Assembly (NCBI GenBank): GCA_965368975.1
Contig: CBDUPA010000002.1
Coordinates: 128,001 to 192,000, forward strand
Direction of reading: 5' to 3'
Length of the DNA: 64,000 bases
Source: an uncultured bacterium
GTDB taxonomy: Bacteria > Acidobacteriota > Thermoanaerobaculia > Multivoradales > JAHZIX01
Below, piece by piece: positions 1 to 64,000 of this stretch; positions within the stretch are counted from its first letter, which is position 1, and every line of letters starts with the position of its first letter. A model generated the notes under the pieces. The model had not been told where the DNA came from and did no database searches. It worked only from the letters and a program-made list of their open reading frames with translations. Made by a program: the position numbers and the translations under genes.

Positions 1-2
1 CA

Positions 3-1538
3 GCACCCAATCAGCAGGGCCTCGACGGCTATGAAGGCGTTCTGCGCACGGATGTCACGACGATCGCGGATGCGCTGCGCCAGCAGGGGTACCACACCTA
101 CATGACGGGCAAGTGGCACCTCGGTCACTCGCCCGCGCACATCCCGGCCGCGCGCGGCTTCGAACGCTCTTTCGCGTTGCTCAACTCCGCCGGGAGTCAC
201 TTCGACCTGACCGGCTACAAGGTCGAGAATGAAGTCTCCGAGTTCACCCAGGACGAGACCTACTTGCGCGAGTTGCCCCGCGACTACTACTCCAGCAAGA
301 CCTTCACCGACAAGCTGATCGACTTCATCGAAGCAGATCGGGCGGACGGAAAACCCTTCTTCGCCTACCTCGCCTACCAGGCCCCGCACGACCCCTTGCA
401 GGTACCGGACCGGTGGTTGCGCCGCTACAAGGGACACTACGACCAAGGCTGGGACGCGTCTCGCGAAGCACGCATGACCCGCATGAAAGAGCTGGGCATC
501 CTGCCAGAGCAGGCGAGCGCCGCACCTCGACTCTGGTTCATTCCCGCCTGGGAGGACCTGACGGGCATCGCCCAGGTCCAGGCCGCGCGCAAGATGGAGA
601 TCTACGCTGCCATGGTCGAGTACATGGACAGCCAGATCGGGCGACTCCTCGACTACCTCGAGAGCCACGGACTCGCTGACGACACCTACGTGCTCTTCCT
701 GTCGGACAACGGGCCCGAGGGCAACGACTCGATCGCCACCGCCAAGCGACAGCCGGCAACGGCAGCTGCCAACTTCTTCGCCCAGAACTACCGAACCGAC
801 TTCGCGTCCTGGGGACGCAAGGACTCCTACATGGCGTACGGTCAAGCCTGGGCGCAGGTCTCGGCCACTCCGTTCTACATGTTCAAGGGCTCGATGTTCG
901 AAGGCGGCATTCGCTCACCTCTCATCGTCTGGCACCGCGACAGCACCAAGGCGGGAGCTGTCAACACCGAAGACGTTCTGCACGTCAGCGACGTCGCTCC
1001 GACTCTGCTCGACCTCGCGGGCCTGCCCGTCGACCTGCTGCACGCTCGAGGCGCCGGTCCGCGGCACCTCGACGAGCAACAGCGCGCCGAGCTACAAGCC
1101 GGACAGTCCTGGAGAGCACTGCTGGGCGAAGCTTCGAAGGGCGAACCTCGTTCCGGTCTCGGTATGGAGATCTGGGGCGGGCGCGTGTATCGCCAGGGCC
1201 CTTGGAAGCTGACGTGGATGCACCGTCCCTTCGGTACCGACGACTGGCAACTGTTTCACGTCATCGACGATCCGGCCGAGCGCGTTGATCTGTCCGCACG
1301 GCATCCCGAGATCAGGGAACGGATGATCGAAGCCTGGAACGCCTACGCCCGCAGCAACAACGTCGTCCTGCCCGATCGAACCGATTACGACGGCATGGAA
1401 GACCGGCTACCACCCAGACCACCGGTCGAATCCCCAGGCTGGCCGCGCGGTCAGGAACCCAACTGGACGTCGGACGAAGACGAGCCGAGCACACCGCAGA
1501 ACGGCTCCCGAAATGAAGTACCGCAACAACTCCCCTGA
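3..1538 (+). CDS. Arylsulfatase (AtsA-like), 5' end truncated by the window edge
   Basis: The frame is open from position 3 (GYEGVL...ADALRQQGYHTYMTGKWHLG). It carries the sulfatase motifs GKWHLG, PFFAYLAYQAPHDPLQ, SDNG and EGGIRSP. The CxPxR motif would lie upstream of the window. Confidence 0.92.
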   Translation, partial: APNQQGLDGYEGVLRTDVTTIADALRQQGYHTYMTGKWHLGHSPAHIPAARGFERSFALLNSAGSHFDLTGYKVENEVSEFTQDETYLRELPRDYYSSKTFTDKLIDFIEADRADGKPFFAYLAYQAPHDPLQVPDRWLRRYKGHYDQGWDASREARMTRMKELGILPEQASAAPRLWFIPAWEDLTGIAQVQAARKMEIYAAMVEYMDSQIGRLLDYLESHGLADDTYVLFLSDNGPEGNDSIATAKRQPATAAANFFAQNYRTDFASWGRKDSYMAYGQAWAQVSATPFYMFKGSMFEGGIRSPLIVWHRDSTKAGAVNTEDVLHVSDVAPTLLDLAGLPVDLLHARGAGPRHLDEQQRAELQAGQSWRALLGEASKGEPRSGLGMEIWGGRVYRQGPWKLTWMHRPFGTDDWQLFHVIDDPAERVDLSARHPEIRERMIEAWNAYARSNNVVLPDRTDYDGMEDRLPPRPPVESPGWPRGQEPNWTSDEDEPSTPQNGSRNEVPQQLP

Positions 1539-1557
1539 AGCCCCAGCGAGATTCGAC

Positions 1558-2580
1558 ATGAAACAACCCGCGCTCGCCCTCTTCCACCGACTCACCCCGC
1601 GCCTTGCCGCACTGTGCTCGATCTGCGCCTTCGGACTCGTCTGTGTGCTGCCGGCAACTGCGGCATTCGACGGCCCCCGTGTCTATTGGCCCTTGCCCAA
1701 GAACACCAACATCGTCTCCGGGCACTACCTGTTCGGTACCGCCAATGTCTCGTGGAGTCACTGGACCAACCTGGAACCAGAGTTCGACATCTCCAGTGAC
1801 CTCTACCTGCTCACGTACACACGCGTGCAGCCCATCTTCGGACGCACAGCCTACTTCCAGCTCACCCTACCGGCGGCGACGCTCGACCCGTCTTCGCCTC
1901 TTCCCGTGACAACGCAGGATACCTTCACCAATGGCATCGGTGATCCGTCCTTCTCGGCTACCGTCAACCTGTATGGCACTCCGGCGCTGAAGGCCAAAGA
2001 CTTCTTGCGGCACGACCTCGACACATCGATCAACCTGGGCATCCAGGTGACCGCTCCTTGGGGCGACTACGACAGTGAGGAATCGCTCAATGTGGGTGCC
2101 AACCAGTGGAAGACGCGGGTCGCGCTGCCGGTCGTGCAGTCTCTCGGTCCGTGGGTTCCCGGACAGCGATTCACGCTGGAGGTGATGCCCTCGGTCGTCC
2201 TGTTCGGTGACAACGACGACGCCCTGGGTAGTGAGATCGAACAGGATCCCCTCTACAGCGTCGAAGTCCACCTGACGCGTGACATGACACGTCAAGCCTT
2301 CATTTCGCTCGACTACACCTGGCTCGACGGTGGCGAGGAAACCTGGACCGACAAGGCAACCGGCATGACCTCGCGCACCACGCAGGGTCTCGATGCCCAA
2401 TTGCTGGGCGCCACCCTCGGCTTCGAGATCAACGATCACCTCCGCCTGTTCCTGACCCACATGCAAACCGTGTCCGAGGACGGCGACCGTGTCTCACTCG
2501 AAGGATCACTCACCAAGGTCACCTTCTCCTGGTCCTGGCACGACGTCCTCGAACGCGTGCAGCAGTTCCGCAGCGACTGA
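1558..2580 (+). CDS. Putative outer-membrane beta-barrel transporter (MetA/phenol-degradation-like family)
   Basis: Signal peptide, GIGDP and 'APWGDYD..SLNVGANQW' motifs, and alternating beta-strand pattern. It lies between the sulfatase and FGE genes. The start could be 1513 or 1558. Confidence 0.7.
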   Translation: MKQPALALFHRLTPRLAALCSICAFGLVCVLPATAAFDGPRVYWPLPKNTNIVSGHYLFGTANVSWSHWTNLEPEFDISSDLYLLTYTRVQPIFGRTAYFQLTLPAATLDPSSPLPVTTQDTFTNGIGDPSFSATVNLYGTPALKAKDFLRHDLDTSINLGIQVTAPWGDYDSEESLNVGANQWKTRVALPVVQSLGPWVPGQRFTLEVMPSVVLFGDNDDALGSEIEQDPLYSVEVHLTRDMTRQAFISLDYTWLDGGEETWTDKATGMTSRTTQGLDAQLLGATLGFEINDHLRLFLTHMQTVSEDGDRVSLEGSLTKVTFSWSWHDVLERVQQFRSD

Positions 2581-2590
2581 AGCACCGACA

Positions 2591-3583
2591 ATGCTCTTTC
2601 ATCCAGGCTTCGCGGGTGCCATCCTGCTCGCCGCCGTGCTCTGCCAGGCATCGCCAGTCGAGACTCAGAGTACCGTTCCAAAGGACGTCCAGCCGGCGCC
2701 TTCGCCGGCACCACGGGGCATGATCTGGATTCCTGCCGGACGGACGACAATCGGCTCCGACCACCACTACTCGGAAGAGCGGCAGGCCCACGTGGTCGAG
2801 GTCGGGGGATTCTGGATAGATCGCTTCGAGGTGACGAACCAACGATTCGCGGAGTTCGTGGAGGCCACGGGCTACGCCACTACCGCCGAGCGAGCCACCG
2901 AGCTCGGATTTCCCGCCGCGGGCTCCGCCGTCTTTCAGCCCCCCACCGAAGGAGGAGCTGGCTGGACCTTCCTGGCGGGCGCCACCTGGCGCCACCCGGA
3001 AGGCCCCGGAAGTTCGATCGATGGTCGGTTGGATGAGCCCGTGGTGCATGTCTCCTTCGAGGATGCGGTCGCCTTCGCCACCTGGAGTGGCCGTACCCTA
3101 CCGACGGAAGAACAGTGGGAACACGCCGCCCGCCTCGGGCTCGGGGAGCCGGGTTCACCGTCGTGGCAGGCACCTGAGACGGCAACGGGAAAGCCTCTCG
3201 CCAATACCTGGCAGGGGTACTTTCCGCTCGAGAACCAGGCTCTCGATGGGTTCCCAGGTCGAGCTCCGGTAGGTAGCTTTCCACCTGACGAGCTCGGCGT
3301 CTTCGACATGATCGGCAACGTGTGGGAGTGGACCCGCAGTCCCTACTGTGGCCAGCACGGATCGACCAACGCGGGGACTTGTGAGCAGGACGGCTACGAC
3401 CCACAACAACCGGGAGGCTCGCCCGGTGTCATCAAAGGCGGCTCCTACCTCTGCGCTCCCACGGCCTGTCGCCGCTACCGTGCGTCCGCGCGCCAGCCGC
3501 AAGACCGAAGACTCGGGACCAATCACCTGGGCTTCAGGACCGTGGTCGAACCGACGTCCCCCACCTCCGAGAGTCGGAAGTAG
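2591..3583 (+). CDS. Formylglycine-generating enzyme (SUMF1/FGE family)
   Basis: Motifs EVTN.RF..FV..TGY, PVVHVSFEDA, LPTEEQWE, DMIGNVWEW and KGGSYLC.PT.C.RYR.SAR, with the catalytic Cys pair. ATG at 2591 is followed by a signal-like segment. Confidence 0.9.
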   Translation: MLFHPGFAGAILLAAVLCQASPVETQSTVPKDVQPAPSPAPRGMIWIPAGRTTIGSDHHYSEERQAHVVEVGGFWIDRFEVTNQRFAEFVEATGYATTAERATELGFPAAGSAVFQPPTEGGAGWTFLAGATWRHPEGPGSSIDGRLDEPVVHVSFEDAVAFATWSGRTLPTEEQWEHAARLGLGEPGSPSWQAPETATGKPLANTWQGYFPLENQALDGFPGRAPVGSFPPDELGVFDMIGNVWEWTRSPYCGQHGSTNAGTCEQDGYDPQQPGGSPGVIKGGSYLCAPTACRRYRASARQPQDRRLGTNHLGFRTVVEPTSPTSESRK

Positions 3584-3587
3584 CGGA

Positions 3588-6221
3588 TCAAGCCGCTACG
3601 GCTTGAATCCGCTTCAGGAGCACCCCGACGTTCGCAATCCGCTGATCCGGCTTCTTCTCTAGGCACTGCAGCAGCAACCGCTCCAGCTCCGCCGGAATCT
3701 CCGGCCAGTGCGCGCTCGGAGGGATCGGATCTTCGTTGATGTGCGCCACGACGATCTGCATGGCTGTTTTGCCAGAGAACGGTAGCTTGCCGGTGAACAT
3801 CTCGTAGAACACCATGCCGCAGGCGTAGATGTCCGCGCGCTGGTCGGGCTCTTCACCCTGCAGCTGCTCCGGTGCCAGGTAGTGCGGCGTGCCAACGAGA
3901 GAACCTGGTTCGGTCTGGCCAGCGGTTGTTCGCTTGATCGGACGCGCGATGCCGAAGTCCATCAGTTTGGCGTTGCCGGCGTTGTCGATGATCAGGTTCT
4001 CTGGCTTGATATCTCGATGCAGCACACCTTCCTGGTGTGCCGCCTGCAAGCCGGCGCACAGTTGACGCGCCAGCCGCAGGCCGGCGGACAGTGGCAGTCG
4101 TCCCGTCTGCTCCAGCAAGTACCGCAGCGTCAGGCCGCGTACGTACTCCATGGAGATGAAGGCAATGCCGGCCAGGTCGCCGAAATCGTAGGTCCGCAGC
4201 ACGTTCGGGTGGGTGATACGACGCGCCAGCTTGAGTTCGATCTTCAGGCGCTCCAAGCCTTCCGAATCGTCGAACGCTTCGCGCTTCAGGGTCTTGAGCG
4301 CCACCAGGTCGTCCAGCTCGCGATCCTTGGCCTTGTACACGACGCCCATGCCACCGCTACCGAGCACGCTCAACAGTTCGAAGCGGTTGCCCAGCACCGA
4401 GCCGGGACCGATGCCGGAAAGCGTCATCTGCGCCGAACCATCCGCCGACGTCATGGCAATGGTGCGTGACGTTGGCGCCAGGCCGGCGAGACGCTCGGCG
4501 GCATTGGCATCGAGCACAAAAAGTGGCTGCGTGCTGAGTGCGCCCTGCGACGCGTGCAGCTCGACGCCGGAGCGCTGGAAGCTATCCTGCAGTTCCTCAC
4601 GGACCGAGCGCGCAAGCAAGATGTCTCCCGGTGTCGCCTCGCGCAGGAGCGTGTCTAGTTGCAACACGACGGAGCCGACCAGAGCGTGCTTGGGGTGCTC
4701 ACCCCAGGCTACCGAGCCATACACGATCTCGCCTTGGGCCACCGCGACGGCGGGTGGATCTGCTTGCGAGAAGGCATCGTCCCCACGCAGGTGGCGTACC
4801 AGCTGGCCTGCCGCGACGACCGCGTTGAGGGTCGCTCCCAGGCCCTCGAAGCGCGCCAAGACGCGGTGGCCGGCCAGGGCTTCGATGTGACCATGGCGCG
4901 CGGCAACAGCGGAGGCGACCCTGCGGAGGTCACGGGTCACGCTTTCGATCGTCGCCTCGGCGTCGTTCTGACTGCGCAGCTGGGCGAAGCGTCGCAGCTC
5001 GACAGCCAGCAAAGCCACCGGTCGAACCGACGGGGCAATGAGAGCTTCCCCGACATCCGGGTCGGGCAGGTAACGCGACAGGTCACTGACGTAGGCTTCG
5101 ATCTCGGTCTTCTCGCGCAGGTCGCCGAGCAGGGAGTTGAAGGCACGCGCCAGCTGCGAGACCTCACCACCTCCGCTCTCCGGGATGCTGCGGCTGTAGT
5201 CTCCTTGCGCCGCCGCCTCGGCGGCTGTGACCAGTTGCTTGACGGGTTGCAGGGTACGACGTGACAGGGCGTAGGAGAGCACCAGGGCGATCAGTAGCGA
5301 CAGGCCGCCGGCGATCAGGATGGCACGCTGCATGGCCCGGTAGCCGCTCAGCTCGGCATCAACGGAGAAGAGGCTGACGGTGGCGCCCGCGATCTCGCCC
5401 GTGGAGTCGACCAGCGGTACGGCACTGGCACGATACCGGTCGTCCAACTCCACCTCGTAGCGCGTCACTTCTTCGCCACGCTCCAGCACCTGGCTGAGGA
5501 TGCCGTCACTCTGTAGCCGCTGGCGCAAGCGGTCGGCGAGAGCGGCGTCGAGAGTCGTCGCCGGGATCTGCAGTGAGCCGTCGGCTCGAGCGAGCACGAA
5601 GTTGACGTCCGAACCGCTGATGCGTTTGATCTCGGAGGCCAGGGCGTCGTCGACGGCGAAGCCGGTCACCAGCAAGCCGTAGAGGTCGAAGTTGGGACTG
5701 AGAATCGGCACCACGGCGGCCTGGAAGAGGCGGTCGCTCTCGAGCCAGAATCCCGCCTGCCGTTGCGATGCCGTGAGAACGGCCTCGACCAGCGGCATGG
5801 AGGAGAGATCAGAACCGAAGTCGCCTGGGCGGTCCGTGCGCACCAGGACCCGGCCTTCCGGGTTCAAGATAATCGCGAACTCGAAGCCCATGCTCTGCTG
5901 GCGCTCGCCCAGGATGTCGAGCATCGAGCCGCGATCGACGATCCCCTCCCCGTCCAGACCGCCGCCGGACGCCTCGATGATGTAGCTGGTGAACGGCGTG
6001 TCGTTGGAAAAGACCTGCGAGATCAACTCCAGCTGGTCGAAGCGACGCTCGCGCATCTCGGCCTGGATCGACTGGCTGGTCTCCAGGGAGCTTCGGATCG
6101 CCGTCTCGGCACTACGGTTGCCGATCAGATAGGTCACCCCGACGGCGGCCCCGATCGACAGCGTCACCAGCAGGGCGCTGATCAGGAAGATGCGAACTCC
6201 GAGAGGCAATGAGATGCGCAT
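3588..6221 (-). CDS. Membrane Ser/Thr protein kinase: TM-dCache-like sensor-TM-HAMP-degenerate cyclase-like domain-kinase
   Basis: Kinase motifs GSGGMGVVYKA, VALK, HRDIKPEN, DFG and GTPHYLAPE. Two TM helices flank a periplasmic domain, followed by a HAMP domain (PVKQLV...EVSQLARAFN). Confidence 0.88.
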   Translation of the reverse strand: MRISLPLGVRIFLISALLVTLSIGAAVGVTYLIGNRSAETAIRSSLETSQSIQAEMRERRFDQLELISQVFSNDTPFTSYIIEASGGGLDGEGIVDRGSMLDILGERQQSMGFEFAIILNPEGRVLVRTDRPGDFGSDLSSMPLVEAVLTASQRQAGFWLESDRLFQAAVVPILSPNFDLYGLLVTGFAVDDALASEIKRISGSDVNFVLARADGSLQIPATTLDAALADRLRQRLQSDGILSQVLERGEEVTRYEVELDDRYRASAVPLVDSTGEIAGATVSLFSVDAELSGYRAMQRAILIAGGLSLLIALVLSYALSRRTLQPVKQLVTAAEAAAQGDYSRSIPESGGGEVSQLARAFNSLLGDLREKTEIEAYVSDLSRYLPDPDVGEALIAPSVRPVALLAVELRRFAQLRSQNDAEATIESVTRDLRRVASAVAARHGHIEALAGHRVLARFEGLGATLNAVVAAGQLVRHLRGDDAFSQADPPAVAVAQGEIVYGSVAWGEHPKHALVGSVVLQLDTLLREATPGDILLARSVREELQDSFQRSGVELHASQGALSTQPLFVLDANAAERLAGLAPTSRTIAMTSADGSAQMTLSGIGPGSVLGNRFELLSVLGSGGMGVVYKAKDRELDDLVALKTLKREAFDDSEGLERLKIELKLARRITHPNVLRTYDFGDLAGIAFISMEYVRGLTLRYLLEQTGRLPLSAGLRLARQLCAGLQAAHQEGVLHRDIKPENLIIDNAGNAKLMDFGIARPIKRTTAGQTEPGSLVGTPHYLAPEQLQGEEPDQRADIYACGMVFYEMFTGKLPFSGKTAMQIVVAHINEDPIPPSAHWPEIPAELERLLLQCLEKKPDQRIANVGVLLKRIQAVAA

Positions 6222-6287
6222 GGGTAGGGCTTGTTGAATCCTAGGGCTGAGTCGGCTCGCGGGCGAGCGTCATTTCAGGTACGAACA

Positions 6288-6986
6288 TCAATTGTAGCGG
6301 TCGCGGCGGCTGTACGGCTTGCCGAACTTGTTCAGGTGCTCCGGCACGCGACGGCGGCTCAAGTCCAGGCGTAGCACCAACGTACCCTCGCGTGGAAGCT
6401 GGATGTCGACGGTCACTGGCTGTGCCCGCTCTTGCCACACCGTCAGCCGGCCCGGCCCGGCGGGCAGATCTTCCAGCCGGAAGCGGCCATCGACGCTCGG
6501 CCGAGTGTAGAAGGGCGTATCGAGCACCAGGATGTGGGCACTCATCGCATAGTGCACATTGCAGAAGACGCGTACCAGTCCGGCTTCGTCGAAGGTGTGG
6601 CTCTTGCCCTCGCCACGCCGGTACAGGCCGACGTCGAAGCGGTTGCCGGGCGACACCGAGAAGACGTTGTGCAAGATTGGATCTTCGTTCGGGAATCGCA
6701 CCGTGCCGCCACGTGGAATCACCAGCAGACCAGGCTCGAACTCTTTGTTGCGCGTCACCATGCTCAGCGGCTCGGCCGGCGGTTCGAGTTCGATCTCCGC
6801 GCCTTCCGTCGATGGCTGGTAGTAGACCACGACGTCTTCGACATCCGTCGTACGCAGTGCCTGACCACGCTCATTGAACAACTGGATGCGCCCGTTCAGC
6901 ACGTGCTGTGCCGCCGCCGGCCAGCTCACCAGGGCTAGCAGAACGGCGGCCAGGGCAGACCGAAATGGGGTCGTCGGCATGGGCAT
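6288..6986 (-). CDS. Secreted cupredoxin-like / carboxypeptidase-regulatory-like domain protein
   Basis: Signal peptide, F.P..LVIP.G..V.FPNEDPILHNVFS and VFCNVH..M, which gives His/Cys/His/Met type-1-copper-like ligands. The start is uncertain (6980-7034). Confidence 0.8.
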   Translation of the reverse strand: MPMPTTPFRSALAAVLLALVSWPAAAQHVLNGRIQLFNERGQALRTTDVEDVVVYYQPSTEGAEIELEPPAEPLSMVTRNKEFEPGLLVIPRGGTVRFPNEDPILHNVFSVSPGNRFDVGLYRRGEGKSHTFDEAGLVRVFCNVHYAMSAHILVLDTPFYTRPSVDGRFRLEDLPAGPGRLTVWQERAQPVTVDIQLPREGTLVLRLDLSRRRVPEHLNKFGKPYSRRDRYN

Positions 6987-7040
6987 GTTCAAGATCCTCG
7001 AGGCTCGGATCTTAGCAGATGCACGCGACCTCACCGGGCT

Positions 7041-8915
7041 CTAGTCTTGCTCGACCACGACCTGCTGGTCGACACCTTCGACCGCAACGTCCTGCTGCGA
7101 GCCATCCGGCCAGTGGACGCGTAGTGCCTCGACCTGCGTCGCGGAGCCGAGACCAAAGGTGACCGGCAGCTCGACCTGCGACAGGTAGCCCCGCGTTGGC
7201 ATCACCTGACGGCGTTGCATGACGCCGCCCACTGTCAGCTCGACCCAGGCTCCGATCGCATCGACGTTGGGTGCCTTGCCCTGCAAGCGCACGCGCAGCC
7301 AGTGGTGACCGGTCGCCTGGTCATTGCGCAGCAGCAACGGCCTACCGCCCACCTGGGTCAGGACGACATCGAGATCACCGTCGCCATCGATGTCGGCATA
7401 CGAGCAGGCGCGGCCCACCAGATCCTGGGCCAGAGCCCCGGTCAGCTCCGGCGGCACCGGCTCGAAACGCTCGCCGGTATTCCAGAACAGCTGTGCCGGC
7501 TGACGGTAACTCTGGCTCGGGTCGACGGTGGCAATCTCGTCTTCCAGGTGACCGTTGGTCTGCAGCAGGTCGAGTCGGCCGTCGAGATCGGCATCGAACA
7601 GGAACAAGCCGAAGGTCAGCATCCGGCGCGACGGCGCACCGATGCCCTCGCTGATCGACTCGTCGACAAAGAAGGTAGGATCGTCCTGGCTGACGTAGGC
7701 CGAGCTCATCTCGTTGGCAAAGTTGCCGATCAGGAAGGCCAGATGCTCGTCGTTGCGGTGATGGCCGACGTCAACACCCATGGCTCCGGTGGCATTGCCG
7801 TCGCGGTCGTAGGCCAGGCCGAAGAACTCGCCAACCTCTTCGAAGGTGCCATCACCCAGGTTGTGGAAGAAGAAGTTGCGCACCGTGTCGTTGGCCACGA
7901 AGAGGTCCATCCAGCCATCGGCATCGATGTCCGCGATGCCCAACGCCAGCGACTTGGCCTCCGGCACGCCGGTGGCGGCATTGCCAACCCGCATCCCCGC
8001 CTCGGCGGTGGCATCCTCGAAGGTGCCGTCGCCCAGGTTGCGGTAGAAGTAAGGGTAGGTGCCCTCGTAACTCTGCGGCGGTCCGTAAGCGCGGCCGACA
8101 CCAGCCAGCCGGAAGTCGAGCTGGAAGTCGATGTCTTTCGACCAGCGCACGTAGTTGGCCACGAAGAGGTCGAGGTCGCCATCGTTGTCGGCGTCGAAGA
8201 AGCCAGCGCCGGTGCTCCACTCACTGGCTTCACCGGCGACGCCCGCGCTTGCCGTCACGTCTTCGAACCGACCGTCGCCACGGTTGCGTAGCAGGCGGTT
8301 CTGGCCCACGGCGGTGACGAAGACATCGCGCCAGCCATCGGCATCGATGTCGCCCACCGCCACGCCCATGCCGTAGTGGCTGATGTCGAGCCCAGCGGCG
8401 ACGGTGACGTCCTCGAACGTGCCGTCACCGCGATTGCGGTAGAGCGCCATGGTCGGTGCCGGTACTCGCGAATCGTTGAACGGCCACGCCGTGGAGTTGA
8501 CGAACAGCAGATCGGCGTCGCCATCGTTGTCGTAGTCGAAGAAAGCAGCGCCGCTGCCCATGGTCTCGGGCAGCAGCTTGTCACCCGTGGCTCCGTTGAC
8601 GTGGGTGAAGTCGATACCGGCCGCGGCCGTCATGTCGGTGAAGATCACGGCGGGCAGGTCCCCGGCTTCACTGTGCACCACTCGCTCGGGTGCCTCTGCC
8701 TCGACCTCTAGCTCCGGTCCCTGCGTCTCCGTTTCACGGGCGAAGAACACGTAGAACAGGACGGCAAGTACAGCGGCACCGACGAGCACCAGCATCGAGA
8801 CGCGGAAGGCCTGGCCGATCACGGTGTCGTCGGTGCTGACGACCTCGCCTCCCTCGTCGAGAATCACATCTTCGTTGCCCCGCAACTCGTCGGGCGTCTG
8901 TCCATCATCCTTCAC
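7041..8915 (-). CDS. CRTAC1-family protein (FG-GAP/VCBS repeats + ASPIC/UnbV), N-terminal membrane anchor
   Basis: Repeated DxDxDGxxDL motifs, an LPETMGSG start motif, and a C-terminal N.DAIGA.V...GYLSQ....V.FGLG...V.WP ASPIC signature. Confidence 0.9.
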   Translation of the reverse strand: MKDDGQTPDELRGNEDVILDEGGEVVSTDDTVIGQAFRVSMLVLVGAAVLAVLFYVFFARETETQGPELEVEAEAPERVVHSEAGDLPAVIFTDMTAAAGIDFTHVNGATGDKLLPETMGSGAAFFDYDNDGDADLLFVNSTAWPFNDSRVPAPTMALYRNRGDGTFEDVTVAAGLDISHYGMGVAVGDIDADGWRDVFVTAVGQNRLLRNRGDGRFEDVTASAGVAGEASEWSTGAGFFDADNDGDLDLFVANYVRWSKDIDFQLDFRLAGVGRAYGPPQSYEGTYPYFYRNLGDGTFEDATAEAGMRVGNAATGVPEAKSLALGIADIDADGWMDLFVANDTVRNFFFHNLGDGTFEEVGEFFGLAYDRDGNATGAMGVDVGHHRNDEHLAFLIGNFANEMSSAYVSQDDPTFFVDESISEGIGAPSRRMLTFGLFLFDADLDGRLDLLQTNGHLEDEIATVDPSQSYRQPAQLFWNTGERFEPVPPELTGALAQDLVGRACSYADIDGDGDLDVVLTQVGGRPLLLRNDQATGHHWLRVRLQGKAPNVDAIGAWVELTVGGVMQRRQVMPTRGYLSQVELPVTFGLGSATQVEALRVHWPDGSQQDVAVEGVDQQVVVEQD

Positions 8916-11860
8916 GGTTGGGCTCCTCCGGCGGCAGCCACCGGGGTCGAGAGCTTGGCGGGGGCCGCTATCGCTGGCAGCTCGAAGGGGGCGGCTCGAC
9001 GCGGCTCAGTGGACAGCTCATAGGCCCCCGGCCGCTGCAAATCGTAGATCACGATCGCTTCGGCGGCGTGGTTGGCCGCCGGATCGTTGGCACGTGCGAC
9101 GGCGACCGCGCGGTCTCTGGCGTTGTCGTCCGGCTTGTACTTCTTGTAGAGGTCGAAATGCTCCCGGGCTCGGTCTCCTTGCCCCAGGTCACGCAGGATC
9201 AGGCTGCAATTGTAGTGCGCCGTGACGTTCTCCGGGTCCAGCTCCAGGCTGCGCTCGAAGAGGCTCAACGCCTCGTGCAGCAGCGCCTGGCGCGGCGCCT
9301 TGCGTTCGTCGCCGCGCTCCAGCTTGGCGCGTTCGAACAGCGTTTGTCCCAGCTCGTTGAGCAGTCGGTAGTCCTGGCTGAAGTCGAAACCACGGCGGCG
9401 CAGGTCCTCGGTGTCGCTGTCGACGACGCTCTTGAAGTTGGCGATCGCCTCGTCCAGGAAACCGTTCTGCTTGTTGACCTGACCGGTGAACCAGGCGATC
9501 GACCATGGTGGTGCCGGCGGGTCAAACTCGGCGGCCCGGCGTAGGGCCTCGATCGCCTGGTCTTGCACCGTACCCTGGGCCAAGTAGACACGCGCCAGGT
9601 TGAGCGGGCCATCCGGCCGCCCGAGCGCCTCGACACGCGTGAAGGCCTCCTCCGCCTGTCGCAACTCGCCCTTGGTCTTGCCGCCCTTGCGCAGCAGACC
9701 GATGCCGTAGTCGTTCCAGCGCTGCCACTCGGGAATGGATGACGGTGGATTCTCGATCGCCCCATCGGCCACCTGCGCGCCGCGAACCGGGAAGGTCAGA
9801 CGATCCTCGGCCAGGGTCAGGATCGGCAAGTCGTTGACCCACTCGGGGTCATCTTGCACGAAACGCATGTAGGGGGTGTCGAACTTGCGGAACTGCAGCC
9901 GCGCCTCGACGTTCACCGGGCCACGCACCCAGGACGGCACCTCCAGCTTGAAGTGCACGGTGTCCGCCGCGCCCGGCGGGATCTGGTGGTTGTAGAGGGC
10001 GACGAAGATGTCCTGCGCGTTGCGCCGATCGATGCGGTTGCCGTCGCGGTCGAGGACGTAGGAATTGACGAAGTGCGACCACGGATCGACCCGGTTCGCC
10101 GCGTCCATGCCACCACTGCGCCCGATCGCCTCGCCATCGGCGGTCACCAGCACGTCGAGCCAGATCTGGTTCGAGTCGGAGGTGCCCTGTGTGAACAGGT
10201 GCCCCATCTTGACCGTGCGGATGACGATGTCCATCAGGTAGGTTTCACCTGGCTCCAGGGCCGGCACAGAAGGCCGCAAGGGCGCAGTCAGAGCACCATC
10301 TGTATGACCCTGCGCACGCAGACCGAAGATATCCAGCCGCATCACGCCCTCGTTGAACGCCCGGTGCGCCTCGTTGACCTCGGCCAGCGGCGCCGACAAT
10401 TGATCCCGCAGCAGCTGCGGCAAGGCCGTGTTGGCACTGGGGAACTGGTGGTCGTGGACCTTCAACTCACCGGAGCCGTCGAAGTCCTGAGCGGCGAACT
10501 GCTGCGACGACTCGAGCGGCATGTGGCAACCGTTGCAGTTCGACTCGGCCACCGGCGGGTAGTAGAAGCTGCTGACGCCGTGGCCCGAGACACCGCTCAG
10601 GTGGTAGCTGTCGTAGTGGTTCTGGCCGCGCAGCCACTTGTACTTGTTGAGTTCCTCGGGCAGGTGCACCTTGTGGCATGTGCCGCAGAACTCGGGCGTC
10701 GTGTGCAACGGCTTCAAGAAGGTACGCTGGTGCAGCGCCGGCTTGGCCTTGACCAGCTGCTGATTGAGCCATTGCAGCGATGGCGACTGGCTGAAGGTGA
10801 AGGGATAGTGGATCGGCTCTTCGATTGTGTAGTCGGCATTGCCGCGCACACTGTTGACGTGGGTGATGGCGTGGCACGACGTGCAGGTGATACCAGCCTG
10901 GCCGGCCGGATCGCCCACGTCGTCGAAGTCGGGATCGTCGAACTTGCCGCTGAAGAACACCACCGGATCATGGCAACCGGCACAGAAGCGCGCCGCCTGC
11001 AGATCGCCGTCCCGCTCCAGCGCCACCTGACGCGTCTCGCGCACGCTGAACAGGTAGGGAGGGTTGTTGAACGAGCTGAAGCGATGCACGCTGTTGGCCC
11101 AGCTGGCGTGGCTGTCTTCGTGGCATTCCTGGCAGTAGGCGTCGTTGCTCAACACGTGCTCCGGGATGAAGTCGCCGGTCGCGGTGCGCGCCAGCGAGGG
11201 AAAGAAGTAGGCCTCGCCTGACGCGGGGCCCTCGACGTCCCAGCGCCGCGGATCTTGCATCTGCCAGACCACCATCACCACGCCAAAGACCAGCGCCACC
11301 ACCGCCCAGCGCATCCCCACCTGCCACCGGATCTTCTTGCCCACCAACCGATGCAGCACGAACAACCAGCCCGCCACGAACGGCGTGATCACGTGCATCC
11401 AGTACGCCACCGAGCGCACCTGCGGGTCGTTGACCACGATCACGCCTTCGAGTCGCGTCAGGATGACGCCACTGACCAACAGCAAGATCGCCGTCGCGAA
11501 CAAGGCATAGCCAACCCGCACGGCACGGCGGTTGGGGCGGTTGTGAGAGTTGAAGATGTGGATGCCGCCAAAGACGATCACCGGCACGATGATCAGCACG
11601 CCGAGAACCAGGTGCACCAGGAACATGTTCATATAGAACCAGTTCTGGTACGTCGTCTCGTGGAGCCACTCGAAGAATGTGACGCCACCCAAGTACACCG
11701 CGTTGACCGCCAGCAGCGCGAACAGGCCGAACACCACGGCCAGCAGCTGTTTCAGCTTCGGACCCACGGCGCGCCGGTACTTGGGTTTCTTGGGCGGGTG
11801 CCTCTTGGCTGAGGCCGGAGCGTTCGGATCAGGTGTCGAGGAAGGTGCAGTGTCGTTCAT
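8912..11860 (-). CDS. Membrane-bound pentaheme cytochrome c with C-terminal TPR repeats
   Basis: About five N-terminal TM helices, five CxxCH motifs (CQECH, CAGCH, CTSCH, CGTCH, CNGCH) and a TPR-like helical C-terminus. Confidence 0.88.
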   Translation of the reverse strand: MNDTAPSSTPDPNAPASAKRHPPKKPKYRRAVGPKLKQLLAVVFGLFALLAVNAVYLGGVTFFEWLHETTYQNWFYMNMFLVHLVLGVLIIVPVIVFGGIHIFNSHNRPNRRAVRVGYALFATAILLLVSGVILTRLEGVIVVNDPQVRSVAYWMHVITPFVAGWLFVLHRLVGKKIRWQVGMRWAVVALVFGVVMVVWQMQDPRRWDVEGPASGEAYFFPSLARTATGDFIPEHVLSNDAYCQECHEDSHASWANSVHRFSSFNNPPYLFSVRETRQVALERDGDLQAARFCAGCHDPVVFFSGKFDDPDFDDVGDPAGQAGITCTSCHAITHVNSVRGNADYTIEEPIHYPFTFSQSPSLQWLNQQLVKAKPALHQRTFLKPLHTTPEFCGTCHKVHLPEELNKYKWLRGQNHYDSYHLSGVSGHGVSSFYYPPVAESNCNGCHMPLESSQQFAAQDFDGSGELKVHDHQFPSANTALPQLLRDQLSAPLAEVNEAHRAFNEGVMRLDIFGLRAQGHTDGALTAPLRPSVPALEPGETYLMDIVIRTVKMGHLFTQGTSDSNQIWLDVLVTADGEAIGRSGGMDAANRVDPWSHFVNSYVLDRDGNRIDRRNAQDIFVALYNHQIPPGAADTVHFKLEVPSWVRGPVNVEARLQFRKFDTPYMRFVQDDPEWVNDLPILTLAEDRLTFPVRGAQVADGAIENPPSSIPEWQRWNDYGIGLLRKGGKTKGELRQAEEAFTRVEALGRPDGPLNLARVYLAQGTVQDQAIEALRRAAEFDPPAPPWSIAWFTGQVNKQNGFLDEAIANFKSVVDSDTEDLRRRGFDFSQDYRLLNELGQTLFERAKLERGDERKAPRQALLHEALSLFERSLELDPENVTAHYNCSLILRDLGQGDRAREHFDLYKKYKPDDNARDRAVAVARANDPAANHAAEAIVIYDLQRPGAYELSTEPRRAAPFELPAIAAPAKLSTPVAAAGGAQP

Positions 11861-11984
11861 GCAGTGAGTCTCCGCTGTGCCGGCAGCGTCGAAGAACAGG
11901 GAATTGCAAGCGAGTCTAGTTGGTCATCATAGCAGCAGCTCCCGATGACAGACGAAGCTACTGGCCACGGCTGCTTTGCCGTGC

Positions 11985-12014
11985 ACTGCAAGAAAGTCGC
12001 GACTTTTTTGCAGT
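11985..12014. promoter_or_regulatory. 30-bp near-perfect palindrome (possible operator or hairpin)
   Basis: ACTGCAAGAAAGTC-GC-GACTTTTTTGCAGT has 14-bp arms with one mismatch. It lies in the only large intergenic gap of the cluster. Confidence 0.6.
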
Positions 12015-12095
12015 CGGGAGCACCCTTGGCCGGAGTAGCACCGGCCTGAATAGGCACTAGACCAACTTCAGGCGTGGGCTGCAAAGAGCGAGCTG

Positions 12096-15000
12096 CTACC
12101 GGCCCGGCACCCCACCGGCCAGAGGCCGGATGAACCGCAACCCTGGACGCGTGTTGTAGAACTCCCGGTACAGGCGATGCTCCGGCGTATCCGGATAGGC
12201 AGCCGGAGCCTCGTAGGGATAGCCGGGCATGGCGTGGTACGGCAGCGGCTCGACGGTCTGCGAGTGGCCGGTGTTGGCGTCACCATCCTTGGCCCAGCCG
12301 TCGACGAAGAGCAGGAAGTCGCGCGTCCAGCCGTCCGGCAGGGTGGGCAAGGTGTCCGCGTCGAAGGTGAGGCGCAACTCGTCGCCAGAGCCCAGAATGA
12401 CAAAGCGGTCGTCGATCTCTTCGAGCAGGGGGCGGACGTCGCCGAAGCGCGTGTACAGGCCGCGCGTCGGGTTCCACATGCTCAGTGGACGCAGCTCGGC
12501 GTAGACGAAACGTTCCGGCTGCTTGCGCTCGGGGTGCACGATGACCTTGGAGAAGCCACGAAAGCGCAGCTCGGCTTGCTCTGGCTGCAGCTCAGTAAGC
12601 TGGACGGGCGGAGCGCTGGGATCCGACCCGAGGAAGATCTCGTCCCAGTAGAGGCACAGGTTGGTGACGATGCGCACCTTCCGCGACGACGACAGCCAGC
12701 GGCCAGTGAGGTCGACGGCGATGGTCTTGGGCTTGCCGGCGGGGATACCAAGATCGCCGATCACGGTCTGCCAGGCACCGGAGTCGTCCTGCATCTGGAG
12801 GTAGGGCATGATCAGCTCCCGCTCGGGGTGCTGACTGACACCAAGGAAGGTGCTGCCGTCGGCCCAGTCGACCCAACCTGCGAGGACGAGGACGGAAGCA
12901 CCATCACTTGCCAGGGGCACATCCCCGAAGTCCAGCTCGAGATGATGCAGCTCGGCGACGCCGGCATAGTCGCGATCGAAGTCGTCGGGATACCGCTGGT
13001 CCTTGGCCATCAGGCGTTCGAGAACGTCACGGCCTTGGTGGTCGCGGGCGGCGACCGGATAGTGACGCTCTCCGACACCGTAGAGGCGGAACTCGGGGAA
13101 CGGCGGGCCGACGAACTTGTCGTTGGTGAAGATGTCGACCTTGGCCGGATGGTCGACCGCGATCAAGTGCAGCTGGTCGAGATAGGCGACCTCGCGCAGC
13201 TCTTCCGTGACGCGGATCTCGTAGCGGCTGCCATCTGGAGTCTCGATCGGCGCCAGCGCGTCGCCGGGGATCTGTACGTACTCGTCGTGATCGGCCAGGA
13301 AGTACTCGCCGTCTCCGGCCGCCGCGCCGAGAGGGGCGACACCGAGGATGTCGGTGATGAAGCGGTACTCTTCGCCGTCCCAGGTGAAAACCATCGGGCA
13401 CGAGCCAGAGAGGCGCGGCGCTTCTTCGTACAAGACACCCTGGTTCGCGTCCTGACGCGCTTCGTTCTGGATCAGGCCGTTGGGCCAGGTGATGCGTACG
13501 GCATCGACCTGCTCACTCCCCTTCTCGATGGGGCCGGCCTGCTCGATGGGGCCGAGACCGAAGTGCAGCGGTACACCGTCGTAAAGCCGTTTCTGGTAGC
13601 GCGCTCCGGCCCGCACCTCGACCTCCGCACCCGGTGCCAGCTGCAGGTTCTTGACCCCACGCAGCGCCACACGCAGGTACCCCCCGCCGCGTGTCTGGTT
13701 GCGCAGCAAGCTCAGCGTGCCGTCTGCCTCCAGAGCGGCGACGTCGACGCGGCCGTCGGCATCGAAATCGGCGCTGACCAGGTGCCGGGCGGAGGTGGGC
13801 CAGCCCTCGGCGGGCTGCGTGTCGGCAGCTCGGGCGGCAGCGAAGCGGCCCTCGCCACGATTGCGGTGCACGCCAGCGACACTCAGGAGTTCGCGAAGGG
13901 TGCGGTTCTCGACATCGGCGGCCGCGAGCGGCGCGCGAGCGTCGAGAGGCAGGGCGGTGAAGCCGAGGCTGCGCGTATCGCCTGGCTGGTTGCGCAGCAG
14001 GACGGCGCCTTCTGGCCGGGCAGCCAGCACGTCCGTCCAGCCATCGTGGTCGAAGTCACCGGCGTGCAGTTCGGTGGTGCCCGCGGGCACGGACGGCAGT
14101 GGTTCGATGGCGTAGCGGCCACCCAGGCGATCGCGCAGCAGAACGCCGGGGCGATCCTGGAAAGCGATGGCGAGATCCATGCCTTGCGTATCGGCCACCA
14201 GGTCGAAACGTGCGGCGGCGGTCGCTCGGCCTCCGGCGAACCGTTCGTCGACGAAGGGGAAGTCGGCGCTCTTGTCGTCGAACTGCAGGCGGCCGTCGGC
14301 ATCCAGGCCAGCGTTGCGCAGCAGAGCCGGTGTTGTACCGAGCAGGACGAGATCGACATCGTAGTCGTGGTCGTAGTCGAGCCAGATAGCGAGGTCGAAG
14401 GTACGCTTGGGCAGCTTGGCTGACGGGGACATCGACTGCGCGACAAAGCGGCCGCCCTGGTTGCGCCACAACTGGGGCCCCTCATCGGTGAGCACGGCGA
14501 GGTCGACCAGACCGTCGTTGTCGATATCTCCCGGTGCCACGGCGCGCACGGAGGCACACTCCGGATCCGGTGCACCACACAGGCCGCTCTCCGGCACCGC
14601 CTCTCGGCCGCCGCGCCAGAGGCGCATGCCGTGCGCGCCCCAGGCGAGGAGGTCCGAGCCGCCGTCGCCGTCCAGGTCGATCACGTGCAGGCCCGCCCGG
14701 GTCTGCGACGCCGGCAGTTGCGCCAGCTCGACGCGGTCGAAGCGCGGCTCGGCGCGCACCGCGACGTCGCGCACGGCGGCTGGGTCGATCGGGTCGTAGA
14801 GCTCGGCGTAGTAGGACCACTCCAGGTCTTCCGTCGTCCCGGCCGCCTGCTGCCGCTGCTTGAGCTCACGAAACACCGCCATCTCACGCTGTGCCTCTTC
14901 CTGACGTCGCAACTGCCGGTAGGTGGTGGCGAGCTGGAAGCGCGGACCGGCGAGATCGGGAGCCAGATCGGCGGCCTGCTGGAAGAACTCAATGGCGCGC

Positions 15001-15479
15001 TCGCGGTCGCCTTCCAGCTTGTGGAGCACGCCCAAGTTGTACTGGGTAATTGGCTCTTCCGGAACGCGCTCGGCCATGCCCTGCAATTGCACGATGGCGT
15101 CGGCGTGACGGCCCTGGTTCTTGTAGGCGATGCCGAGACAGAACCAGGTGTGCGGGATCGACGAATCTTGCCGCTGGGCCTTTTCCAGCTCGGCGATGCC
15201 TTTGTCTTCTTGGCCGGTCTGCAACAAGGCCAGGCCATAGTTGATGCGTTCGCGCACGGACTCGGGATTCAGCTCCAGGGCCTTGCGCAGCTCGTCAACC
15301 GCCTCGTACTGCGTCGCCGGATTCTCGTAGAACGCCTTGCCGAGGTTGCGGTGGTGCCAGAGCACGTCGTCTTGAGCTTGTGCTGCCGTAGAACTGAGAA
15401 CGGCCGCCAGCAGCAAGAGTGCACGCACGAACCTGGAAAGCGCAATCCGGGTAGGGGTAGGTCCATGTGCTTGCCTCAC
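12096..15479 (-). CDS. Secreted TPR + FG-GAP + ASPIC/UnbV protein with an additional C-terminal domain
   Basis: Signal peptide, N-terminal TPRs, DxDxDG repeats and ASPIC motif (PLHFGLG, ITWPNG), then a ~430-aa domain starting SGSCPMVFTWDG. Confidence 0.88.
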   Translation of the reverse strand: MRQAHGPTPTRIALSRFVRALLLLAAVLSSTAAQAQDDVLWHHRNLGKAFYENPATQYEAVDELRKALELNPESVRERINYGLALLQTGQEDKGIAELEKAQRQDSSIPHTWFCLGIAYKNQGRHADAIVQLQGMAERVPEEPITQYNLGVLHKLEGDRERAIEFFQQAADLAPDLAGPRFQLATTYRQLRRQEEAQREMAVFRELKQRQQAAGTTEDLEWSYYAELYDPIDPAAVRDVAVRAEPRFDRVELAQLPASQTRAGLHVIDLDGDGGSDLLAWGAHGMRLWRGGREAVPESGLCGAPDPECASVRAVAPGDIDNDGLVDLAVLTDEGPQLWRNQGGRFVAQSMSPSAKLPKRTFDLAIWLDYDHDYDVDLVLLGTTPALLRNAGLDADGRLQFDDKSADFPFVDERFAGGRATAAARFDLVADTQGMDLAIAFQDRPGVLLRDRLGGRYAIEPLPSVPAGTTELHAGDFDHDGWTDVLAARPEGAVLLRNQPGDTRSLGFTALPLDARAPLAAADVENRTLRELLSVAGVHRNRGEGRFAAARAADTQPAEGWPTSARHLVSADFDADGRVDVAALEADGTLSLLRNQTRGGGYLRVALRGVKNLQLAPGAEVEVRAGARYQKRLYDGVPLHFGLGPIEQAGPIEKGSEQVDAVRITWPNGLIQNEARQDANQGVLYEEAPRLSGSCPMVFTWDGEEYRFITDILGVAPLGAAAGDGEYFLADHDEYVQIPGDALAPIETPDGSRYEIRVTEELREVAYLDQLHLIAVDHPAKVDIFTNDKFVGPPFPEFRLYGVGERHYPVAARDHQGRDVLERLMAKDQRYPDDFDRDYAGVAELHHLELDFGDVPLASDGASVLVLAGWVDWADGSTFLGVSQHPERELIMPYLQMQDDSGAWQTVIGDLGIPAGKPKTIAVDLTGRWLSSSRKVRIVTNLCLYWDEIFLGSDPSAPPVQLTELQPEQAELRFRGFSKVIVHPERKQPERFVYAELRPLSMWNPTRGLYTRFGDVRPLLEEIDDRFVILGSGDELRLTFDADTLPTLPDGWTRDFLLFVDGWAKDGDANTGHSQTVEPLPYHAMPGYPYEAPAAYPDTPEHRLYREFYNTRPGLRFIRPLAGGVPGR

Positions 15480-17455
15480 ATCCCACCCCGAATCTTTCGT
15501 TCCCCTTCGACCACCAGTGAAATCTCATTCACTGGCACCACGGTCATCGGCACCATGCTTTCGTTGTCATCCTCATCCGGTACCCAGATCTCGCGCGCCC
15601 CGGACGGCCAGCGTACCTCCAGCTTGACCACCCGCGATGCCGCACCGACACCGATGTGCACCCGCGTCGAACTGGAACTCGAGTAGGCGTTGCCGCCGTT
15701 GACCTCACGCAGGTAGGTCTCGCCATCGTCCGTGGTCAAGAGCACCCGCGCTCCGATGGCATCGCGGTTCGAGCGCGTACCGCGCAGGCGCAGCTGCACC
15801 CAGCCGCCGGCATTCTCTGCCACGGCGCGATAGAGCAAGGCAGGTTGGTTGGCGTTGGTCTGGTAGAGGTCGAGCAGGCCGTCGTTGTCGTAATCGGCCA
15901 TGGCGATGCCGCGGCCGTCCAGATCGTTGTCGACGCCCGCGTCGGCGGCCATTTCGCGGAACGTGCCGTCCCCGAGGTTGTGGAACAAGCGCTGCTTCTG
16001 GTAGCCGGACCAGGTCATGTCGCCGATGTCTGGATAGCTGTGCAGATTCGAGAAATCCATGTCCGGCGACAAGATGGCTTCGAGCAGCACCGGGATGTAG
16101 TTGCCCTCGCCCCTGGAGCGCAGGCCGTTGACCACGAAAAGATCTTCCCAGCCGTCGTTGTCGAAGTCGCCGAACTTGCCGGCCCAGCCCCAGTCGGTGT
16201 CGCAGGTGCCGGTCTCGCGGGCCAGGTCCAGGAAGGTGCCGTCGCCCACGTTGTGCCACAGCATGTTGCACTCACGCATGTACTCGTCGGTGATGTTGGT
16301 GACGTAGACGTCCAGGTGACCGTTGCGGTCGTAGTCGCCGAAATCGACGTTCATGCCCTTGCGCGTGTCGAAGCCACCGAGCGCTTCTTCGGTCACTTCG
16401 TGAAAGGTACCGTCGCCATTGTTGAAGAAGAGGCGATCAGTGCCGTAGTCGCCAGCCAGGTAGACATCCGGCCAGGCGTCGCCGTTCAGGTCCGCGTGGC
16501 CGACATCGAGCGTCCAGCCGGTGTGTCCGGCGAAACCCGCCGCCTCGGTGACGTTCACAAAGCCGCGACCGCCAGCCTTCTCCCCGGGAAGCCCGTTCTC
16601 CAAAGGAACATTGCGCCAGAAGGTGACGCCACCGCCGTTGTCGGCGTAGTCGAGATTGTTGGGTAGCACCTGCGGCGTCTCGAGATCGAGCAGGTTGAGC
16701 GGCTGGAAGTAGTTGCCGAGCAGGAGGTCGAGATAGCCGTCACGATCGGCGTCGAAGGCGACGACGGCAATGGTATTGCCGAACTCGGTCAGCCCCGCCA
16801 CCTGGCTGACGTCCTCGAAACGCCAGACGCCGGCTTCGTCGGGACCCAGGCTGCGGTAGAGCAGCGGCGTGCCGAAGCGTGCGACCAGCAGATCGCGCCG
16901 GCCGTCGTTGTCGTAGTCGAACCAGAGGGCGTCCGCGACGATCGACGAAGCGTCGTTGCCCCCCGCAACCCCTGCCTGCTCGGCGATGTCGGTGAAGCGC
17001 AGCTCGCCGGAAGGGATGAACTCGTTGCGCATCAGGTGATTCAGCTTTCCCGTGTCGGAGTCGGTGACGAAGAGATCGATATCCCCGTCATCGTCGAAGT
17101 CGCCCGCGGCTGCCGCGCTGCCACCATCGGTAAACATCTGTAGCACCTCGGCCTTCGGGCGATCGACGAACTTGCGCGTCGAGTGCACGAAGCGCACGCC
17201 CGCGGCGGCACCGATTTCTTCGAAGCGTGGCCGCGGCACGGCGGCCGGCGTCCCAGTGCTTGCCGGCGTCCCAGTGTTTGCTGGCGAGGGAGGGCTTGCT
17301 GGCGAGGGAGGGCTTGCTGGCGAGGAAGGGCTTGCTGACGAGGAAGGGGTCGCCGGTATCGAGGGGGGGGCTTGCCCCACGGCCGGTGTGCCCAAAACCA
17401 AGACACCCATACCCAGCATGCACACCAACGACCCACCCGCGAGATGTTCCATCAT
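15476..17455 (-). CDS. CRTAC1/UnbV-like FG-GAP protein
   Basis: Signal peptide and Pro/Ser repeat linker, DxDxDG repeats, GWTLD, KGMNVDFGD, WGWAGKF, and a C-terminal ASPIC motif. Confidence 0.9.
   Translation of the reverse strand: MMEHLAGGSLVCMLGMGVLVLGTPAVGQAPPSIPATPSSSASPSSPASPPSPASPPSPANTGTPASTGTPAAVPRPRFEEIGAAAGVRFVHSTRKFVDRPKAEVLQMFTDGGSAAAAGDFDDDGDIDLFVTDSDTGKLNHLMRNEFIPSGELRFTDIAEQAGVAGGNDASSIVADALWFDYDNDGRRDLLVARFGTPLLYRSLGPDEAGVWRFEDVSQVAGLTEFGNTIAVVAFDADRDGYLDLLLGNYFQPLNLLDLETPQVLPNNLDYADNGGGVTFWRNVPLENGLPGEKAGGRGFVNVTEAAGFAGHTGWTLDVGHADLNGDAWPDVYLAGDYGTDRLFFNNGDGTFHEVTEEALGGFDTRKGMNVDFGDYDRNGHLDVYVTNITDEYMRECNMLWHNVGDGTFLDLARETGTCDTDWGWAGKFGDFDNDGWEDLFVVNGLRSRGEGNYIPVLLEAILSPDMDFSNLHSYPDIGDMTWSGYQKQRLFHNLGDGTFREMAADAGVDNDLDGRGIAMADYDNDGLLDLYQTNANQPALLYRAVAENAGGWVQLRLRGTRSNRDAIGARVLLTTDDGETYLREVNGGNAYSSSSSTRVHIGVGAASRVVKLEVRWPSGAREIWVPDEDDNESMVPMTVVPVNEISLVVEGERKIRGGM
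17244..17350 (-). repeat. In-frame 18-bp tandem repeats encoding a (PASPPS)n/(TGTPA) linker
   Basis: About four copies of tgctggcgag(g/a)agggct-like units plus two copies of gccggcgtcccagtg. Confidence 0.85.
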
Positions 17456-18339
17456 TCTTCCGGCTCCCCGGCTGCCATCTGCGACTCGCCGTGCTCCGCC
17501 TCGACCGATCGCTGGTCGGCAACCTCACCCGGCGTCGCCGACCGGTCGCCGGGCCACAGCGGCGTCAGGTCGGTATCGACGCGGTTCAACGGATCGAAGT
17601 AGTTCTCCAGATACTGGTTCAGCTCCGAGCCCAGCCGCGACAGGCGTGCGTCGAAAGCAGGCTGGTCGGGATAGCGGGTCTGGCCTTGGGCCCAGATCTC
17701 GCGCGCCTGGTCAACGTCGTCGAGCCGCCAGTAGGCATCACCGAGCGCCACCCAGGCGCGGCTGTGCAGCGGGTTGGTGGGCAACGCCTCGGCGATCTCG
17801 ATCGCGCGCTCCAGGTCTTCGATGCCGAGCTTGGTCCGGCCGAAGATCGCTGGCCAGAACACGTAACTGTGGCCTCGGGTGTAGAGGCCAAGCCAGGTCT
17901 CGGACAGTTCTAGCGAGCGGGTGAAGCTGGACAGCGCCTCGTTGGCGAGCAAGACCTGGGTGATCGAGCCCTCGGCCGGGATCTTGTCGACCAGTGCGTA
18001 GCCGAGACTCAGGTGGATCGTGGCGTCGTCAGGATGCTCCGCCGCGAGTTCCTCGAACAACTTCACCGCGCGTCGATACTCACCGGCAGCGATGATCTCC
18101 TGGCGATACTCGCTGGCCAGCAGCAGATCTCTCGGTGCCTCGCGCAGCTGAGCTTCGAAAGTGTCGAAATCCGGTGGGTCGGCACCCAGCTCCTCGGGTA
18201 GCACCCCCTGGGGTGACCTTTCCTGAGGAGATACCTCCTGGGGGGGGGCCTCCTGTGCCAGCAGGGGACCGGCCCAGAATGCCGCCAGCAGGAGAATCAA
18301 GATCGAACGCAGTCTCACGGAGGACAGTGTAGACATCAT
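17452..18339 (-). CDS. Secreted TPR-repeat protein
   Basis: Signal peptide and helical TPR-like repeats (AWVALGDAYWRLDD). It overlaps both neighbours by 4 bp. Confidence 0.8.
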   Translation of the reverse strand: MMSTLSSVRLRSILILLLAAFWAGPLLAQEAPPQEVSPQERSPQGVLPEELGADPPDFDTFEAQLREAPRDLLLASEYRQEIIAAGEYRRAVKLFEELAAEHPDDATIHLSLGYALVDKIPAEGSITQVLLANEALSSFTRSLELSETWLGLYTRGHSYVFWPAIFGRTKLGIEDLERAIEIAEALPTNPLHSRAWVALGDAYWRLDDVDQAREIWAQGQTRYPDQPAFDARLSRLGSELNQYLENYFDPLNRVDTDLTPLWPGDRSATPGEVADQRSVEAEHGESQMAAGEPEE

Positions 18340-20258
18340 GGGAGCTTCTCCGGGTCGGGATGGTCCTGCACCGGCGGATCGGCGGTGAGCCGGCCGCCCT
18401 CGTGCAGGCGATAGAGGCGATCTGCCGCCAAGTCTTCGAAGGTCTGCTCGCGCCCCGAGGGCCAGACGACGCGCAGCCGCTCGACCTCGCGGGCCCCGGC
18501 GAGACCGAAGTGCAAACGCCGGCTGCTCTGGCTGGCGAAGCCGTTGCCGCCGTTGACAAAGCTGGTCTGCGTCACACCATCCGCCGTCAACCAGACGCGC
18601 GCACCCACGGCGTCACGGTTGGATGGAGGGGTGCCGTTGGGATCACCGATCAGTTCGAGCTGTAGCCACGCCCGCCGCGGCGCACGATTGCGGTACAGAA
18701 ACGGCTCTCGGCCGGCGTTGGTGACGAAGAGGTCGAGGCGGCCGTCCCGATCGAAGTCGGCGACGGCGACGCCACGGCCGTCGAGCTGGCTGTCCAGGCC
18801 GTGGCGCGCCGCGTCGTCCTGGAACAATCCCCCTTCGTTGTGGAACAGGCTGTTGCGCTGATACCCGCTGAGCGTTTTGTCGCCCATCGGTGGCCACTGC
18901 CGAGCGTCGGCCAGGTCGACGTCGGGTTGCACGATCAGCTCGAAGATGTCGAGCACATAGGTCGGTTCGCCAGCTGACACCCAGCCGTTGACCACGTAGA
19001 GGTCGAGCCAGCCGTCGTTGTCATAGTCGAAGAACTTGCCGGCCCAACCCCAGCCCGTGTTGTGCGTGCCGGTCTCGCGCGCGACGTCGGCGAAGGAGAG
19101 GTTGCCCTGGTTCTGCCAGAGGAAGTTCCCTTCGCGCATGTACTCGTCGGTGATGTTGGTGACGTAGATGTCGTAGAGACCGTCGTTGTCGAAGTCGCCC
19201 CAATCGACGTTCATGCCCTTCTTCGTATCGATGCCGATCGTCTTTTCGGTGATGTCGGTGAAGGTGCCATCGCCGTCATTGCGGAAGAAAGAGTCCGTGC
19301 CGAAGTCCGCGGCGACGTAGAGATCGTCGTCCCCGTCGTGATCGGCGTCGGCATGACCCAGATCGAGCGTCCAACCCGAGACGACAATGCCAACCTCGGC
19401 CGTCACGTCGGTGAAACGGGGACCGCCCTCCGAGGCTCCTTCCTTGCTGCGGGCATCGTTCCGGCTGCTCTCATTCCGGCTGCTGTCGTTTCGGAAGACT
19501 GTGACACCACCGCCGTTGGCCGCCGTCTCGAAGCTCTCCGGGAAGAAGCGCGGCGTTTCCGGATCGAAGAGATTGACCGGCGCGAAGTAGTTGCCCAGGA
19601 AGAGGTCGAGGTCGCCATCGAGATCGTAGTCGAAGGCGATGGCGACGATGCAGTTGAGGTAGCGCTCGAGCCCACTGCCGGCCGTGACGTTGCGGAAGGA
19701 GGGTTGACCGCCTCGCGGCGTCACGTTCTCGAACAGCAGATTCTGGCCAAAGCGCACCACCAGCAGATCGGGATCGCCGTCGTTGTCCATGTCGAACCAC
19801 AGTGCATTGGCCGAGGCATTACCCGCGTCGTTGCCCTCTGCGACGCCAGCGCGCGCGGCCACGTCGCTGAAGGTCAGGTTGCCTTCCGCATCGACGCCGT
19901 GGCTGCGGTACAGCTGATTGCGCCCCTGCTCGGACGAGTCGGTGACAAAGAGATCCTCCCAACCGTCACCGTCGAAATCGGCCACCGCCACCGCCGCACC
20001 CAGCGCCGTATAGCCCTCCATGATGTGGGCGTAGGGATTCTCGAACGCGCGGTTGCGGTGCGCGCGGGCCACGCCGGCTGCCACGGTGATGTCCTCGAAG
20101 TAGCTGGCCTCCGGCAGATCGCGCACCAGCTCCGGCGCGGGCGGTGGCACCTCCGGCGTGGACTCGCCGGGGTTCGAAGCGGTCGGCGCGGCCGCCACCA
20201 GAAGTACCCCAACCAGGGCTCCGGGAAACCAGGAAACAGAGAGTCGCCAACGCTGCAT
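18336..20258 (-). CDS. CRTAC1/UnbV-like FG-GAP protein
   Basis: Paralog of 15476-17455: both share GWTLD, KGMNVD.GD, VTNITDEYMRE and GWAGKF. It ends in an ASPIC domain. Confidence 0.9.
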   Translation of the reverse strand: MQRWRLSVSWFPGALVGVLLVAAAPTASNPGESTPEVPPPAPELVRDLPEASYFEDITVAAGVARAHRNRAFENPYAHIMEGYTALGAAVAVADFDGDGWEDLFVTDSSEQGRNQLYRSHGVDAEGNLTFSDVAARAGVAEGNDAGNASANALWFDMDNDGDPDLLVVRFGQNLLFENVTPRGGQPSFRNVTAGSGLERYLNCIVAIAFDYDLDGDLDLFLGNYFAPVNLFDPETPRFFPESFETAANGGGVTVFRNDSSRNESSRNDARSKEGASEGGPRFTDVTAEVGIVVSGWTLDLGHADADHDGDDDLYVAADFGTDSFFRNDGDGTFTDITEKTIGIDTKKGMNVDWGDFDNDGLYDIYVTNITDEYMREGNFLWQNQGNLSFADVARETGTHNTGWGWAGKFFDYDNDGWLDLYVVNGWVSAGEPTYVLDIFELIVQPDVDLADARQWPPMGDKTLSGYQRNSLFHNEGGLFQDDAARHGLDSQLDGRGVAVADFDRDGRLDLFVTNAGREPFLYRNRAPRRAWLQLELIGDPNGTPPSNRDAVGARVWLTADGVTQTSFVNGGNGFASQSSRRLHFGLAGAREVERLRVVWPSGREQTFEDLAADRLYRLHEGGRLTADPPVQDHPDPEKLP

Positions 20259-20261
20259 GCT

Positions 20262-22748
20262 CTAGTCTTCCTCCAATTCCGCGGCATCATCGGCCGCTCT
20301 CTGGGACGGATAGTCAGGCAGTTCAAGCTCGTCGCGGCCTTCGACGATGCGGACAATACGGTTGGCCAGTACCTGGGTGAAGCGCTGTTCGTGGCCAGAT
20401 CGCGGCCAGTACACGATGAGTTCGTCGATGATCGGCGCTGCGGCGACGGGTTCGCTCAGGTTGGGTTCGCTCGGGTTTGGTTCGCTTGAGCTTGCCGCGT
20501 CGGCGAATCGGCGTGTGCCTCCCAGGCCGAAGTGCAGGCGCAGGCTGTTCTGGGAAGCGTAGCCATCGCCCAATGCGACCTCGCGTAGCTGCTGGCTCTC
20601 GCCCTGCCGCAGCGTAACCCGCGCACCTACGGCGTCACGGTTGCTGCCATTCGGTAGATCGCCGGCTGCCCCGACCAATTCTACCTGTAAGAAATTCCGC
20701 TGCAGACCTACCTGGTTGCGCAGCAACGCGTGGCGATCTGTCGAGGCAGCGACAGCGATGTCGACCACACCACGATTCCAGAAGTCGGCGAACGCGGTGC
20801 CGCGGCTGTTGAGCAGCAAGTCGGTGCCGGCAGCACGCCCGATCTCCTCGAAGGTGCCGTCGCCACGGTTGCGCAGATGGCGGTTGCGTTCGAAGCCGTG
20901 CCACGAGCGCTCGCCGAAGTAGGCGGGATCGAAGAAGGTCCCCTCCTTGTACTCCTGCATGCGGTTGACCACGCTGTGCAGGAACTCTTGCTCGATCTCG
21001 GTGCCAGGCTGGTTGTACACCCAGCCGTTGACCGAGTAGATATCCTGCCAGCCGTCGTTGTCGAAGTCGGCAAAGCCGGAGCCCCAGAACCAGCCGGGCG
21101 GATTGGCGTTGGCCGCCCACGTGACGTCCTCGAAGGTGCCGTCGCCGCGATTGCGCAGCAACGTGTTGCCGGAGGCCATCTGCTGGAATACCTCGATCAT
21201 GCCGAAGCCACTCTGCCGTGCAATCTGCATGTAGAGCGGCATGTCCGACATCCACACTCCTTGCGTCCAGGTGTTGAGCATGTAACGACCAACGGTCGGC
21301 CATTCGGCGAACCAGCTCGACTCGGAGCGGATGTGGGCGACGTAGATGTCCTGCCAGCCGTCGTTGTCGTAGTCGCCGAAGGAAGCACTCATGCCGGCGC
21401 CGTAGGCCAGCGTCCCGGTGGCAACGGTGACGTCGGTGAAGGTGACATCCCCATCACTGCCGGTGCCGTCGTTGCGATACAGGGTCTTGCGCCCGAAATC
21501 ATTGACCACGTAGAGATCCGCGTCACCGTCCTGGTCGTAGTCACCGAACACCGAGCCCAAACACAGACCGACCTCGCCGACACCAGCCGACTCCGTGATG
21601 TTGGAGAATGTGCCATCGCCATTGTTGCGGTAGAGCTGGTTGTGCTCCCCGTTGCGGGCATAGAAGGTCGTTGGGATGCGCTCGCGCGGATCGAGATAGC
21701 GGCCGACGTAGAGATCCAGATCGCCATCGTTGTCGATATCACCGAAACTACCGACCGTTGTGCAGCAGTCTGCGCCGAGACCGGCGCGCTCGGTGACATC
21801 GCGGAAGGTCCCGTCGCCCTGGTTCTCGAACAGCTGGTTGGGCTGGAAGGTGCGACTGACGAAGAAGTCCTTGTCGCCATCGTTGTCCCAATCCGCGAAC
21901 AGGCCAACGCTGACACCGTCGAGACCACTCAGGCCAGCAGCGGCCGTGATGTCCTCGAACGTGCCGTCACCGACGTTGCGGTAGAGCCGGGATTCGACAC
22001 CATCCGGGATGAAAAGGTCGTGCAAACCATCCCCATCGAGGTCCGTCGTCGTGATGCCGGCCGGGCCGTAGCGCAGCATGCCGAATTTCAACGGCTCGCT
22101 CAGGAAGGGCGGATAGTACTGGTTCTCGAACGCGATGCCGGCATCCGCGGCGGTGTCGACGAACTGAGGCTCACTGCTGATCACTCGGTCGCCCTCGAGC
22201 AGTTCGGCACTGACGATTCTCAGCCCGGCCTCCCCTGCCGGCCGCAGCTTCATCTGGAAATAGGCACGGTCGATGCCGGCGCGCGCTTCGCCCCGCGGCA
22301 TACCGACCACCTCGAAGCGCACGCTGGCTTCCAACTCGTCACCCCGCCAGCGGTGCAAACGGTGCACGTGCAGCCGCACCTCGTCGACCGACTCCAACCC
22401 CTGCAGGTAGCGGTCCCAGGCTGCCGCCGCGGCAGCAGCGTCCTGAGACTGCTGGTCGGCCGCGAAGGCGTACGTGCGCACGCCATCCCGATCATCGCGC
22501 AGGCGGAGATTCGTCAACCCGAGGTCGGAACCAGCGAAGGTGTCCGCATAGGTGGCGCGAACAGCGTCGAGATCCCGAGCCTGCAAAGCGATCGACAACG
22601 CCTCCAGCGTCTGGCTGATCTGCTGGCCCGCAAGGAAGAACCGTGCCCCCGCGCGGCTCAGGTAGATGCCCGTCAAAACGGACAAGAGGATCGCCAAGAC
22701 GACGACAGCCAAGAGCCGCTGTCCCGTCTTCGAACGGAAAATACGCAT
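20262..22748 (-). CDS. CRTAC1-family FG-GAP/ASPIC protein with N-terminal anchor and an extra ~170-aa (SnoaL/NTF2-like?) domain
   Basis: TM helix, an alpha/beta N-terminal domain, many DxDxDG repeats and an ASPIC motif (NRDAVGARV, LHFGLG). Confidence 0.87.
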   Translation of the reverse strand: MRIFRSKTGQRLLAVVVLAILLSVLTGIYLSRAGARFFLAGQQISQTLEALSIALQARDLDAVRATYADTFAGSDLGLTNLRLRDDRDGVRTYAFAADQQSQDAAAAAAAWDRYLQGLESVDEVRLHVHRLHRWRGDELEASVRFEVVGMPRGEARAGIDRAYFQMKLRPAGEAGLRIVSAELLEGDRVISSEPQFVDTAADAGIAFENQYYPPFLSEPLKFGMLRYGPAGITTTDLDGDGLHDLFIPDGVESRLYRNVGDGTFEDITAAAGLSGLDGVSVGLFADWDNDGDKDFFVSRTFQPNQLFENQGDGTFRDVTERAGLGADCCTTVGSFGDIDNDGDLDLYVGRYLDPRERIPTTFYARNGEHNQLYRNNGDGTFSNITESAGVGEVGLCLGSVFGDYDQDGDADLYVVNDFGRKTLYRNDGTGSDGDVTFTDVTVATGTLAYGAGMSASFGDYDNDGWQDIYVAHIRSESSWFAEWPTVGRYMLNTWTQGVWMSDMPLYMQIARQSGFGMIEVFQQMASGNTLLRNRGDGTFEDVTWAANANPPGWFWGSGFADFDNDGWQDIYSVNGWVYNQPGTEIEQEFLHSVVNRMQEYKEGTFFDPAYFGERSWHGFERNRHLRNRGDGTFEEIGRAAGTDLLLNSRGTAFADFWNRGVVDIAVAASTDRHALLRNQVGLQRNFLQVELVGAAGDLPNGSNRDAVGARVTLRQGESQQLREVALGDGYASQNSLRLHFGLGGTRRFADAASSSEPNPSEPNLSEPVAAAPIIDELIVYWPRSGHEQRFTQVLANRIVRIVEGRDELELPDYPSQRAADDAAELEED

Positions 22749-22801
22749 GCTAGAACTCCGATCTCCAAGCGCTTCGATTCATGTCTTATACACTCTACGA
22801 C

Positions 22802-23839
22802 ATGAGTACAACACTGCAATCCCCTGCCCAAGGGACACAACGCTACAGCGCCGCCGCCTGTCAGATCGACATGGCCAATCCCACCGACCGCCGCGGCATC
22901 GGCAAGAAGACCGCGCGCATGCTGCAGATGATCGACCAGGCGGTGCAGGGCTATTCCCCTTTCTTGCCCGTCAAGCTGGTGGTCTTTCCCGAGTTCGCGC
23001 ACGCCGCGCCCGTCTACCCGACTGCTGCCGAACTGTACGACAAGCTCGCCGTGCCGATCCCCAACGAGCACACGGAGCGCTACGTCGAGAAGGCCCGCGA
23101 GTACGGCGTTTATATCCAGACCGGCACGTTCCTGGAACGCGACGATCGCTACGGTGAGGTCGTCTTCAACACCACTTGCCTGATCGGCCCGGACGGCATC
23201 TTGAGCAAGTACCGCAAGGTCCACACCTGGATTCCGTGGGAAGTCCACGCCAGTCCCCACGACCTGCCGGACTACCAGGACGAGATCTACCCGGTCGTCG
23301 ACACCCCGATCGGCAAACTCGGCGTCGCCATCTGCTACGACTGGCTCTTCCCCGAAGTCCTGCGTCAACTCACCGCCAACGGCGCCGAAGTCCTGATCCG
23401 TGTCTCCGCCTATATGGACCCCTGGGGCGCCACCTCCCCCATGGATTGGTGGACCGTCGTCAATCGCTGCCGCGCCCTGGAGAACGTCGCCTACGTCGTC
23501 GCCTCCAACCAGGGTGCCAGCCTCAAGCACTACCCCCCCTTCTCCTGGCCCGGCGGCTCGATGGTCGTCGACTACGACGGTCGCATCCTCGCCCAAGCCG
23601 ACCCCGGTCCCGGCGAGAAAATCGTCGTCGCCCCCGTCGACATCAGTGCCCTGCGTCACGAACGCGGCGTGCGTCGCGGCCACCAGAACCTGGGGCACCT
23701 GCGGACCGAGACGTTGCCGATGTACCAGCAGAGCTTCTATCCCGGTGGCTGCGGCCAAGATGGGCTCACCATCGACGGCAACAACGAACGCACTGCCGCC
23801 GTCAAGAAGAAGCTCGGCTACTGCGAACCGGGCGAATGA
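22802..23839 (+). CDS. Nitrilase-superfamily carbon-nitrogen hydrolase
   Basis: Glu-Lys-Cys triad motifs: VVFPEF, KYRKVH and ICYDWLFPE. Also RALEN..YVVASN and GGSMVVD. Confidence 0.92.
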   Translation: MSTTLQSPAQGTQRYSAAACQIDMANPTDRRGIGKKTARMLQMIDQAVQGYSPFLPVKLVVFPEFAHAAPVYPTAAELYDKLAVPIPNEHTERYVEKAREYGVYIQTGTFLERDDRYGEVVFNTTCLIGPDGILSKYRKVHTWIPWEVHASPHDLPDYQDEIYPVVDTPIGKLGVAICYDWLFPEVLRQLTANGAEVLIRVSAYMDPWGATSPMDWWTVVNRCRALENVAYVVASNQGASLKHYPPFSWPGGSMVVDYDGRILAQADPGPGEKIVVAPVDISALRHERGVRRGHQNLGHLRTETLPMYQQSFYPGGCGQDGLTIDGNNERTAAVKKKLGYCEPGE

Positions 23840-24273
23840 AGCTTCCCCAGAGCTGGCGCATCCGCCTGATCAACTTCTACGCCCCCTACCTCGGTGCCGG
23901 CATCCGCGTGCGTCGCGATGGCACGGGCTACCAGATCCGCATGAAGCTCCGCTGGTGGAACCGGAACTACTTCGGAACCCACTTCGGCGGCTCGCTGTAC
24001 TCGATGTGCGATCCGTTCTACGTGCTGATCTTGGCCGAGCAGTTGGGAAGAGATTACATCGTGTGGGACAAGGCAGCGTCGATCCGGTTTCGGCGGCCGG
24101 GGAAGGGAGAGATGAGGGCGGATTTCCAGCTGTCAGGGGAGGAGATCGAGCGGGTGCGCGAGCTGGCGGACGCTGGGGAGGTCGTCGAGCCTACGTACTC
24201 CGTCGAGGTGAAGGATGGGAACGGGAAGGTCGTGGCGGAGGTGGAGAAGCTTTGTTATGTGCGGAGGAAGTGA
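23836..24273 (+). CDS. DUF4442 / PaaI-like hotdog-fold protein
   Basis: ATGA overlap with the nitrilase stop. Motifs PYLGAGIRV, NRNYFGTHFGGSLYSMCDPFY and VWDKAASIRF. Confidence 0.88.
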   Translation: MKLPQSWRIRLINFYAPYLGAGIRVRRDGTGYQIRMKLRWWNRNYFGTHFGGSLYSMCDPFYVLILAEQLGRDYIVWDKAASIRFRRPGKGEMRADFQLSGEEIERVRELADAGEVVEPTYSVEVKDGNGKVVAEVEKLCYVRRK

Positions 24274-24637
24274 GAGCAGAGGGCTGCATGCCTAAATTTT
24301 GATTGTGACACAAGATACTATTGACTAGGAATTCGTTATTTCGACATCACCAAGTCTTTGCGCGTAGTGAAGGTCACTTAGAGGAGCAGAGAAATGGCCC
24401 AGGATCAAATGTTCGGCAGTCTTATGAATGGTGTATATGTCGCCCCTGAGTTCATAGCTACCAGGAAGCTGGTGTTCTTTGGAACGTCGATCCTAAAAGT
24501 CACCCAATCGAGTTTCGGAAACACGGCGAAGACTCGAAGAGTTGCTGCAAACCCGCTCCAGCTTGTTGGACATCGAGCCGCGAGAGATCTACCCATTTCT
24601 CTCAGACTTCTAGACCCAATGGAGCCCTGGCCGGAGC

Positions 24638-24734
24638 GTGGGTGAGCTGGAAACGGCGTTCCGGGACTCGATCGACGACTATCTCAAGTTCTGCGTGCAG
24701 CGTTGCGAGAAACCGGACAAGCCATTCTCCGGGC
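24638..24734 (+). pseudogene. Remnant of a HicB-family antitoxin
   Basis: ELETAFRDSIDDYLKFC..RCEKPDKPFSGR matches the HicB core. The N-terminus and the C-terminal RHH domain are missing. Confidence 0.7.
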
Positions 24735-24765
24735 GTCTCCCCCGAAGCCCAGCCGCCGAACTCGG

Positions 24766-24814
24766 CAAGGTTCTCGCGGTCCACGACGTGACCACCCGCT
24801 GCGACGACTGTGAT
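24766..24814 (+). repeat. 49-bp diverged direct repeat, copy 1 (copy 2 at 26351-26399)
   Basis: 44/49 positions are identical by manual alignment, including 26 consecutive identical bases (tgaccacccgctgcgacgactgtgat). Confidence 0.85.
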
Positions 24815-24903
24815 TGCCACCGGTCGACCAAGAAGGGGAAAGCAGATTTAAATCTGCTTGTTGAGGGTTAACCATCTGCTATCCTCCACTCCCGGAGGTA
24901 GCC

Positions 24904-26028
24904 ATGCTGTTCCAATGCCCCGATCTACAAGCCGCTGAACTCGATGTCCTAGCCAAGATCGAGAAACTGCGACAAGAACTTGACTTCACCCTTCCGCCGC
25001 GACGCTGGTTCGGTCTGCTGCGCCGCAACACCTTTGCGCGCGCCATCCAGGGGTCCAACAGCATCGAGGGCTACAACGTCACCATCGACGACGCCACCGC
25101 CGCTGTCGAAGGCGAAGAGCCAATCGACGACAAGACCGAGGCGTGGGCAGCGGTGAATGGGTATCGCCTCGCCATGACGCTGATTCTGCAGAAGGCTGGG
25201 GACCCGCACTTCTCCTACTCGACTGAATTCCTCAATTCGCTGCATTTCATGATGCTGTCCTACGACTTGACGAAGAACCCAGGCTGCTGGCGCTCTGGTT
25301 CCATCTTCGTTCGCAACGAGATCGAAGGCGAGACCGTGTACGAGGGGCCGGACGCGGAGGAGGTTCCGGCTCTCATGCTCGAGCTGATCGAGGCCCTGAA
25401 TCAGCCGTCCGACGTACCGCCAGTGGTGCAGGCGGCGATGGGTCACCTCAACCTGGTGATGATTCACCCCTACTCGGACGGTAACGGTCGCATGGCCCGT
25501 GCGCTACAGACGTTGATCCTGGCCCGAGTGGGAATCTCGCGCAATCCGATCTTCGTCAGCATCGAAGAGTACCTGGGACGCAATACGCAGGCGTACTACG
25601 ACGTGCTCGCCGAGGTGGGAAGTGGCCGTTGGCAGCCGGACGGGGATACGAGACCCTGGATTCGATTCTGCCTCAAAGCCCACTATCAACAAGCCGCCAC
25701 GATCCGACAGCGGAGTCAGGTCTTGCATCGCCTGTTCGACGAGATCGAACGCTTGGCACAAGCCCAAGATCTACCCGAGCGAAGTATCGCTTCTCTGGCC
25801 GAAGCGGCAATGGGACTGCGTATCCGCAACTCCACGTATCGTTCGCTGGCGGACATTGCCGAAGGCACTGCCTCACGTGACCTGAAGCGCTTGGTAGAAC
25901 TCGGCTACCTCAAAGCCCACGGTAAGAAACGCGGACGCTTCTACGTGGCGGGCGAGGCGCTGCAACGACTTGCCCTGGAGGTCGGCAAGCCTGGGCGCAT
26001 GCGGGATCCTTTCGAAGAGTTGGGGTAA
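24904..26028 (+). CDS. Fic-domain protein with C-terminal HTH
   Basis: Fic motif HPYSDGNGRMAR, N-terminal inhibitory-type motif SNSIEG and C-terminal wHTH (TASRDLKRLV.LGYL). A GGAGG RBS precedes it. Confidence 0.92.
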   Translation: MLFQCPDLQAAELDVLAKIEKLRQELDFTLPPRRWFGLLRRNTFARAIQGSNSIEGYNVTIDDATAAVEGEEPIDDKTEAWAAVNGYRLAMTLILQKAGDPHFSYSTEFLNSLHFMMLSYDLTKNPGCWRSGSIFVRNEIEGETVYEGPDAEEVPALMLELIEALNQPSDVPPVVQAAMGHLNLVMIHPYSDGNGRMARALQTLILARVGISRNPIFVSIEEYLGRNTQAYYDVLAEVGSGRWQPDGDTRPWIRFCLKAHYQQAATIRQRSQVLHRLFDEIERLAQAQDLPERSIASLAEAAMGLRIRNSTYRSLADIAEGTASRDLKRLVELGYLKAHGKKRGRFYVAGEALQRLALEVGKPGRMRDPFEELG

Positions 26029-26044
26029 ACAACGAGCTCGGTAC

Positions 26045-26269
26045 AATCTCCTCCTCGACCTGGGTGATCGGCTGGTCGCCACCGAAGTAAAATCGGGGCA
26101 GACGGTCGCGGGAGACTTCTTTGCCAACCTCGAACGCTTGCCTGAAGAGTTGCCGGAGGATCTCGCATCGCGCCTCGGCTCGTCCCGAGTCGTCTACGGT
26201 GGCGCGGAAGCCCAGCGACGGCGAGGAGTCGAAGTCGTACCTTGGAAGAGCCTGAAGGATCTTGAATAG
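26045..26269 (+). pseudogene. C-terminal remnant of an AAA+ ATPase/DUF4143 protein
   Basis: LLLDLGDRLVATEVKSGQTVAGDFF.NL resembles the PD-(D/E)xK-like DUF4143 tail. There is no start codon or ATPase portion. Confidence 0.6.
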
Positions 26270-26285
26270 TAGGAGCCAGACTCGC

Positions 26286-26714
26286 ATGAACCTCCTCAGC
26301 AAGCTCGCCTCCATCTTCTCCCCTCGACGCCCGTCCGTCGTCGACGACGACAAGATCCTCGCAGGCCACGACCTGACCACCCGCTGCGACGACTGTGATG
26401 CACCGGGAGCGCGGATCATCTTGACGCAGAGCGAGGCCGGCTGGACGCTGGGTTTCTGGGGCTTCTGCGGCAGCAACAGCGGTGCCGATCCGATTTCCGC
26501 CGAGCGCGCGCAAGCTATTTTGCAGGCGTTTCAGGGACCCGATTTCGACGTCGACCAGATCGCCGCGGCGGGCTTCTATGACGATGCCGGCTACTGTCGC
26601 GACTGCGGGAAGTTCTACTGCGAAAGCCACTGGAACGTCACGCCGAATGGCTGCGGGACCTGTCCGGCAGGTCATTCCAAGAGTCTCGACCCGCACTGGT
26701 CCCCGGACCTCTAG
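26286..26714 (+). CDS. Hypothetical Cys-rich, putative zinc-binding protein
   Basis: AGGAG RBS. Cys/His motifs CDDC, CRDC...YCESH and CGTCPAGH. Confidence 0.7.
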   Translation: MNLLSKLASIFSPRRPSVVDDDKILAGHDLTTRCDDCDAPGARIILTQSEAGWTLGFWGFCGSNSGADPISAERAQAILQAFQGPDFDVDQIAAAGFYDDAGYCRDCGKFYCESHWNVTPNGCGTCPAGHSKSLDPHWSPDL

Positions 26715-26755
26715 TTCAGACACCGTCACAGCGGGTCGCCCTATACTGCGTCCCT

Positions 26756-27514
26756 ATGGACCCAGAACTTCTCGCTCTCCTCGCTGACCTCCACCTGCAC
26801 AACCACCGCCAAGGCCCCGGTAGTCCAGTTGCTTTCGCGCGGGCCCTCGATCTGTCCGGCATCGACGCTCAAGCCTCGCTCGAGATAGCCGACATCGGCT
26901 GCGGTACGGGCGCAACGTCGCTCTCACTCACCCAAACCACGCAGGCCTCGATCACCGCCGTCGATCTGCTGCCCGCTTTCCTCGACGAGCTGACCCGACG
27001 AGCCGATGCCCTGGGCGTTCGAGATCGGATCGAGGTGATCGAAGCCGACATGGGAGATCTGCCGTTCGAGCGCGAGCAGTTCGACGTGATCTGGTCCGAA
27101 GGCGCGATCTATAACCTTGGCTTCAGCCGAGGCATCCGGGAATGGCGCGAGTACTTGAAGCCCGGAGGTGTCCTGGTAGTGACGGAGATCACCTGGCTGA
27201 CGGCGAAAGTACCGGACGAGCTGCGCCAGCATTGGGAAGGCGAGTACTCCGAGATGGCGCTGGCGTCGACGAAGCTGAGGCAGCTCGAAGACTACGGCTA
27301 CACACCGATCGGCTACTTCGCCCTGCCCGCGGACTGTTGGCTAGAGGAGTACTACGTGCCGCTTGCAGCCGGCTTCGACGACTTCCTTGCGCGCCATGCT
27401 GCCGACGAGATGGCTCGGGAGGTCGTCGCTGCAGAGAAGCGGGAGATCGCGCTATACGAGAAGTTCCAGGACCACTACAGCTACGGTTGCTATGTGGCCA
27501 GGAAGGTCGCGTAG
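26756..27514 (+). CDS. Class I SAM-dependent methyltransferase
   Basis: Motifs RQGPGS, IADIGCGTG, FDVIWSEGAIYN.GF and LKPGG. Confidence 0.92.
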   Translation: MDPELLALLADLHLHNHRQGPGSPVAFARALDLSGIDAQASLEIADIGCGTGATSLSLTQTTQASITAVDLLPAFLDELTRRADALGVRDRIEVIEADMGDLPFEREQFDVIWSEGAIYNLGFSRGIREWREYLKPGGVLVVTEITWLTAKVPDELRQHWEGEYSEMALASTKLRQLEDYGYTPIGYFALPADCWLEEYYVPLAAGFDDFLARHAADEMAREVVAAEKREIALYEKFQDHYSYGCYVARKVA

Positions 27515-27605
27515 GACGACCTTGTCTCTGTCGATAAGTGAGCAGCGATGCTGCCCACATCATCACCGGTCGTGCAACTACCGGCCGAACAAGAAAGGAC
27601 CAACT

Positions 27606-28460
27606 ATGAGATTCGCTGACCTGTCGTTCCTGCTGGTATGCCTCGTGCTGACCGTTGCGTGCGGAGGTGGAGACACTCCCGACGCCGCGTCGACGACCCC
27701 CGCCGACTCGGGAACCGAAGCTGCTTCGACCGATGAAGCGCCAGAAAAGCTCTGCGTCGACATGGGGCCGCAGACGCCGCGTGACATTTCCAACCCGGCT
27801 GGCACCAACGCCGTCACCTTCCCCGTCGCGCCGGCCGCGACGGAGATGAACCTGTGCAACATCCACACACACACCAACGCTGAGCACAAGGGTCCTGGCT
27901 TCAGTGTCTTCGTCAACGACACCGATTCCGGTGGCTATGCCTGCAACGAGACGGCCGGCCTCACCGAAGCCGAGCTGGCCGAGGCGCCGGGCGCCTACCA
28001 AGGCGTGAAGCCGGGGGACACGATCGAGGTGCACTGGGTACACACGACCTGCGACGCCACTCCGGGTGAAGGCCTCGGCGCCTGCGTGCCCGAAGGCTGC
28101 ACCGATCCGCTGCTGCGCGTCGAGACCCAGGTCTTCCTGGTCGTCAACGACCCGAACGCGCTCGACTTCACCACCATGGCCTATGGCGGCAACGTGGTGA
28201 ACGGTCTGCACCAAGCCAAGATGATCCCCTCCGATACCGGCACTCCGGTCCAGTTCCTCGGCTCTACGACGGGGCCGAAGTTCAATCAGTCGGAGTGTTC
28301 GCCGGCGCAGGTGACCTGGAACGTGCGTCCGCAGTGCGCCAAGTTGGACATCGCGTCGCTGCACCGCTGGGCCGAGAGCGAGAACGTCTTCGAAGAGACC
28401 AAGTCCCACGGCGTGCGTCAGTTGGTGACTGCTCCGGAGCTGCTGTCGCCGATCCAGTGA
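27606..28460 (+). CDS. Delta-class carbonic anhydrase-like lipoprotein
   Basis: Lipobox LTVAC. Motifs GPQTPRDI, LCNIHTHTNAEHK, GDTIEVHWVHT, LRVETQVF, F.GSTTGP and CSP..VTW.V, as in the TWCA1-type family. AAGGA RBS. Confidence 0.82.
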   Translation: MRFADLSFLLVCLVLTVACGGGDTPDAASTTPADSGTEAASTDEAPEKLCVDMGPQTPRDISNPAGTNAVTFPVAPAATEMNLCNIHTHTNAEHKGPGFSVFVNDTDSGGYACNETAGLTEAELAEAPGAYQGVKPGDTIEVHWVHTTCDATPGEGLGACVPEGCTDPLLRVETQVFLVVNDPNALDFTTMAYGGNVVNGLHQAKMIPSDTGTPVQFLGSTTGPKFNQSECSPAQVTWNVRPQCAKLDIASLHRWAESENVFEETKSHGVRQLVTAPELLSPIQ

Positions 28461-28488
28461 CATCGACCTGATCCGCGCCTTGCTGCAC

Positions 28489-28518
28489 GGCCTCGCCTTC
28501 GGGCGGGGTCGTTGCTTT
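28489..28518 (+). terminator. Putative terminator hairpin between the convergent CA and hipA genes
   Basis: GGCCTCGCC-TTCG-GGCGGGGTC stem with a C(UUCG)G loop, followed by gttgcttt. Confidence 0.5.
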
Positions 28519-28536
28519 CGGGGAGGGGCCTCAGGT

Positions 28537-29763
28537 CTAGAGTCTAGACCGGTGCAGCACTTCCCCAAGCTCCTTCCGACTCCTCGCGCTCACTCCGGCC
28601 TCCCTGGACACATCGTCCCAGACAGCCACCGCCGAGGCGACGGCTTCGAAGATCGCCTCGGCCTCGTCTCGCGTCACGCCCGCCGGCCCCGCCAGCCGTA
28701 GCAAGTGCTCACGGCCCGGGGCGCGCCCTTCGTCGGCCACGGTCGTGCTGTGCTCCCCGCCGGGACCGTGGGAGAACACGAGATCGTAGGCTGGCGCCAG
28801 CCGCCACTCGCCGCTCTCCGTCATCAGGAAGGCGAAGTTCTTGACGTGATCGTCCCGATTGTGCGCCAGGACGTTGAAGGTCATGCGGCGATACACTTCC
28901 AACACGTCCTGGTGGTTGCGAGTCAGGACGCGGGTCACCTCCAGCAGCTGCCGGTAGTCACAGCTGGGCAGGCGGAAGTTGGCGTGGATCAGGTTGCCGA
29001 AGGTGTGGACGTGTACGCGCTGATTGCCGCGACGGTCGAAGCGCTCGACGCCGAAATAGCGACCTCCCTGCGCCGTTTCGAACAGGCGCGTCGCTGGCAT
29101 CTGGATACCAGCCTGACGCGCCAGCCGCGAGTAGGCCAGCTCGATCGGCCCGATGTCCGCCGGGTCTTGCTGTGAGCCGAACTTGACCATCCACGCGGCA
29201 TAGCCGGACGGCAATTCGCTCTCGCCGCTCAGGATCGAGTCCCCACGCAGTCCGATCAACACCTTGGGCCGCGCGCCACCGGGACTGCCACCGGCTCGTA
29301 GCAACTGCGGCAGCACGTCCGGAGCGCTGCCGTCGAGCACCTGTTCGGACGCGGTCGCCATCTCGTGCAGGTCGAGCAGCTGTGCATCGCGATCTGCGGG
29401 ATCGGACGGCGGATGATAGGTCAACGCGCCCATGGTGCGGGTGCCCAGAAAGGCCAGGCGATCGAGCACGGAGACCTCGGCGAGCACCGAGCCGCGCTGG
29501 CGCAGGAAGCGGTCCATCAGCAGCAGGCCCCAGGCGTCGGGTAGGGAGTCGTCGAACAGTCCGAAGATGGGGCCGAAGTCGACGTCCCGGTGCTCGACAA
29601 CTCCGGGCTGCGGTGGCAGCTTGAAGGGCGAGAGCCACAGGGGATCGCGCAGGAAAGCGGGATCGTATTCAAAGACGACGCGGCCTCGGCTCGGCAGCGC
29701 CAGCTGACCGATGACGCGCTCGACCCTAGATCGCCAGGTCAAGCGGACCTGCAGCTTCTTCAT
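28537..29763 (-). CDS. hipA: HipA-family toxin kinase
   Basis: HipA_N region (LSPFKLP, GLFDDSLPD.WG), P-loop GSPGGARPK, catalytic NRDDHVKNF and LAPAYD. Confidence 0.92.
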   Translation of the reverse strand: MKKLQVRLTWRSRVERVIGQLALPSRGRVVFEYDPAFLRDPLWLSPFKLPPQPGVVEHRDVDFGPIFGLFDDSLPDAWGLLLMDRFLRQRGSVLAEVSVLDRLAFLGTRTMGALTYHPPSDPADRDAQLLDLHEMATASEQVLDGSAPDVLPQLLRAGGSPGGARPKVLIGLRGDSILSGESELPSGYAAWMVKFGSQQDPADIGPIELAYSRLARQAGIQMPATRLFETAQGGRYFGVERFDRRGNQRVHVHTFGNLIHANFRLPSCDYRQLLEVTRVLTRNHQDVLEVYRRMTFNVLAHNRDDHVKNFAFLMTESGEWRLAPAYDLVFSHGPGGEHSTTVADEGRAPGREHLLRLAGPAGVTRDEAEAIFEAVASAVAVWDDVSREAGVSARSRKELGEVLHRSRL

Positions 29764-29773
29764 GGGGGCTTTT

Positions 29774-30079
29774 TCATAGGTGGCCACGCTGACGCTTCGG
29801 TTGCTCGTCACGCGCTTCCAGCTCAGCAATCGAGGACGCCGGAGGTGGCTCGAACAGGCGATCGAAGTCGTCGAGGCGGCCGAGGGCGAAAGCCAGCTTG
29901 AGCAGGTTCTGCAGCGACACCTTGCCGCTCTCCTCGAAGCGCCGCAGCGACCCCAGGCTGACGCCCGAGCGCTGCGCCAGCGTCACGCGACGCCACCCGC
30001 GCGACAGGCGTAGTCGTTTGAGGCGCTCGGCGAGCGTCGTGCTGATCTCTTCCGGGGTGTGTAGGGCGTAGGGTCGCAT
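29774..30079 (-). CDS. XRE-family HTH antitoxin (HipB-like)
   Basis: LAERLKRLRLSRGW...LAQRSGVSLGSLRRFEESG, immediately upstream of hipA. The upstream region is AT-rich. Confidence 0.88.
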   Translation of the reverse strand: MRPYALHTPEEISTTLAERLKRLRLSRGWRRVTLAQRSGVSLGSLRRFEESGKVSLQNLLKLAFALGRLDDFDRLFEPPPASSIAELEARDEQPKRQRGHL

Positions 30080-30212
30080 GACGGGTTGGTGTCTCCGGAT
30101 ACCGAACCCAGTGTATCGAAACCCCCACATAAACGCCAATATATGAGCTCTACATGCGATATAGATCGATAAACGTCTACATATTAACTGTTACAGCCTG
30201 ACTTCCATCGAG

Positions 30213-30944
30213 CTATAGCGTGATCCCCATCAGTCGACGCCAGTCGTCCAGCGACTTGATCTTCATGTAGGTGTTCTGCTTCAGCTCGTCGCCGATCGTC
30301 GATGTCGGTGACGGACCGTAGTTGTGGCCGGGATAGAGCACTGTATCCTCCGGCAACTTGGCCAGCTTGCCGGTGAGGGAGTGGTACATCGCCTCGGGAT
30401 CGCCACCGGGTAGATCGACCCTGCCGCAGCCCTGGACGAAGAGGGTGTCTCCGGCGACGAGACGGTTGTCGATCAGGAAGCATTGGCTGCCAGGGGTGTG
30501 GCCAGGCGTGTGGACGAAGCGGATCTGCAAGTCGCCGAGGTCCAGAGTGTCGCTGTCGTCGACCTTGCGCAAGTCGCTGTCCGAGACGCCGGTGACCTTC
30601 TTCAGTCCTTCGGCCTCGTGCTTGTTGACATAGAGGGGGACGCCCTTGCGTTCCAGCAGGGCTGCGGCGCCTTCGATCTTGAGACCGAAGAGGTCGCCGC
30701 CAACGTGGTCAGGGTGGTAGTGGGTGATCAGGGCGCCGGTGACTTCGTAGTCGTCGGTTTCGGCGAGGTCGAGCAGGCCGCCGACGTCCCAGGCAGGATC
30801 GACGACGACGGCTTGGCGTGTCTCGGGATCCCCGATCAGATACATGAAGTTGGCCATCTGGCCAGCCACCGGATGGCGCTGTGCGAGTTCGCGGCCGGAG
30901 AGCAGTTGACGGAAGTAGATGTCACGCTGGGTAGTGTCGCTCAT
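30213..30944 (-). CDS. Metallo-beta-lactamase-fold hydrolase (glyoxalase II-like)
   Basis: Motifs THYHPDHVGG, HTPGHTPGS, GDTLF..GCGR.D and YPGHNYG. Confidence 0.92.
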   Translation of the reverse strand: MSDTTQRDIYFRQLLSGRELAQRHPVAGQMANFMYLIGDPETRQAVVVDPAWDVGGLLDLAETDDYEVTGALITHYHPDHVGGDLFGLKIEGAAALLERKGVPLYVNKHEAEGLKKVTGVSDSDLRKVDDSDTLDLGDLQIRFVHTPGHTPGSQCFLIDNRLVAGDTLFVQGCGRVDLPGGDPEAMYHSLTGKLAKLPEDTVLYPGHNYGPSPTSTIGDELKQNTYMKIKSLDDWRRLMGITL

Positions 30945-30981
30945 GGCTCTATTGTGTGCCGTCACCCCCATCGGACGCCAG

Positions 30982-32594
30982 TTAGGAAGCTTGGGTGGTC
31001 CCCTGTGGCGCGACCTCTAGTCCTCTCGGCCGCAGGGTTCTCTCGAGCAGCGCCAGCAGGCCATCGACCGCCAGGGCGAGCAGGGCAGCGGGGAGAGCGC
31101 CCGCCAGGATGCGACGTTCGTCGACCAGCTGCAAGCCGGTGACGATCGGCTCGCCGAGGCCACCGGCACCGATGAAAGCGGCCAGCGTGGCGGTGCCGAC
31201 GGTGAGCACGGCGGCGGTGCGCACGCCAGCGAGGATGACGGGGGCTGCCAGAGGCAGGCGGACTTGCCGCAAGACCTGACCACCGGTCATGCCCAGGGCC
31301 GTGGCGGCCTCGACCGCACGCGGGTTGGCGTCACGAACGCCGGAGTAGGTGTTGCGCAGGATGGGAAAGAGAGAGTAGATCCACAGCGCCACGAGGGCAG
31401 GCAGAGTGCCGATGCCAAAGAGCGGAATCATGAAGGCGAGCAGGGCGATGGAGGGCACCGTCTGGGTGATGCCGACCGCGCGAATCACCGACTCCGCCCA
31501 GCCGCGTCGACGCTCCAGCCACAGACCGAGTGGGATGGCGAGCGCGGCGCCGAGGAGCAGGGCGGCGGCGCACAATCCCACGTGCTCGAGCGTGCGCTGA
31601 CCGAGGGCGGCGCGTTCTTGCCACAGGAAGCGCCAAAAGCCCGCTCGCCCGGTGGTACCCGAATTCGACGGCGCGGTATCGCTAGCCGTGTCGACCAGAC
31701 CCAGGTCGCGCAGGGCGTCGCGAGCGACGTTCGCTTCGCTGTCACCATCGACCTGCAAGCGCCGGTTGAGAGCGCGCAGGGTCTCTTCGTCCAGGGTATC
31801 GGCGAGCAGGGAGAGCACCACGGCGATTTCGGGGTGGCGTTGCAGTGCCGCGCCGGAGACGAGCGGCGCCGCCTGGTAGGGCGGGAAAAAGCCACGGTCA
31901 TCGTCGAGCACGACCAGGTCGTGCACCAGCAGGCGACCATCGGTGGTGTAGACGTCGAGCACGTCGATCTCACCATCGCCAGCAGCCTGGTATTTGAGAG
32001 CCTGCTGCATGCCGATGACGGAGGCGAAGCGCAGACCGTAGGTCTCGCGCAGGCCCGGCAGGCCGTCCGGACGCTCGTTGAACTCGTAGCCAAAGGCCGC
32101 TCTCAGCTCGGGCGCGATGGCCGCCAGATCCGAAATCGAGCGCAGGCCGTGCTCTTCGGCCAGGGCCCGCGGCACGGCAATCTCGTAGGCGTTCTCGAAG
32201 CCCAGAGGTGCCAACCACACGAGCTCGTAGCGGCGCAGGAACTCCCGCCGGACCGAACGTAGTGTTTCGACGGCACTGCCAGCCTTGCCGGGGGCGCCGG
32301 GCTCTTCACCGAGGATCGACACCCAACCAGTGCCGGTGTACTCGGGGTAGACGTCCGCGGCGCCGGTGCACACCGCTTCGAAGCACACCTGGGTGCCAGC
32401 AAGGCCCAAGCGTCGTTCGACGTCGAGGTCTGTGCGCGCTTCGATCAGCTGCGCGAACATCTCGCCCAACAGACGGTTTTCCGGAAAGTTCTTGGACGCC
32501 ACCACGACCGAGTTCCGTGCCGTTGCTGAGGCGGCTGCCGAGACGCACAGCCCGACCGTCAGGAACAGCAGCAACACGAGGCTCCGAACCTGCC

Positions 32595-32598
<4 letters not shown>
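30982..32598 (-). CDS. Osmoprotectant (glycine betaine-type) ABC transporter, fused substrate-binding and permease protein
   Basis: OpuAC-like SKNF.E, YPEYTGT, LGFENAY and FFPPY, then permease motifs QTVPSIALL and EAA.ALGMT. Confidence 0.9.
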
Positions 32599-33380
<782 letters not shown>

Positions 33381-33457
33381 GGCGTCAGTGTATCGCGGTC
33401 TACAATCGGCTCAGGTCGCGAAACCGTGTCCGCCTTCATCCACTGCAGGGAGGTTCT

Positions 33458-34699
33458 ATGAAAAGCCAGCGCATCACCTTTCTCGGCTCCCAGGGCGAGC
33501 AGCTCGCCGGACGCCTCGAGACGCCATCACACGGGAAGCCGCACGAGTTCGTGCTGTTCGCTCACTGCTTTACCTGCTCCAAGGATCTCAAAGCCGTGGG
33601 ACGCATCAGCAAGGCGCTGGTCGAACGAGGGCTCGGGGTACTGCGCTTCGATTTCACGGGCTTGGGGGAGAGCGAGGGGGACTTTGCAGACACCAACTTC
33701 TCGTCCAACGTCCAGGACCTGATCGCCGCGGCGGACTACTTGCGCGAGCACCACCGGGCACCGGCTTTGCTGGTAGGCCACAGTCTCGGTGGCGCCGCTG
33801 TCTTGGCGGCCGCGGCCGAGGTGCCGGAGGCAACGGCGGTGGCGACGATCGGGGCGCCGGCATCGACGCAGCACTTGCGGGCGAATGTGCTTGCCGGGGT
33901 GGAAGCAAAGATGCAGGAAGGCGTGGCCGAGATCCAGCTGGCGGGGCGACCCTTCCGCATCAAGAAGCAGCTGCTCGACGACCTCGACGAGGGCCATCTC
34001 GACGGGCGGCTGCGCGATCTGGGCAAGGCACTACTGATTCTGCACTCGCCGGTCGACGAAATTGTCGGCATCGACCAGGCCAAAGAGATCTACCAGGCCG
34101 CGCGTCATCCCAAGAGCTTCGTGTCGCTGGACGATTCCGACCATTTGTTGACACGCGAACGGGACGCACGCTATGCCGCGGACGTGCTCGCAGTATGGGC
34201 GGGACGCTATATCGACCTTGGAGAGGCGGAGCCGGGTGCGGTCGACCAGGAGCGCCCGGAGCTGGAGACGGGGCAGGTGCTCGTGATCGGCGGAGCGCAG
34301 GGTTACGCGAACGACGTCTACACGCCGCACCATCACCAGCACGCCGACGAGCCAGTATCCGTAGGAGGCGCGGACACCGGCCCGAATCCTTACGACTTCC
34401 TACTCAGCGCGCTTGGCGCCTGCACCTCCATGACCCTGCGTATGTATGCGGACCGTAAGCAGTGGCCACTGGAGGGTGTGCGCGTCAAGCTGCGCCACGG
34501 CAAGGTGCACGTCCGCGACTGTGAGGACTGCATGAGCGACGACGGCAAGATTGACGAGATTCACCTGGAGCTGGAGATCCTCGGCGATCGTCTGGATACG
34601 GCGCAGCGCGAGCGCATTGCCGAGATCGCCGGACGCTGCCCGGTTCACCGGACGCTGACCACCGAGACCAAGATCCGCACCCATGTGCTGTCGCCCTAG
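33458..34699 (+). CDS. Bifunctional alpha/beta hydrolase-OsmC family protein
   Basis: FAHCFTCSKD and GHSLGG nucleophile elbow. C-terminal OsmC motifs ADEP..VGG.DTGP, ALGACTSMT and CPVHRTL. Confidence 0.93.
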   Translation: MKSQRITFLGSQGEQLAGRLETPSHGKPHEFVLFAHCFTCSKDLKAVGRISKALVERGLGVLRFDFTGLGESEGDFADTNFSSNVQDLIAAADYLREHHRAPALLVGHSLGGAAVLAAAAEVPEATAVATIGAPASTQHLRANVLAGVEAKMQEGVAEIQLAGRPFRIKKQLLDDLDEGHLDGRLRDLGKALLILHSPVDEIVGIDQAKEIYQAARHPKSFVSLDDSDHLLTRERDARYAADVLAVWAGRYIDLGEAEPGAVDQERPELETGQVLVIGGAQGYANDVYTPHHHQHADEPVSVGGADTGPNPYDFLLSALGACTSMTLRMYADRKQWPLEGVRVKLRHGKVHVRDCEDCMSDDGKIDEIHLELEILGDRLDTAQRERIAEIAGRCPVHRTLTTETKIRTHVLSP

Positions 34700-35320
34700 C
34701 ACCGGTCGTTCGAAGGACACGAGCGATCCTCGGCACCCGTGGCGCAAATATGGCGTCCTCGCATGAAGACGCCTGCGCGGTCGACTGTCCACAAAAACGT
34801 CCACATTCTGTTCACGCGGCTCGCAGCGTAGCCACTGGAACCCGCTCGTGGCGGCCCAAGCCCAACCTGGCACAGTTCCTGCTTTAGACAAGACGCGAAG
34901 GATAGACGTCCGAGACAGACGCTACAGAGAACAGACACTGACAATCTCAGCTCCTCCTCAGGTACACCCTATGACGCCCACACCCAGCTCCACTCCTCAG
35001 CACCCGCAAGGGTGGCTTGGTCCTGGGTCGGCGGCGTTACTCGCCGGCGTGCAGCGGTTGCAACCTTGCGCGCCGGCTTTCGTATCGATTTCACAGCCTG
35101 CCTACGGCGGGCTCGAGACCAAATAGCACAGCTTCTTCCTCCCCCTTCTTCCTCCTCCTCACCCCTTCCTCCTGCCGGGGCAGAACGTTCTACGACGCTC
35201 TGTCCCGGCTCCTGCCTTCTAGGCGACTTCCGCGGGCAGCGAGTACCGACACGCGGTCTTTTACGCTATTCCCACCCAGGAGCGTGCCATGGGCGGTGGT
35301 TGCCCATATAATCCCTTCCT

Positions 35321-36655
35321 GTGAACTCGCACGACGGGGAACCTCGAATCCTGCCCCGCGCCGAACATTCGATCTCTCGGCGCAATATCGCCAAGAACGC
35401 CGTCAAGGTGCTGTACCGGCTACACAATGCCGGCTACAAGGCGTGTCTCGTGGGCGGAAGTGTGCGCGACCTGATGCTGGGCCGGACGCCGAAGGACTTC
35501 GATGCCGGCACGGATGCCAAACCGGCACAGATCAAGAAGCTGTTCCGCAATTCGCGCATCATTGGCAGACGCTTCCGGCTCGTTCACGTCTTCTTCCAGG
35601 GCGAGATCATCGAGGTCTCGACTTTCCGCAGCCCACCGCAGCCGGAGGAACAAGATAGCGCGCCCGACGACTTGCTGATCACCAGCGACAACACTTTCGG
35701 CACCCCCGAACAGGACGCCTTCCGCCGCGACTTCACGATCAACGCGCTGTTCTACAACATCGGCGACTTCTCGGTGATCGACTACGTGGGAGGCATCGAA
35801 GACCTGGAACGGCGGCTAGTCCGCTGCATCGGCGATCCCAACGTGCGCTTCCGCGAGGATCCGGTGCGCATGATGCGTGCCTGTGAGTTCGCGGCACGCC
35901 TGGGCTTCGGCATCGAAGACCGGACGCAAGAGGCCATTCTCAGCCACCGCGAGGAACTGCACAAGGCGTCGTCGGCGCGCCTGACGGAAGAACTCTTGCA
36001 GCTGCTGCGCTGTGGTCACGCGGGCGCGGCGGTGCAATGGATGCTCGACCTCGGCATGGCGGAGATTCTGCTGCCCGAGGTTCACGACATGCTCGGCGCC
36101 CGCCAGCGCGGCCTGGGCGATTTCGCGCGCATCCTGCCGGTGATCGACCGCCTGGCGCTCGCCGGCAAAGACCTGGACGACAGCGTCTTGCTCGGGGCCT
36201 TGCTGGTAGCACGCGTACTGACGGAGCGCGACGAGCGCGAGCAGACGCGAGGCGGGCCGCTGCGGCGGCAAGAAGTCGATGAGCTGACCAAGGAGACGCT
36301 GCAGCCCTTCTTCGATCGCTACCGGCTCTCCAACGCCAAGTGCCACGTGACGGTGCGCGCCCTGACGCTCTTCCAGCGCCTGTGCGAGCCGGGAATGAAG
36401 CCTGGCCTGCAACGACGCCTGACGCAGCGCGCCGGCTTCCAAGATGCCATGCGCTTGTTCGACATCCTGGTGGACGCCAGCGGCGAAGGTCAGGAAGTGC
36501 GAGACCACTGGCAGCGCCTCGCGGCCGAGGTCAAGAGCGCTCCAGGTGGCGGTGCGGAAGAGACAGACGAGAGCAGCAAGCCCAAGCGGCGACGGCGACG
36601 ACGGCGTCGGGGAGGCAAGAAGAGAGGTGGCCCATCGCGGCCAGCGCAGGAGTGA
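35321..36655 (+). CDS. pcnB: Poly(A) polymerase I
   Basis: VGGSVRD, PKDFD, the PAP-specific signature IIGRRFRLVHV, RRDFTINAL, EDPVRMMRA and an Arg-rich C-terminus. Confidence 0.92.
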   Translation: MNSHDGEPRILPRAEHSISRRNIAKNAVKVLYRLHNAGYKACLVGGSVRDLMLGRTPKDFDAGTDAKPAQIKKLFRNSRIIGRRFRLVHVFFQGEIIEVSTFRSPPQPEEQDSAPDDLLITSDNTFGTPEQDAFRRDFTINALFYNIGDFSVIDYVGGIEDLERRLVRCIGDPNVRFREDPVRMMRACEFAARLGFGIEDRTQEAILSHREELHKASSARLTEELLQLLRCGHAGAAVQWMLDLGMAEILLPEVHDMLGARQRGLGDFARILPVIDRLALAGKDLDDSVLLGALLVARVLTERDEREQTRGGPLRRQEVDELTKETLQPFFDRYRLSNAKCHVTVRALTLFQRLCEPGMKPGLQRRLTQRAGFQDAMRLFDILVDASGEGQEVRDHWQRLAAEVKSAPGGGAEETDESSKPKRRRRRRRRGGKKRGGPSRPAQE

Positions 36656-36800
36656 CGTATCATCGAACTGCACGCTTCGTGACCAGGCGCTGACGCCACC
36701 GCCGGTATCCGCGACGAGGCACGAAGACGCACCGTCTACCCAACGACTACACATCTCCATCAGACGGCCGTCGGCCGCACCCTGACGAGAAAGGCAAGCT

Positions 36801-37487
36801 ATGGCCTGGTTCATAGACGCATATCGATCACCGGTAGCCAAGAAGGCCGTGATGGCTGTCACGGGCCTCATGCTCTTTGGCTTCGTGCTCGGCCACATGG
36901 TCGGTAACCTGAAGCTCTATCTGGGCGAAGCGGCGCTCAACCACTATGCCGAGTGGCTGCGTACCCTCGGTGAGCCGATGATTCCGCACGGCCAGGCGCT
37001 GTGGATCGCCCGCATTGGACTGCTGGCAGCGGTCGTGCTGCACATCTGGTCAGCCTGGCAGGTGAGCGTGCTGAGCCGCAAGGCGCGGCCGCGGCGCTAC
37101 GTCAAGCAGCATTACGTGCAGGCCACCTACGCCTCGCGCACCATGCGCTGGGGCGGTGTCATCGTGCTGGCCTTCATCATCTACCACTTGCTGCACTTGA
37201 CCTTCGGCTCCGTGCATCCCGAGTTCGAGCCCGGTGAGGTCTACCGCAACGTGGTGATCGGCTTCCAGAGCATCTGGGTATCACTGTTCTACATCGTGGC
37301 CAACATCTTCCTGGCGCTGCACCTCTACCATGGCCTGTGGAGCCTGTTCCAGAGCCTCGGCTGGAACCACCCGAGTATCAAGAATCTTCGGCGTCCGATC
37401 GCGGCGGTCTTCGCACTCGTGGTCGCTGCCGGCAACATCTCCTTCCCGCTAGCCGTGCTCTTTGGCGTGGTCACGCTACCCGCCTGA
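36801..37487 (+). CDS. sdhC: Succinate dehydrogenase cytochrome b558 subunit
   Basis: [15 protein letters not shown], five TM helices with heme-ligand His residues, and HLYHG.WS.FQSLG. Confidence 0.92.
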
Positions 37488-37513
37488 AGCCGAGACGAAC
37501 CGAAAGGACAACG

Positions 37514-39429
<1,916 letters not shown>

Positions 39430-39430
<1 letters not shown>

Positions 39431-40182
39431 TGAAGGTTACCCTCCATGTCTGGCGCCAGAACGGTCCTGAAGCCGAGGGCCGGATGGAAACCTACACCGT
39501 CGACGGGGTCAACGACGACATGTCGTTCCTGGAAGTCTTGGACACGCTCAACGAGCAGCTGACGCTCGAGGGCAAGGAGCCCGTCGCGTTCGATCACGAC
39601 TGCCGCGAGGGCATCTGCGGTGCCTGCGGCATGGTGATCAACGGCCAGGCTCACGGTCCTCTGGACAGCACCACGACCTGCCAGCTGCACATGCGTCACT
39701 TCAAGGGCGAGACCGAGTTCTACCTCGAACCCTGGCGCGCTCGCGCCTTCCCAGTGGTGCGCGACCTGGTCGTCGATCGCATGGCCTTCGACCGCATCAT
39801 CCAGTCGGGTGGCTACATCTCGGTCAACAGCGGCAGTGCACCGGAGGCCAACCTGACGCCCGTCGAGAAGGACGTCGCCGACCGCGCTTTCGACGCCGCC
39901 ACCTGCATCGGCTGCGGCGCCTGCGTGGCGCAGTGCCCGAACGGCGCGGCACAGCTCTTCACCGCCGCCAAGGTGTCGCACTTGAGCCTGCTGCCGCAAG
40001 GACAGCCGGAACGCTGGCACCGCGTCGAGGCGATGGTGGCACAGATGGAAGACGAAGCCTTCGGTAGCTGCACCAACTTCGCCGAGTGCGAGGCAGTGTG
40101 CCCGAAGGGCATCAGCATCGACTTCATCGCCCGCCTGAACGCGGACTTCCTGAAGGCCAAGGCGCGCAACGCCCAGAGCTGA
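39430..40182 (+). CDS. sdhB: Succinate dehydrogenase/fumarate reductase iron-sulfur subunit
   Basis: [20 protein letters not shown] and [12 protein letters not shown]. It is coupled to sdhA by a TAATG overlap. Confidence 0.96.
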
Positions 40183-40230
40183 CGTTCAGGTAAGCTGAGA
40201 CTTGGCGATCGGAGCAGCTCTGAGGGGTAC

Positions 40231-41451
40231 TCAGAGCTGCTTGACGTCATCCAGATCAAGAGCGAAGAGCAACTGGAACGTGTCACGAATGCGCTGCTGC
40301 AGGTCCGGAGCCTGGCGCAGCGGACCTACCAGGGTGTTCGGATCCCGACTCTCACCCTCGATCCACAGGTTGGCGCACAGCACCTGGAGCGGTGGGCTGC
40401 CGGGTTCGAGGATCTGGGGATCGGTATCGTACACGCCGAGGTGTTCCAGCGTCGCGTGAGCAGCCAGGGCGCAGGCGTCGGGCAGGGCGAACAGCGACGG
40501 CTGGCGCTGCCGCAGAGCCATCGCTTGCTCTTGCCAGCGCACCAGGTTCTGCGCCGCCTGGGGATCATGCCGCGGCGCCAGCTCTCGGGCCCGGAAGGCC
40601 ATCCAGCCCGGCTTGGGCCAATTCAGACGGTCGCACACCATCTCGACCAGCTCGGTGCCGTTCGAGCCATCGGCCGAGACCATGATATCGAGTTCGTTGG
40701 CGGCTCGCACGGCTTCCAACAAGCGAGCGCCGGGCAGTAAGTCGCTCGTGCGCTGCACCACCGGTGCCGTGCAATGGTAGCGCCCTACTGGTGCCATCAG
40801 GGCCAGGTCGAGAAGATAGAGCGCGGTCCAGCGGGCCCTGCCGGGATCGTTCGGCAGCAGCGAGCGTAGCGGGTTGAGCGTGTGGCGGGCGGTTGCCGGC
40901 AGATCTCGCGACACCGGGTCTGGCAGGTCTTCGATCTGGGCCAGTTGCGCGGCTGCTTCCAGGATCATGCGCCCGCTGGCGATCACTGCCGGCGCCTGCG
41001 GTGGCGGTGTGTCCAGACGCCGCATCAGTCCTTGCCGCGGCAGACGCCAGCGCGGGCGCGGGCGGTCCTGCTGCAGGAGCAGGATCTCCTGGTACAGCCG
41101 GTTGAACTCGCCCAGGCCTTCGCTCAGGTGAGCGTCCAGGGTCAAGTGTGAGAGCCGCTGGCAGGACTCGTGGAGCTCTAGCGTCGCCTGCAGCATCTGC
41201 GCCACTACAGGATGCGTTTCTTGCTCCGCCCACGGCCTCAAGGGCCAGCCTCGACGACGGCCGTGGCGCAGACCGAAAGAGACGTTGGAGAGGATCGTCG
41301 AGGTCGCGATCTCGGAAATGTCGGTGACGAACTGGCCGAGACTGGTGCCGAGGATCTGCAGGCGGTGCTGTGCCGCGTGCGGGTGGCTCGGTGGCTGATG
41401 CAGGCGCTCCAGCAGGGCCAGCGGCTCCAGGTAGTGGCCCTGCGGGGCCAC
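40231..41451 (-). CDS. Hypothetical protein
   Basis: A long ORF filling the gap downstream of the VWA gene, with no recognisable family. The start is uncertain; GTG 41451 was chosen to avoid overlap. Confidence 0.6.
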   Translation of the reverse strand: MAPQGHYLEPLALLERLHQPPSHPHAAQHRLQILGTSLGQFVTDISEIATSTILSNVSFGLRHGRRRGWPLRPWAEQETHPVVAQMLQATLELHESCQRLSHLTLDAHLSEGLGEFNRLYQEILLLQQDRPRPRWRLPRQGLMRRLDTPPPQAPAVIASGRMILEAAAQLAQIEDLPDPVSRDLPATARHTLNPLRSLLPNDPGRARWTALYLLDLALMAPVGRYHCTAPVVQRTSDLLPGARLLEAVRAANELDIMVSADGSNGTELVEMVCDRLNWPKPGWMAFRARELAPRHDPQAAQNLVRWQEQAMALRQRQPSLFALPDACALAAHATLEHLGVYDTDPQILEPGSPPLQVLCANLWIEGESRDPNTLVGPLRQAPDLQQRIRDTFQLLFALDLDDVKQL

Positions 41452-41485
41452 CAGGAGACAAGTGTTGGCGCGCCGTCCGTACGCT

Positions 41486-44400
41486 TCAGGGTTGAGGGAA
41501 GTAGCCGGCAATCGTTCGTGCCCGCAGCTCGGGATGGTTGGGCAGTTCCACCTCGACCTCACGCCAGCTGTCCTCGTCCCCGGGATCGGCCGGATAGTAC
41601 CCGAGCAGATACTGGCTACGCAGCTCGCGCTCGATCTCTTGATAGATAGCGCCTAGGTTGTTGGTGTTGGGCAGATAGTAGACTCGGCCGCCCGAGGCAT
41701 CGGTCAGGCGGTCGAGACGGCCGGTGAAGTTGCGCATACCGAGGCTCAAGTCATCGCCACGTGCAACACCGGGGTGGAGCACGATCAGGTAGATCGGCAC
41801 CCCGGCCCGCTGCGCCAGCTGGTAGCAGGTACGGAACGGCATCTCTTCTTCTTCAACGGCACCGTCCGAGAACAGCACCAGGGCCTTCTTGCCACGCACC
41901 GCCTGCAGTTCGAGCAGCGAGAACACCACCGCTTCCCACAGGTCGGAATCGCCACTGGCCTCAAGGCTGTCGATACCGGTTACCAGACGCTTGAGATCAC
42001 CGCTCAGTGCGCGCGAAAGCCGAGGGTCGGTGTCGAAGTCGACCAGGAACGCCGCGTCGCGGTCCGACAGCACGGCGCGCACGAAGTCACCGGCCGCTTG
42101 CTGCACCGCTGGCAATTTGACGAACATGCTGGCCGACGAGTCGATCGCCAGACCGAGCGTCAAGGGAAGCGAGCCGGCGTCTTCGAAGGCCTCGACGCTC
42201 TGGCGGCTGCCGTCTTCCTTGACGATGAAGTCCTCGGCCGTCAATCCCTGCACCGGCTTGCCATCAGCGTCCGTGACGACGGTGTACAGCTCGACCAGGC
42301 GAATACTCACCCGTTCGGCGAAATCGGGATCGTCCGGGATCAGCACGTCTTCGGCCATGCGACCATCGTCGAGAAAGGCCGCGGCGCGCAAGAATCCGTC
42401 GGTGCTTGGCAGCACGACGCGTTGGCGTAGCGGTGGGCCGTAGAGCGTGGCCAGCAGCTGGTCGTTCCAAGAAAGCTCGACGCGATCCAGCCGCCGGCCA
42501 ACCGGCACGTTGACGTCGACCGCCACGTCGGTGGGACCAGGCTGCAGCCGCGAGGGCTGGGTCAGGAAGACACGGAAGTTGCCGCCGGCGTCGTTGATCA
42601 GCAGAATGTCGCGTCCGACCTCCTGGCCGGCGGGGCCGTAACCCACGACCCAGAGTGTGCGCCGCTGCGGCAGGTTGCCGAGTCGGATGCGTGCCTCGTA
42701 GGGCGGTGCGTCGACTTCGGCGACCTGCTCACCATCGAGGAAGAAGACAACCCGCTGCACGATGCTGCTCTGCACGCGCGCCTCGAAGGTCACACGGCCG
42801 CGCAGCACTTCCTCGTCTGGAGCCAGCAGGCGGATCGCCCTGGGTCGCGCGAGCAGAGACTCTTCGCGGGCTGGCCGTGCCGTCGACTCGGCGGCCTGCG
42901 CCAGCGCGCTGGTCGCTCCAGCGCCAGACACGGCAGCAACGGTGCCGCCCCAGGTCGACGACTCCAGATCCTCGACCAGCACCACGACACGATCCGCCCC
43001 GGTGGGCAGCTCCAGTTCGCGCTCGACCAGCCAATCCTGCTGCTCCGCCAGGCCGCCGACGTTGCGCACCTCGTGCAGCAGCCGCAGGGTCGACCCGTCG
43101 GCCGCCGCCAACCCGTAGGTGACCCGGATGTTCGTCTGCTGGCGGGCTGGCCGGGCGGAATCGGCCGCGGCGGAGTCGGCTGTGGCGGAATCCGCCAGTG
43201 GCGTCAGGTCCGTGCGAGTCTGCAACAAGCCGCTGCGCACCTCAGGAGCATCCAGAGTGTCAGCACCCCGGTCGGACGCGTCATCGCTCGCCGGATCGAG
43301 CTGCAACGACGACAACATCTCCAGCTGACCGTCTTCGAGTTCACCACGCAGCAAGCGCCGCACCCGAGCGGCAGCAACGGTTTCCGGAGGCGTACGCGAC
43401 ACCCAGGCACGGCTGCGCAGATTCCACTCGTCACCTCGACCATCGGAGGGGCTGTCGACGCGGATCGGCAGTGCACCGTCTGCCGACCGCGGCAAGGGCA
43501 CGCGCAAGGTCCAAGCACGCGCCTGCTGTTCGACGACCGGAATCAGCTGGCGCGGGTCCGCCACTGGCGCACCGCCGGTGATCCGGGCCAAGGTGCGCAT
43601 CGCCGCCTGGGCATCCAGCAACACGGGAGTATCGCTGGCCTGCACTACTTCTTCTTCACCCTGGAGCCGCCGACGCAAGCTCTCCAGCGACACCGAAACC
43701 CAAGGCACAGCCGTGGGCGCGTCGCGCGTCGCAGCTTCGAAGTCGTCGAGGTCGTAGGCGTCCTGCGCTGGTGCCTCTTCGACCTGCAGCGGACCGAAGA
43801 CCACCGGCACTGTCGTCCAACCATAGATCGACAGCGTCCGCGCGAGGTCCAGCACGAGACCGGAAAGATCGGGCACGGCGCCGCTGCGCCGCAGCTGTTC
43901 GGCCTGGTCGACGGGCAGGACATCGAGGTAGAAACGTTCCGGTTCGAGATCGAAGCCGTCGGTGATCCAGAACAGCAGGCGCCGTTCTCCCGGCGCCGGC
44001 AAGGGACGGCGCGCTACCCAGGTCAGTAAGTGGTCGACCTGCCGGCGCAGTAAGGCCTGCTCTTCGGCCATCGCTTCACGCACACGCTCCGCGAGGCTGG
44101 ACGCCGCTGGGCTGCTCAGCACGCTATCGTCGCGCCGCAGCCTCTCGACCTGCTGCAGAAACTGACGTCGACGGGTGCGCAGCTCGTCGCTGCCGCCGTC
44201 TTGGGTGGCCTGGTTGGCCCGAATCGCCCCTTGACTCAGGGAGCTGTCGAGCAGCAGAGGATCCCGGGTCGCGGGCAGGGTAACCCGTGGATCCGGCTGC
44301 GCCCGCACCACTTCGACGGCGCCAACATCGGTGAGCTGGCGTGCCGCTTCGGTGAAGGCGAGCGCGGCGCGGCGCAGAGTGCTGTCACCGGCCAGGCTGT

Positions 44401-44836
44401 GGTCGAAGTAGAGCACCACGTCCCACGGCGAATCGAGTCGGCGCAAGGGGCCGGCTAGCGGGCGCTCGACGAACTCGACCGGCACCCGTTGGCCGTCGAC
44501 CGTCACCGTCAGATCGCCAGCATCGAGGTCGAAGACGGGTTGGTTGCCGCCGTCGAGGGCCAGGAGGCGGAGTTCGATGCTGGCTTCGCCCGCTACCGCG
44601 GCTCCAGGGATCTGGGTACCAGGAGGATTGGCCGTCCGCGTCGCGGCGAGCGGGGCCTGAGCGTGCGTCGCGGGCAACCCTGCCAGCAGCAGTACTGTGA
44701 ACAGCAGTACGGCTGGCAGCAGAGCCGGCAGCCGTGTTGCTCGTGGGTGAGCGATCGGCGCCGGGCGCCGTCGGCGCTGTGCCGTCGAAGGCGGCGCAGC
44801 GGCAAAATGGTAGAAGGAGCGGTCGATCCAGTACAT
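41486..44836 (-). CDS. Large secreted VWA-domain protein (acidobacterial VWFA type; two VWA regions + Ig-like domains)
   Basis: Signal-like hydrophobic segment. C-terminal LVELYTVVTD..G.PV.GL...DF.V.EDG, MIDAS DSSAS, FSDG and LRSQYLLGY. Ig-like V.F..DG....APPY segments. Confidence 0.85.
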   Translation of the reverse strand: MYWIDRSFYHFAAAPPSTAQRRRRPAPIAHPRATRLPALLPAVLLFTVLLLAGLPATHAQAPLAATRTANPPGTQIPGAAVAGEASIELRLLALDGGNQPVFDLDAGDLTVTVDGQRVPVEFVERPLAGPLRRLDSPWDVVLYFDHSLAGDSTLRRAALAFTEAARQLTDVGAVEVVRAQPDPRVTLPATRDPLLLDSSLSQGAIRANQATQDGGSDELRTRRRQFLQQVERLRRDDSVLSSPAASSLAERVREAMAEEQALLRRQVDHLLTWVARRPLPAPGERRLLFWITDGFDLEPERFYLDVLPVDQAEQLRRSGAVPDLSGLVLDLARTLSIYGWTTVPVVFGPLQVEEAPAQDAYDLDDFEAATRDAPTAVPWVSVSLESLRRRLQGEEEVVQASDTPVLLDAQAAMRTLARITGGAPVADPRQLIPVVEQQARAWTLRVPLPRSADGALPIRVDSPSDGRGDEWNLRSRAWVSRTPPETVAAARVRRLLRGELEDGQLEMLSSLQLDPASDDASDRGADTLDAPEVRSGLLQTRTDLTPLADSATADSAAADSARPARQQTNIRVTYGLAAADGSTLRLLHEVRNVGGLAEQQDWLVERELELPTGADRVVVLVEDLESSTWGGTVAAVSGAGATSALAQAAESTARPAREESLLARPRAIRLLAPDEEVLRGRVTFEARVQSSIVQRVVFFLDGEQVAEVDAPPYEARIRLGNLPQRRTLWVVGYGPAGQEVGRDILLINDAGGNFRVFLTQPSRLQPGPTDVAVDVNVPVGRRLDRVELSWNDQLLATLYGPPLRQRVVLPSTDGFLRAAAFLDDGRMAEDVLIPDDPDFAERVSIRLVELYTVVTDADGKPVQGLTAEDFIVKEDGSRQSVEAFEDAGSLPLTLGLAIDSSASMFVKLPAVQQAAGDFVRAVLSDRDAAFLVDFDTDPRLSRALSGDLKRLVTGIDSLEASGDSDLWEAVVFSLLELQAVRGKKALVLFSDGAVEEEEMPFRTCYQLAQRAGVPIYLIVLHPGVARGDDLSLGMRNFTGRLDRLTDASGGRVYYLPNTNNLGAIYQEIERELRSQYLLGYYPADPGDEDSWREVEVELPNHPELRARTIAGYFPQP

Positions 44837-44918
44837 GGTAGAGGCGCCCCGGTCTGCTCGCAAAGGTGGTGCGGCAACCGGCGACGCCCCTAGAGATTAT
44901 TGGATCGGAGAGGTTAGC

Positions 44919-45716
44919 TCAAGCCGTAGCTTCCAAAAGCATGTCTTCCAATCCCAGAAGGCGAGCCATCTGCGGATCTGGAGCACGCACTTCCAGCGGT
45001 TTCAGGTACAGCGTCGTGGCCGCATTGATCGGCTTTGCCGCCAGTTCTCGCAGTGGCCGACGCTCGATCACCGGATCGCAAACGAGGTAGTGCGCTGCCT
45101 GGTAGATGACGACTTCGTGCTCCGGCGGATAGGTCTGCAGCAGAATGTCGACCAACACCTGCAACCCCTGCTGGTTGTACTCCTGCGACTGAAAGGTCAG
45201 GTCGCCGACGCAGCCCGCCTGCCAGATCACCAGTGCGCTACCGGGATCGAAGCGGCGGTGGGTCAGCAGAAAGTCGGTGGCTTCGAAGCTCTGGCAACCG
45301 ACCGGCCCCGGGTCGATACCGAGGTCCGCGAACAGGCAGTCTTCGGCCGAGATACCGGGCAACATCTGGGCCTCGTAACCCTCCTCGCGTGCGCGCCGTA
45401 CCGCCTCGTGCGACGGATTGACGAAGACCCCGGGATGACCGTAGAAGGCGGCGCAGACGTGCAGACCTTCGCGCACCAACTCGAGCATTCGATCGACCAT
45501 CTGGCCATAGGTCTCGAAGCGCGGCTTGTCGTCGCCGTAGAAACGGAACAGCGACTCCGTGTTGGGGTTGAGCGAATCGAGCCAATCCTGGGCCAGTTGA
45601 TCCGCCATGACGTAGAGAACGCGGTCCGCCCTGCGAATGTGTGCGATCGCTTCTTGGGTGGTGTGAGCACCGACCTGGATGCCGGTGCCGACGATGGTCA
45701 AAGAGCCAGCTTTCAA
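44919..45716 (-). CDS. Borosin alpha-N-methyltransferase (split borosin, SonM/OphMA-type; tetrapyrrole methylase fold)
   Basis: GSLTIVGTGI, Y60..R66..Y70, FYGHPGVF, PGISAEDCLFADLGIDP and GCQSFEATDFL. TTG start with AGGAGG 7 nt upstream. There is no fused core peptide. Confidence 0.92.
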   Translation of the reverse strand: MKAGSLTIVGTGIQVGAHTTQEAIAHIRRADRVLYVMADQLAQDWLDSLNPNTESLFRFYGDDKPRFETYGQMVDRMLELVREGLHVCAAFYGHPGVFVNPSHEAVRRAREEGYEAQMLPGISAEDCLFADLGIDPGPVGCQSFEATDFLLTHRRFDPGSALVIWQAGCVGDLTFQSQEYNQQGLQVLVDILLQTYPPEHEVVIYQAAHYLVCDPVIERRPLRELAAKPINAATTLYLKPLEVRAPDPQMARLLGLEDMLLEATA

Positions 45717-45756
45717 GGGTTCGCCTCCTAAAGGCAGTCCATGAGATAGGGAAACT

Positions 45757-45794
45757 CAACAAACCCCGGCAACCGCGTGAAGCCGTTGCCGGGG
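45757..45794 (-). terminator. Intrinsic terminator-like hairpin between the precursor and methyltransferase genes
   Basis: Minus strand CCCCGGCAAC-N11-GTTGCCGGGG (perfect 10-bp stem) followed by TTTGTTG. Confidence 0.7.
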
Positions 45795-45821
45795 CGACCG
45801 TGGAGAGGTATGGGGGGAGTG

Positions 45822-46079
45822 TCAGGCCGTGGCCTGGTAGATCTCGCGCGTCTGCACGCCGAGCATGATGATCGGCGAGGGTTGAACATCAGTGGTGAGA
45901 AAGCGCATCTGACTCTCTTCGCGGCGCTGCAGGGCGTCCTGGTGATGAGTGGACAGGCCGCTGGCCTGGAGAAGATCCTGCGGGGAACGGCGGAAATCCA
46001 CCGCCTGCATCGGGTCGCTGACCAGTTGCAAGAGGAACTGCTTCAGGTTGTTCGAGTCGTTGCTGCTCTGATGGATCAT
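45822..46079 (-). CDS. Borosin RiPP precursor peptide (borosin-binding/LigA-like leader + hydrophobic core)
   Basis: 85 aa with a GGAG RBS. LKQFLLQLVSDP....DFRRSPQDLLQASGLS..HQDAL fits the SonA-type helical leader, followed by the tail DVQPSPIIMLGVQTREIYQATA. It is adjacent to the methyltransferase. Confidence 0.85.
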   Translation of the reverse strand: MIHQSSNDSNNLKQFLLQLVSDPMQAVDFRRSPQDLLQASGLSTHHQDALQRREESQMRFLTTDVQPSPIIMLGVQTREIYQATA

Positions 46080-46339
46080 CTGGCAATCTCCAAGTAGATG
46101 AATTCAAGGGGGGAATTCAGGTTACGACGCTTGATGTGATGCAAGAACCTCGATGAGAGTTCGATCGAGGCCAGCTCTGCATGGGAGCTGAAGGCTCCGC
46201 GACAGACCGGCGGGCAACCGCCAGAGCGGCACCCGATCGGGCACCGCTGCCGTGCTTCATGCGTTCATGGGCTCAGACGAACGTCGGGCGAGAAACGTGA
46301 ATTTTCTGGAATTTTCTCTTGCCGGCGCCGATCGGGCGA

Positions 46340-49300
46340 TCAGCTGGCTTCTTGCGTGAGCTGCTGGAAGGTGGCGGCCACGGGATTGTGAACCCAGAAG
46401 CGGCGCTGTGCCGGTCCGGAAAGGTGGCCCGAGATGCGGCGCAAGAGAATGCCAGCCTTCTCCCGATGGTCGTCCCCAGCGCCGGCTTGATAGAGGACTA
46501 GGTGTAGCTCGGCCCGAAGACTCACAGGCATTCGGTCGTGTGTCTCGACAGTCTGCGGGTCTGCTTCCCCGATCAAAGCCAAGTAGGCCTGCGGCAGGAT
46601 GCCGGGAGTATCCAGGGAATACTCGACCGAGAGATCGGAGGCTTCCATGAGCAAGGGCCTTGCGGAACGGAGGTTCTCTCTCCGAATGAAGAGCCTTGCC
46701 AGCGACATGGCGATTTCCGCCTCAGCACGCTTGGCGCTAAGTTCTTGATGAAATTCGAGAGCGGAGTGATAGAGCCTCTCCGCCTGATCCAGATCGCCCC
46801 GAGCAAACGCCAGATCTCCCAGGTAGAGCGAGAAATAGCCTTCAAGATATATAGCCTCGGTCAACCTTGCTAGTTGCAACCCTTGCTGCAGTACCTCTTC
46901 GGCCTCTTCGAGCTTCCCCTCGTCCAGAGCAAGACGGCCCAGCAATCCAAGGGTCAATCCTTCTCCCTGGCGGAAACCGATCTCCTTGGACAACCGCAGG
47001 CTTTGCCCCAACTCGGAGCGGGCACGCTCGTAGTCTCCCAGATTGCGCAGTGTCAGTCCCAACATGGCACTGATACGCACTCTCAACTCGAGCGAATGCA
47101 CCTGTTCGACGTGATCCATCCCTGCATCAAACTGGCTCAAAGCCGACTCGTATCGTCCCATCCCCAGGAGAGCGCCGCCCACCGCGAGGCGACATGCTGC
47201 CTGCAGGTGAAGATCCTGAAGGTCCTGAGCCAGCTTCAGACGTCGCTCCAGCCACGTCAGCGAGTCCTCGAACTCTCCCAGTTGCAGTGACACACTGCCC
47301 ATGAGACCGAGTACTTCGGCGTGCAAGTCGTCGTCCTCGTGCCTTTCGGCATACTGGAGAGGAGGCTGCAGCGCACTACGCGCCTCCCAGTAGCGTGCTC
47401 GGTTCATCAACAGGCGAGCCTGCGCGACTTCGGCCCAGGCGACGCGTCCGGGATCCTCCGCGCTACGTGCGGCTTCCAGTGCTGCCACGGCCGTCTCGTT
47501 CTCTTCCTCGCGATAACCCATGAGGTCGAGACACTCGGTCTGCCGCAACAGAACATCACAGCGAAGGGCCGGATCAGTGACAACCCTCAGCGCGATCTGG
47601 CTCAGCTCCAACAAGGTCTCGTGCTGGTAGCGACGGGCCAGGAAGTCCAGCGCCCGCAGCAACGTTCGCCCCCCCCTCTCGATGTCGCCGCCGCGCAGGA
47701 AGTGCTCACACAGGAAGACTGCCTCGCGGCCGGAGATCTCCTCGGCCGGCAAGCTGGCCAAGCCTTCGCGCTCTTCGTAAACCTCGGCCAGGCGCCGGTG
47801 CGCCGCCCAGCGCTCGTCCGGTGACAAGCGGGCCGCCAGCATCTCCGGCAGTTGGTGCTGGTCAAATCGATAGTCGGTACCCAGAGCCCACACCACGCCG
47901 CTACGCCGCTCGATCGCCGCCAGCTGATCCAGGACCTGCAGGCGCTTGAGGCCAAGCATGTGTGCCACCAAGTCAGGGTCGAAGTTGTAGCCCTGCAGTG
48001 ACGCGGTTCCGAGCAAGTCGAGCTGTTCGTCGCTCAACGCAGCGAGGCGCGTCTCCAGCAGCTCGCGCACGGAAGCCGGAATCTCGAGCACCGCGAGCTC
48101 GTCGTGCAGGCTGTAGGCACCGCCCGCCGACGGCCGCAGGTTGCCGCGCGAAATCAAGTCGTGGACGATCTCGCTGATGAAGAAGGGATTGCCGTCGGCG
48201 CGCACCGCCAGCCGCGGACCCAACTGCTCGGCGGTGCTGGTCGATGCCAACATTTCGTCGAGCAAGCGTACGACCTGGCGCTCAGATAACCGCGACAGGT
48301 GGATCTTGCGGCAGTGGTCGAGCTGCCGCACGTCTTCGAGCTGGGGCACGCTGGTGCCCGAGCGGCAGGTGCCGATCAACAGGATCGGGTGGCCATCGAC
48401 CTCGCGTGCCAGCGCACGGAAGTAGTTCAGGGTTTCCTGCCCGGCAAACTGCAAATCTTCGACGATCCACAGCACTGGCCGCTCGCTGGCCAGTGCACAG
48501 GCGAGGTAGGACAGCACCGCCTGCAGAGCTTCCTTGGGCAGGGGTTCGACGTCGGCAGGGGGCAGCCGACCGCGCAGCAGGGCAGCGAACGCCGGCACCA
48601 GACGCGTGGTCAGAGACAGGTACCGCTGCAGCTGCGACTCGAGCTGGAACTCGCCGAGATGCTCGTGGACCGCCTGGAACAGTGGATTGACCGATGCCCG
48701 CGGCTGGGCCGCGCCGTAGAGCACGTGCAGGCCTTGGCTCGACTCGGCCAGGCGCTGTAGGAACGCATCGACCAACCGTGTCTTACCGATACCGGCTTCA
48801 CCTTCGAGCAACACGACCCTACCGCGGCCGCGGCTGGAGTCGCGCAGCAGCGCATGCAGGGTCTCCAGCTCGGTAAAGCGACCGACGAACGGCACCGCAC
48901 GCGAAACGTCCAGTCGGCGCAGCTCGTCGTAGCGGTTCTCCTGCCGCAGCTCGTGCTCACGCTGCTGCCACCAGGCCGACTCCTCGCCCTGATCGAGCAC
49001 TTCGATCAACGCCTCCGCCGAGCCGAAACGCTCGCTAGGCTCCTTGAGCATCAGACGCACCACGACTTCTTCCAGCAGCGGTGTGATGCGACTGTTGAGG
49101 TGGCCCATCTTGGGCGGTACGTGCTGCAGGTGACGCTGAATGGTGGCGCGGGTGTTGCGGCCATGGAACGGCTGCACTGTCGTCGCCGCCTCGTACAGAA
49201 TGACGCCAAGAGAATAGAGGTCCGAGGCCGGCGTCACGACCTCGCAGCGGATCTGCTCCGGTGGTGCGTACATCAGAGTGCCGACGAAGCCTCCGTCGCG

Positions 49301-49933
49301 AGTCAGCCGTTCGGTCCCCTGGTTGTCCAGCCACAGGGCTAGGCCAAGATCCATCAACTTGACGCTGTAGTCCGGCGTCATCAGGATGTTGGTCGGCTTG
49401 AGGTCGCGGTGCGTCGCACCGATCGCGTGCAGGGCGCTGAGACCGCGAGCGATCTGCAGTGCCAGTTGACGCAAGAGTGCGTCCGCCAGAGCTCCATGCT
49501 GGCGCATCAAGGCACGCAGGGTGCGCCCCTGCACGTACTCCAGCACCAGGTAGTGGATCGGCACGCCGTCGACGACGAGGTCGCCGGAGTCGTAAGTCCG
49601 GATGATCGCCGGATGATCGATCCGCTGCCCAATTTCCGCCTCGCGATAGAAGCGTTCGAGCAGCGATGGCACGTCGAGGCAGCTGGGGTGCATCACCTTG
49701 ACGGCGACCTGCGAGCCGATCGGCAGGTAGGGAGTCGAGGTGATCAGGCGAGCGCTGTAGACTGTGCTGGTCGCACCGCTGCCCAACTCGTTCTCGAGTT
49801 TGCAGGGACCCAGTCTTTGACCGACGAGGAACTTACCGGCTCGACGCGACGGCGCGATGGCGGCCTCCTCATGGACAGCGCTTCCACTACCGATAGAAGC
49901 GACCTGACGGATGTTCAACTCGCTCGAGCTCAC
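46340..49933 (-). CDS. Cytoplasmic Ser/Thr kinase-AAA/STAND ATPase-TPR protein (PknK-like architecture)
   Basis: Kinase motifs GSGATSTVY, VAVK, HRDLKPTN, DLG and GTLMYAPPE. ATPase motifs FVGR..EL, Walker A GEAGIGKT, Walker B WIVEDLQ and GNPFFI. TPR-like C-terminus. Confidence 0.9.
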   Translation of the reverse strand: MSSSELNIRQVASIGSGSAVHEEAAIAPSRRAGKFLVGQRLGPCKLENELGSGATSTVYSARLITSTPYLPIGSQVAVKVMHPSCLDVPSLLERFYREAEIGQRIDHPAIIRTYDSGDLVVDGVPIHYLVLEYVQGRTLRALMRQHGALADALLRQLALQIARGLSALHAIGATHRDLKPTNILMTPDYSVKLMDLGLALWLDNQGTERLTRDGGFVGTLMYAPPEQIRCEVVTPASDLYSLGVILYEAATTVQPFHGRNTRATIQRHLQHVPPKMGHLNSRITPLLEEVVVRLMLKEPSERFGSAEALIEVLDQGEESAWWQQREHELRQENRYDELRRLDVSRAVPFVGRFTELETLHALLRDSSRGRGRVVLLEGEAGIGKTRLVDAFLQRLAESSQGLHVLYGAAQPRASVNPLFQAVHEHLGEFQLESQLQRYLSLTTRLVPAFAALLRGRLPPADVEPLPKEALQAVLSYLACALASERPVLWIVEDLQFAGQETLNYFRALAREVDGHPILLIGTCRSGTSVPQLEDVRQLDHCRKIHLSRLSERQVVRLLDEMLASTSTAEQLGPRLAVRADGNPFFISEIVHDLISRGNLRPSAGGAYSLHDELAVLEIPASVRELLETRLAALSDEQLDLLGTASLQGYNFDPDLVAHMLGLKRLQVLDQLAAIERRSGVVWALGTDYRFDQHQLPEMLAARLSPDERWAAHRRLAEVYEEREGLASLPAEEISGREAVFLCEHFLRGGDIERGGRTLLRALDFLARRYQHETLLELSQIALRVVTDPALRCDVLLRQTECLDLMGYREEENETAVAALEAARSAEDPGRVAWAEVAQARLLMNRARYWEARSALQPPLQYAERHEDDDLHAEVLGLMGSVSLQLGEFEDSLTWLERRLKLAQDLQDLHLQAACRLAVGGALLGMGRYESALSQFDAGMDHVEQVHSLELRVRISAMLGLTLRNLGDYERARSELGQSLRLSKEIGFRQGEGLTLGLLGRLALDEGKLEEAEEVLQQGLQLARLTEAIYLEGYFSLYLGDLAFARGDLDQAERLYHSALEFHQELSAKRAEAEIAMSLARLFIRRENLRSARPLLMEASDLSVEYSLDTPGILPQAYLALIGEADPQTVETHDRMPVSLRAELHLVLYQAGAGDDHREKAGILLRRISGHLSGPAQRRFWVHNPVAATFQQLTQEAS

Positions 49934-50103
49934 GGATCCCTCCCAATCTCCCCTCCCCTCGGCTCTGCAACGAGACCGGATGCTTTGACCCAGGTTCCTC
50001 GAACTGAAAGACCGTACCAGCGCTCAGCGGCACTCTAAATCATCGAACGAAAGCGTGATGACGGTAAGGCAAAACGCCATTCTCGTCAAGGACCTTGGCA
50101 GGG

Positions 50104-50129
50104 AAACGGGACCGCTGCCGGCCCCGTTT
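50104..50129 (-). terminator. Putative terminator downstream of pccB
   Basis: AAACGGGACCG-CTGC-CGGCCCCGTTT inverted repeat, 22 bp past the stop codon. Confidence 0.55.
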
Positions 50130-50151
50130 GTGCCCCTCCCAAGAGCGGCAT

Positions 50152-51714
50152 TCAGAGCGGAATATTGCCGTGCCGCTTGGGCGGCATGGTGGCCCGCTTG
50201 CCGTTGAGCTGACGCAGCGCGCGGATGATGCGTGGGCGCGTTTCCTTGGGCTCGATGATGGCGTCGATGTAGCCCCGCTCAGCGGCCACATATGGGTTGG
50301 AGAACTTGTCCCGGTACTCCTGCACCTTCTGTGCCCGCACCTCGGCGGCCTTGTCTCCGGCCTCCTGCAATTCACGCCGGTAGAGGATATTGACGGCCCC
50401 CTCGGGCCCCATGACGGCAATCTCTGCCGTCGGATACGCCAAGTTGACGTCGGTCCGGATGTGCTTGCTGGCCATCACGCAGTAGGCACCACCATAGGCC
50501 TTGCGCGTGATGACGGTGATCTTCGGGACCGTCGCCTCAGCGAAGGCGTAGAGCAGCTTGGCACCATGCTTGATGATGCCACCATGCTCCTGCTGCACGC
50601 CCGGCAGGAAGCCTGGAACATCCTCGAACACCACCAGCGGGATGTTGAAGGCGTCACAGAAGCGAACGAAGCGGGCACCCTTGAGCGAGGACTCGATGTC
50701 GAGCACGCCGGCCAGATAGTTTGGCTGGTTGGCCACGATGCCGACCGAGCGGTTGGCGAAGCGGGCAAAGCCGACCAGGATGTTGCGCGCGTAGTCTTTG
50801 TGCACCTCGACGAACTTGCCATCGTCGACCACCGCCTCGATCACCTTGTGCATGTCGTACGGCTTGTTGGGGTCGGCTGGGATCAGGCTGTTCAGGCTCT
50901 CTTCCTGGCGGTTGGGGTCGTCGTCGCTGTGCCCTGTCGGTGGGTCGTCCATGTTGTTGGACGGCAGGTAAGACAGCAGGTCGCGAATCGACGCCAGGCA
51001 GGCCGCGTCGTTGGCGGCCGTGAAGTGGCAGACACCGCTCTTGGCGCTGTGTGTCGAGGCACCGCCGAGCGCCTCCTTGGTCACCTCCTCGTGGGTCACC
51101 GTCTTGATCACCTCCGGGCCGGTGACGAACATGTAGCTCGTGCCCTCGACCATATAGATGAAGTCGGTGATCGCGGGCGAGTACACTGCGCCGCCGGCGC
51201 AGGGTCCGAGAATGGCGCTGATCTGCGGGATGACACCGCTGGAGAGCGTGTTGCGCAGGAAGATGTCGGCATAGCCACCCAGCGAAGCCACCCCCTCCTG
51301 GATACGCGCACCACCGGAGTCGTTGAGACCGACCAGCGGTGCACCGTTCTCCAGCGCCAAGTCCATGATCTTGCAGATTTTCTGCGCGTTGGTCTCGGAC
51401 AGCGAGCCGCCGAAGACAGTAAAGTCCTGCGCGAAGACGTACACCAGGCGACCGTCAATGGTGCCATAGCCGGTGATCACGCCATCGCCCGGAATCGTCT
51501 TGTCACCCATGCCGAAATCCTGGCAGCGGTGCATCACCAGTGCATCCAGCTCGACGAACGAACCGGTGTCCAGAAGGAGATCGACGCGCTCACGAGCGGT
51601 CAGTTTGCCCGACGCATGCTGCTTCTCGATGCGTGCGGTGCCGCCACCCTGGCGCGATGCTTCGAGCCGTTGCTGCAGATCTTCCAGACGTTCTTCCACG
51701 CTAGTGGCGCTCAT
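50152..51714 (-). CDS. pccB: Propionyl-CoA/acyl-CoA carboxylase beta (carboxyltransferase) subunit
   Basis: [49 protein letters not shown] and HGNIPL. Confidence 0.93.
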
Positions 51715-51938
51715 GGATCGTGCCTCTCCTCCAGATCGACCGAGCCGCCGGCGGTAGCCTCCCCGCGGCGGTACGGCTCTGCGTTGTCAGAATGACGTTC
51801 TCAGATGTGGTGTTCGCGGACGATACCCGACGCGTTCCGAATCCGCGCACCGAAACGCCCAGCTTGCTTATCACATCCGGCCCAGCCGCTCCAGCATCCA
51901 ACCTCGCTCGGCCCCTGCTTTGCGATGAGTGTGCCAGA

Positions 51939-53261
51939 ATGCCGGCCGTGCCGTTTTCGAGTCTCGACGCCGCCGCCTTCTCCCGTGCCCTCGCGCAAAT
52001 CGCCGAATACCCCGACGACTTGGTGGACGTGTATCTGGAACGGCGTGAAGACGTCGACCTGGCACCTGAAGACGAGGGCCCGGGCCTGCGCGTATGGCGC
52101 GAGGAAGGCCTGGCGGTACGCCTGGTGCGTGACGGCCACACCTGGCTGGCCTCACGCGACACCCTGGATGCGCGCCTGTTCAGCGACGCCCTGCGACAAG
52201 TAGCACGCGCCTTGCCATCCGCCGCCTATCCGGAACCGCGCCTGCAGGTGGCACCGTGGCAGCGCGACCCTGACACCGCCGAGGTCCAGACCTTCCCGTC
52301 GGCCGTCCAGCGCGCGCTGCGCCAGCGTCACGTCGCCTTCCCCCTGCGCCTGTCGGTCCGGCGCCACCGCCGCTGGCTGCAAGTCATCGGACCGCACCTG
52401 GTACCGGCGCAGCAGCAGGAGAGCTTCTACAGCTGCGTCTGCGAGCTACCCTGGTCGCGCTTCGGCACGCTGCTGCCCGAACTCGGTGAGGCTGGCGTCG
52501 AGACCTTCACCGCCCAGCTGCTCGGGTACTTCCGCAGCCGTCAGGCGACGCCGCCGGACACTTGCCGCGGCGTCGTCGTCCTCGATGCCAGCGCCACGGC
52601 TGTCCTGCTGCACGAGGCCGTCGCACATGCGCTGGAAGCCGACACGCTGGCGCTGGGCGGCAAACCGGACGCCGCCATCGGCCTGCGCATCGGCGCCGAG
52701 GGTCTCAACGTGCTCGACGACCCCGCCGCCGCCCCCACAGGCGTGCGCCGTGACACCGACGACGAAGGCGTCCAGGTGAGTCGACGCTGGTTGCTGCGCG
52801 ACGGCATCGTCGAGCAACCGCTGGCCGATGGCGCCTGGGCGAGTGGTTGGGACGGCTTACAGCCCGGCTGCGGCCGCCGCAGTCACCGCCACCTACCGCC
52901 GGTGCCGCGCTCCAGCTACTTGGAGCTACTGCCTGGCGACTGCGACCTCGACGACCTGCTCTACGACGCCGACGGCGGACTCTTCGTCACCGAAGCGTCG
53001 CGCGGCAGCCTCGACCCACTCACAGGTGCTTTCACCCTGCACCTGCCCTACGCTCGACGTATCCGAGGCGGCGAGATCGCCGATGCGGTCGGCCCGTGCA
53101 GCTTGCACGGCAGCGTCAGCGATTTGCTCAGCCTGGTGCGCGGCATCGGCACCGAGACGCGCCCCGCTGGCGCCGGCTGGTGCGCCAAAGGCGGCGTCAA
53201 GGTACCCGTGTGGGCACGCGCCCCCGCCATCCGGCTCGAAGGCGTCGAGGTGACGCCGTGA
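51939..53261 (+). CDS. tldD: TldD-family metalloprotease
   Basis: LLHEAVAHALEAD (HExxxH), DDEG and the C-terminal CAKGG..VPV motif with the Cys ligand. Confidence 0.85.
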   Translation: MPAVPFSSLDAAAFSRALAQIAEYPDDLVDVYLERREDVDLAPEDEGPGLRVWREEGLAVRLVRDGHTWLASRDTLDARLFSDALRQVARALPSAAYPEPRLQVAPWQRDPDTAEVQTFPSAVQRALRQRHVAFPLRLSVRRHRRWLQVIGPHLVPAQQQESFYSCVCELPWSRFGTLLPELGEAGVETFTAQLLGYFRSRQATPPDTCRGVVVLDASATAVLLHEAVAHALEADTLALGGKPDAAIGLRIGAEGLNVLDDPAAAPTGVRRDTDDEGVQVSRRWLLRDGIVEQPLADGAWASGWDGLQPGCGRRSHRHLPPVPRSSYLELLPGDCDLDDLLYDADGGLFVTEASRGSLDPLTGAFTLHLPYARRIRGGEIADAVGPCSLHGSVSDLLSLVRGIGTETRPAGAGWCAKGGVKVPVWARAPAIRLEGVEVTP

Positions 53262-54580
53262 CACGGAGCCTGCCCATCGTCACCGAGACGCTCGAAGCCG
53301 TCGGACAGTTGCAGGAAGGACGCTTCTCCGAAGTCGAGGTCTTCCACAAGCGTGGCCGCTCGCGCCGCCTGGAGCTGAGCGTTGGTGGCCGCCGCTCCCT
53401 GACCACCCACGAAACCGGTTGGGCAGTGCGGGCCGGCGACCGTCGCGGCTCTTTCTTCGCTGCCGGCACCGGCGCCCCCAAGCCTGCTGGCCCCTGGCCC
53501 GAGGCGGACGGTGCACCGATCCGCCTGCCCGAACCTACGAGTGCTCCGAACTGGAGCGCACCCCCCGACCTCGACGCCCCCCTGATCGGTGAGCGCGAAG
53601 GCCTCAATCTGCTGGACAGCATCGCCGCCGCGCTGGCCCGCGAGTTGCCCGGCGCGCGCCTGCTGCAGAGTGCCGTCGAGGACGGTTCGAGCGAAACCTG
53701 GATCGCCAGCAGTCGCGGCATCGACGCCGCCTTCCGCAGCCGCCTAGCGTCCCTCTACCTCGAAGGCGCCGGCCCCGGCCGCCTCGGCCCCACCGCCGCT
53801 TTCTACCTCGCCGAACGGGAGGCCCGGCGCTTCAACCCGCTGGCCCTGGCCCGCCGTCTCGCCGATCGTCTGCAGATGGCCCACGAAGGCGAACCGCGCC
53901 AGCGCGACCGCGGCGAGATGCTGCTCGCACCGCCCGTCATGTGTCGCATCCTCGCCGGGCTGCTGCCCCTGTGGTGCGGGCCGCAAGCCGCTGGCCGTGC
54001 CGAAGCGCTGCAAGACCGCCGCGGCCATCTAGGCAGCGAACACCTGACGCTTCTCGACAACGGCCGCCTGCCCGGCGGAGCGCTCGAGGCACCAGTCGAC
54101 GGCGAAGGTGTACCGACGCGCGAAGTCGTCCTCGTCGATCACGGCGTCTTTCGCCATCCGTTGGTCCCTTGGTGGCAATGCCCCGACGAACCCTGGGCCA
54201 CCGGCTGCAGCCGCCGCCCCGGCTGGCGAGATCTGCCGACGCCTATGCCCACACACCTCTACCTGCGCCCACGCTCGGGCGTCAGCGTCGCCACGCTCCT
54301 GCAGGACATCACCCGCGGCTATTACCTGATCGACGTCACCGCCAGCGGCCACTTCGACCTCGAAGGCGATCGCTTCTCCCTGCCCGTGTGCGGTTTCGAG
54401 ATGCGCAACGGCCGTGCTACCGCCCCCATCGCACGCACCCAGTTGTGCGGTAGTATCTCCGCCCTACTGCGCGGCGTGCAGGCCGTGGCCCGTGACCTCT
54501 CCTTCCAACCCCTACGCGGCATGATCGGCAGCCCGACCGTCCTGGTCAGCGGCCTGGAACTGCGCGGCCAGTCCTCCTGA
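53258..54580 (+). CDS. pmbA: TldE/PmbA-family protein
   Basis: GTGA overlap with tldD. LTLLDNG....GALEAPVDGEGVPT, G..FSL...GF and GSPTVLV. It lacks HExxxH, as expected for TldE. Confidence 0.8.
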   Translation: MTRSLPIVTETLEAVGQLQEGRFSEVEVFHKRGRSRRLELSVGGRRSLTTHETGWAVRAGDRRGSFFAAGTGAPKPAGPWPEADGAPIRLPEPTSAPNWSAPPDLDAPLIGEREGLNLLDSIAAALARELPGARLLQSAVEDGSSETWIASSRGIDAAFRSRLASLYLEGAGPGRLGPTAAFYLAEREARRFNPLALARRLADRLQMAHEGEPRQRDRGEMLLAPPVMCRILAGLLPLWCGPQAAGRAEALQDRRGHLGSEHLTLLDNGRLPGGALEAPVDGEGVPTREVVLVDHGVFRHPLVPWWQCPDEPWATGCSRRPGWRDLPTPMPTHLYLRPRSGVSVATLLQDITRGYYLIDVTASGHFDLEGDRFSLPVCGFEMRNGRATAPIARTQLCGSISALLRGVQAVARDLSFQPLRGMIGSPTVLVSGLELRGQSS

Positions 54581-54625
54581 AGGCCAAAGTTTCCTCAGCA
54601 GAGCCCCGCGACACCTGGAGACACC

Positions 54626-55696
54626 ATGCAATTCGGCATCCTCGGCTTCCCCAAGGTCGGCAAGACCACCCTGTTCAACCTGCTCACCGGCACCGAGCAG
54701 GACACCGACAAATTCGCCACCTCCGACAAGGTCAACATCGGCGTCGCCACCGTCACCGACCCGCGCCTGGCCCAGCTGCGTGACCTCTTCCAGCCCAAGA
54801 AGTACGCCCCCGCGACGCTCGAGTTCGTCGACATCCCGGGCATTCGCAAGGGCGAAGGCGCCGAGAGCCTGGACCTGGCCAACCTCAAGAACGTCGACGG
54901 CTTGCTGCACGTCGTGCGCGCCTTCGACGACCCTGAGCTCCTGCACTCCGAAGGCGATGTCGACCCCGCCCGCGATCTGGCCAGCATCGACCTCGAACTC
55001 ATCCTCGCCGACCACGGCCTGGTCGAGCGCCGCCTCGGCAAGCTCAAGCAAGCCGAAAAGCGCGGCCTCAAGCCGGAGGAGAAGGCCGAGCGCGCGTTGC
55101 TCGAAGACACCATCCTGCCGACGCTGGAAAACGAGATCCCTTTGCGCTCCATCGAGCTCAACCCCGACGACGAACGCCGCCTGCGCGGCTTCACACTGCT
55201 GTCCGCCAAGCCCATGATGGCAGTGATCAACGTCGACGACGCCCGCCTGGGCGAGGGCGACGAGATCCTGGCATCGCTCAACCTGCCCGCGGACGTGCCC
55301 GGCGTCGTCATCAGCGCCCCGATCGAAGCCGAAATTTCGCAGCTCGACGAGGAAGAACAGAGAGACTTCCTCGCCGACTACAACCTCACCGAACCCAGCC
55401 TCGACCGGGCCGTGCGCGCCTGCTACAGCCTGCTCGGCTTGATCTCCTTCTTCACCGTCGGCGAAGACGAAGTCAAAGCCTGGACCATCCCGACCGGCAC
55501 CGTCGCCCGCAAAGCCGCCGGCGCCATCCATTCGGACATCGAACGCGGCTTCATCCGCGCCGAAGTCACCCCGTGGGACGCCCTGATCGAGCGCAAGTCG
55601 CTGACCAAGTGCAGGGAGGATGCGGTGCTGAAGCTGGAGGGGAAAGAGTATGTCGTCAAGGACGGGGAAGTGATCCACTTCCGTTTCAACGTGTAG
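54626..55696 (+). CDS. ychF: Redox-regulated ATPase YchF
   Basis: G.PKVGKTTLFNLLT, FVDIPG, HVVRAF, AG.IHSDIERGFIRAEV and EGKEYVVKDG.VIHFRFNV. Confidence 0.96.
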   Translation: MQFGILGFPKVGKTTLFNLLTGTEQDTDKFATSDKVNIGVATVTDPRLAQLRDLFQPKKYAPATLEFVDIPGIRKGEGAESLDLANLKNVDGLLHVVRAFDDPELLHSEGDVDPARDLASIDLELILADHGLVERRLGKLKQAEKRGLKPEEKAERALLEDTILPTLENEIPLRSIELNPDDERRLRGFTLLSAKPMMAVINVDDARLGEGDEILASLNLPADVPGVVISAPIEAEISQLDEEEQRDFLADYNLTEPSLDRAVRACYSLLGLISFFTVGEDEVKAWTIPTGTVARKAAGAIHSDIERGFIRAEVTPWDALIERKSLTKCREDAVLKLEGKEYVVKDGEVIHFRFNV

Positions 55697-55721
55697 GCGG
55701 TTGCAGCGGTCTTGATTCGCG

Positions 55722-55747
55722 GTAGGGGCGACCCAATGTGGTCGCCC
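55722..55747 (+). repeat. GTAG-type REP-like palindrome
   Basis: GTAG-GGGCGACC-CAATGT-GGTCGCCC: a GTAG tetranucleotide followed by a perfect 8-bp stem. Confidence 0.7.
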
Positions 55748-55795
55748 TCCGACATCATGCTTGCATAGGTGCCATACAGTTGCTATACATACAAT

Positions 55796-56050
55796 ATGGC
55801 ACATCGAACGACACTCCTCCTCGACGACGACACCCGCCACGCTGCCCGGCAGCTAGCGCTACGCTACGACTGCTCGACCTCCGAGGCGATTCGACGAGCG
55901 GTCATCAGCCAACACGAAGTGACCTTCGGTGTAGTCCCCGAGCGTCGACGGGAACGCGTTCGCAAGCTCGAACACCTCTTCTCATTGTTCGAGGGCCACG
56001 ATGCTGCCGCCGAGATCCAGCGACTGAAGGCAGAAGACGAAGGCTTCTAA
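55796..56050 (+). CDS. RHH/CopG-type antitoxin (VapB-like)
   Basis: MAHRTTLLLDDDT...SEAIRRAV fits a ribbon-helix-helix pattern. It precedes a PIN-domain gene. Confidence 0.8.
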   Translation: MAHRTTLLLDDDTRHAARQLALRYDCSTSEAIRRAVISQHEVTFGVVPERRRERVRKLEHLFSLFEGHDAAAEIQRLKAEDEGF

Positions 56051-56062
56051 GTCCAGCCCGAG

Positions 56063-56446
56063 ATGAGAGTCCACCTCGACACAGACTTCCTCGTCTATGC
56101 GCTGGCTGAAGCCGGACCAGAGCGCCAACACCTCCTGGAACTGGCTGAATCCGAGGCCGAGATCCAGATCAGCGCCGTGGCCTGGTACGAATTCTCGCGC
56201 GGTCCTCGGACACCGGACCAACTGGCGGTGGCCCGTTCTTTCTTCGGAGATGACGGCGTCGTTCCCCTGTCAGAAGATCTGGCGGCACGGGCCGCCGAAG
56301 TTTTCCGAGTCTTGGGTTCTCCCCGTCGCCGTGCGGCCGATGTCACGATCGGCGTGACCGCAGCGGAGATGCAAGCCCTACTGTTGACGCGGAATCGTCG
56401 AGACTTCGCCGGTATCCCGAACCTTCACACCCGAATCCGCACATAG
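56063..56446 (+). CDS. vapC: PIN-domain toxin (VapC family)
   Basis: LDTDFL, SAVAWYEF..G, D..IGVTA and LLTRNRRDFA.I..L. Confidence 0.9.
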   Translation: MRVHLDTDFLVYALAEAGPERQHLLELAESEAEIQISAVAWYEFSRGPRTPDQLAVARSFFGDDGVVPLSEDLAARAAEVFRVLGSPRRRAADVTIGVTAAEMQALLLTRNRRDFAGIPNLHTRIRT

Positions 56447-57579
56447 AACCCCTGCGTCCCCAGGCTCTCCCAATCCGCCCCAAAGGTCGACGGCAACTCC
56501 CGCATCCGCTCCGGCAACGGCGTCTTCTGCGGCAGCAACTCGTAGTCCGTGAAGCCGCAGCTCTCGATCCAGTCTTCGAGCGTCGGGCGGGTGAAGAAGC
56601 GGTAGTGGGTGTAGCAGAGCAGGCCGATGGGTAGGTAATCCCAGCGGCCGGCGATCAGGTCCTCGACGATCGAGTAGTGACCGACGTTGGGCACCGACAG
56701 CAGGATCTGCCCGCCGGGACGCAGCCAGCCGGCGGCGCGGCGTAGGAACTTCTCGTTCTCGGTGAGGTGCTCGAAGAGTTCGAGGGCGAGGACGAGGTCG
56801 AACTCTTCATCCGGCTCGACTTGCTGGATATCGCCCTGGATCACACGATCGAGTTGCTGCTCGGCAACTCTGGCGACCTCGGGGTTCAACTCGACGCCAA
56901 CGACGCGGCAGCCACGCTCTTGCAGCAGGCGGGCGGTGGCACCGCGGGCGCAGCCGATTTCCAGCACACTCTCGACGGTCTCGGGAATCAGCGGCAGCAC
57001 GTCGGCACGAGCTTCGCCGTAATAGTCTATGAAGCGGTGGTAGAGCCCGCGCACAGAGGTGGTTTCGACGGGCTTACGGGCGAGCAGATCCTCGTCGATC
57101 AGCAAGCAAGCCGGGTCCAGGGGCGCACGCCAGGCATCAAAGGCTTCTCGACGCCACAAGGAGATAGGCAGGTGGCTGGCAACTCCAATCCCCCCGGAGG
57201 GCGCATCCTCCTGCTGCTGGTCCAGAAACTGGAGCTCGGCCTGTTCGAAGTCGTACAGGGTGAAGAGATCACAACGGCTGGGCAAGTCGGTCTGCTCCAG
57301 AGCCTGGGGGATGGCGACCGCGTGCTCGCCAAGGGCCTGGAGCATGGCCTCCAGCGACTTCTGGCCGAGCAAAGCGTTGGCACCGCCGAGCAGCAGGACG
57401 TAGGATTCGTCGCCGTCGAGGTCGTCCGCGCGCAGCTGTTCCGGACTCTCGACAGTCACGTCACGCATCGAGCTGAAGGTTCGCTTCGCCTGCACACGCA
57501 TCCAGCCAAGCAGGTACTCGAACTCCGGGGACGCGCGGTCTTCTGAGCGGTGCAGCTTGACCAGCAGGAGCTGGCTCAC
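56425..57579 (-). CDS. Class I SAM methyltransferase with an N-terminal glycosyltransferase-like remnant domain
   Basis: VLEIGCARG, VVGVELN, ELFEHL, LRPGG.ILLSVPN and THYRFFT. Confidence 0.85.
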   Translation of the reverse strand: MSQLLLVKLHRSEDRASPEFEYLLGWMRVQAKRTFSSMRDVTVESPEQLRADDLDGDESYVLLLGGANALLGQKSLEAMLQALGEHAVAIPQALEQTDLPSRCDLFTLYDFEQAELQFLDQQQEDAPSGGIGVASHLPISLWRREAFDAWRAPLDPACLLIDEDLLARKPVETTSVRGLYHRFIDYYGEARADVLPLIPETVESVLEIGCARGATARLLQERGCRVVGVELNPEVARVAEQQLDRVIQGDIQQVEPDEEFDLVLALELFEHLTENEKFLRRAAGWLRPGGQILLSVPNVGHYSIVEDLIAGRWDYLPIGLLCYTHYRFFTRPTLEDWIESCGFTDYELLPQKTPLPERMRELPSTFGADWESLGTQGFYVRIRV

Positions 57580-58733
57580 GGCATTGCCTCGTCCGTGGTG
57601 ATCGAAAAGGCAGGGGCTGTAGCGGAGGGAGAATCGGGCTTGCGGAAGCGGAAACGGGCAACCTCCTGGCCATCGCAGCTGACGGCTTGCAGACGGTAGC
57701 GCCCAGGATCGAGGCGCTGCCAGATTTCTTGCGGCAGCGACCAGAACTGGGCCGGTTTGTCGTCGAGTTGCTGCAGGCGTTCAGCGGCCGCGGGAAAACC
57801 CGTCGAGGCGGGTGAGATCTCGATCCACGCCGGAGCTGGGCGCAGATGGCCGAGGGTGAGGGCCGGGGGCTGGCCCTCGGGAACTAGGTCGGGGACCAGT
57901 TCCGCCACCGGCTGCGACAGGGTCTCGATGCTGCGGACCAGGCGAAAAAACCAGCCACCGTAGGTACGGCGGAAGAAGCGTTCTCGGGCTTCGGCGAACC
58001 AGGCAGCGGCACGCGGTTCGCGAGCGGCGCTGCGGTTGTAGAGGTGGATCGCCTGGGCCGAGGGAACGTAGACGACCGGCAAGCCAGCGCGGCGCAGACG
58101 CTGGAGCCAGTCGGTTTCTTCGAAGTAGAGCTGGTAGCCGGTATCGAAGGGCCCCACGTGCTCCCAGGCAGAGCGATGGAAAGCGATCAGGGCTCCGCTC
58201 AGGTCGTAGGCGGTGATTGGCTCGTGGGCACTCCAGTAGGTGCGGGCGTGCCGCCGCCAGTGGCCACGTGCCACCTTTGCCCAGAAGGGGGCGCGCGGTG
58301 CCAGCGCGGCTCGCAGTTCCCAGCCGTGGTTGCGCGGTTCGGTGGGCGGCAGCAAGATGCTACAGCCTTCGTCCCAGTAGAAGCACGGTCCCGCCGCGGC
58401 CTTGCCGAGGTCGAGTTGTTCGAGAAGCGCTCCCAAGCACCCGGGCTGCACCAGTACATCCGGATTCATCACCACCAACCGCCGGGCCTGAGTACTCTCG
58501 ACGCCGAGGTTGACGCCACCGGCGTATCCGAGATTCTCTCCTTGGTTGAGGTAGCGCAGGCCGAGCGCTTCGAAGTGCTCGCGCGCGCCGGGCTGGCTGC
58601 CATTATCGACTAGCAGCAGCTCCGCGTTGTCCACCGAGAGCCCGCTAGTCGCCAGATCCGCGCGTACTGCCTCGACCGCCGGACCGACGAGTTCCGGCGT
58701 GTGGTAGTGGACGAGAATGACGGCGAGATCCAT
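57576..58733 (-). CDS. GT2-family glycosyltransferase
   Basis: VILVHY, LVDNGS, NLGYAGGVN.G, MNPD and VGPFD.GY.LYFEETDW. Confidence 0.92.
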   Translation of the reverse strand: MDLAVILVHYHTPELVGPAVEAVRADLATSGLSVDNAELLLVDNGSQPGAREHFEALGLRYLNQGENLGYAGGVNLGVESTQARRLVVMNPDVLVQPGCLGALLEQLDLGKAAAGPCFYWDEGCSILLPPTEPRNHGWELRAALAPRAPFWAKVARGHWRRHARTYWSAHEPITAYDLSGALIAFHRSAWEHVGPFDTGYQLYFEETDWLQRLRRAGLPVVYVPSAQAIHLYNRSAAREPRAAAWFAEARERFFRRTYGGWFFRLVRSIETLSQPVAELVPDLVPEGQPPALTLGHLRPAPAWIEISPASTGFPAAAERLQQLDDKPAQFWSLPQEIWQRLDPGRYRLQAVSCDGQEVARFRFRKPDSPSATAPAFSITTDEAMP

Positions 58734-58862
58734 GATGCTGGGATTGTATGCCTTCAGCGGCGTAGAGGCACCATGGGGTCGTGTCCCAACAGTGGGCTAC
58801 GCCTACACGGTAGGTTTGGAGGCGGGCCGCCCTATTCCAGATTCAGGACAATCTTGCTCGCC

Positions 58863-59939
58863 TCAGAAGAGGTCGCTATCTCCCATCGTGCAATACAGTC
58901 GGCGCAGCAACTCGCCGCTGTGCGGCTCGGTGAACGGCAAGCAGATCATGCTCAGATCGTTGGGTTCTGGTGCGTTCAGCAGGCCGAGACGATCGAGCTC
59001 GGCGCCGAGCCAGGCGGGGCGATCGGGGAACCAGGCTTCGATCCTCGACGCACCCTGGCCAACAGGGCCGTCGACGGCGGTGTGCAGGAGGCGGGCAACT
59101 GCCTCGGGATAGCGCGGATCGAAGAGAGCATCGCCCCACAGCAAGCGTTCACCATCGCGTCGGAAGATGCCCCAAGCGCACAGGCGCCGCCAGTGGAAGA
59201 GGCCGACAACGTGATACTCGAAGCCGGGGCGCTGCAGGTAGCGCCATCGAACATAGCGGGCATCGCGTACGGTGAGGAAGCCGTAGGTGTCGCGCACGCG
59301 GTTAAACAGAGCGTCCCAGCGCTCGTCCGGAAAGTTGGACTGCTCGGTGGTCTCGGTGCGCCCAGTCCAGGCGGCGCTCCAGCCGTTGCGCCAGCCGTGC
59401 GAGACCTGCCGCGCCAAGCGAGCACGCGTCTGCGTATCCAGGTCCAAACGCCGGAAGGGTGCCGGACCGATGAAGTCGGCACTCAGGAAGCGACGATTGA
59501 ACTTCTGGATGTTGCCGACGTTGTAGCCGTAGTTGAACGCTACCTGCCCTTCAGAGAAATGCTCGAAGAAGGTAAAGGCGCTGCGTCCCAGCAGGCTGCG
59601 CGGACCGCGACCGATGTGACGCACGGCGGGCAGAGTCATGGTGTCGCCGATCTGATGAGCCAGCAGCGTGCGACCGGCGCCAGCACCCGGCGAGGAACCG
59701 GCATCGTAGAAGCACTGCAGATACCCCGCGTAGTGGGCCACCAGACGACCATCCGGTGCGGCAGCGACAATGATCCGCGGCTCGGACGAGTAGGGATTGT
59801 CCTGGAACTCCCACTGCCAGTGGTCGAGACCGCGCCGGTGGTGGAAGCAGGTTTCGAAGAGGTCGAGGATCTGGACCTCATCGCCAGCGCGGTAGGGGCG
59901 AACTTCGAAGTCCTCGCGACGCAGGGAACCAAGGTCCAT
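58863..59939 (-). CDS. GNAT-family N-acyltransferase
   Basis: VRPYRAGDE, W.WEF..NPY, VAHYA, GDTMT.P.VR, RDARYVRWRY and terminal GDSDLF. Confidence 0.8.
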   Translation of the reverse strand: MDLGSLRREDFEVRPYRAGDEVQILDLFETCFHHRRGLDHWQWEFQDNPYSSEPRIIVAAAPDGRLVAHYAGYLQCFYDAGSSPGAGAGRTLLAHQIGDTMTLPAVRHIGRGPRSLLGRSAFTFFEHFSEGQVAFNYGYNVGNIQKFNRRFLSADFIGPAPFRRLDLDTQTRARLARQVSHGWRNGWSAAWTGRTETTEQSNFPDERWDALFNRVRDTYGFLTVRDARYVRWRYLQRPGFEYHVVGLFHWRRLCAWGIFRRDGERLLWGDALFDPRYPEAVARLLHTAVDGPVGQGASRIEAWFPDRPAWLGAELDRLGLLNAPEPNDLSMICLPFTEPHSGELLRRLYCTMGDSDLF

Positions 59940-59989
59940 GCGAATCTAGGCCTCGCGATCGAGGGGGCGAGCGTACAGGTCGCTTCGCC

Positions 59990-60784
59990 TCAGCCGGCGA
60001 TGGCCACAGCACCCGCGGGAGCTGCCAGCACCTGGTTCTGCGCGTCGATGAGTTGGAACAGATCCTGGACGGCGGCGGTGCCGTGCTGAATCAACTCCCA
60101 GTTGGTGGCGATCAGCGAGTGCGACACCTGCTGCTGACTGCGGCCCAGGAGCGCGCCGACCTTGAGCTGGTTGCCCTCGACTTCGTACAGACGCACGATC
60201 TTGCGCTGCAGCTCGGTCATCTGGCTCCAGCGCCACTGCAGCATGTTGACCAGAACTTCGGCCGAGTCGTTGATCGCGCTCTGACCGCTCGACAGGCCGA
60301 AGGAACGCTTGCCGCGCTTGAGCTGCTGCATCTTCTCGTGCGCGGTGTAGAAGGCGGGACCATCGATGACGGCGGCGCGACCACTCTCCAAGCCAGCGGT
60401 GAGCGCATCGTAGGCGACGACGGAGCGGAAACGGACTGGGTGCAGCAACTCGTCGACACGCGCCAGCAGGTGGTACAAAGAGCCAACGCGCCACAAGACG
60501 GTAGCCAGTTGATCTCCACGTGTGATCTCGAGCGGGGCGAACAGGTCGCCGCGGAACTCGTCGTTGATGCACTCGACGCAGTGCTGCAGCTTGCGCGTCA
60601 GTTCGGCCCGATCCGGATGCTGCGACGATTCGATGACGTCGAACAGCAGCGCATAGGCCTTGGTCTCTCGTCCAGCGATGCCGGTGGGCCTTTCGTTGTG
60701 CTGGCTTCCTTCGCTCAGGAGCGAGCTGCTTGGAGTCTTCCTATTTGGGATGTTCGTGGACACGGCTCGGGTACCTCCGATCAA
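59990..60784 (-). CDS. SatD-family protein (cyclase-like fold + C-terminal HTH)
   Basis: LLFDVIESS, ITRGDQLA, DGPAFY.A and a C-terminal NQ.KV..LLGRSQQQVS HTH. The true start may be downstream of 60784. Confidence 0.78.
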   Translation of the reverse strand: MIGGTRAVSTNIPNRKTPSSSLLSEGSQHNERPTGIAGRETKAYALLFDVIESSQHPDRAELTRKLQHCVECINDEFRGDLFAPLEITRGDQLATVLWRVGSLYHLLARVDELLHPVRFRSVVAYDALTAGLESGRAAVIDGPAFYTAHEKMQQLKRGKRSFGLSSGQSAINDSAEVLVNMLQWRWSQMTELQRKIVRLYEVEGNQLKVGALLGRSQQQVSHSLIATNWELIQHGTAAVQDLFQLIDAQNQVLAAPAGAVAIAG

Positions 60785-60847
60785 GTGCTGGCAATCAGTT
60801 ACATAGCCTAGCTACTACGGGGAGGCTATGCAAGGCCCGGGCCATTC

Positions 60848-63800
60848 TCAGACTTGTTCTCGACTTGGCTCCTTGCCGGTCTCTTCGCCCGGCTCTTCCG
60901 CTGGCGCTGTAGCTACCTGGTGCCGCTCGGAGAATTGCAGCAGCAAATCGTAGAAGACTGGTACGAGGATCAGCGTCAGGAATGTGGCGAAAACGAGGCC
61001 GAAGATGACCGCCACGCCCATGGTTTGCCACCACTGGCTGCTCTCGCCACCAGTGGCGAAGTGGAAGCTGTGGAAGTCGAACTCGACCCCGGTCGAGAGC
61101 GGGATCAGGCCCAGCACGGTGGTCACCGCTGTCAGCACCACAGGACGCAGGCGTCGCAGTCCGGTGTCAACCACCAGCTGCCGTCGCGGTAGGCCTTTGC
61201 CGCGCTGCTGCTCGGCGTAGTCGAGCAACACGATGGCGTTATTGACCACAATCCCGGCCAGCGAGATGACGCCGAGGCCAGTCATGATGATGCCGAAGGG
61301 CAGACCGGTGACGATCAGGCCGAGCAAGACACCGATCATCGACATACCGACAGAGGTCAAGATGATCATCGGAATGGCCAGTGAGTCGAACTTGGCGACC
61401 ATCAGCGCCAGCACGATCAGCAACGCATAGAGGAAGGCACCACCGAGAAAAGCCTTGGTTTCCTCCTCGTCTTCGCTCTGCCCTCCGAAAACCAGGCTGT
61501 AGCCCTCGGGCAGCAGGTCCGACCGTGCTTCCAGGCGGCGCTGAGCTTCCTTGCGCACCGGGTCGGCCAGCTCGGGCGACGTGACCTGCGCGCTGACGGT
61601 CACCATGCGCTGCTGATTCTTGTGGTTGATAGCGGTCAGTGAGCTGGTGCGTTCGACGCTGGCGAAGATACTCAGCGGCACCTGATCACCATCGTCGTCG
61701 ACCACGGTCAGGCGCTGCAAGGCGTCGAGCGTGCGCGCTTCTTCGCGCAGCCGCACGACGATATCGGCCTCGTCCTTACCGTAGCGGTAGACCGACGCCT
61801 CGGTGCCATTGACCGCTGTTCGCACGGTACGCGCGATGTTGTCCATGGTCAGACCGAGCCGCGAGGCCTGGGTGCGGTCGATGTCTAGACGCAATTCGGG
61901 CCGCGCCAGATCGAAGTCGTCGTCGAGCGACACCATGCCCGGGATGCCCTCGAGCCTGGCCCGGATGCGCGCCGCGATCTCACCCAGCACCACGAAGTCG
62001 GGGCCGCTGATCTCGATCACCAGCGGATCACCGACCGGCGGTCCCTCTGCCTGGCGATCGACGCTGATCGTCACACCAGGCATCGACGCGACTCGTGTGC
62101 GCACTTCGGCCATGGTCAGGAACGAACTCTGAACACGCTCCTGGCGCGGCACCAGGTCCAGTGTGATGCGGGCTTTGGTGGTGTCGCCGCCTTCCGACTG
62201 CCCGACGAACTCGGCCTGGCTGCCGGCACCCACTCCGCTAGCCATCACCCGCAGATCAGGCACATCGGCGAGGCGGGCTTCCAGCTCGCGCGTTACTTCG
62301 TCCGTGCGTTCGAGCCGCGTGCCCGGCGGCATTTCGAGATCGACCCAGATCTGAGGCGGTTCGGTCTCGGGGAAGAACTCGATGCCAGTGTTGAGCGGCC
62401 CACCGTAGAGCCCGACGACCACGACGAAGAGGAGCAACGTTCCGGCGATGAACAGCGCCCGGTGGTCGAGCGCGAACTCGAGTAGCCGACGGTAGGCACC
62501 TTCGGCACGCTCGCCAAGGCGGTGCAGCCAGCCCTTCGCTGGTGCCGTCTCCAGGGACAACTCGGAGGGTGGCTCTGGCTCTATCGGAGTCAGGACGCGC
62601 ATGAAGGCTGCGCACAGCGTCGGGTTGATAGTCAGGGCAACCACCAACGAAGCGAGCAGGACGGCGATCACGGTCAGCGGTAGGTAGACCATGAAGTCAC
62701 CGATCACCCCGGGCCAGAAGACCAGCGGCAGGAAGGCACCGACGGTGGTCAAGGTAGAGGTCAAGATGGCTCCGCCGACCTCCTCCGTGGCTTCCGATGC
62801 CGCCTGCTCACGGGTAGCGCCCTCTTGCATGTGGCGATAGATGTTCTCGATCACCACCACCGCGTTGTCGACCAGCATGCCGACCGCCAACACCAGCGAG
62901 AAGAGCACGATCATGTTGAGCGTGACGCCCGAGGCGTCGATCCACAGGAAGGTGAGCAGCATGGAGAAGGGAATCGCCAGGGCGACGAAGATGGCATTGC
63001 GCAAGCCGAGAGCGAACATCAGCACCAGCACCACCAGCACCAGACCGGAGAGGATGTTGTTCTCCAGGTCCAGGACCATCCTGCGAATCTCGTCGCTCTG
63101 ATCGGCCAGCAGCGTGACCTCGACCCCGGCTGGCCAGTGCTGGCGCTCGCGCGCCACCGTGTCGCGAACCAGATCCGCCACTTCGATGATGTTGGCGCCC
63201 AGGCGCTTCTGCACCGCCAGCGACACCGACTCCTCGCCGTCGATGCGCGCGCTGGAACTGCGATCTTCGAAGCCGAAGCGCACCTCGGCGATATCGCGCA
63301 CGTAGATCGGCGAGCCATCGCGAGTAGCGATCACGAAGTCGCCGACCTCTTCCGGCTCGTCGATCTCACCAGGCACACGAACAGCGTACTTGAGGTCCCC
63401 CAGGTCGAGGTCGCCGCCGGGAATCGCCACGTTCTCGGCCGCCACGGTGTCGACCACGTCTTGCAGAGATAGGTCGTAGAGACGCAGGCGGTCCGGGTCG
63501 ACCAGCACTTGCACCTCGCGCTCGACGCCGCCGAGTAGCTGCGCGCGCAGCACGCCGGGCAAGCTCTCGAGCACATCCTGCAGATCCTCCGCCAGGTTCT
63601 TCAGCACCACCGGCCCGACATCGCCGGACAGGTGCACCTGCACCACCGGGATGTCGGAGAAGTTGATCTCCTGCAGGATCGGCTCCTCGGCCTCGAGCGG
63701 CAGATCCGCCTCGGCACGGTCGGCCCGATCGCGCACCTTCTGCAAGGCATCGTCGATGTCGGTGCCGGAGACGAACTCGACGGTCACCACCGACGCGCTC

Positions 63801-64000
63801 TCCTGGGACACCGAGGTCAACTTCTTGAGCCCTTCCAGCCCCTGCAGCTCGCGCTCCAGCGGCCGGGTCACCTGCGATTCAATGTCTTCCGGAGAGGCCC
63901 CCGGATAGAGGGTGTAGACGATGATCAGCGGAATGTTGACGTCCGGGCTGCTCTCACGCGGCAGCGTGATGTACGACAACGCACCGGTGAGGACCAGCAC
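60848..64000 (-). CDS. RND efflux transporter permease (AcrB/AcrD/AcrF family), 5' end truncated
   Basis: YPGASPEDIE, GMLVDNAVVVIENIYR, GIVVNNAIVL and RLRPVVLTAVTT. Confidence 0.95.
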   Translation of the reverse strand: MLVLTGALSYITLPRESSPDVNIPLIIVYTLYPGASPEDIESQVTRPLERELQGLEGLKKLTSVSQESASVVTVEFVSGTDIDDALQKVRDRADRAEADLPLEAEEPILQEINFSDIPVVQVHLSGDVGPVVLKNLAEDLQDVLESLPGVLRAQLLGGVEREVQVLVDPDRLRLYDLSLQDVVDTVAAENVAIPGGDLDLGDLKYAVRVPGEIDEPEEVGDFVIATRDGSPIYVRDIAEVRFGFEDRSSSARIDGEESVSLAVQKRLGANIIEVADLVRDTVARERQHWPAGVEVTLLADQSDEIRRMVLDLENNILSGLVLVVLVLMFALGLRNAIFVALAIPFSMLLTFLWIDASGVTLNMIVLFSLVLAVGMLVDNAVVVIENIYRHMQEGATREQAASEATEEVGGAILTSTLTTVGAFLPLVFWPGVIGDFMVYLPLTVIAVLLASLVVALTINPTLCAAFMRVLTPIEPEPPSELSLETAPAKGWLHRLGERAEGAYRRLLEFALDHRALFIAGTLLLFVVVVGLYGGPLNTGIEFFPETEPPQIWVDLEMPPGTRLERTDEVTRELEARLADVPDLRVMASGVGAGSQAEFVGQSEGGDTTKARITLDLVPRQERVQSSFLTMAEVRTRVASMPGVTISVDRQAEGPPVGDPLVIEISGPDFVVLGEIAARIRARLEGIPGMVSLDDDFDLARPELRLDIDRTQASRLGLTMDNIARTVRTAVNGTEASVYRYGKDEADIVVRLREEARTLDALQRLTVVDDDGDQVPLSIFASVERTSSLTAINHKNQQRMVTVSAQVTSPELADPVRKEAQRRLEARSDLLPEGYSLVFGGQSEDEEETKAFLGGAFLYALLIVLALMVAKFDSLAIPMIILTSVGMSMIGVLLGLIVTGLPFGIIMTGLGVISLAGIVVNNAIVLLDYAEQQRGKGLPRRQLVVDTGLRRLRPVVLTAVTTVLGLIPLSTGVEFDFHSFHFATGGESSQWWQTMGVAVIFGLVFATFLTLILVPVFYDLLLQFSERHQVATAPAEEPGEETGKEPSREQV

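Follow-up and report, generated by a model that had tools for sequence, protein, structure and literature searches.

The locus studied here raises the question of what a peptide-modifying gene pair does beside a large sensor kinase. Catalogues of bacterial borosins list more than 1500 putative pathways, yet only a single product is known, whose native role PMC10549244 describes as elusive, in line with the first-pass annotation of our locus, which had described the function of borosin products as largely unknown. The window, a stretch of 64,000 nucleotides from an uncultured bacterium, carries three co-oriented genes on the minus strand. They encode a putative STAND Ser/Thr kinase (P0001, 46340-49933, 1197 aa, with the order Pkinase–AAA_16–TPR), a putative borosin precursor (P0002, 45822-46079, 85 aa) and a putative borosin methyltransferase (P0003, 44919-45716, 265 aa), and their coordinates and lengths are exactly those of the first-pass annotation. 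With such a locus, the role of bacterial borosins becomes a concrete question: is it the N-methylated peptide that switches the neighbouring sensor?

The two small genes encode a predicted split borosin pair

P0003 has a TP_methylase domain (PF00590, 4e-21 in Pfam). When the protein was compared with the PDB sequences, all 25 matches were borosin N-methyltransferases, with dbOphM as the best (6e-62, spanning aa 2-254), OphMA at about 3e-61 and SonM at 9e-58. The residues Y60, R66, Y70 and Y92-G-H-P, proposed earlier as the active site, were found at these positions and are invariant in an alignment of 32 relatives. In the same relatives, the segments Y92-GHPGVF and SAEDCLFADL are invariant or nearly so, and YGHP and DCLFAD are motifs used for borosin detection (bioRxiv 10.1101/2021.12.24.474128, accessible part). 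Y60/R66/Y70/Y92, F98, E145, W165 and Q166 correspond to Y58/R67/Y71/Y93, F99, E146, W166 and Q167 of SonM, where the roles of the residues were tested by mutation (PMC8429565). P0003 starts with a TTG, preceded by AGGAGG 7 nt upstream, and stops about 10 residues past the aligned methyltransferase domain with neither a fused precursor nor an extra domain. By homology, P0003 is predicted to be a stand-alone SonM/OphMA-type borosin alpha-N-methyltransferase.

P0002, with a coding score of 27 from a codon-usage gene caller, has a SonA-like borosin-binding domain at about aa 10-60, followed by a hydrophobic core (...QPSPIIMLGVQ...) and the tail TREIYQATA. Searched alone against the PDB, it matched SonA chains only, and weakly (7 of 7 matches, E 0.017-0.09); a profile of 31 such precursors, with P0002 as its first row, matched SonA at 1e-15. 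The closest protein relatives are 96% and 82% identical, and longer flanking DNA was found for neither. A metagenome scan for close relatives yielded no more than two short contigs, 1.1 and 2.2 kb long, which are informative for the precursor C-terminus only. The partial precursor orthologue on contig L087, where the methyltransferase is 82% identical, reads ...QPAAIIIVGFQSPTYQAYA. The first-pass annotation had called the pair a split borosin and had pointed to SonM and SonA as the proteins to compare it with. Both similarities are present, and the PDB matches of the methyltransferase, its invariant residues and the precursor profile all agree with the call. By homology, P0002 and P0003 belong to a known kind, the type-IV-like split borosin pairs.

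The kinase has the predicted build of a STAND protein

Pfam analysis of P0001 detected Pkinase at aa 46-309 (6e-42), AAA_16 at aa 348-520 (1e-20) and TPR repeats (TPR_12, 8e-21; TPR_MalT at aa 947-1106, 1e-16). On the minus strand, the kinase catalytic domain (about aa 45-311) is encoded at 49001..49801, the AAA_16 P-loop NTPase at 48374..48892 and the TPR sensor region (about aa 834-1106) at 46616..47434. The kinase domain, which is 49-55% identical to those of its family members, contains the G-loop LGSGATSTVY (aa 50-59), VAVK with K79, HRD at 175-177 (HRDLKPTN), DLG at 195-197, corresponding to a DFG with the Phe replaced by Leu, and APPE at 223-226. On these Hanks-type Ser/Thr kinase motifs, P0001 is a predicted kinase. 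The NTPase has a Walker A (GEAGIGKT, 378-385) and a Walker B motif (WIVEDL, 489-494), and no hydrophobic segment above threshold was found in P0001. In the STAND scheme, a sensor binds an inducer and the effector sits at either end; PknK is named as a STAND kinase (PMC4381067, in the text available). The domain order together with Walker A and B fits a STAND NTPase and bears out the NLR-like kinase architecture proposed before. From its sequence, P0001 is predicted to be a soluble STAND protein of the MalT/PknK build, with an N-terminal Hanks-type Ser/Thr kinase, an AAA_16 nucleotide-binding oligomerisation domain (NOD), a helical arm and a C-terminal TPR sensor.

The best NCBIfam match of P0001 was TIGR03903 (5.5e-72), the TOMM system kinase/cyclase fusion protein, whose gene lies next to RiPP clusters of the thiazole/oxazole type. 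P0001 was rejected as such a fusion because its score of 243 bits is under the cut-off of 705.75 and Pfam found no Guanylate_cyc domain.

A kinase beside a precursor gene could also be a tailoring enzyme, with the TPR region holding the precursor and the kinase phosphorylating Ser/Thr residues within the core or close to it. Class III/IV lanthipeptide synthetases have kinase domains that phosphorylate their precursors in this way, and the tail of P0002 does contain T, S and Y residues. The kinase domain gave NCBIfam matches to LanL (8e-25) and LanKC (2.5e-11), and the TPR region weakly matched the RiPP biosynthesis TPR protein HaaT (5e-8), but all three are far under the family cut-offs. Several kinase-linked precursor cores lack Ser/Thr, for example ...RYAAAAKINIQD and ...GYAAALLINVP, and the partner proteins of other borosin pairs that have cyclase or SARP effectors cannot tailor a peptide. 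RiPP kinases are not known to have a STAND switch domain. We regard tailoring as very unlikely.

Layout and neighbourhood of the locus

The kinase and precursor genes are separated by a 260-bp spacer (46080..46339, minus strand) with a GGAG 8 nt before the precursor ATG, and the precursor and methyltransferase genes by 105 bp. The shorter gap holds a G+C-rich hairpin, followed by UUUGUUGAGUUU (45755..45805, minus strand). The hairpin was first spotted by eye and then folded separately, which gave a fold energy of -31.5 kcal/mol and a z of -3.45, with none of 200 shuffles as stable; it may be an attenuator by which the ratio of precursor to enzyme would be set. Because of the spacer, its own ribosome-binding sites and the strong hairpin after the precursor gene, the pair looks like a transcription unit of its own, separate from the kinase gene. 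A scan of 44600-50300 for consensus sites found no promoter-like (sigma-70-like) and no terminator-like sites, and Rfam at E<=1 gave no match over 44500-50300. The hairpin was not called by the terminator scan; in the fold, its outer loop looks longer than the allowed 3-8 nt.

Downstream of the pair lies the gene for a VWA-domain protein (P0004, 41486..44863, minus strand; TIGR03436 acidobact_VWFA, 1e-57). The other neighbours are of the housekeeping type: a carboxyl transferase, YchF, a succinate-dehydrogenase-like flavoprotein and the TldD/PmbA pair, whose genes, 1.8 kb upstream of the kinase gene, are the nearest peptidase genes. Neither a transporter nor a further tailoring enzyme was found by Pfam among 16 ORFs of the window (33.4-58.7 kb), as the first-pass annotation had noted for the adjacent genes, and GGDEF and cation efflux pump domains are absent from the same ORFs. 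A second borosin pair of this genome adjoins histidine kinases and not a Ser/Thr kinase.

The NLR-like architecture of P0001 could also point to a role in defence, either as an Avs-like antiviral STAND protein or as a kinase-based system, in which the borosin peptide would serve as effector or decoy. PADLOC did match the kinase domain to its PD-T4-6 and mad6 models, but these matches cover the generic kinase domain only (aa about 40-330), and the NTPase/TPR part of P0001, P0002, P0003 and P0004 gave no PADLOC match. Among such housekeeping genes no defence or mobile genes were seen in the scanned neighbourhood, and a defence function is extremely improbable.

Kinase genes recur beside borosin loci in related genomes

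In the taxonomic order of the window, a Ser/Thr kinase gene is found next door at 25 of 36 other borosin methyltransferase loci. The matches to the kinase domain cluster tightly: 24 of 25 are within 3 kb of the methyltransferase (166 kb of sequence), compared with one in the 279 kb further out. Among 101 genomes of the order, and not counting this genome, close relatives of P0001 are encoded at 10 places. Four of these 10 have a borosin methyltransferase within 2 kb, in three different layouts, at a frequency of 1-3 such methyltransferases per 4-8 Mb genome. In a quick tree, the 10 relatives and the window kinase form one clade (SH-aLRT 97), and the borosin-linked kinases fall on both sides of its basal split. 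The link to the kinase is not a matter of chance. A lack of kinase-borosin synteny in related genomes had been named in the first-pass annotation as what would refute a coupling; since the synteny recurs, this refutation fails.

The pair is missing beside other members of the kinase family. In four same-family orthologous loci (L141-L144), the kinase gene is followed directly by a VWA gene without a borosin pair. The two genes overlap by 97 bp at one extreme and lie 422 bp apart at the other, and the VWA proteins are 41-45% identical to P0004. In genome G001 (94% complete), which has the best kinase orthologue, the family profile of the borosin methyltransferases found no match at E<=1e-5. The Acidobacteriota genomes G103 (90% complete) and G121 (83%) have four P0001-like genes and no methyltransferase match. 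Since these relatives occur without a borosin, the sensor does not need the borosin peptide. The link between kinase and borosin is facultative, and kinase relatives also work without any borosin. Of the coupling proposed earlier, the recurrent synteny has held up and the fixed three-gene module has not.

These loci without the pair, the kinase genomes without a methyltransferase match and the cassette's own spacer, ribosome-binding sites and hairpin would also fit the absence of any functional link, with a two-gene borosin cassette that landed inside a real, conserved kinase-VWA pair. A plain insertion between kinase and VWA was indeed the first reading of the locus. However, the window kinase is placed outside the VWA-only kinase clade (SH-aLRT 97), and a loss of the pair in that clade takes two changes, which is more parsimonious than three gains. 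From the kinase tree, such a loss appears at least as likely as the insertion. Also, with 1-3 methyltransferases per genome, a chance recurrence within 2 kb at four of 10 family members is very unlikely, and the clustering of 24 of 25 kinase matches within 3 kb argues in the same direction. A locus without any functional link is therefore improbable, and we prefer a functional tie that is facultative.

Borosin pairs adjoin sensor-type proteins across phyla

Methyltransferase relatives were sought across 185,579 species genomes, giving at least 574 confirmed stretches; among protein sequences there are more than 7000 clusters. The 80 best loci across phyla were chosen by similarity to P0003, and related genomes, in this set as in the order of the window, are not independent. 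In high-GC loci, the methyltransferase ORF had to be forced at 10 loci, and the gene calls of three further neighbours were corrected by hand. A precursor-type ORF was found within 7 kb of the methyltransferase in 58 of the 80. The closest relative of P0003 among the matches listed, L007 (58% identity), has the same layout as the window, with a TPR protein followed by the precursor and the methyltransferase. The protein directly upstream of the L007 methyltransferase is 33% identical over 318 aa to the TPR region of P0001.

A kinase-, cyclase- or SARP-type signalling protein was present at 39 of the 80 best loci, most with TPR repeats and often of STAND build. Thirteen of the 39 partners are encoded by a Pkinase gene directly upstream; they are mostly membrane-anchored and all but one (12/13) have TPR. 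Another 11 are cytoplasmic STAND/TPR proteins with a kinase, a cyclase, a SARP or no effector, one of them cut by the contig end. The remaining 15 are cyanobacterial Pkinase-AAA_16 giants, with the precursor gene directly upstream of the kinase-STAND gene. The partnered pairs span Acidobacteriota, Chloroflexota, Cyanobacteriota, Actinomycetota and Methanomassiliicoccales. The first-pass annotation had named a GGDEF link for the published loci, and the literature bears this out: no Pfam domain is more common than GGDEF in split-borosin clusters, where it reaches 56% (accessible part of bioRxiv 10.1101/2021.12.24.474128). Beside this published context, the pair is seen here to travel with Ser/Thr kinases, cyclases and SARP regulators, most with TPR and many of STAND build. 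We infer from the gene neighbourhoods that the pair is functionally tied to this type of sensor: borosin pairs recurrently adjoin sensor-type signalling proteins, most with TPR, and the output domains of these vary between kinase, cyclase, SARP, LuxR, histidine kinase and, from the literature, GGDEF.

Tandem triads of kinase, precursor and methyltransferase were found in L152 and L158. Their paralogous kinase domains are 90-99% identical, the TPR domains only 36-49% and the methyltransferases 56-58%, and the precursor cores differ. The divergence of the predicted TPR sensor alongside peptide and enzyme counts towards the peptide as an input.

In the opposite direction, the kinase would regulate the cluster in which it sits, with the peptide as its output. 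Its STAND sensor would then read another cue, and phosphorylation of the methyltransferase, the precursor or a transcription factor would control borosin production. Outputs that bind DNA, as is typical of pathway-specific activators, are found in L039 and L050 (BTAD/SARP-NB-ARC-TPR) and in L015 (Pkinase-NB-ARC-TPR-GerE), and the kinase relatives without any borosin would fit a sensor with its own independent input. However, most partner outputs are not DNA-binding (kinase, cyclase and, in the literature, GGDEF), and no transcription factor gene was found among the Pfam-scanned ORFs at the window's locus. In the tandem triads, moreover, it is the sensor and not the output domain that diverges along with peptide and enzyme. 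Such a regulator is unlikely, yet less so than a missing link.

Taken together, we consider it somewhat probable that the locus combines a split borosin pair with a STAND kinase, that the pair is functionally tied to such sensors and that the link is facultative. The frequent repeat of the pairing in related genomes suggests that borosin peptides may act in cell signalling.

Proposed mechanism

By homology, P0002 should dock via its helical borosin-binding domain onto the SAM-dependent methyltransferase P0003, which would then N-methylate the backbone of the short hydrophobic core at amides around PIIMLGV. With the peptide as input, the matured N-methylated peptide would be the inducer perceived by the TPR/arm sensor of P0001. 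Its binding would open the NOD, leading to ATP-dependent oligomerisation and switching on the kinase. We tentatively favour this activation by the N-methylated peptide as the way in which the tie could work. When the arm-sensor of P0001 (aa 640-1197) was modelled in complex with the precursor, from alignments of 10 and 31 rows, both runs scored 0.00 and the controls were not folded, so that the score weighs neither for nor against binding.

Backbone N-methylation is reported to aid membrane permeability. A membrane-permeant N-methylated peptide could account for the lack of a transporter gene, and for partner sensors that lie in the cytoplasm at some loci and in the periplasm at others. More generally, the split borosins of bacteria and archaea might be membrane-permeant peptide signals and not antibiotics. 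Their receptors would be the sensor proteins next door, mostly TPR proteins and here a cytoplasmic NLR-like (STAND) Ser/Thr kinase, and the different outputs would be read-outs of one peptide input. This generalisation is possible but doubtful at present. If true, it would reveal an undescribed peptide-to-STAND-kinase pathway, and kinase, cyclase, GGDEF, SARP/LuxR and histidine kinase would be different read-outs of one N-methylated peptide input. A modified-peptide ligand would then join the short list of known STAND inducers.

Comparison with known systems

The nearest described pair is SonM/SonA, a type IV split borosin of Shewanella oneidensis MR-1 (PDB 7LTC and others; PMC8429565). Its product is shewanellamide A, and a GGDEF protein and a cation efflux pump are encoded beside the pair (PMC10549244, accessible text). 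Like SonM, the window methyltransferase is a stand-alone protein of about 260 aa with the same key residues, and like SonA, the precursor is separate and combines a helical borosin-binding domain with a short core at its C-terminus. Outside the binding domain, however, the precursor is about 20% identical to SonA or less, and its core, PIIMLGV with an 11-residue tail and predicted to be methylated, is unlike that of SonA. Both loci have a signalling protein as neighbour, and neither locus has a protease or a further tailoring enzyme. In the window this neighbour is a soluble Pkinase-AAA_16-TPR STAND protein instead of a GGDEF protein, and the cation efflux pump is missing.

The fungal type I enzymes OphMA and dbOphMA (PDB 5N0N, 6MJF) provide the best methyltransferase match and have the Y/R/Y/Y-GHP residues at identical spacing. 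There, a single polypeptide is both enzyme and substrate and works in trans in the dimer, whereas the window has two genes.

P0001 resembles MalT and PknK in its NOD, arm and TPR-like sensor with an effector at one end. MalT, however, has a DNA-binding domain as effector and is induced by maltotriose, and neither a peptide inducer nor a RiPP neighbour is described for MalT or PknK in the accessible part of PMC4381067. A large signalling protein that contains a kinase and is encoded beside a RiPP cluster has a precedent in the TIGR03903 protein; P0001 differs from it in the RiPP class and in having no cyclase domain. In the RRNPP systems of Firmicutes (Rap, NprR, PlcR, PrgX), a cytoplasmic TPR receptor is encoded beside a small peptide signal gene. 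The peptides are unmodified, secreted and re-imported, and their receptors act through HTH or phosphatase outputs and lack an NTPase switch. Compared by description, the likeness to the window is that of a TPR receptor beside a peptide gene.

Sequence features of the borosin pair and the kinase

The three co-oriented genes described by the first-pass annotation were confirmed by ORF calls and translations on the minus strand, exactly at the coordinates it had claimed. The methyltransferase P0003 (265 aa, 44919-45716, minus strand) has a tetrapyrrole-methylase fold. In a PDB sequence search, all 25 matches were borosin N-methyltransferases, with the fungal fused enzymes dbOphM at 6e-62 and OphMA at about 3e-61 and the Shewanella split enzyme SonM at 9e-58. 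The residues Y60, R66, Y70, Y92-GHP, F98, E145, W165 and Q166 were invariant in an alignment of 32 relatives and are equivalent to Y58, R67, Y71, Y93, F99, E146, W166 and Q167 of SonM, where Y58, R67, Y71 and Y93 are reported in PMC8429565 as tested by mutation.

The precursor P0002 (85 aa, 45822-46079, minus strand) was SonA-like. When it was searched alone against the PDB, SonA chains were the sole matches, and these were weak (E 0.017-0.09). When P0002 was aligned with 30 small ORFs adjoining related methyltransferases, the resulting profile reached 1e-15 against SonA and 2e-4 to 2e-3 against the C-terminal clasp of OphMA. The C-terminal part of P0002 reads ...QPSPIIMLGVQTREIYQATA, and a metagenome contig with an 82% identical methyltransferase encodes a precursor ending in ...QPAAIIIVGFQSPTYQAYA; a close relative therefore retains both the hydrophobic core and the YQA-x-A end. 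A cross-phylum sample, the best 80 of at least 574 stretches confirmed across 185,579 species genomes, was picked by similarity and overlaps the sample from the window's order; 58 of these 80 loci have a SonA-like ORF no more than 7 kb away. Judged by the PDB matches, the invariant residues and the precursor profile, the split-borosin call for P0002 and P0003 is sound and the pair is of a known kind.

Tandem double borosin methyltransferase domains were observed elsewhere (G057:C59:69733-71256, G047:C10:72567-74108 and others, in L163 and L167), several of them as one open frame of about 520-550 aa. They resemble the duplicated fused type IX enzyme reported in a 2021 preprint (bioRxiv 10.1101/2021.12.24.474128). 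In eight receptor-kinase loci of Thermoanaerobaculia and other Acidobacteriota (L016, L022, L042, L046, L063, L069, L073 and L086; for example L016 9722-9940, minus), the precursor is on the strand opposite both kinase and methyltransferase and diverges from the latter, the starts being about 60 bp apart.

The kinase gene P0001 (46340-49933, minus strand) encodes 1197 aa with the Pfam domains Pkinase (aa 46-309, 6e-42), AAA_16 (348-520, 1e-20), TPR_12 and TPR_MalT (947-1106). A sequence motif search found the kinase motifs complete, together with Walker A and B, and a scan of the whole protein found no hydrophobic segment above threshold. From these features P0001 is predicted to be a soluble STAND protein with a C-terminal sensor, a central switch NTPase and a kinase effector. 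The same scheme is given in PMC4381067 for MalT, with PknK cited as a kinase case.

Gene layout and neighbouring genes

The kinase stop is 260 bp from the ATG of the precursor, which is preceded by GGAG. A hairpin 3' of the precursor stop (-31.5 kcal/mol, z -3.45, none of 200 shuffles as stable) is followed by UUUGUUGAGUUU, and behind both come AGGAGG and the methyltransferase gene, which starts with TTG. Consensus scans called no promoter or terminator at the locus, and no Rfam match was found there. We infer that the precursor and the methyltransferase form their own unit, with a possible attenuator favouring the precursor over the enzyme.

The downstream neighbour P0004 is a 1125-aa VWA protein (TIGR03436, 1e-57), and on the upstream side are a carboxyl transferase, YchF and a pair of TldD/PmbA peptidases. 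As the first-pass annotation had noted, there is neither a transporter nor a further tailoring enzyme among the 16 ORFs scanned (33.4-58.7 kb), and a GGDEF protein is likewise absent. The TldD/PmbA-type metallopeptidase pair (51720-53261 and about 53270-54580, plus strand) is 1.8 kb away from the kinase gene, on its upstream side. Since E. coli TldD/E is reported to cut the leader off microcin B17 (PMC5810440), the pair is a candidate leader peptidase. It was absent beside the kinase in all four orthologous loci examined (L141-L144).

The kinase link within the order

Because the window's genome has about 87 kinase-domain tblastn matches in 7.1 Mb, a single adjacency proves little, and the link was tested from the methyltransferase side and from the kinase side. 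The methyltransferase is present in 34 of the 101 genomes of the order, and all 36 of its loci outside the window's genome were included. The kinase-borosin synteny expected in related genomes under the proposed coupling was found: a Ser/Thr kinase gene is next door in 25 of the 36 loci, with a kinase domain within 2.4 kb in 21 and a P0001-type kinase in four. Four other loci have a Reg_prop/Y_Y_Y histidine kinase and one has a cyclase-STAND gene 3.1 kb away; no partner was detected in six, one of them on a 7.9-kb contig. Of the 25 kinase-domain matches in 29 of these loci, 24 fell in the 166 kb of sequence no more than 3 kb from the methyltransferase block and one in the 279 kb further out.

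From the kinase side, close relatives of the STAND-TPR part of P0001 (E<1e-40) were found at 10 places outside the window's genome among the 101 genomes. A borosin methyltransferase lies no more than 2 kb away at four of these: the layout of L149/L007 matches that of the window, L140 has both in the same direction with one gene in between, and in L138 and L139 they converge. Four others, in the window's own family (L141-L144), lack a borosin pair, and there the VWA orthologue comes straight after the kinase; two are cut by contig ends. In a quick IQ-TREE search with two fragmentary rows, the 10 relatives and the window formed one clade (SH-aLRT 97). One subclade (97) comprised L138-L140 and the other (81) the window, L149 and the VWA-only clade (97); a history in which the VWA-only clade lost the pair takes two changes, one of independent gains three. 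G001, which has the best P0001 orthologue and is 94% complete, gave no methyltransferase match. In a phylum sample of 401 genomes, with two candidates per genome scored, P0001-like genes occurred at four further places in two genomes (90% and 83% complete), and neither gave a methyltransferase match. The kinase link recurs and is statistically real at the family level, but it is facultative: L141-L144 have no pair beside the kinase, and G001 gave no methyltransferase match.

Several further arrangements were seen. A second split borosin pair in the window's genome (G000:C10:83193-84431; L006 9188-10477) combines a precursor of 78 aa with a methyltransferase of 285 aa that shares 54% identity with P0003. 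Two Reg_prop/Y_Y_Y sensor histidine kinases immediately precede this pair and a response-regulator-LpxC fusion lies downstream of it, and the same histidine-kinase layout occurs in three genomes of the family (L145/L030, L147, L148) and in L150. In L154, L155, L157, L160, L166, L170 and L174, a gene of about 520-540 aa, likened to adenylate/guanylate cyclase domains by BLAST with Pfam-verified cyclase pieces only, lies 0.4-2 kb from the methyltransferase block, which has the kinase on its other flank. In L139 (7356-8699, minus), L140 (8588-9868, plus) and L138 (1193-2209, minus), the P0001-like kinase is followed by a conserved protein of about 400-450 aa; it belongs to no Pfam family, has an N-terminal hydrophobic segment and takes the position held by the VWA protein in the other kinase subclade.

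Partners across phyla

In the cross-phylum sample, a Pkinase gene is directly upstream in 13 of the 80 loci, 12 of the 13 with TPR. Of 11 upstream Pkinase proteins tested, 10 have a hydrophobic segment C-terminal to the kinase domain, which would place their TPR in the periplasm. Another 11 loci encode a cytoplasmic STAND/TPR protein: Pkinase-NB-ARC-TPR_MalT-GerE (L015), Guanylate_cyc-AAA_16-TPR (L011, L023, L024, L032, L084), BTAD-NB-ARC/AAA_16-TPR (L039, L050), AAA_16-TPR in two archaeal loci (L027, L079), and a contig-truncated one (L007). In 15 cyanobacterial loci a Pkinase-AAA_16-GAF giant of 1650-2250 aa, called by Pfam in three and by BLAST in the other 12, lies 2-5 kb downstream, and the precursor is the gene directly upstream of it. 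A signalling partner was thus found in 39 of the 80 loci (13 + 11 + 15), and several of the remaining 41 are on contigs too short to judge. On the methyltransferase tree the partner type tracks clades (18 changes versus a shuffled mean of 44); as kinship by itself would cluster partners, the most this shows is that the links are old.

The cyanobacterial cluster (L019 10871-18912 and 14 others) consists of the methyltransferase, two small TPR proteins, the precursor and the giant. Its precursors have a Pro/Asp-rich tail (…PDPLPDPDP…), the giants end in SpoIIE, PAS-AAA_35 or HisKA-HATPase-receiver, and in four of the loci an AAA_35 protein is directly upstream.

The peptide as input or output

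Tandem triads of a receptor kinase, an antisense precursor and a methyltransferase were found on two contigs, three in L152 (6068-16925) and two in L158 (6188-13543). Among these paralogues, identity is 90-99% in the kinase domains, 36-49% in the TPR domains and 56-58% in the methyltransferases, and the precursors have different cores. A constant output with a diverged sensor and peptide looks like insulated receptor-ligand pairs and would favour the peptide as input, with the caveat that sensor domains in general tend to diverge faster; the pattern could also come from gene conversion acting on the kinase part, or from a sensor that diversified. Varied outputs beside a constant peptide-enzyme pair likewise point to the peptide as input. 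Alternatively, the peptide may be the output, with the neighbouring signalling protein controlling borosin production: SARP- and LuxR-type partners resemble pathway activators, and members of the kinase family function where no borosin is present. On the input side, backbone N-methylation is said in PMC8429565 to give membrane permeability, and a membrane-permeant N-methylated peptide could account for the missing transporter and for the mixture of periplasmic and cytoplasmic sensors.

In L152, a long polybasic repeat ORF (15601-16086, minus strand, …RRSRRRPRRS…) separates kinase and methyltransferase of the third triad, in place of a recognisable SonA-like precursor.

Comparison with known systems

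The window pair has all the sequence-level features of a type IV split borosin. The GGDEF protein and the efflux pump reported for the Shewanella cluster (PMC10549244) are both absent at the window locus. In PMC8429565 and PMC10549244, 'kinase' refers to T4 polynucleotide kinase, and the word is absent from the main text of two borosin-mining preprints and from PMC11395268. In the portions of the borosin literature searched, TPR comes up solely where the periplasmic domain of GGDEF partners is described; Table 1 and the datasets of the 2021 preprint may list kinase or TPR domains. As far as searched, the STAND-kinase partner of a borosin pair is new, and the same holds for the broader pattern in which sensor-type partners carry interchangeable outputs.
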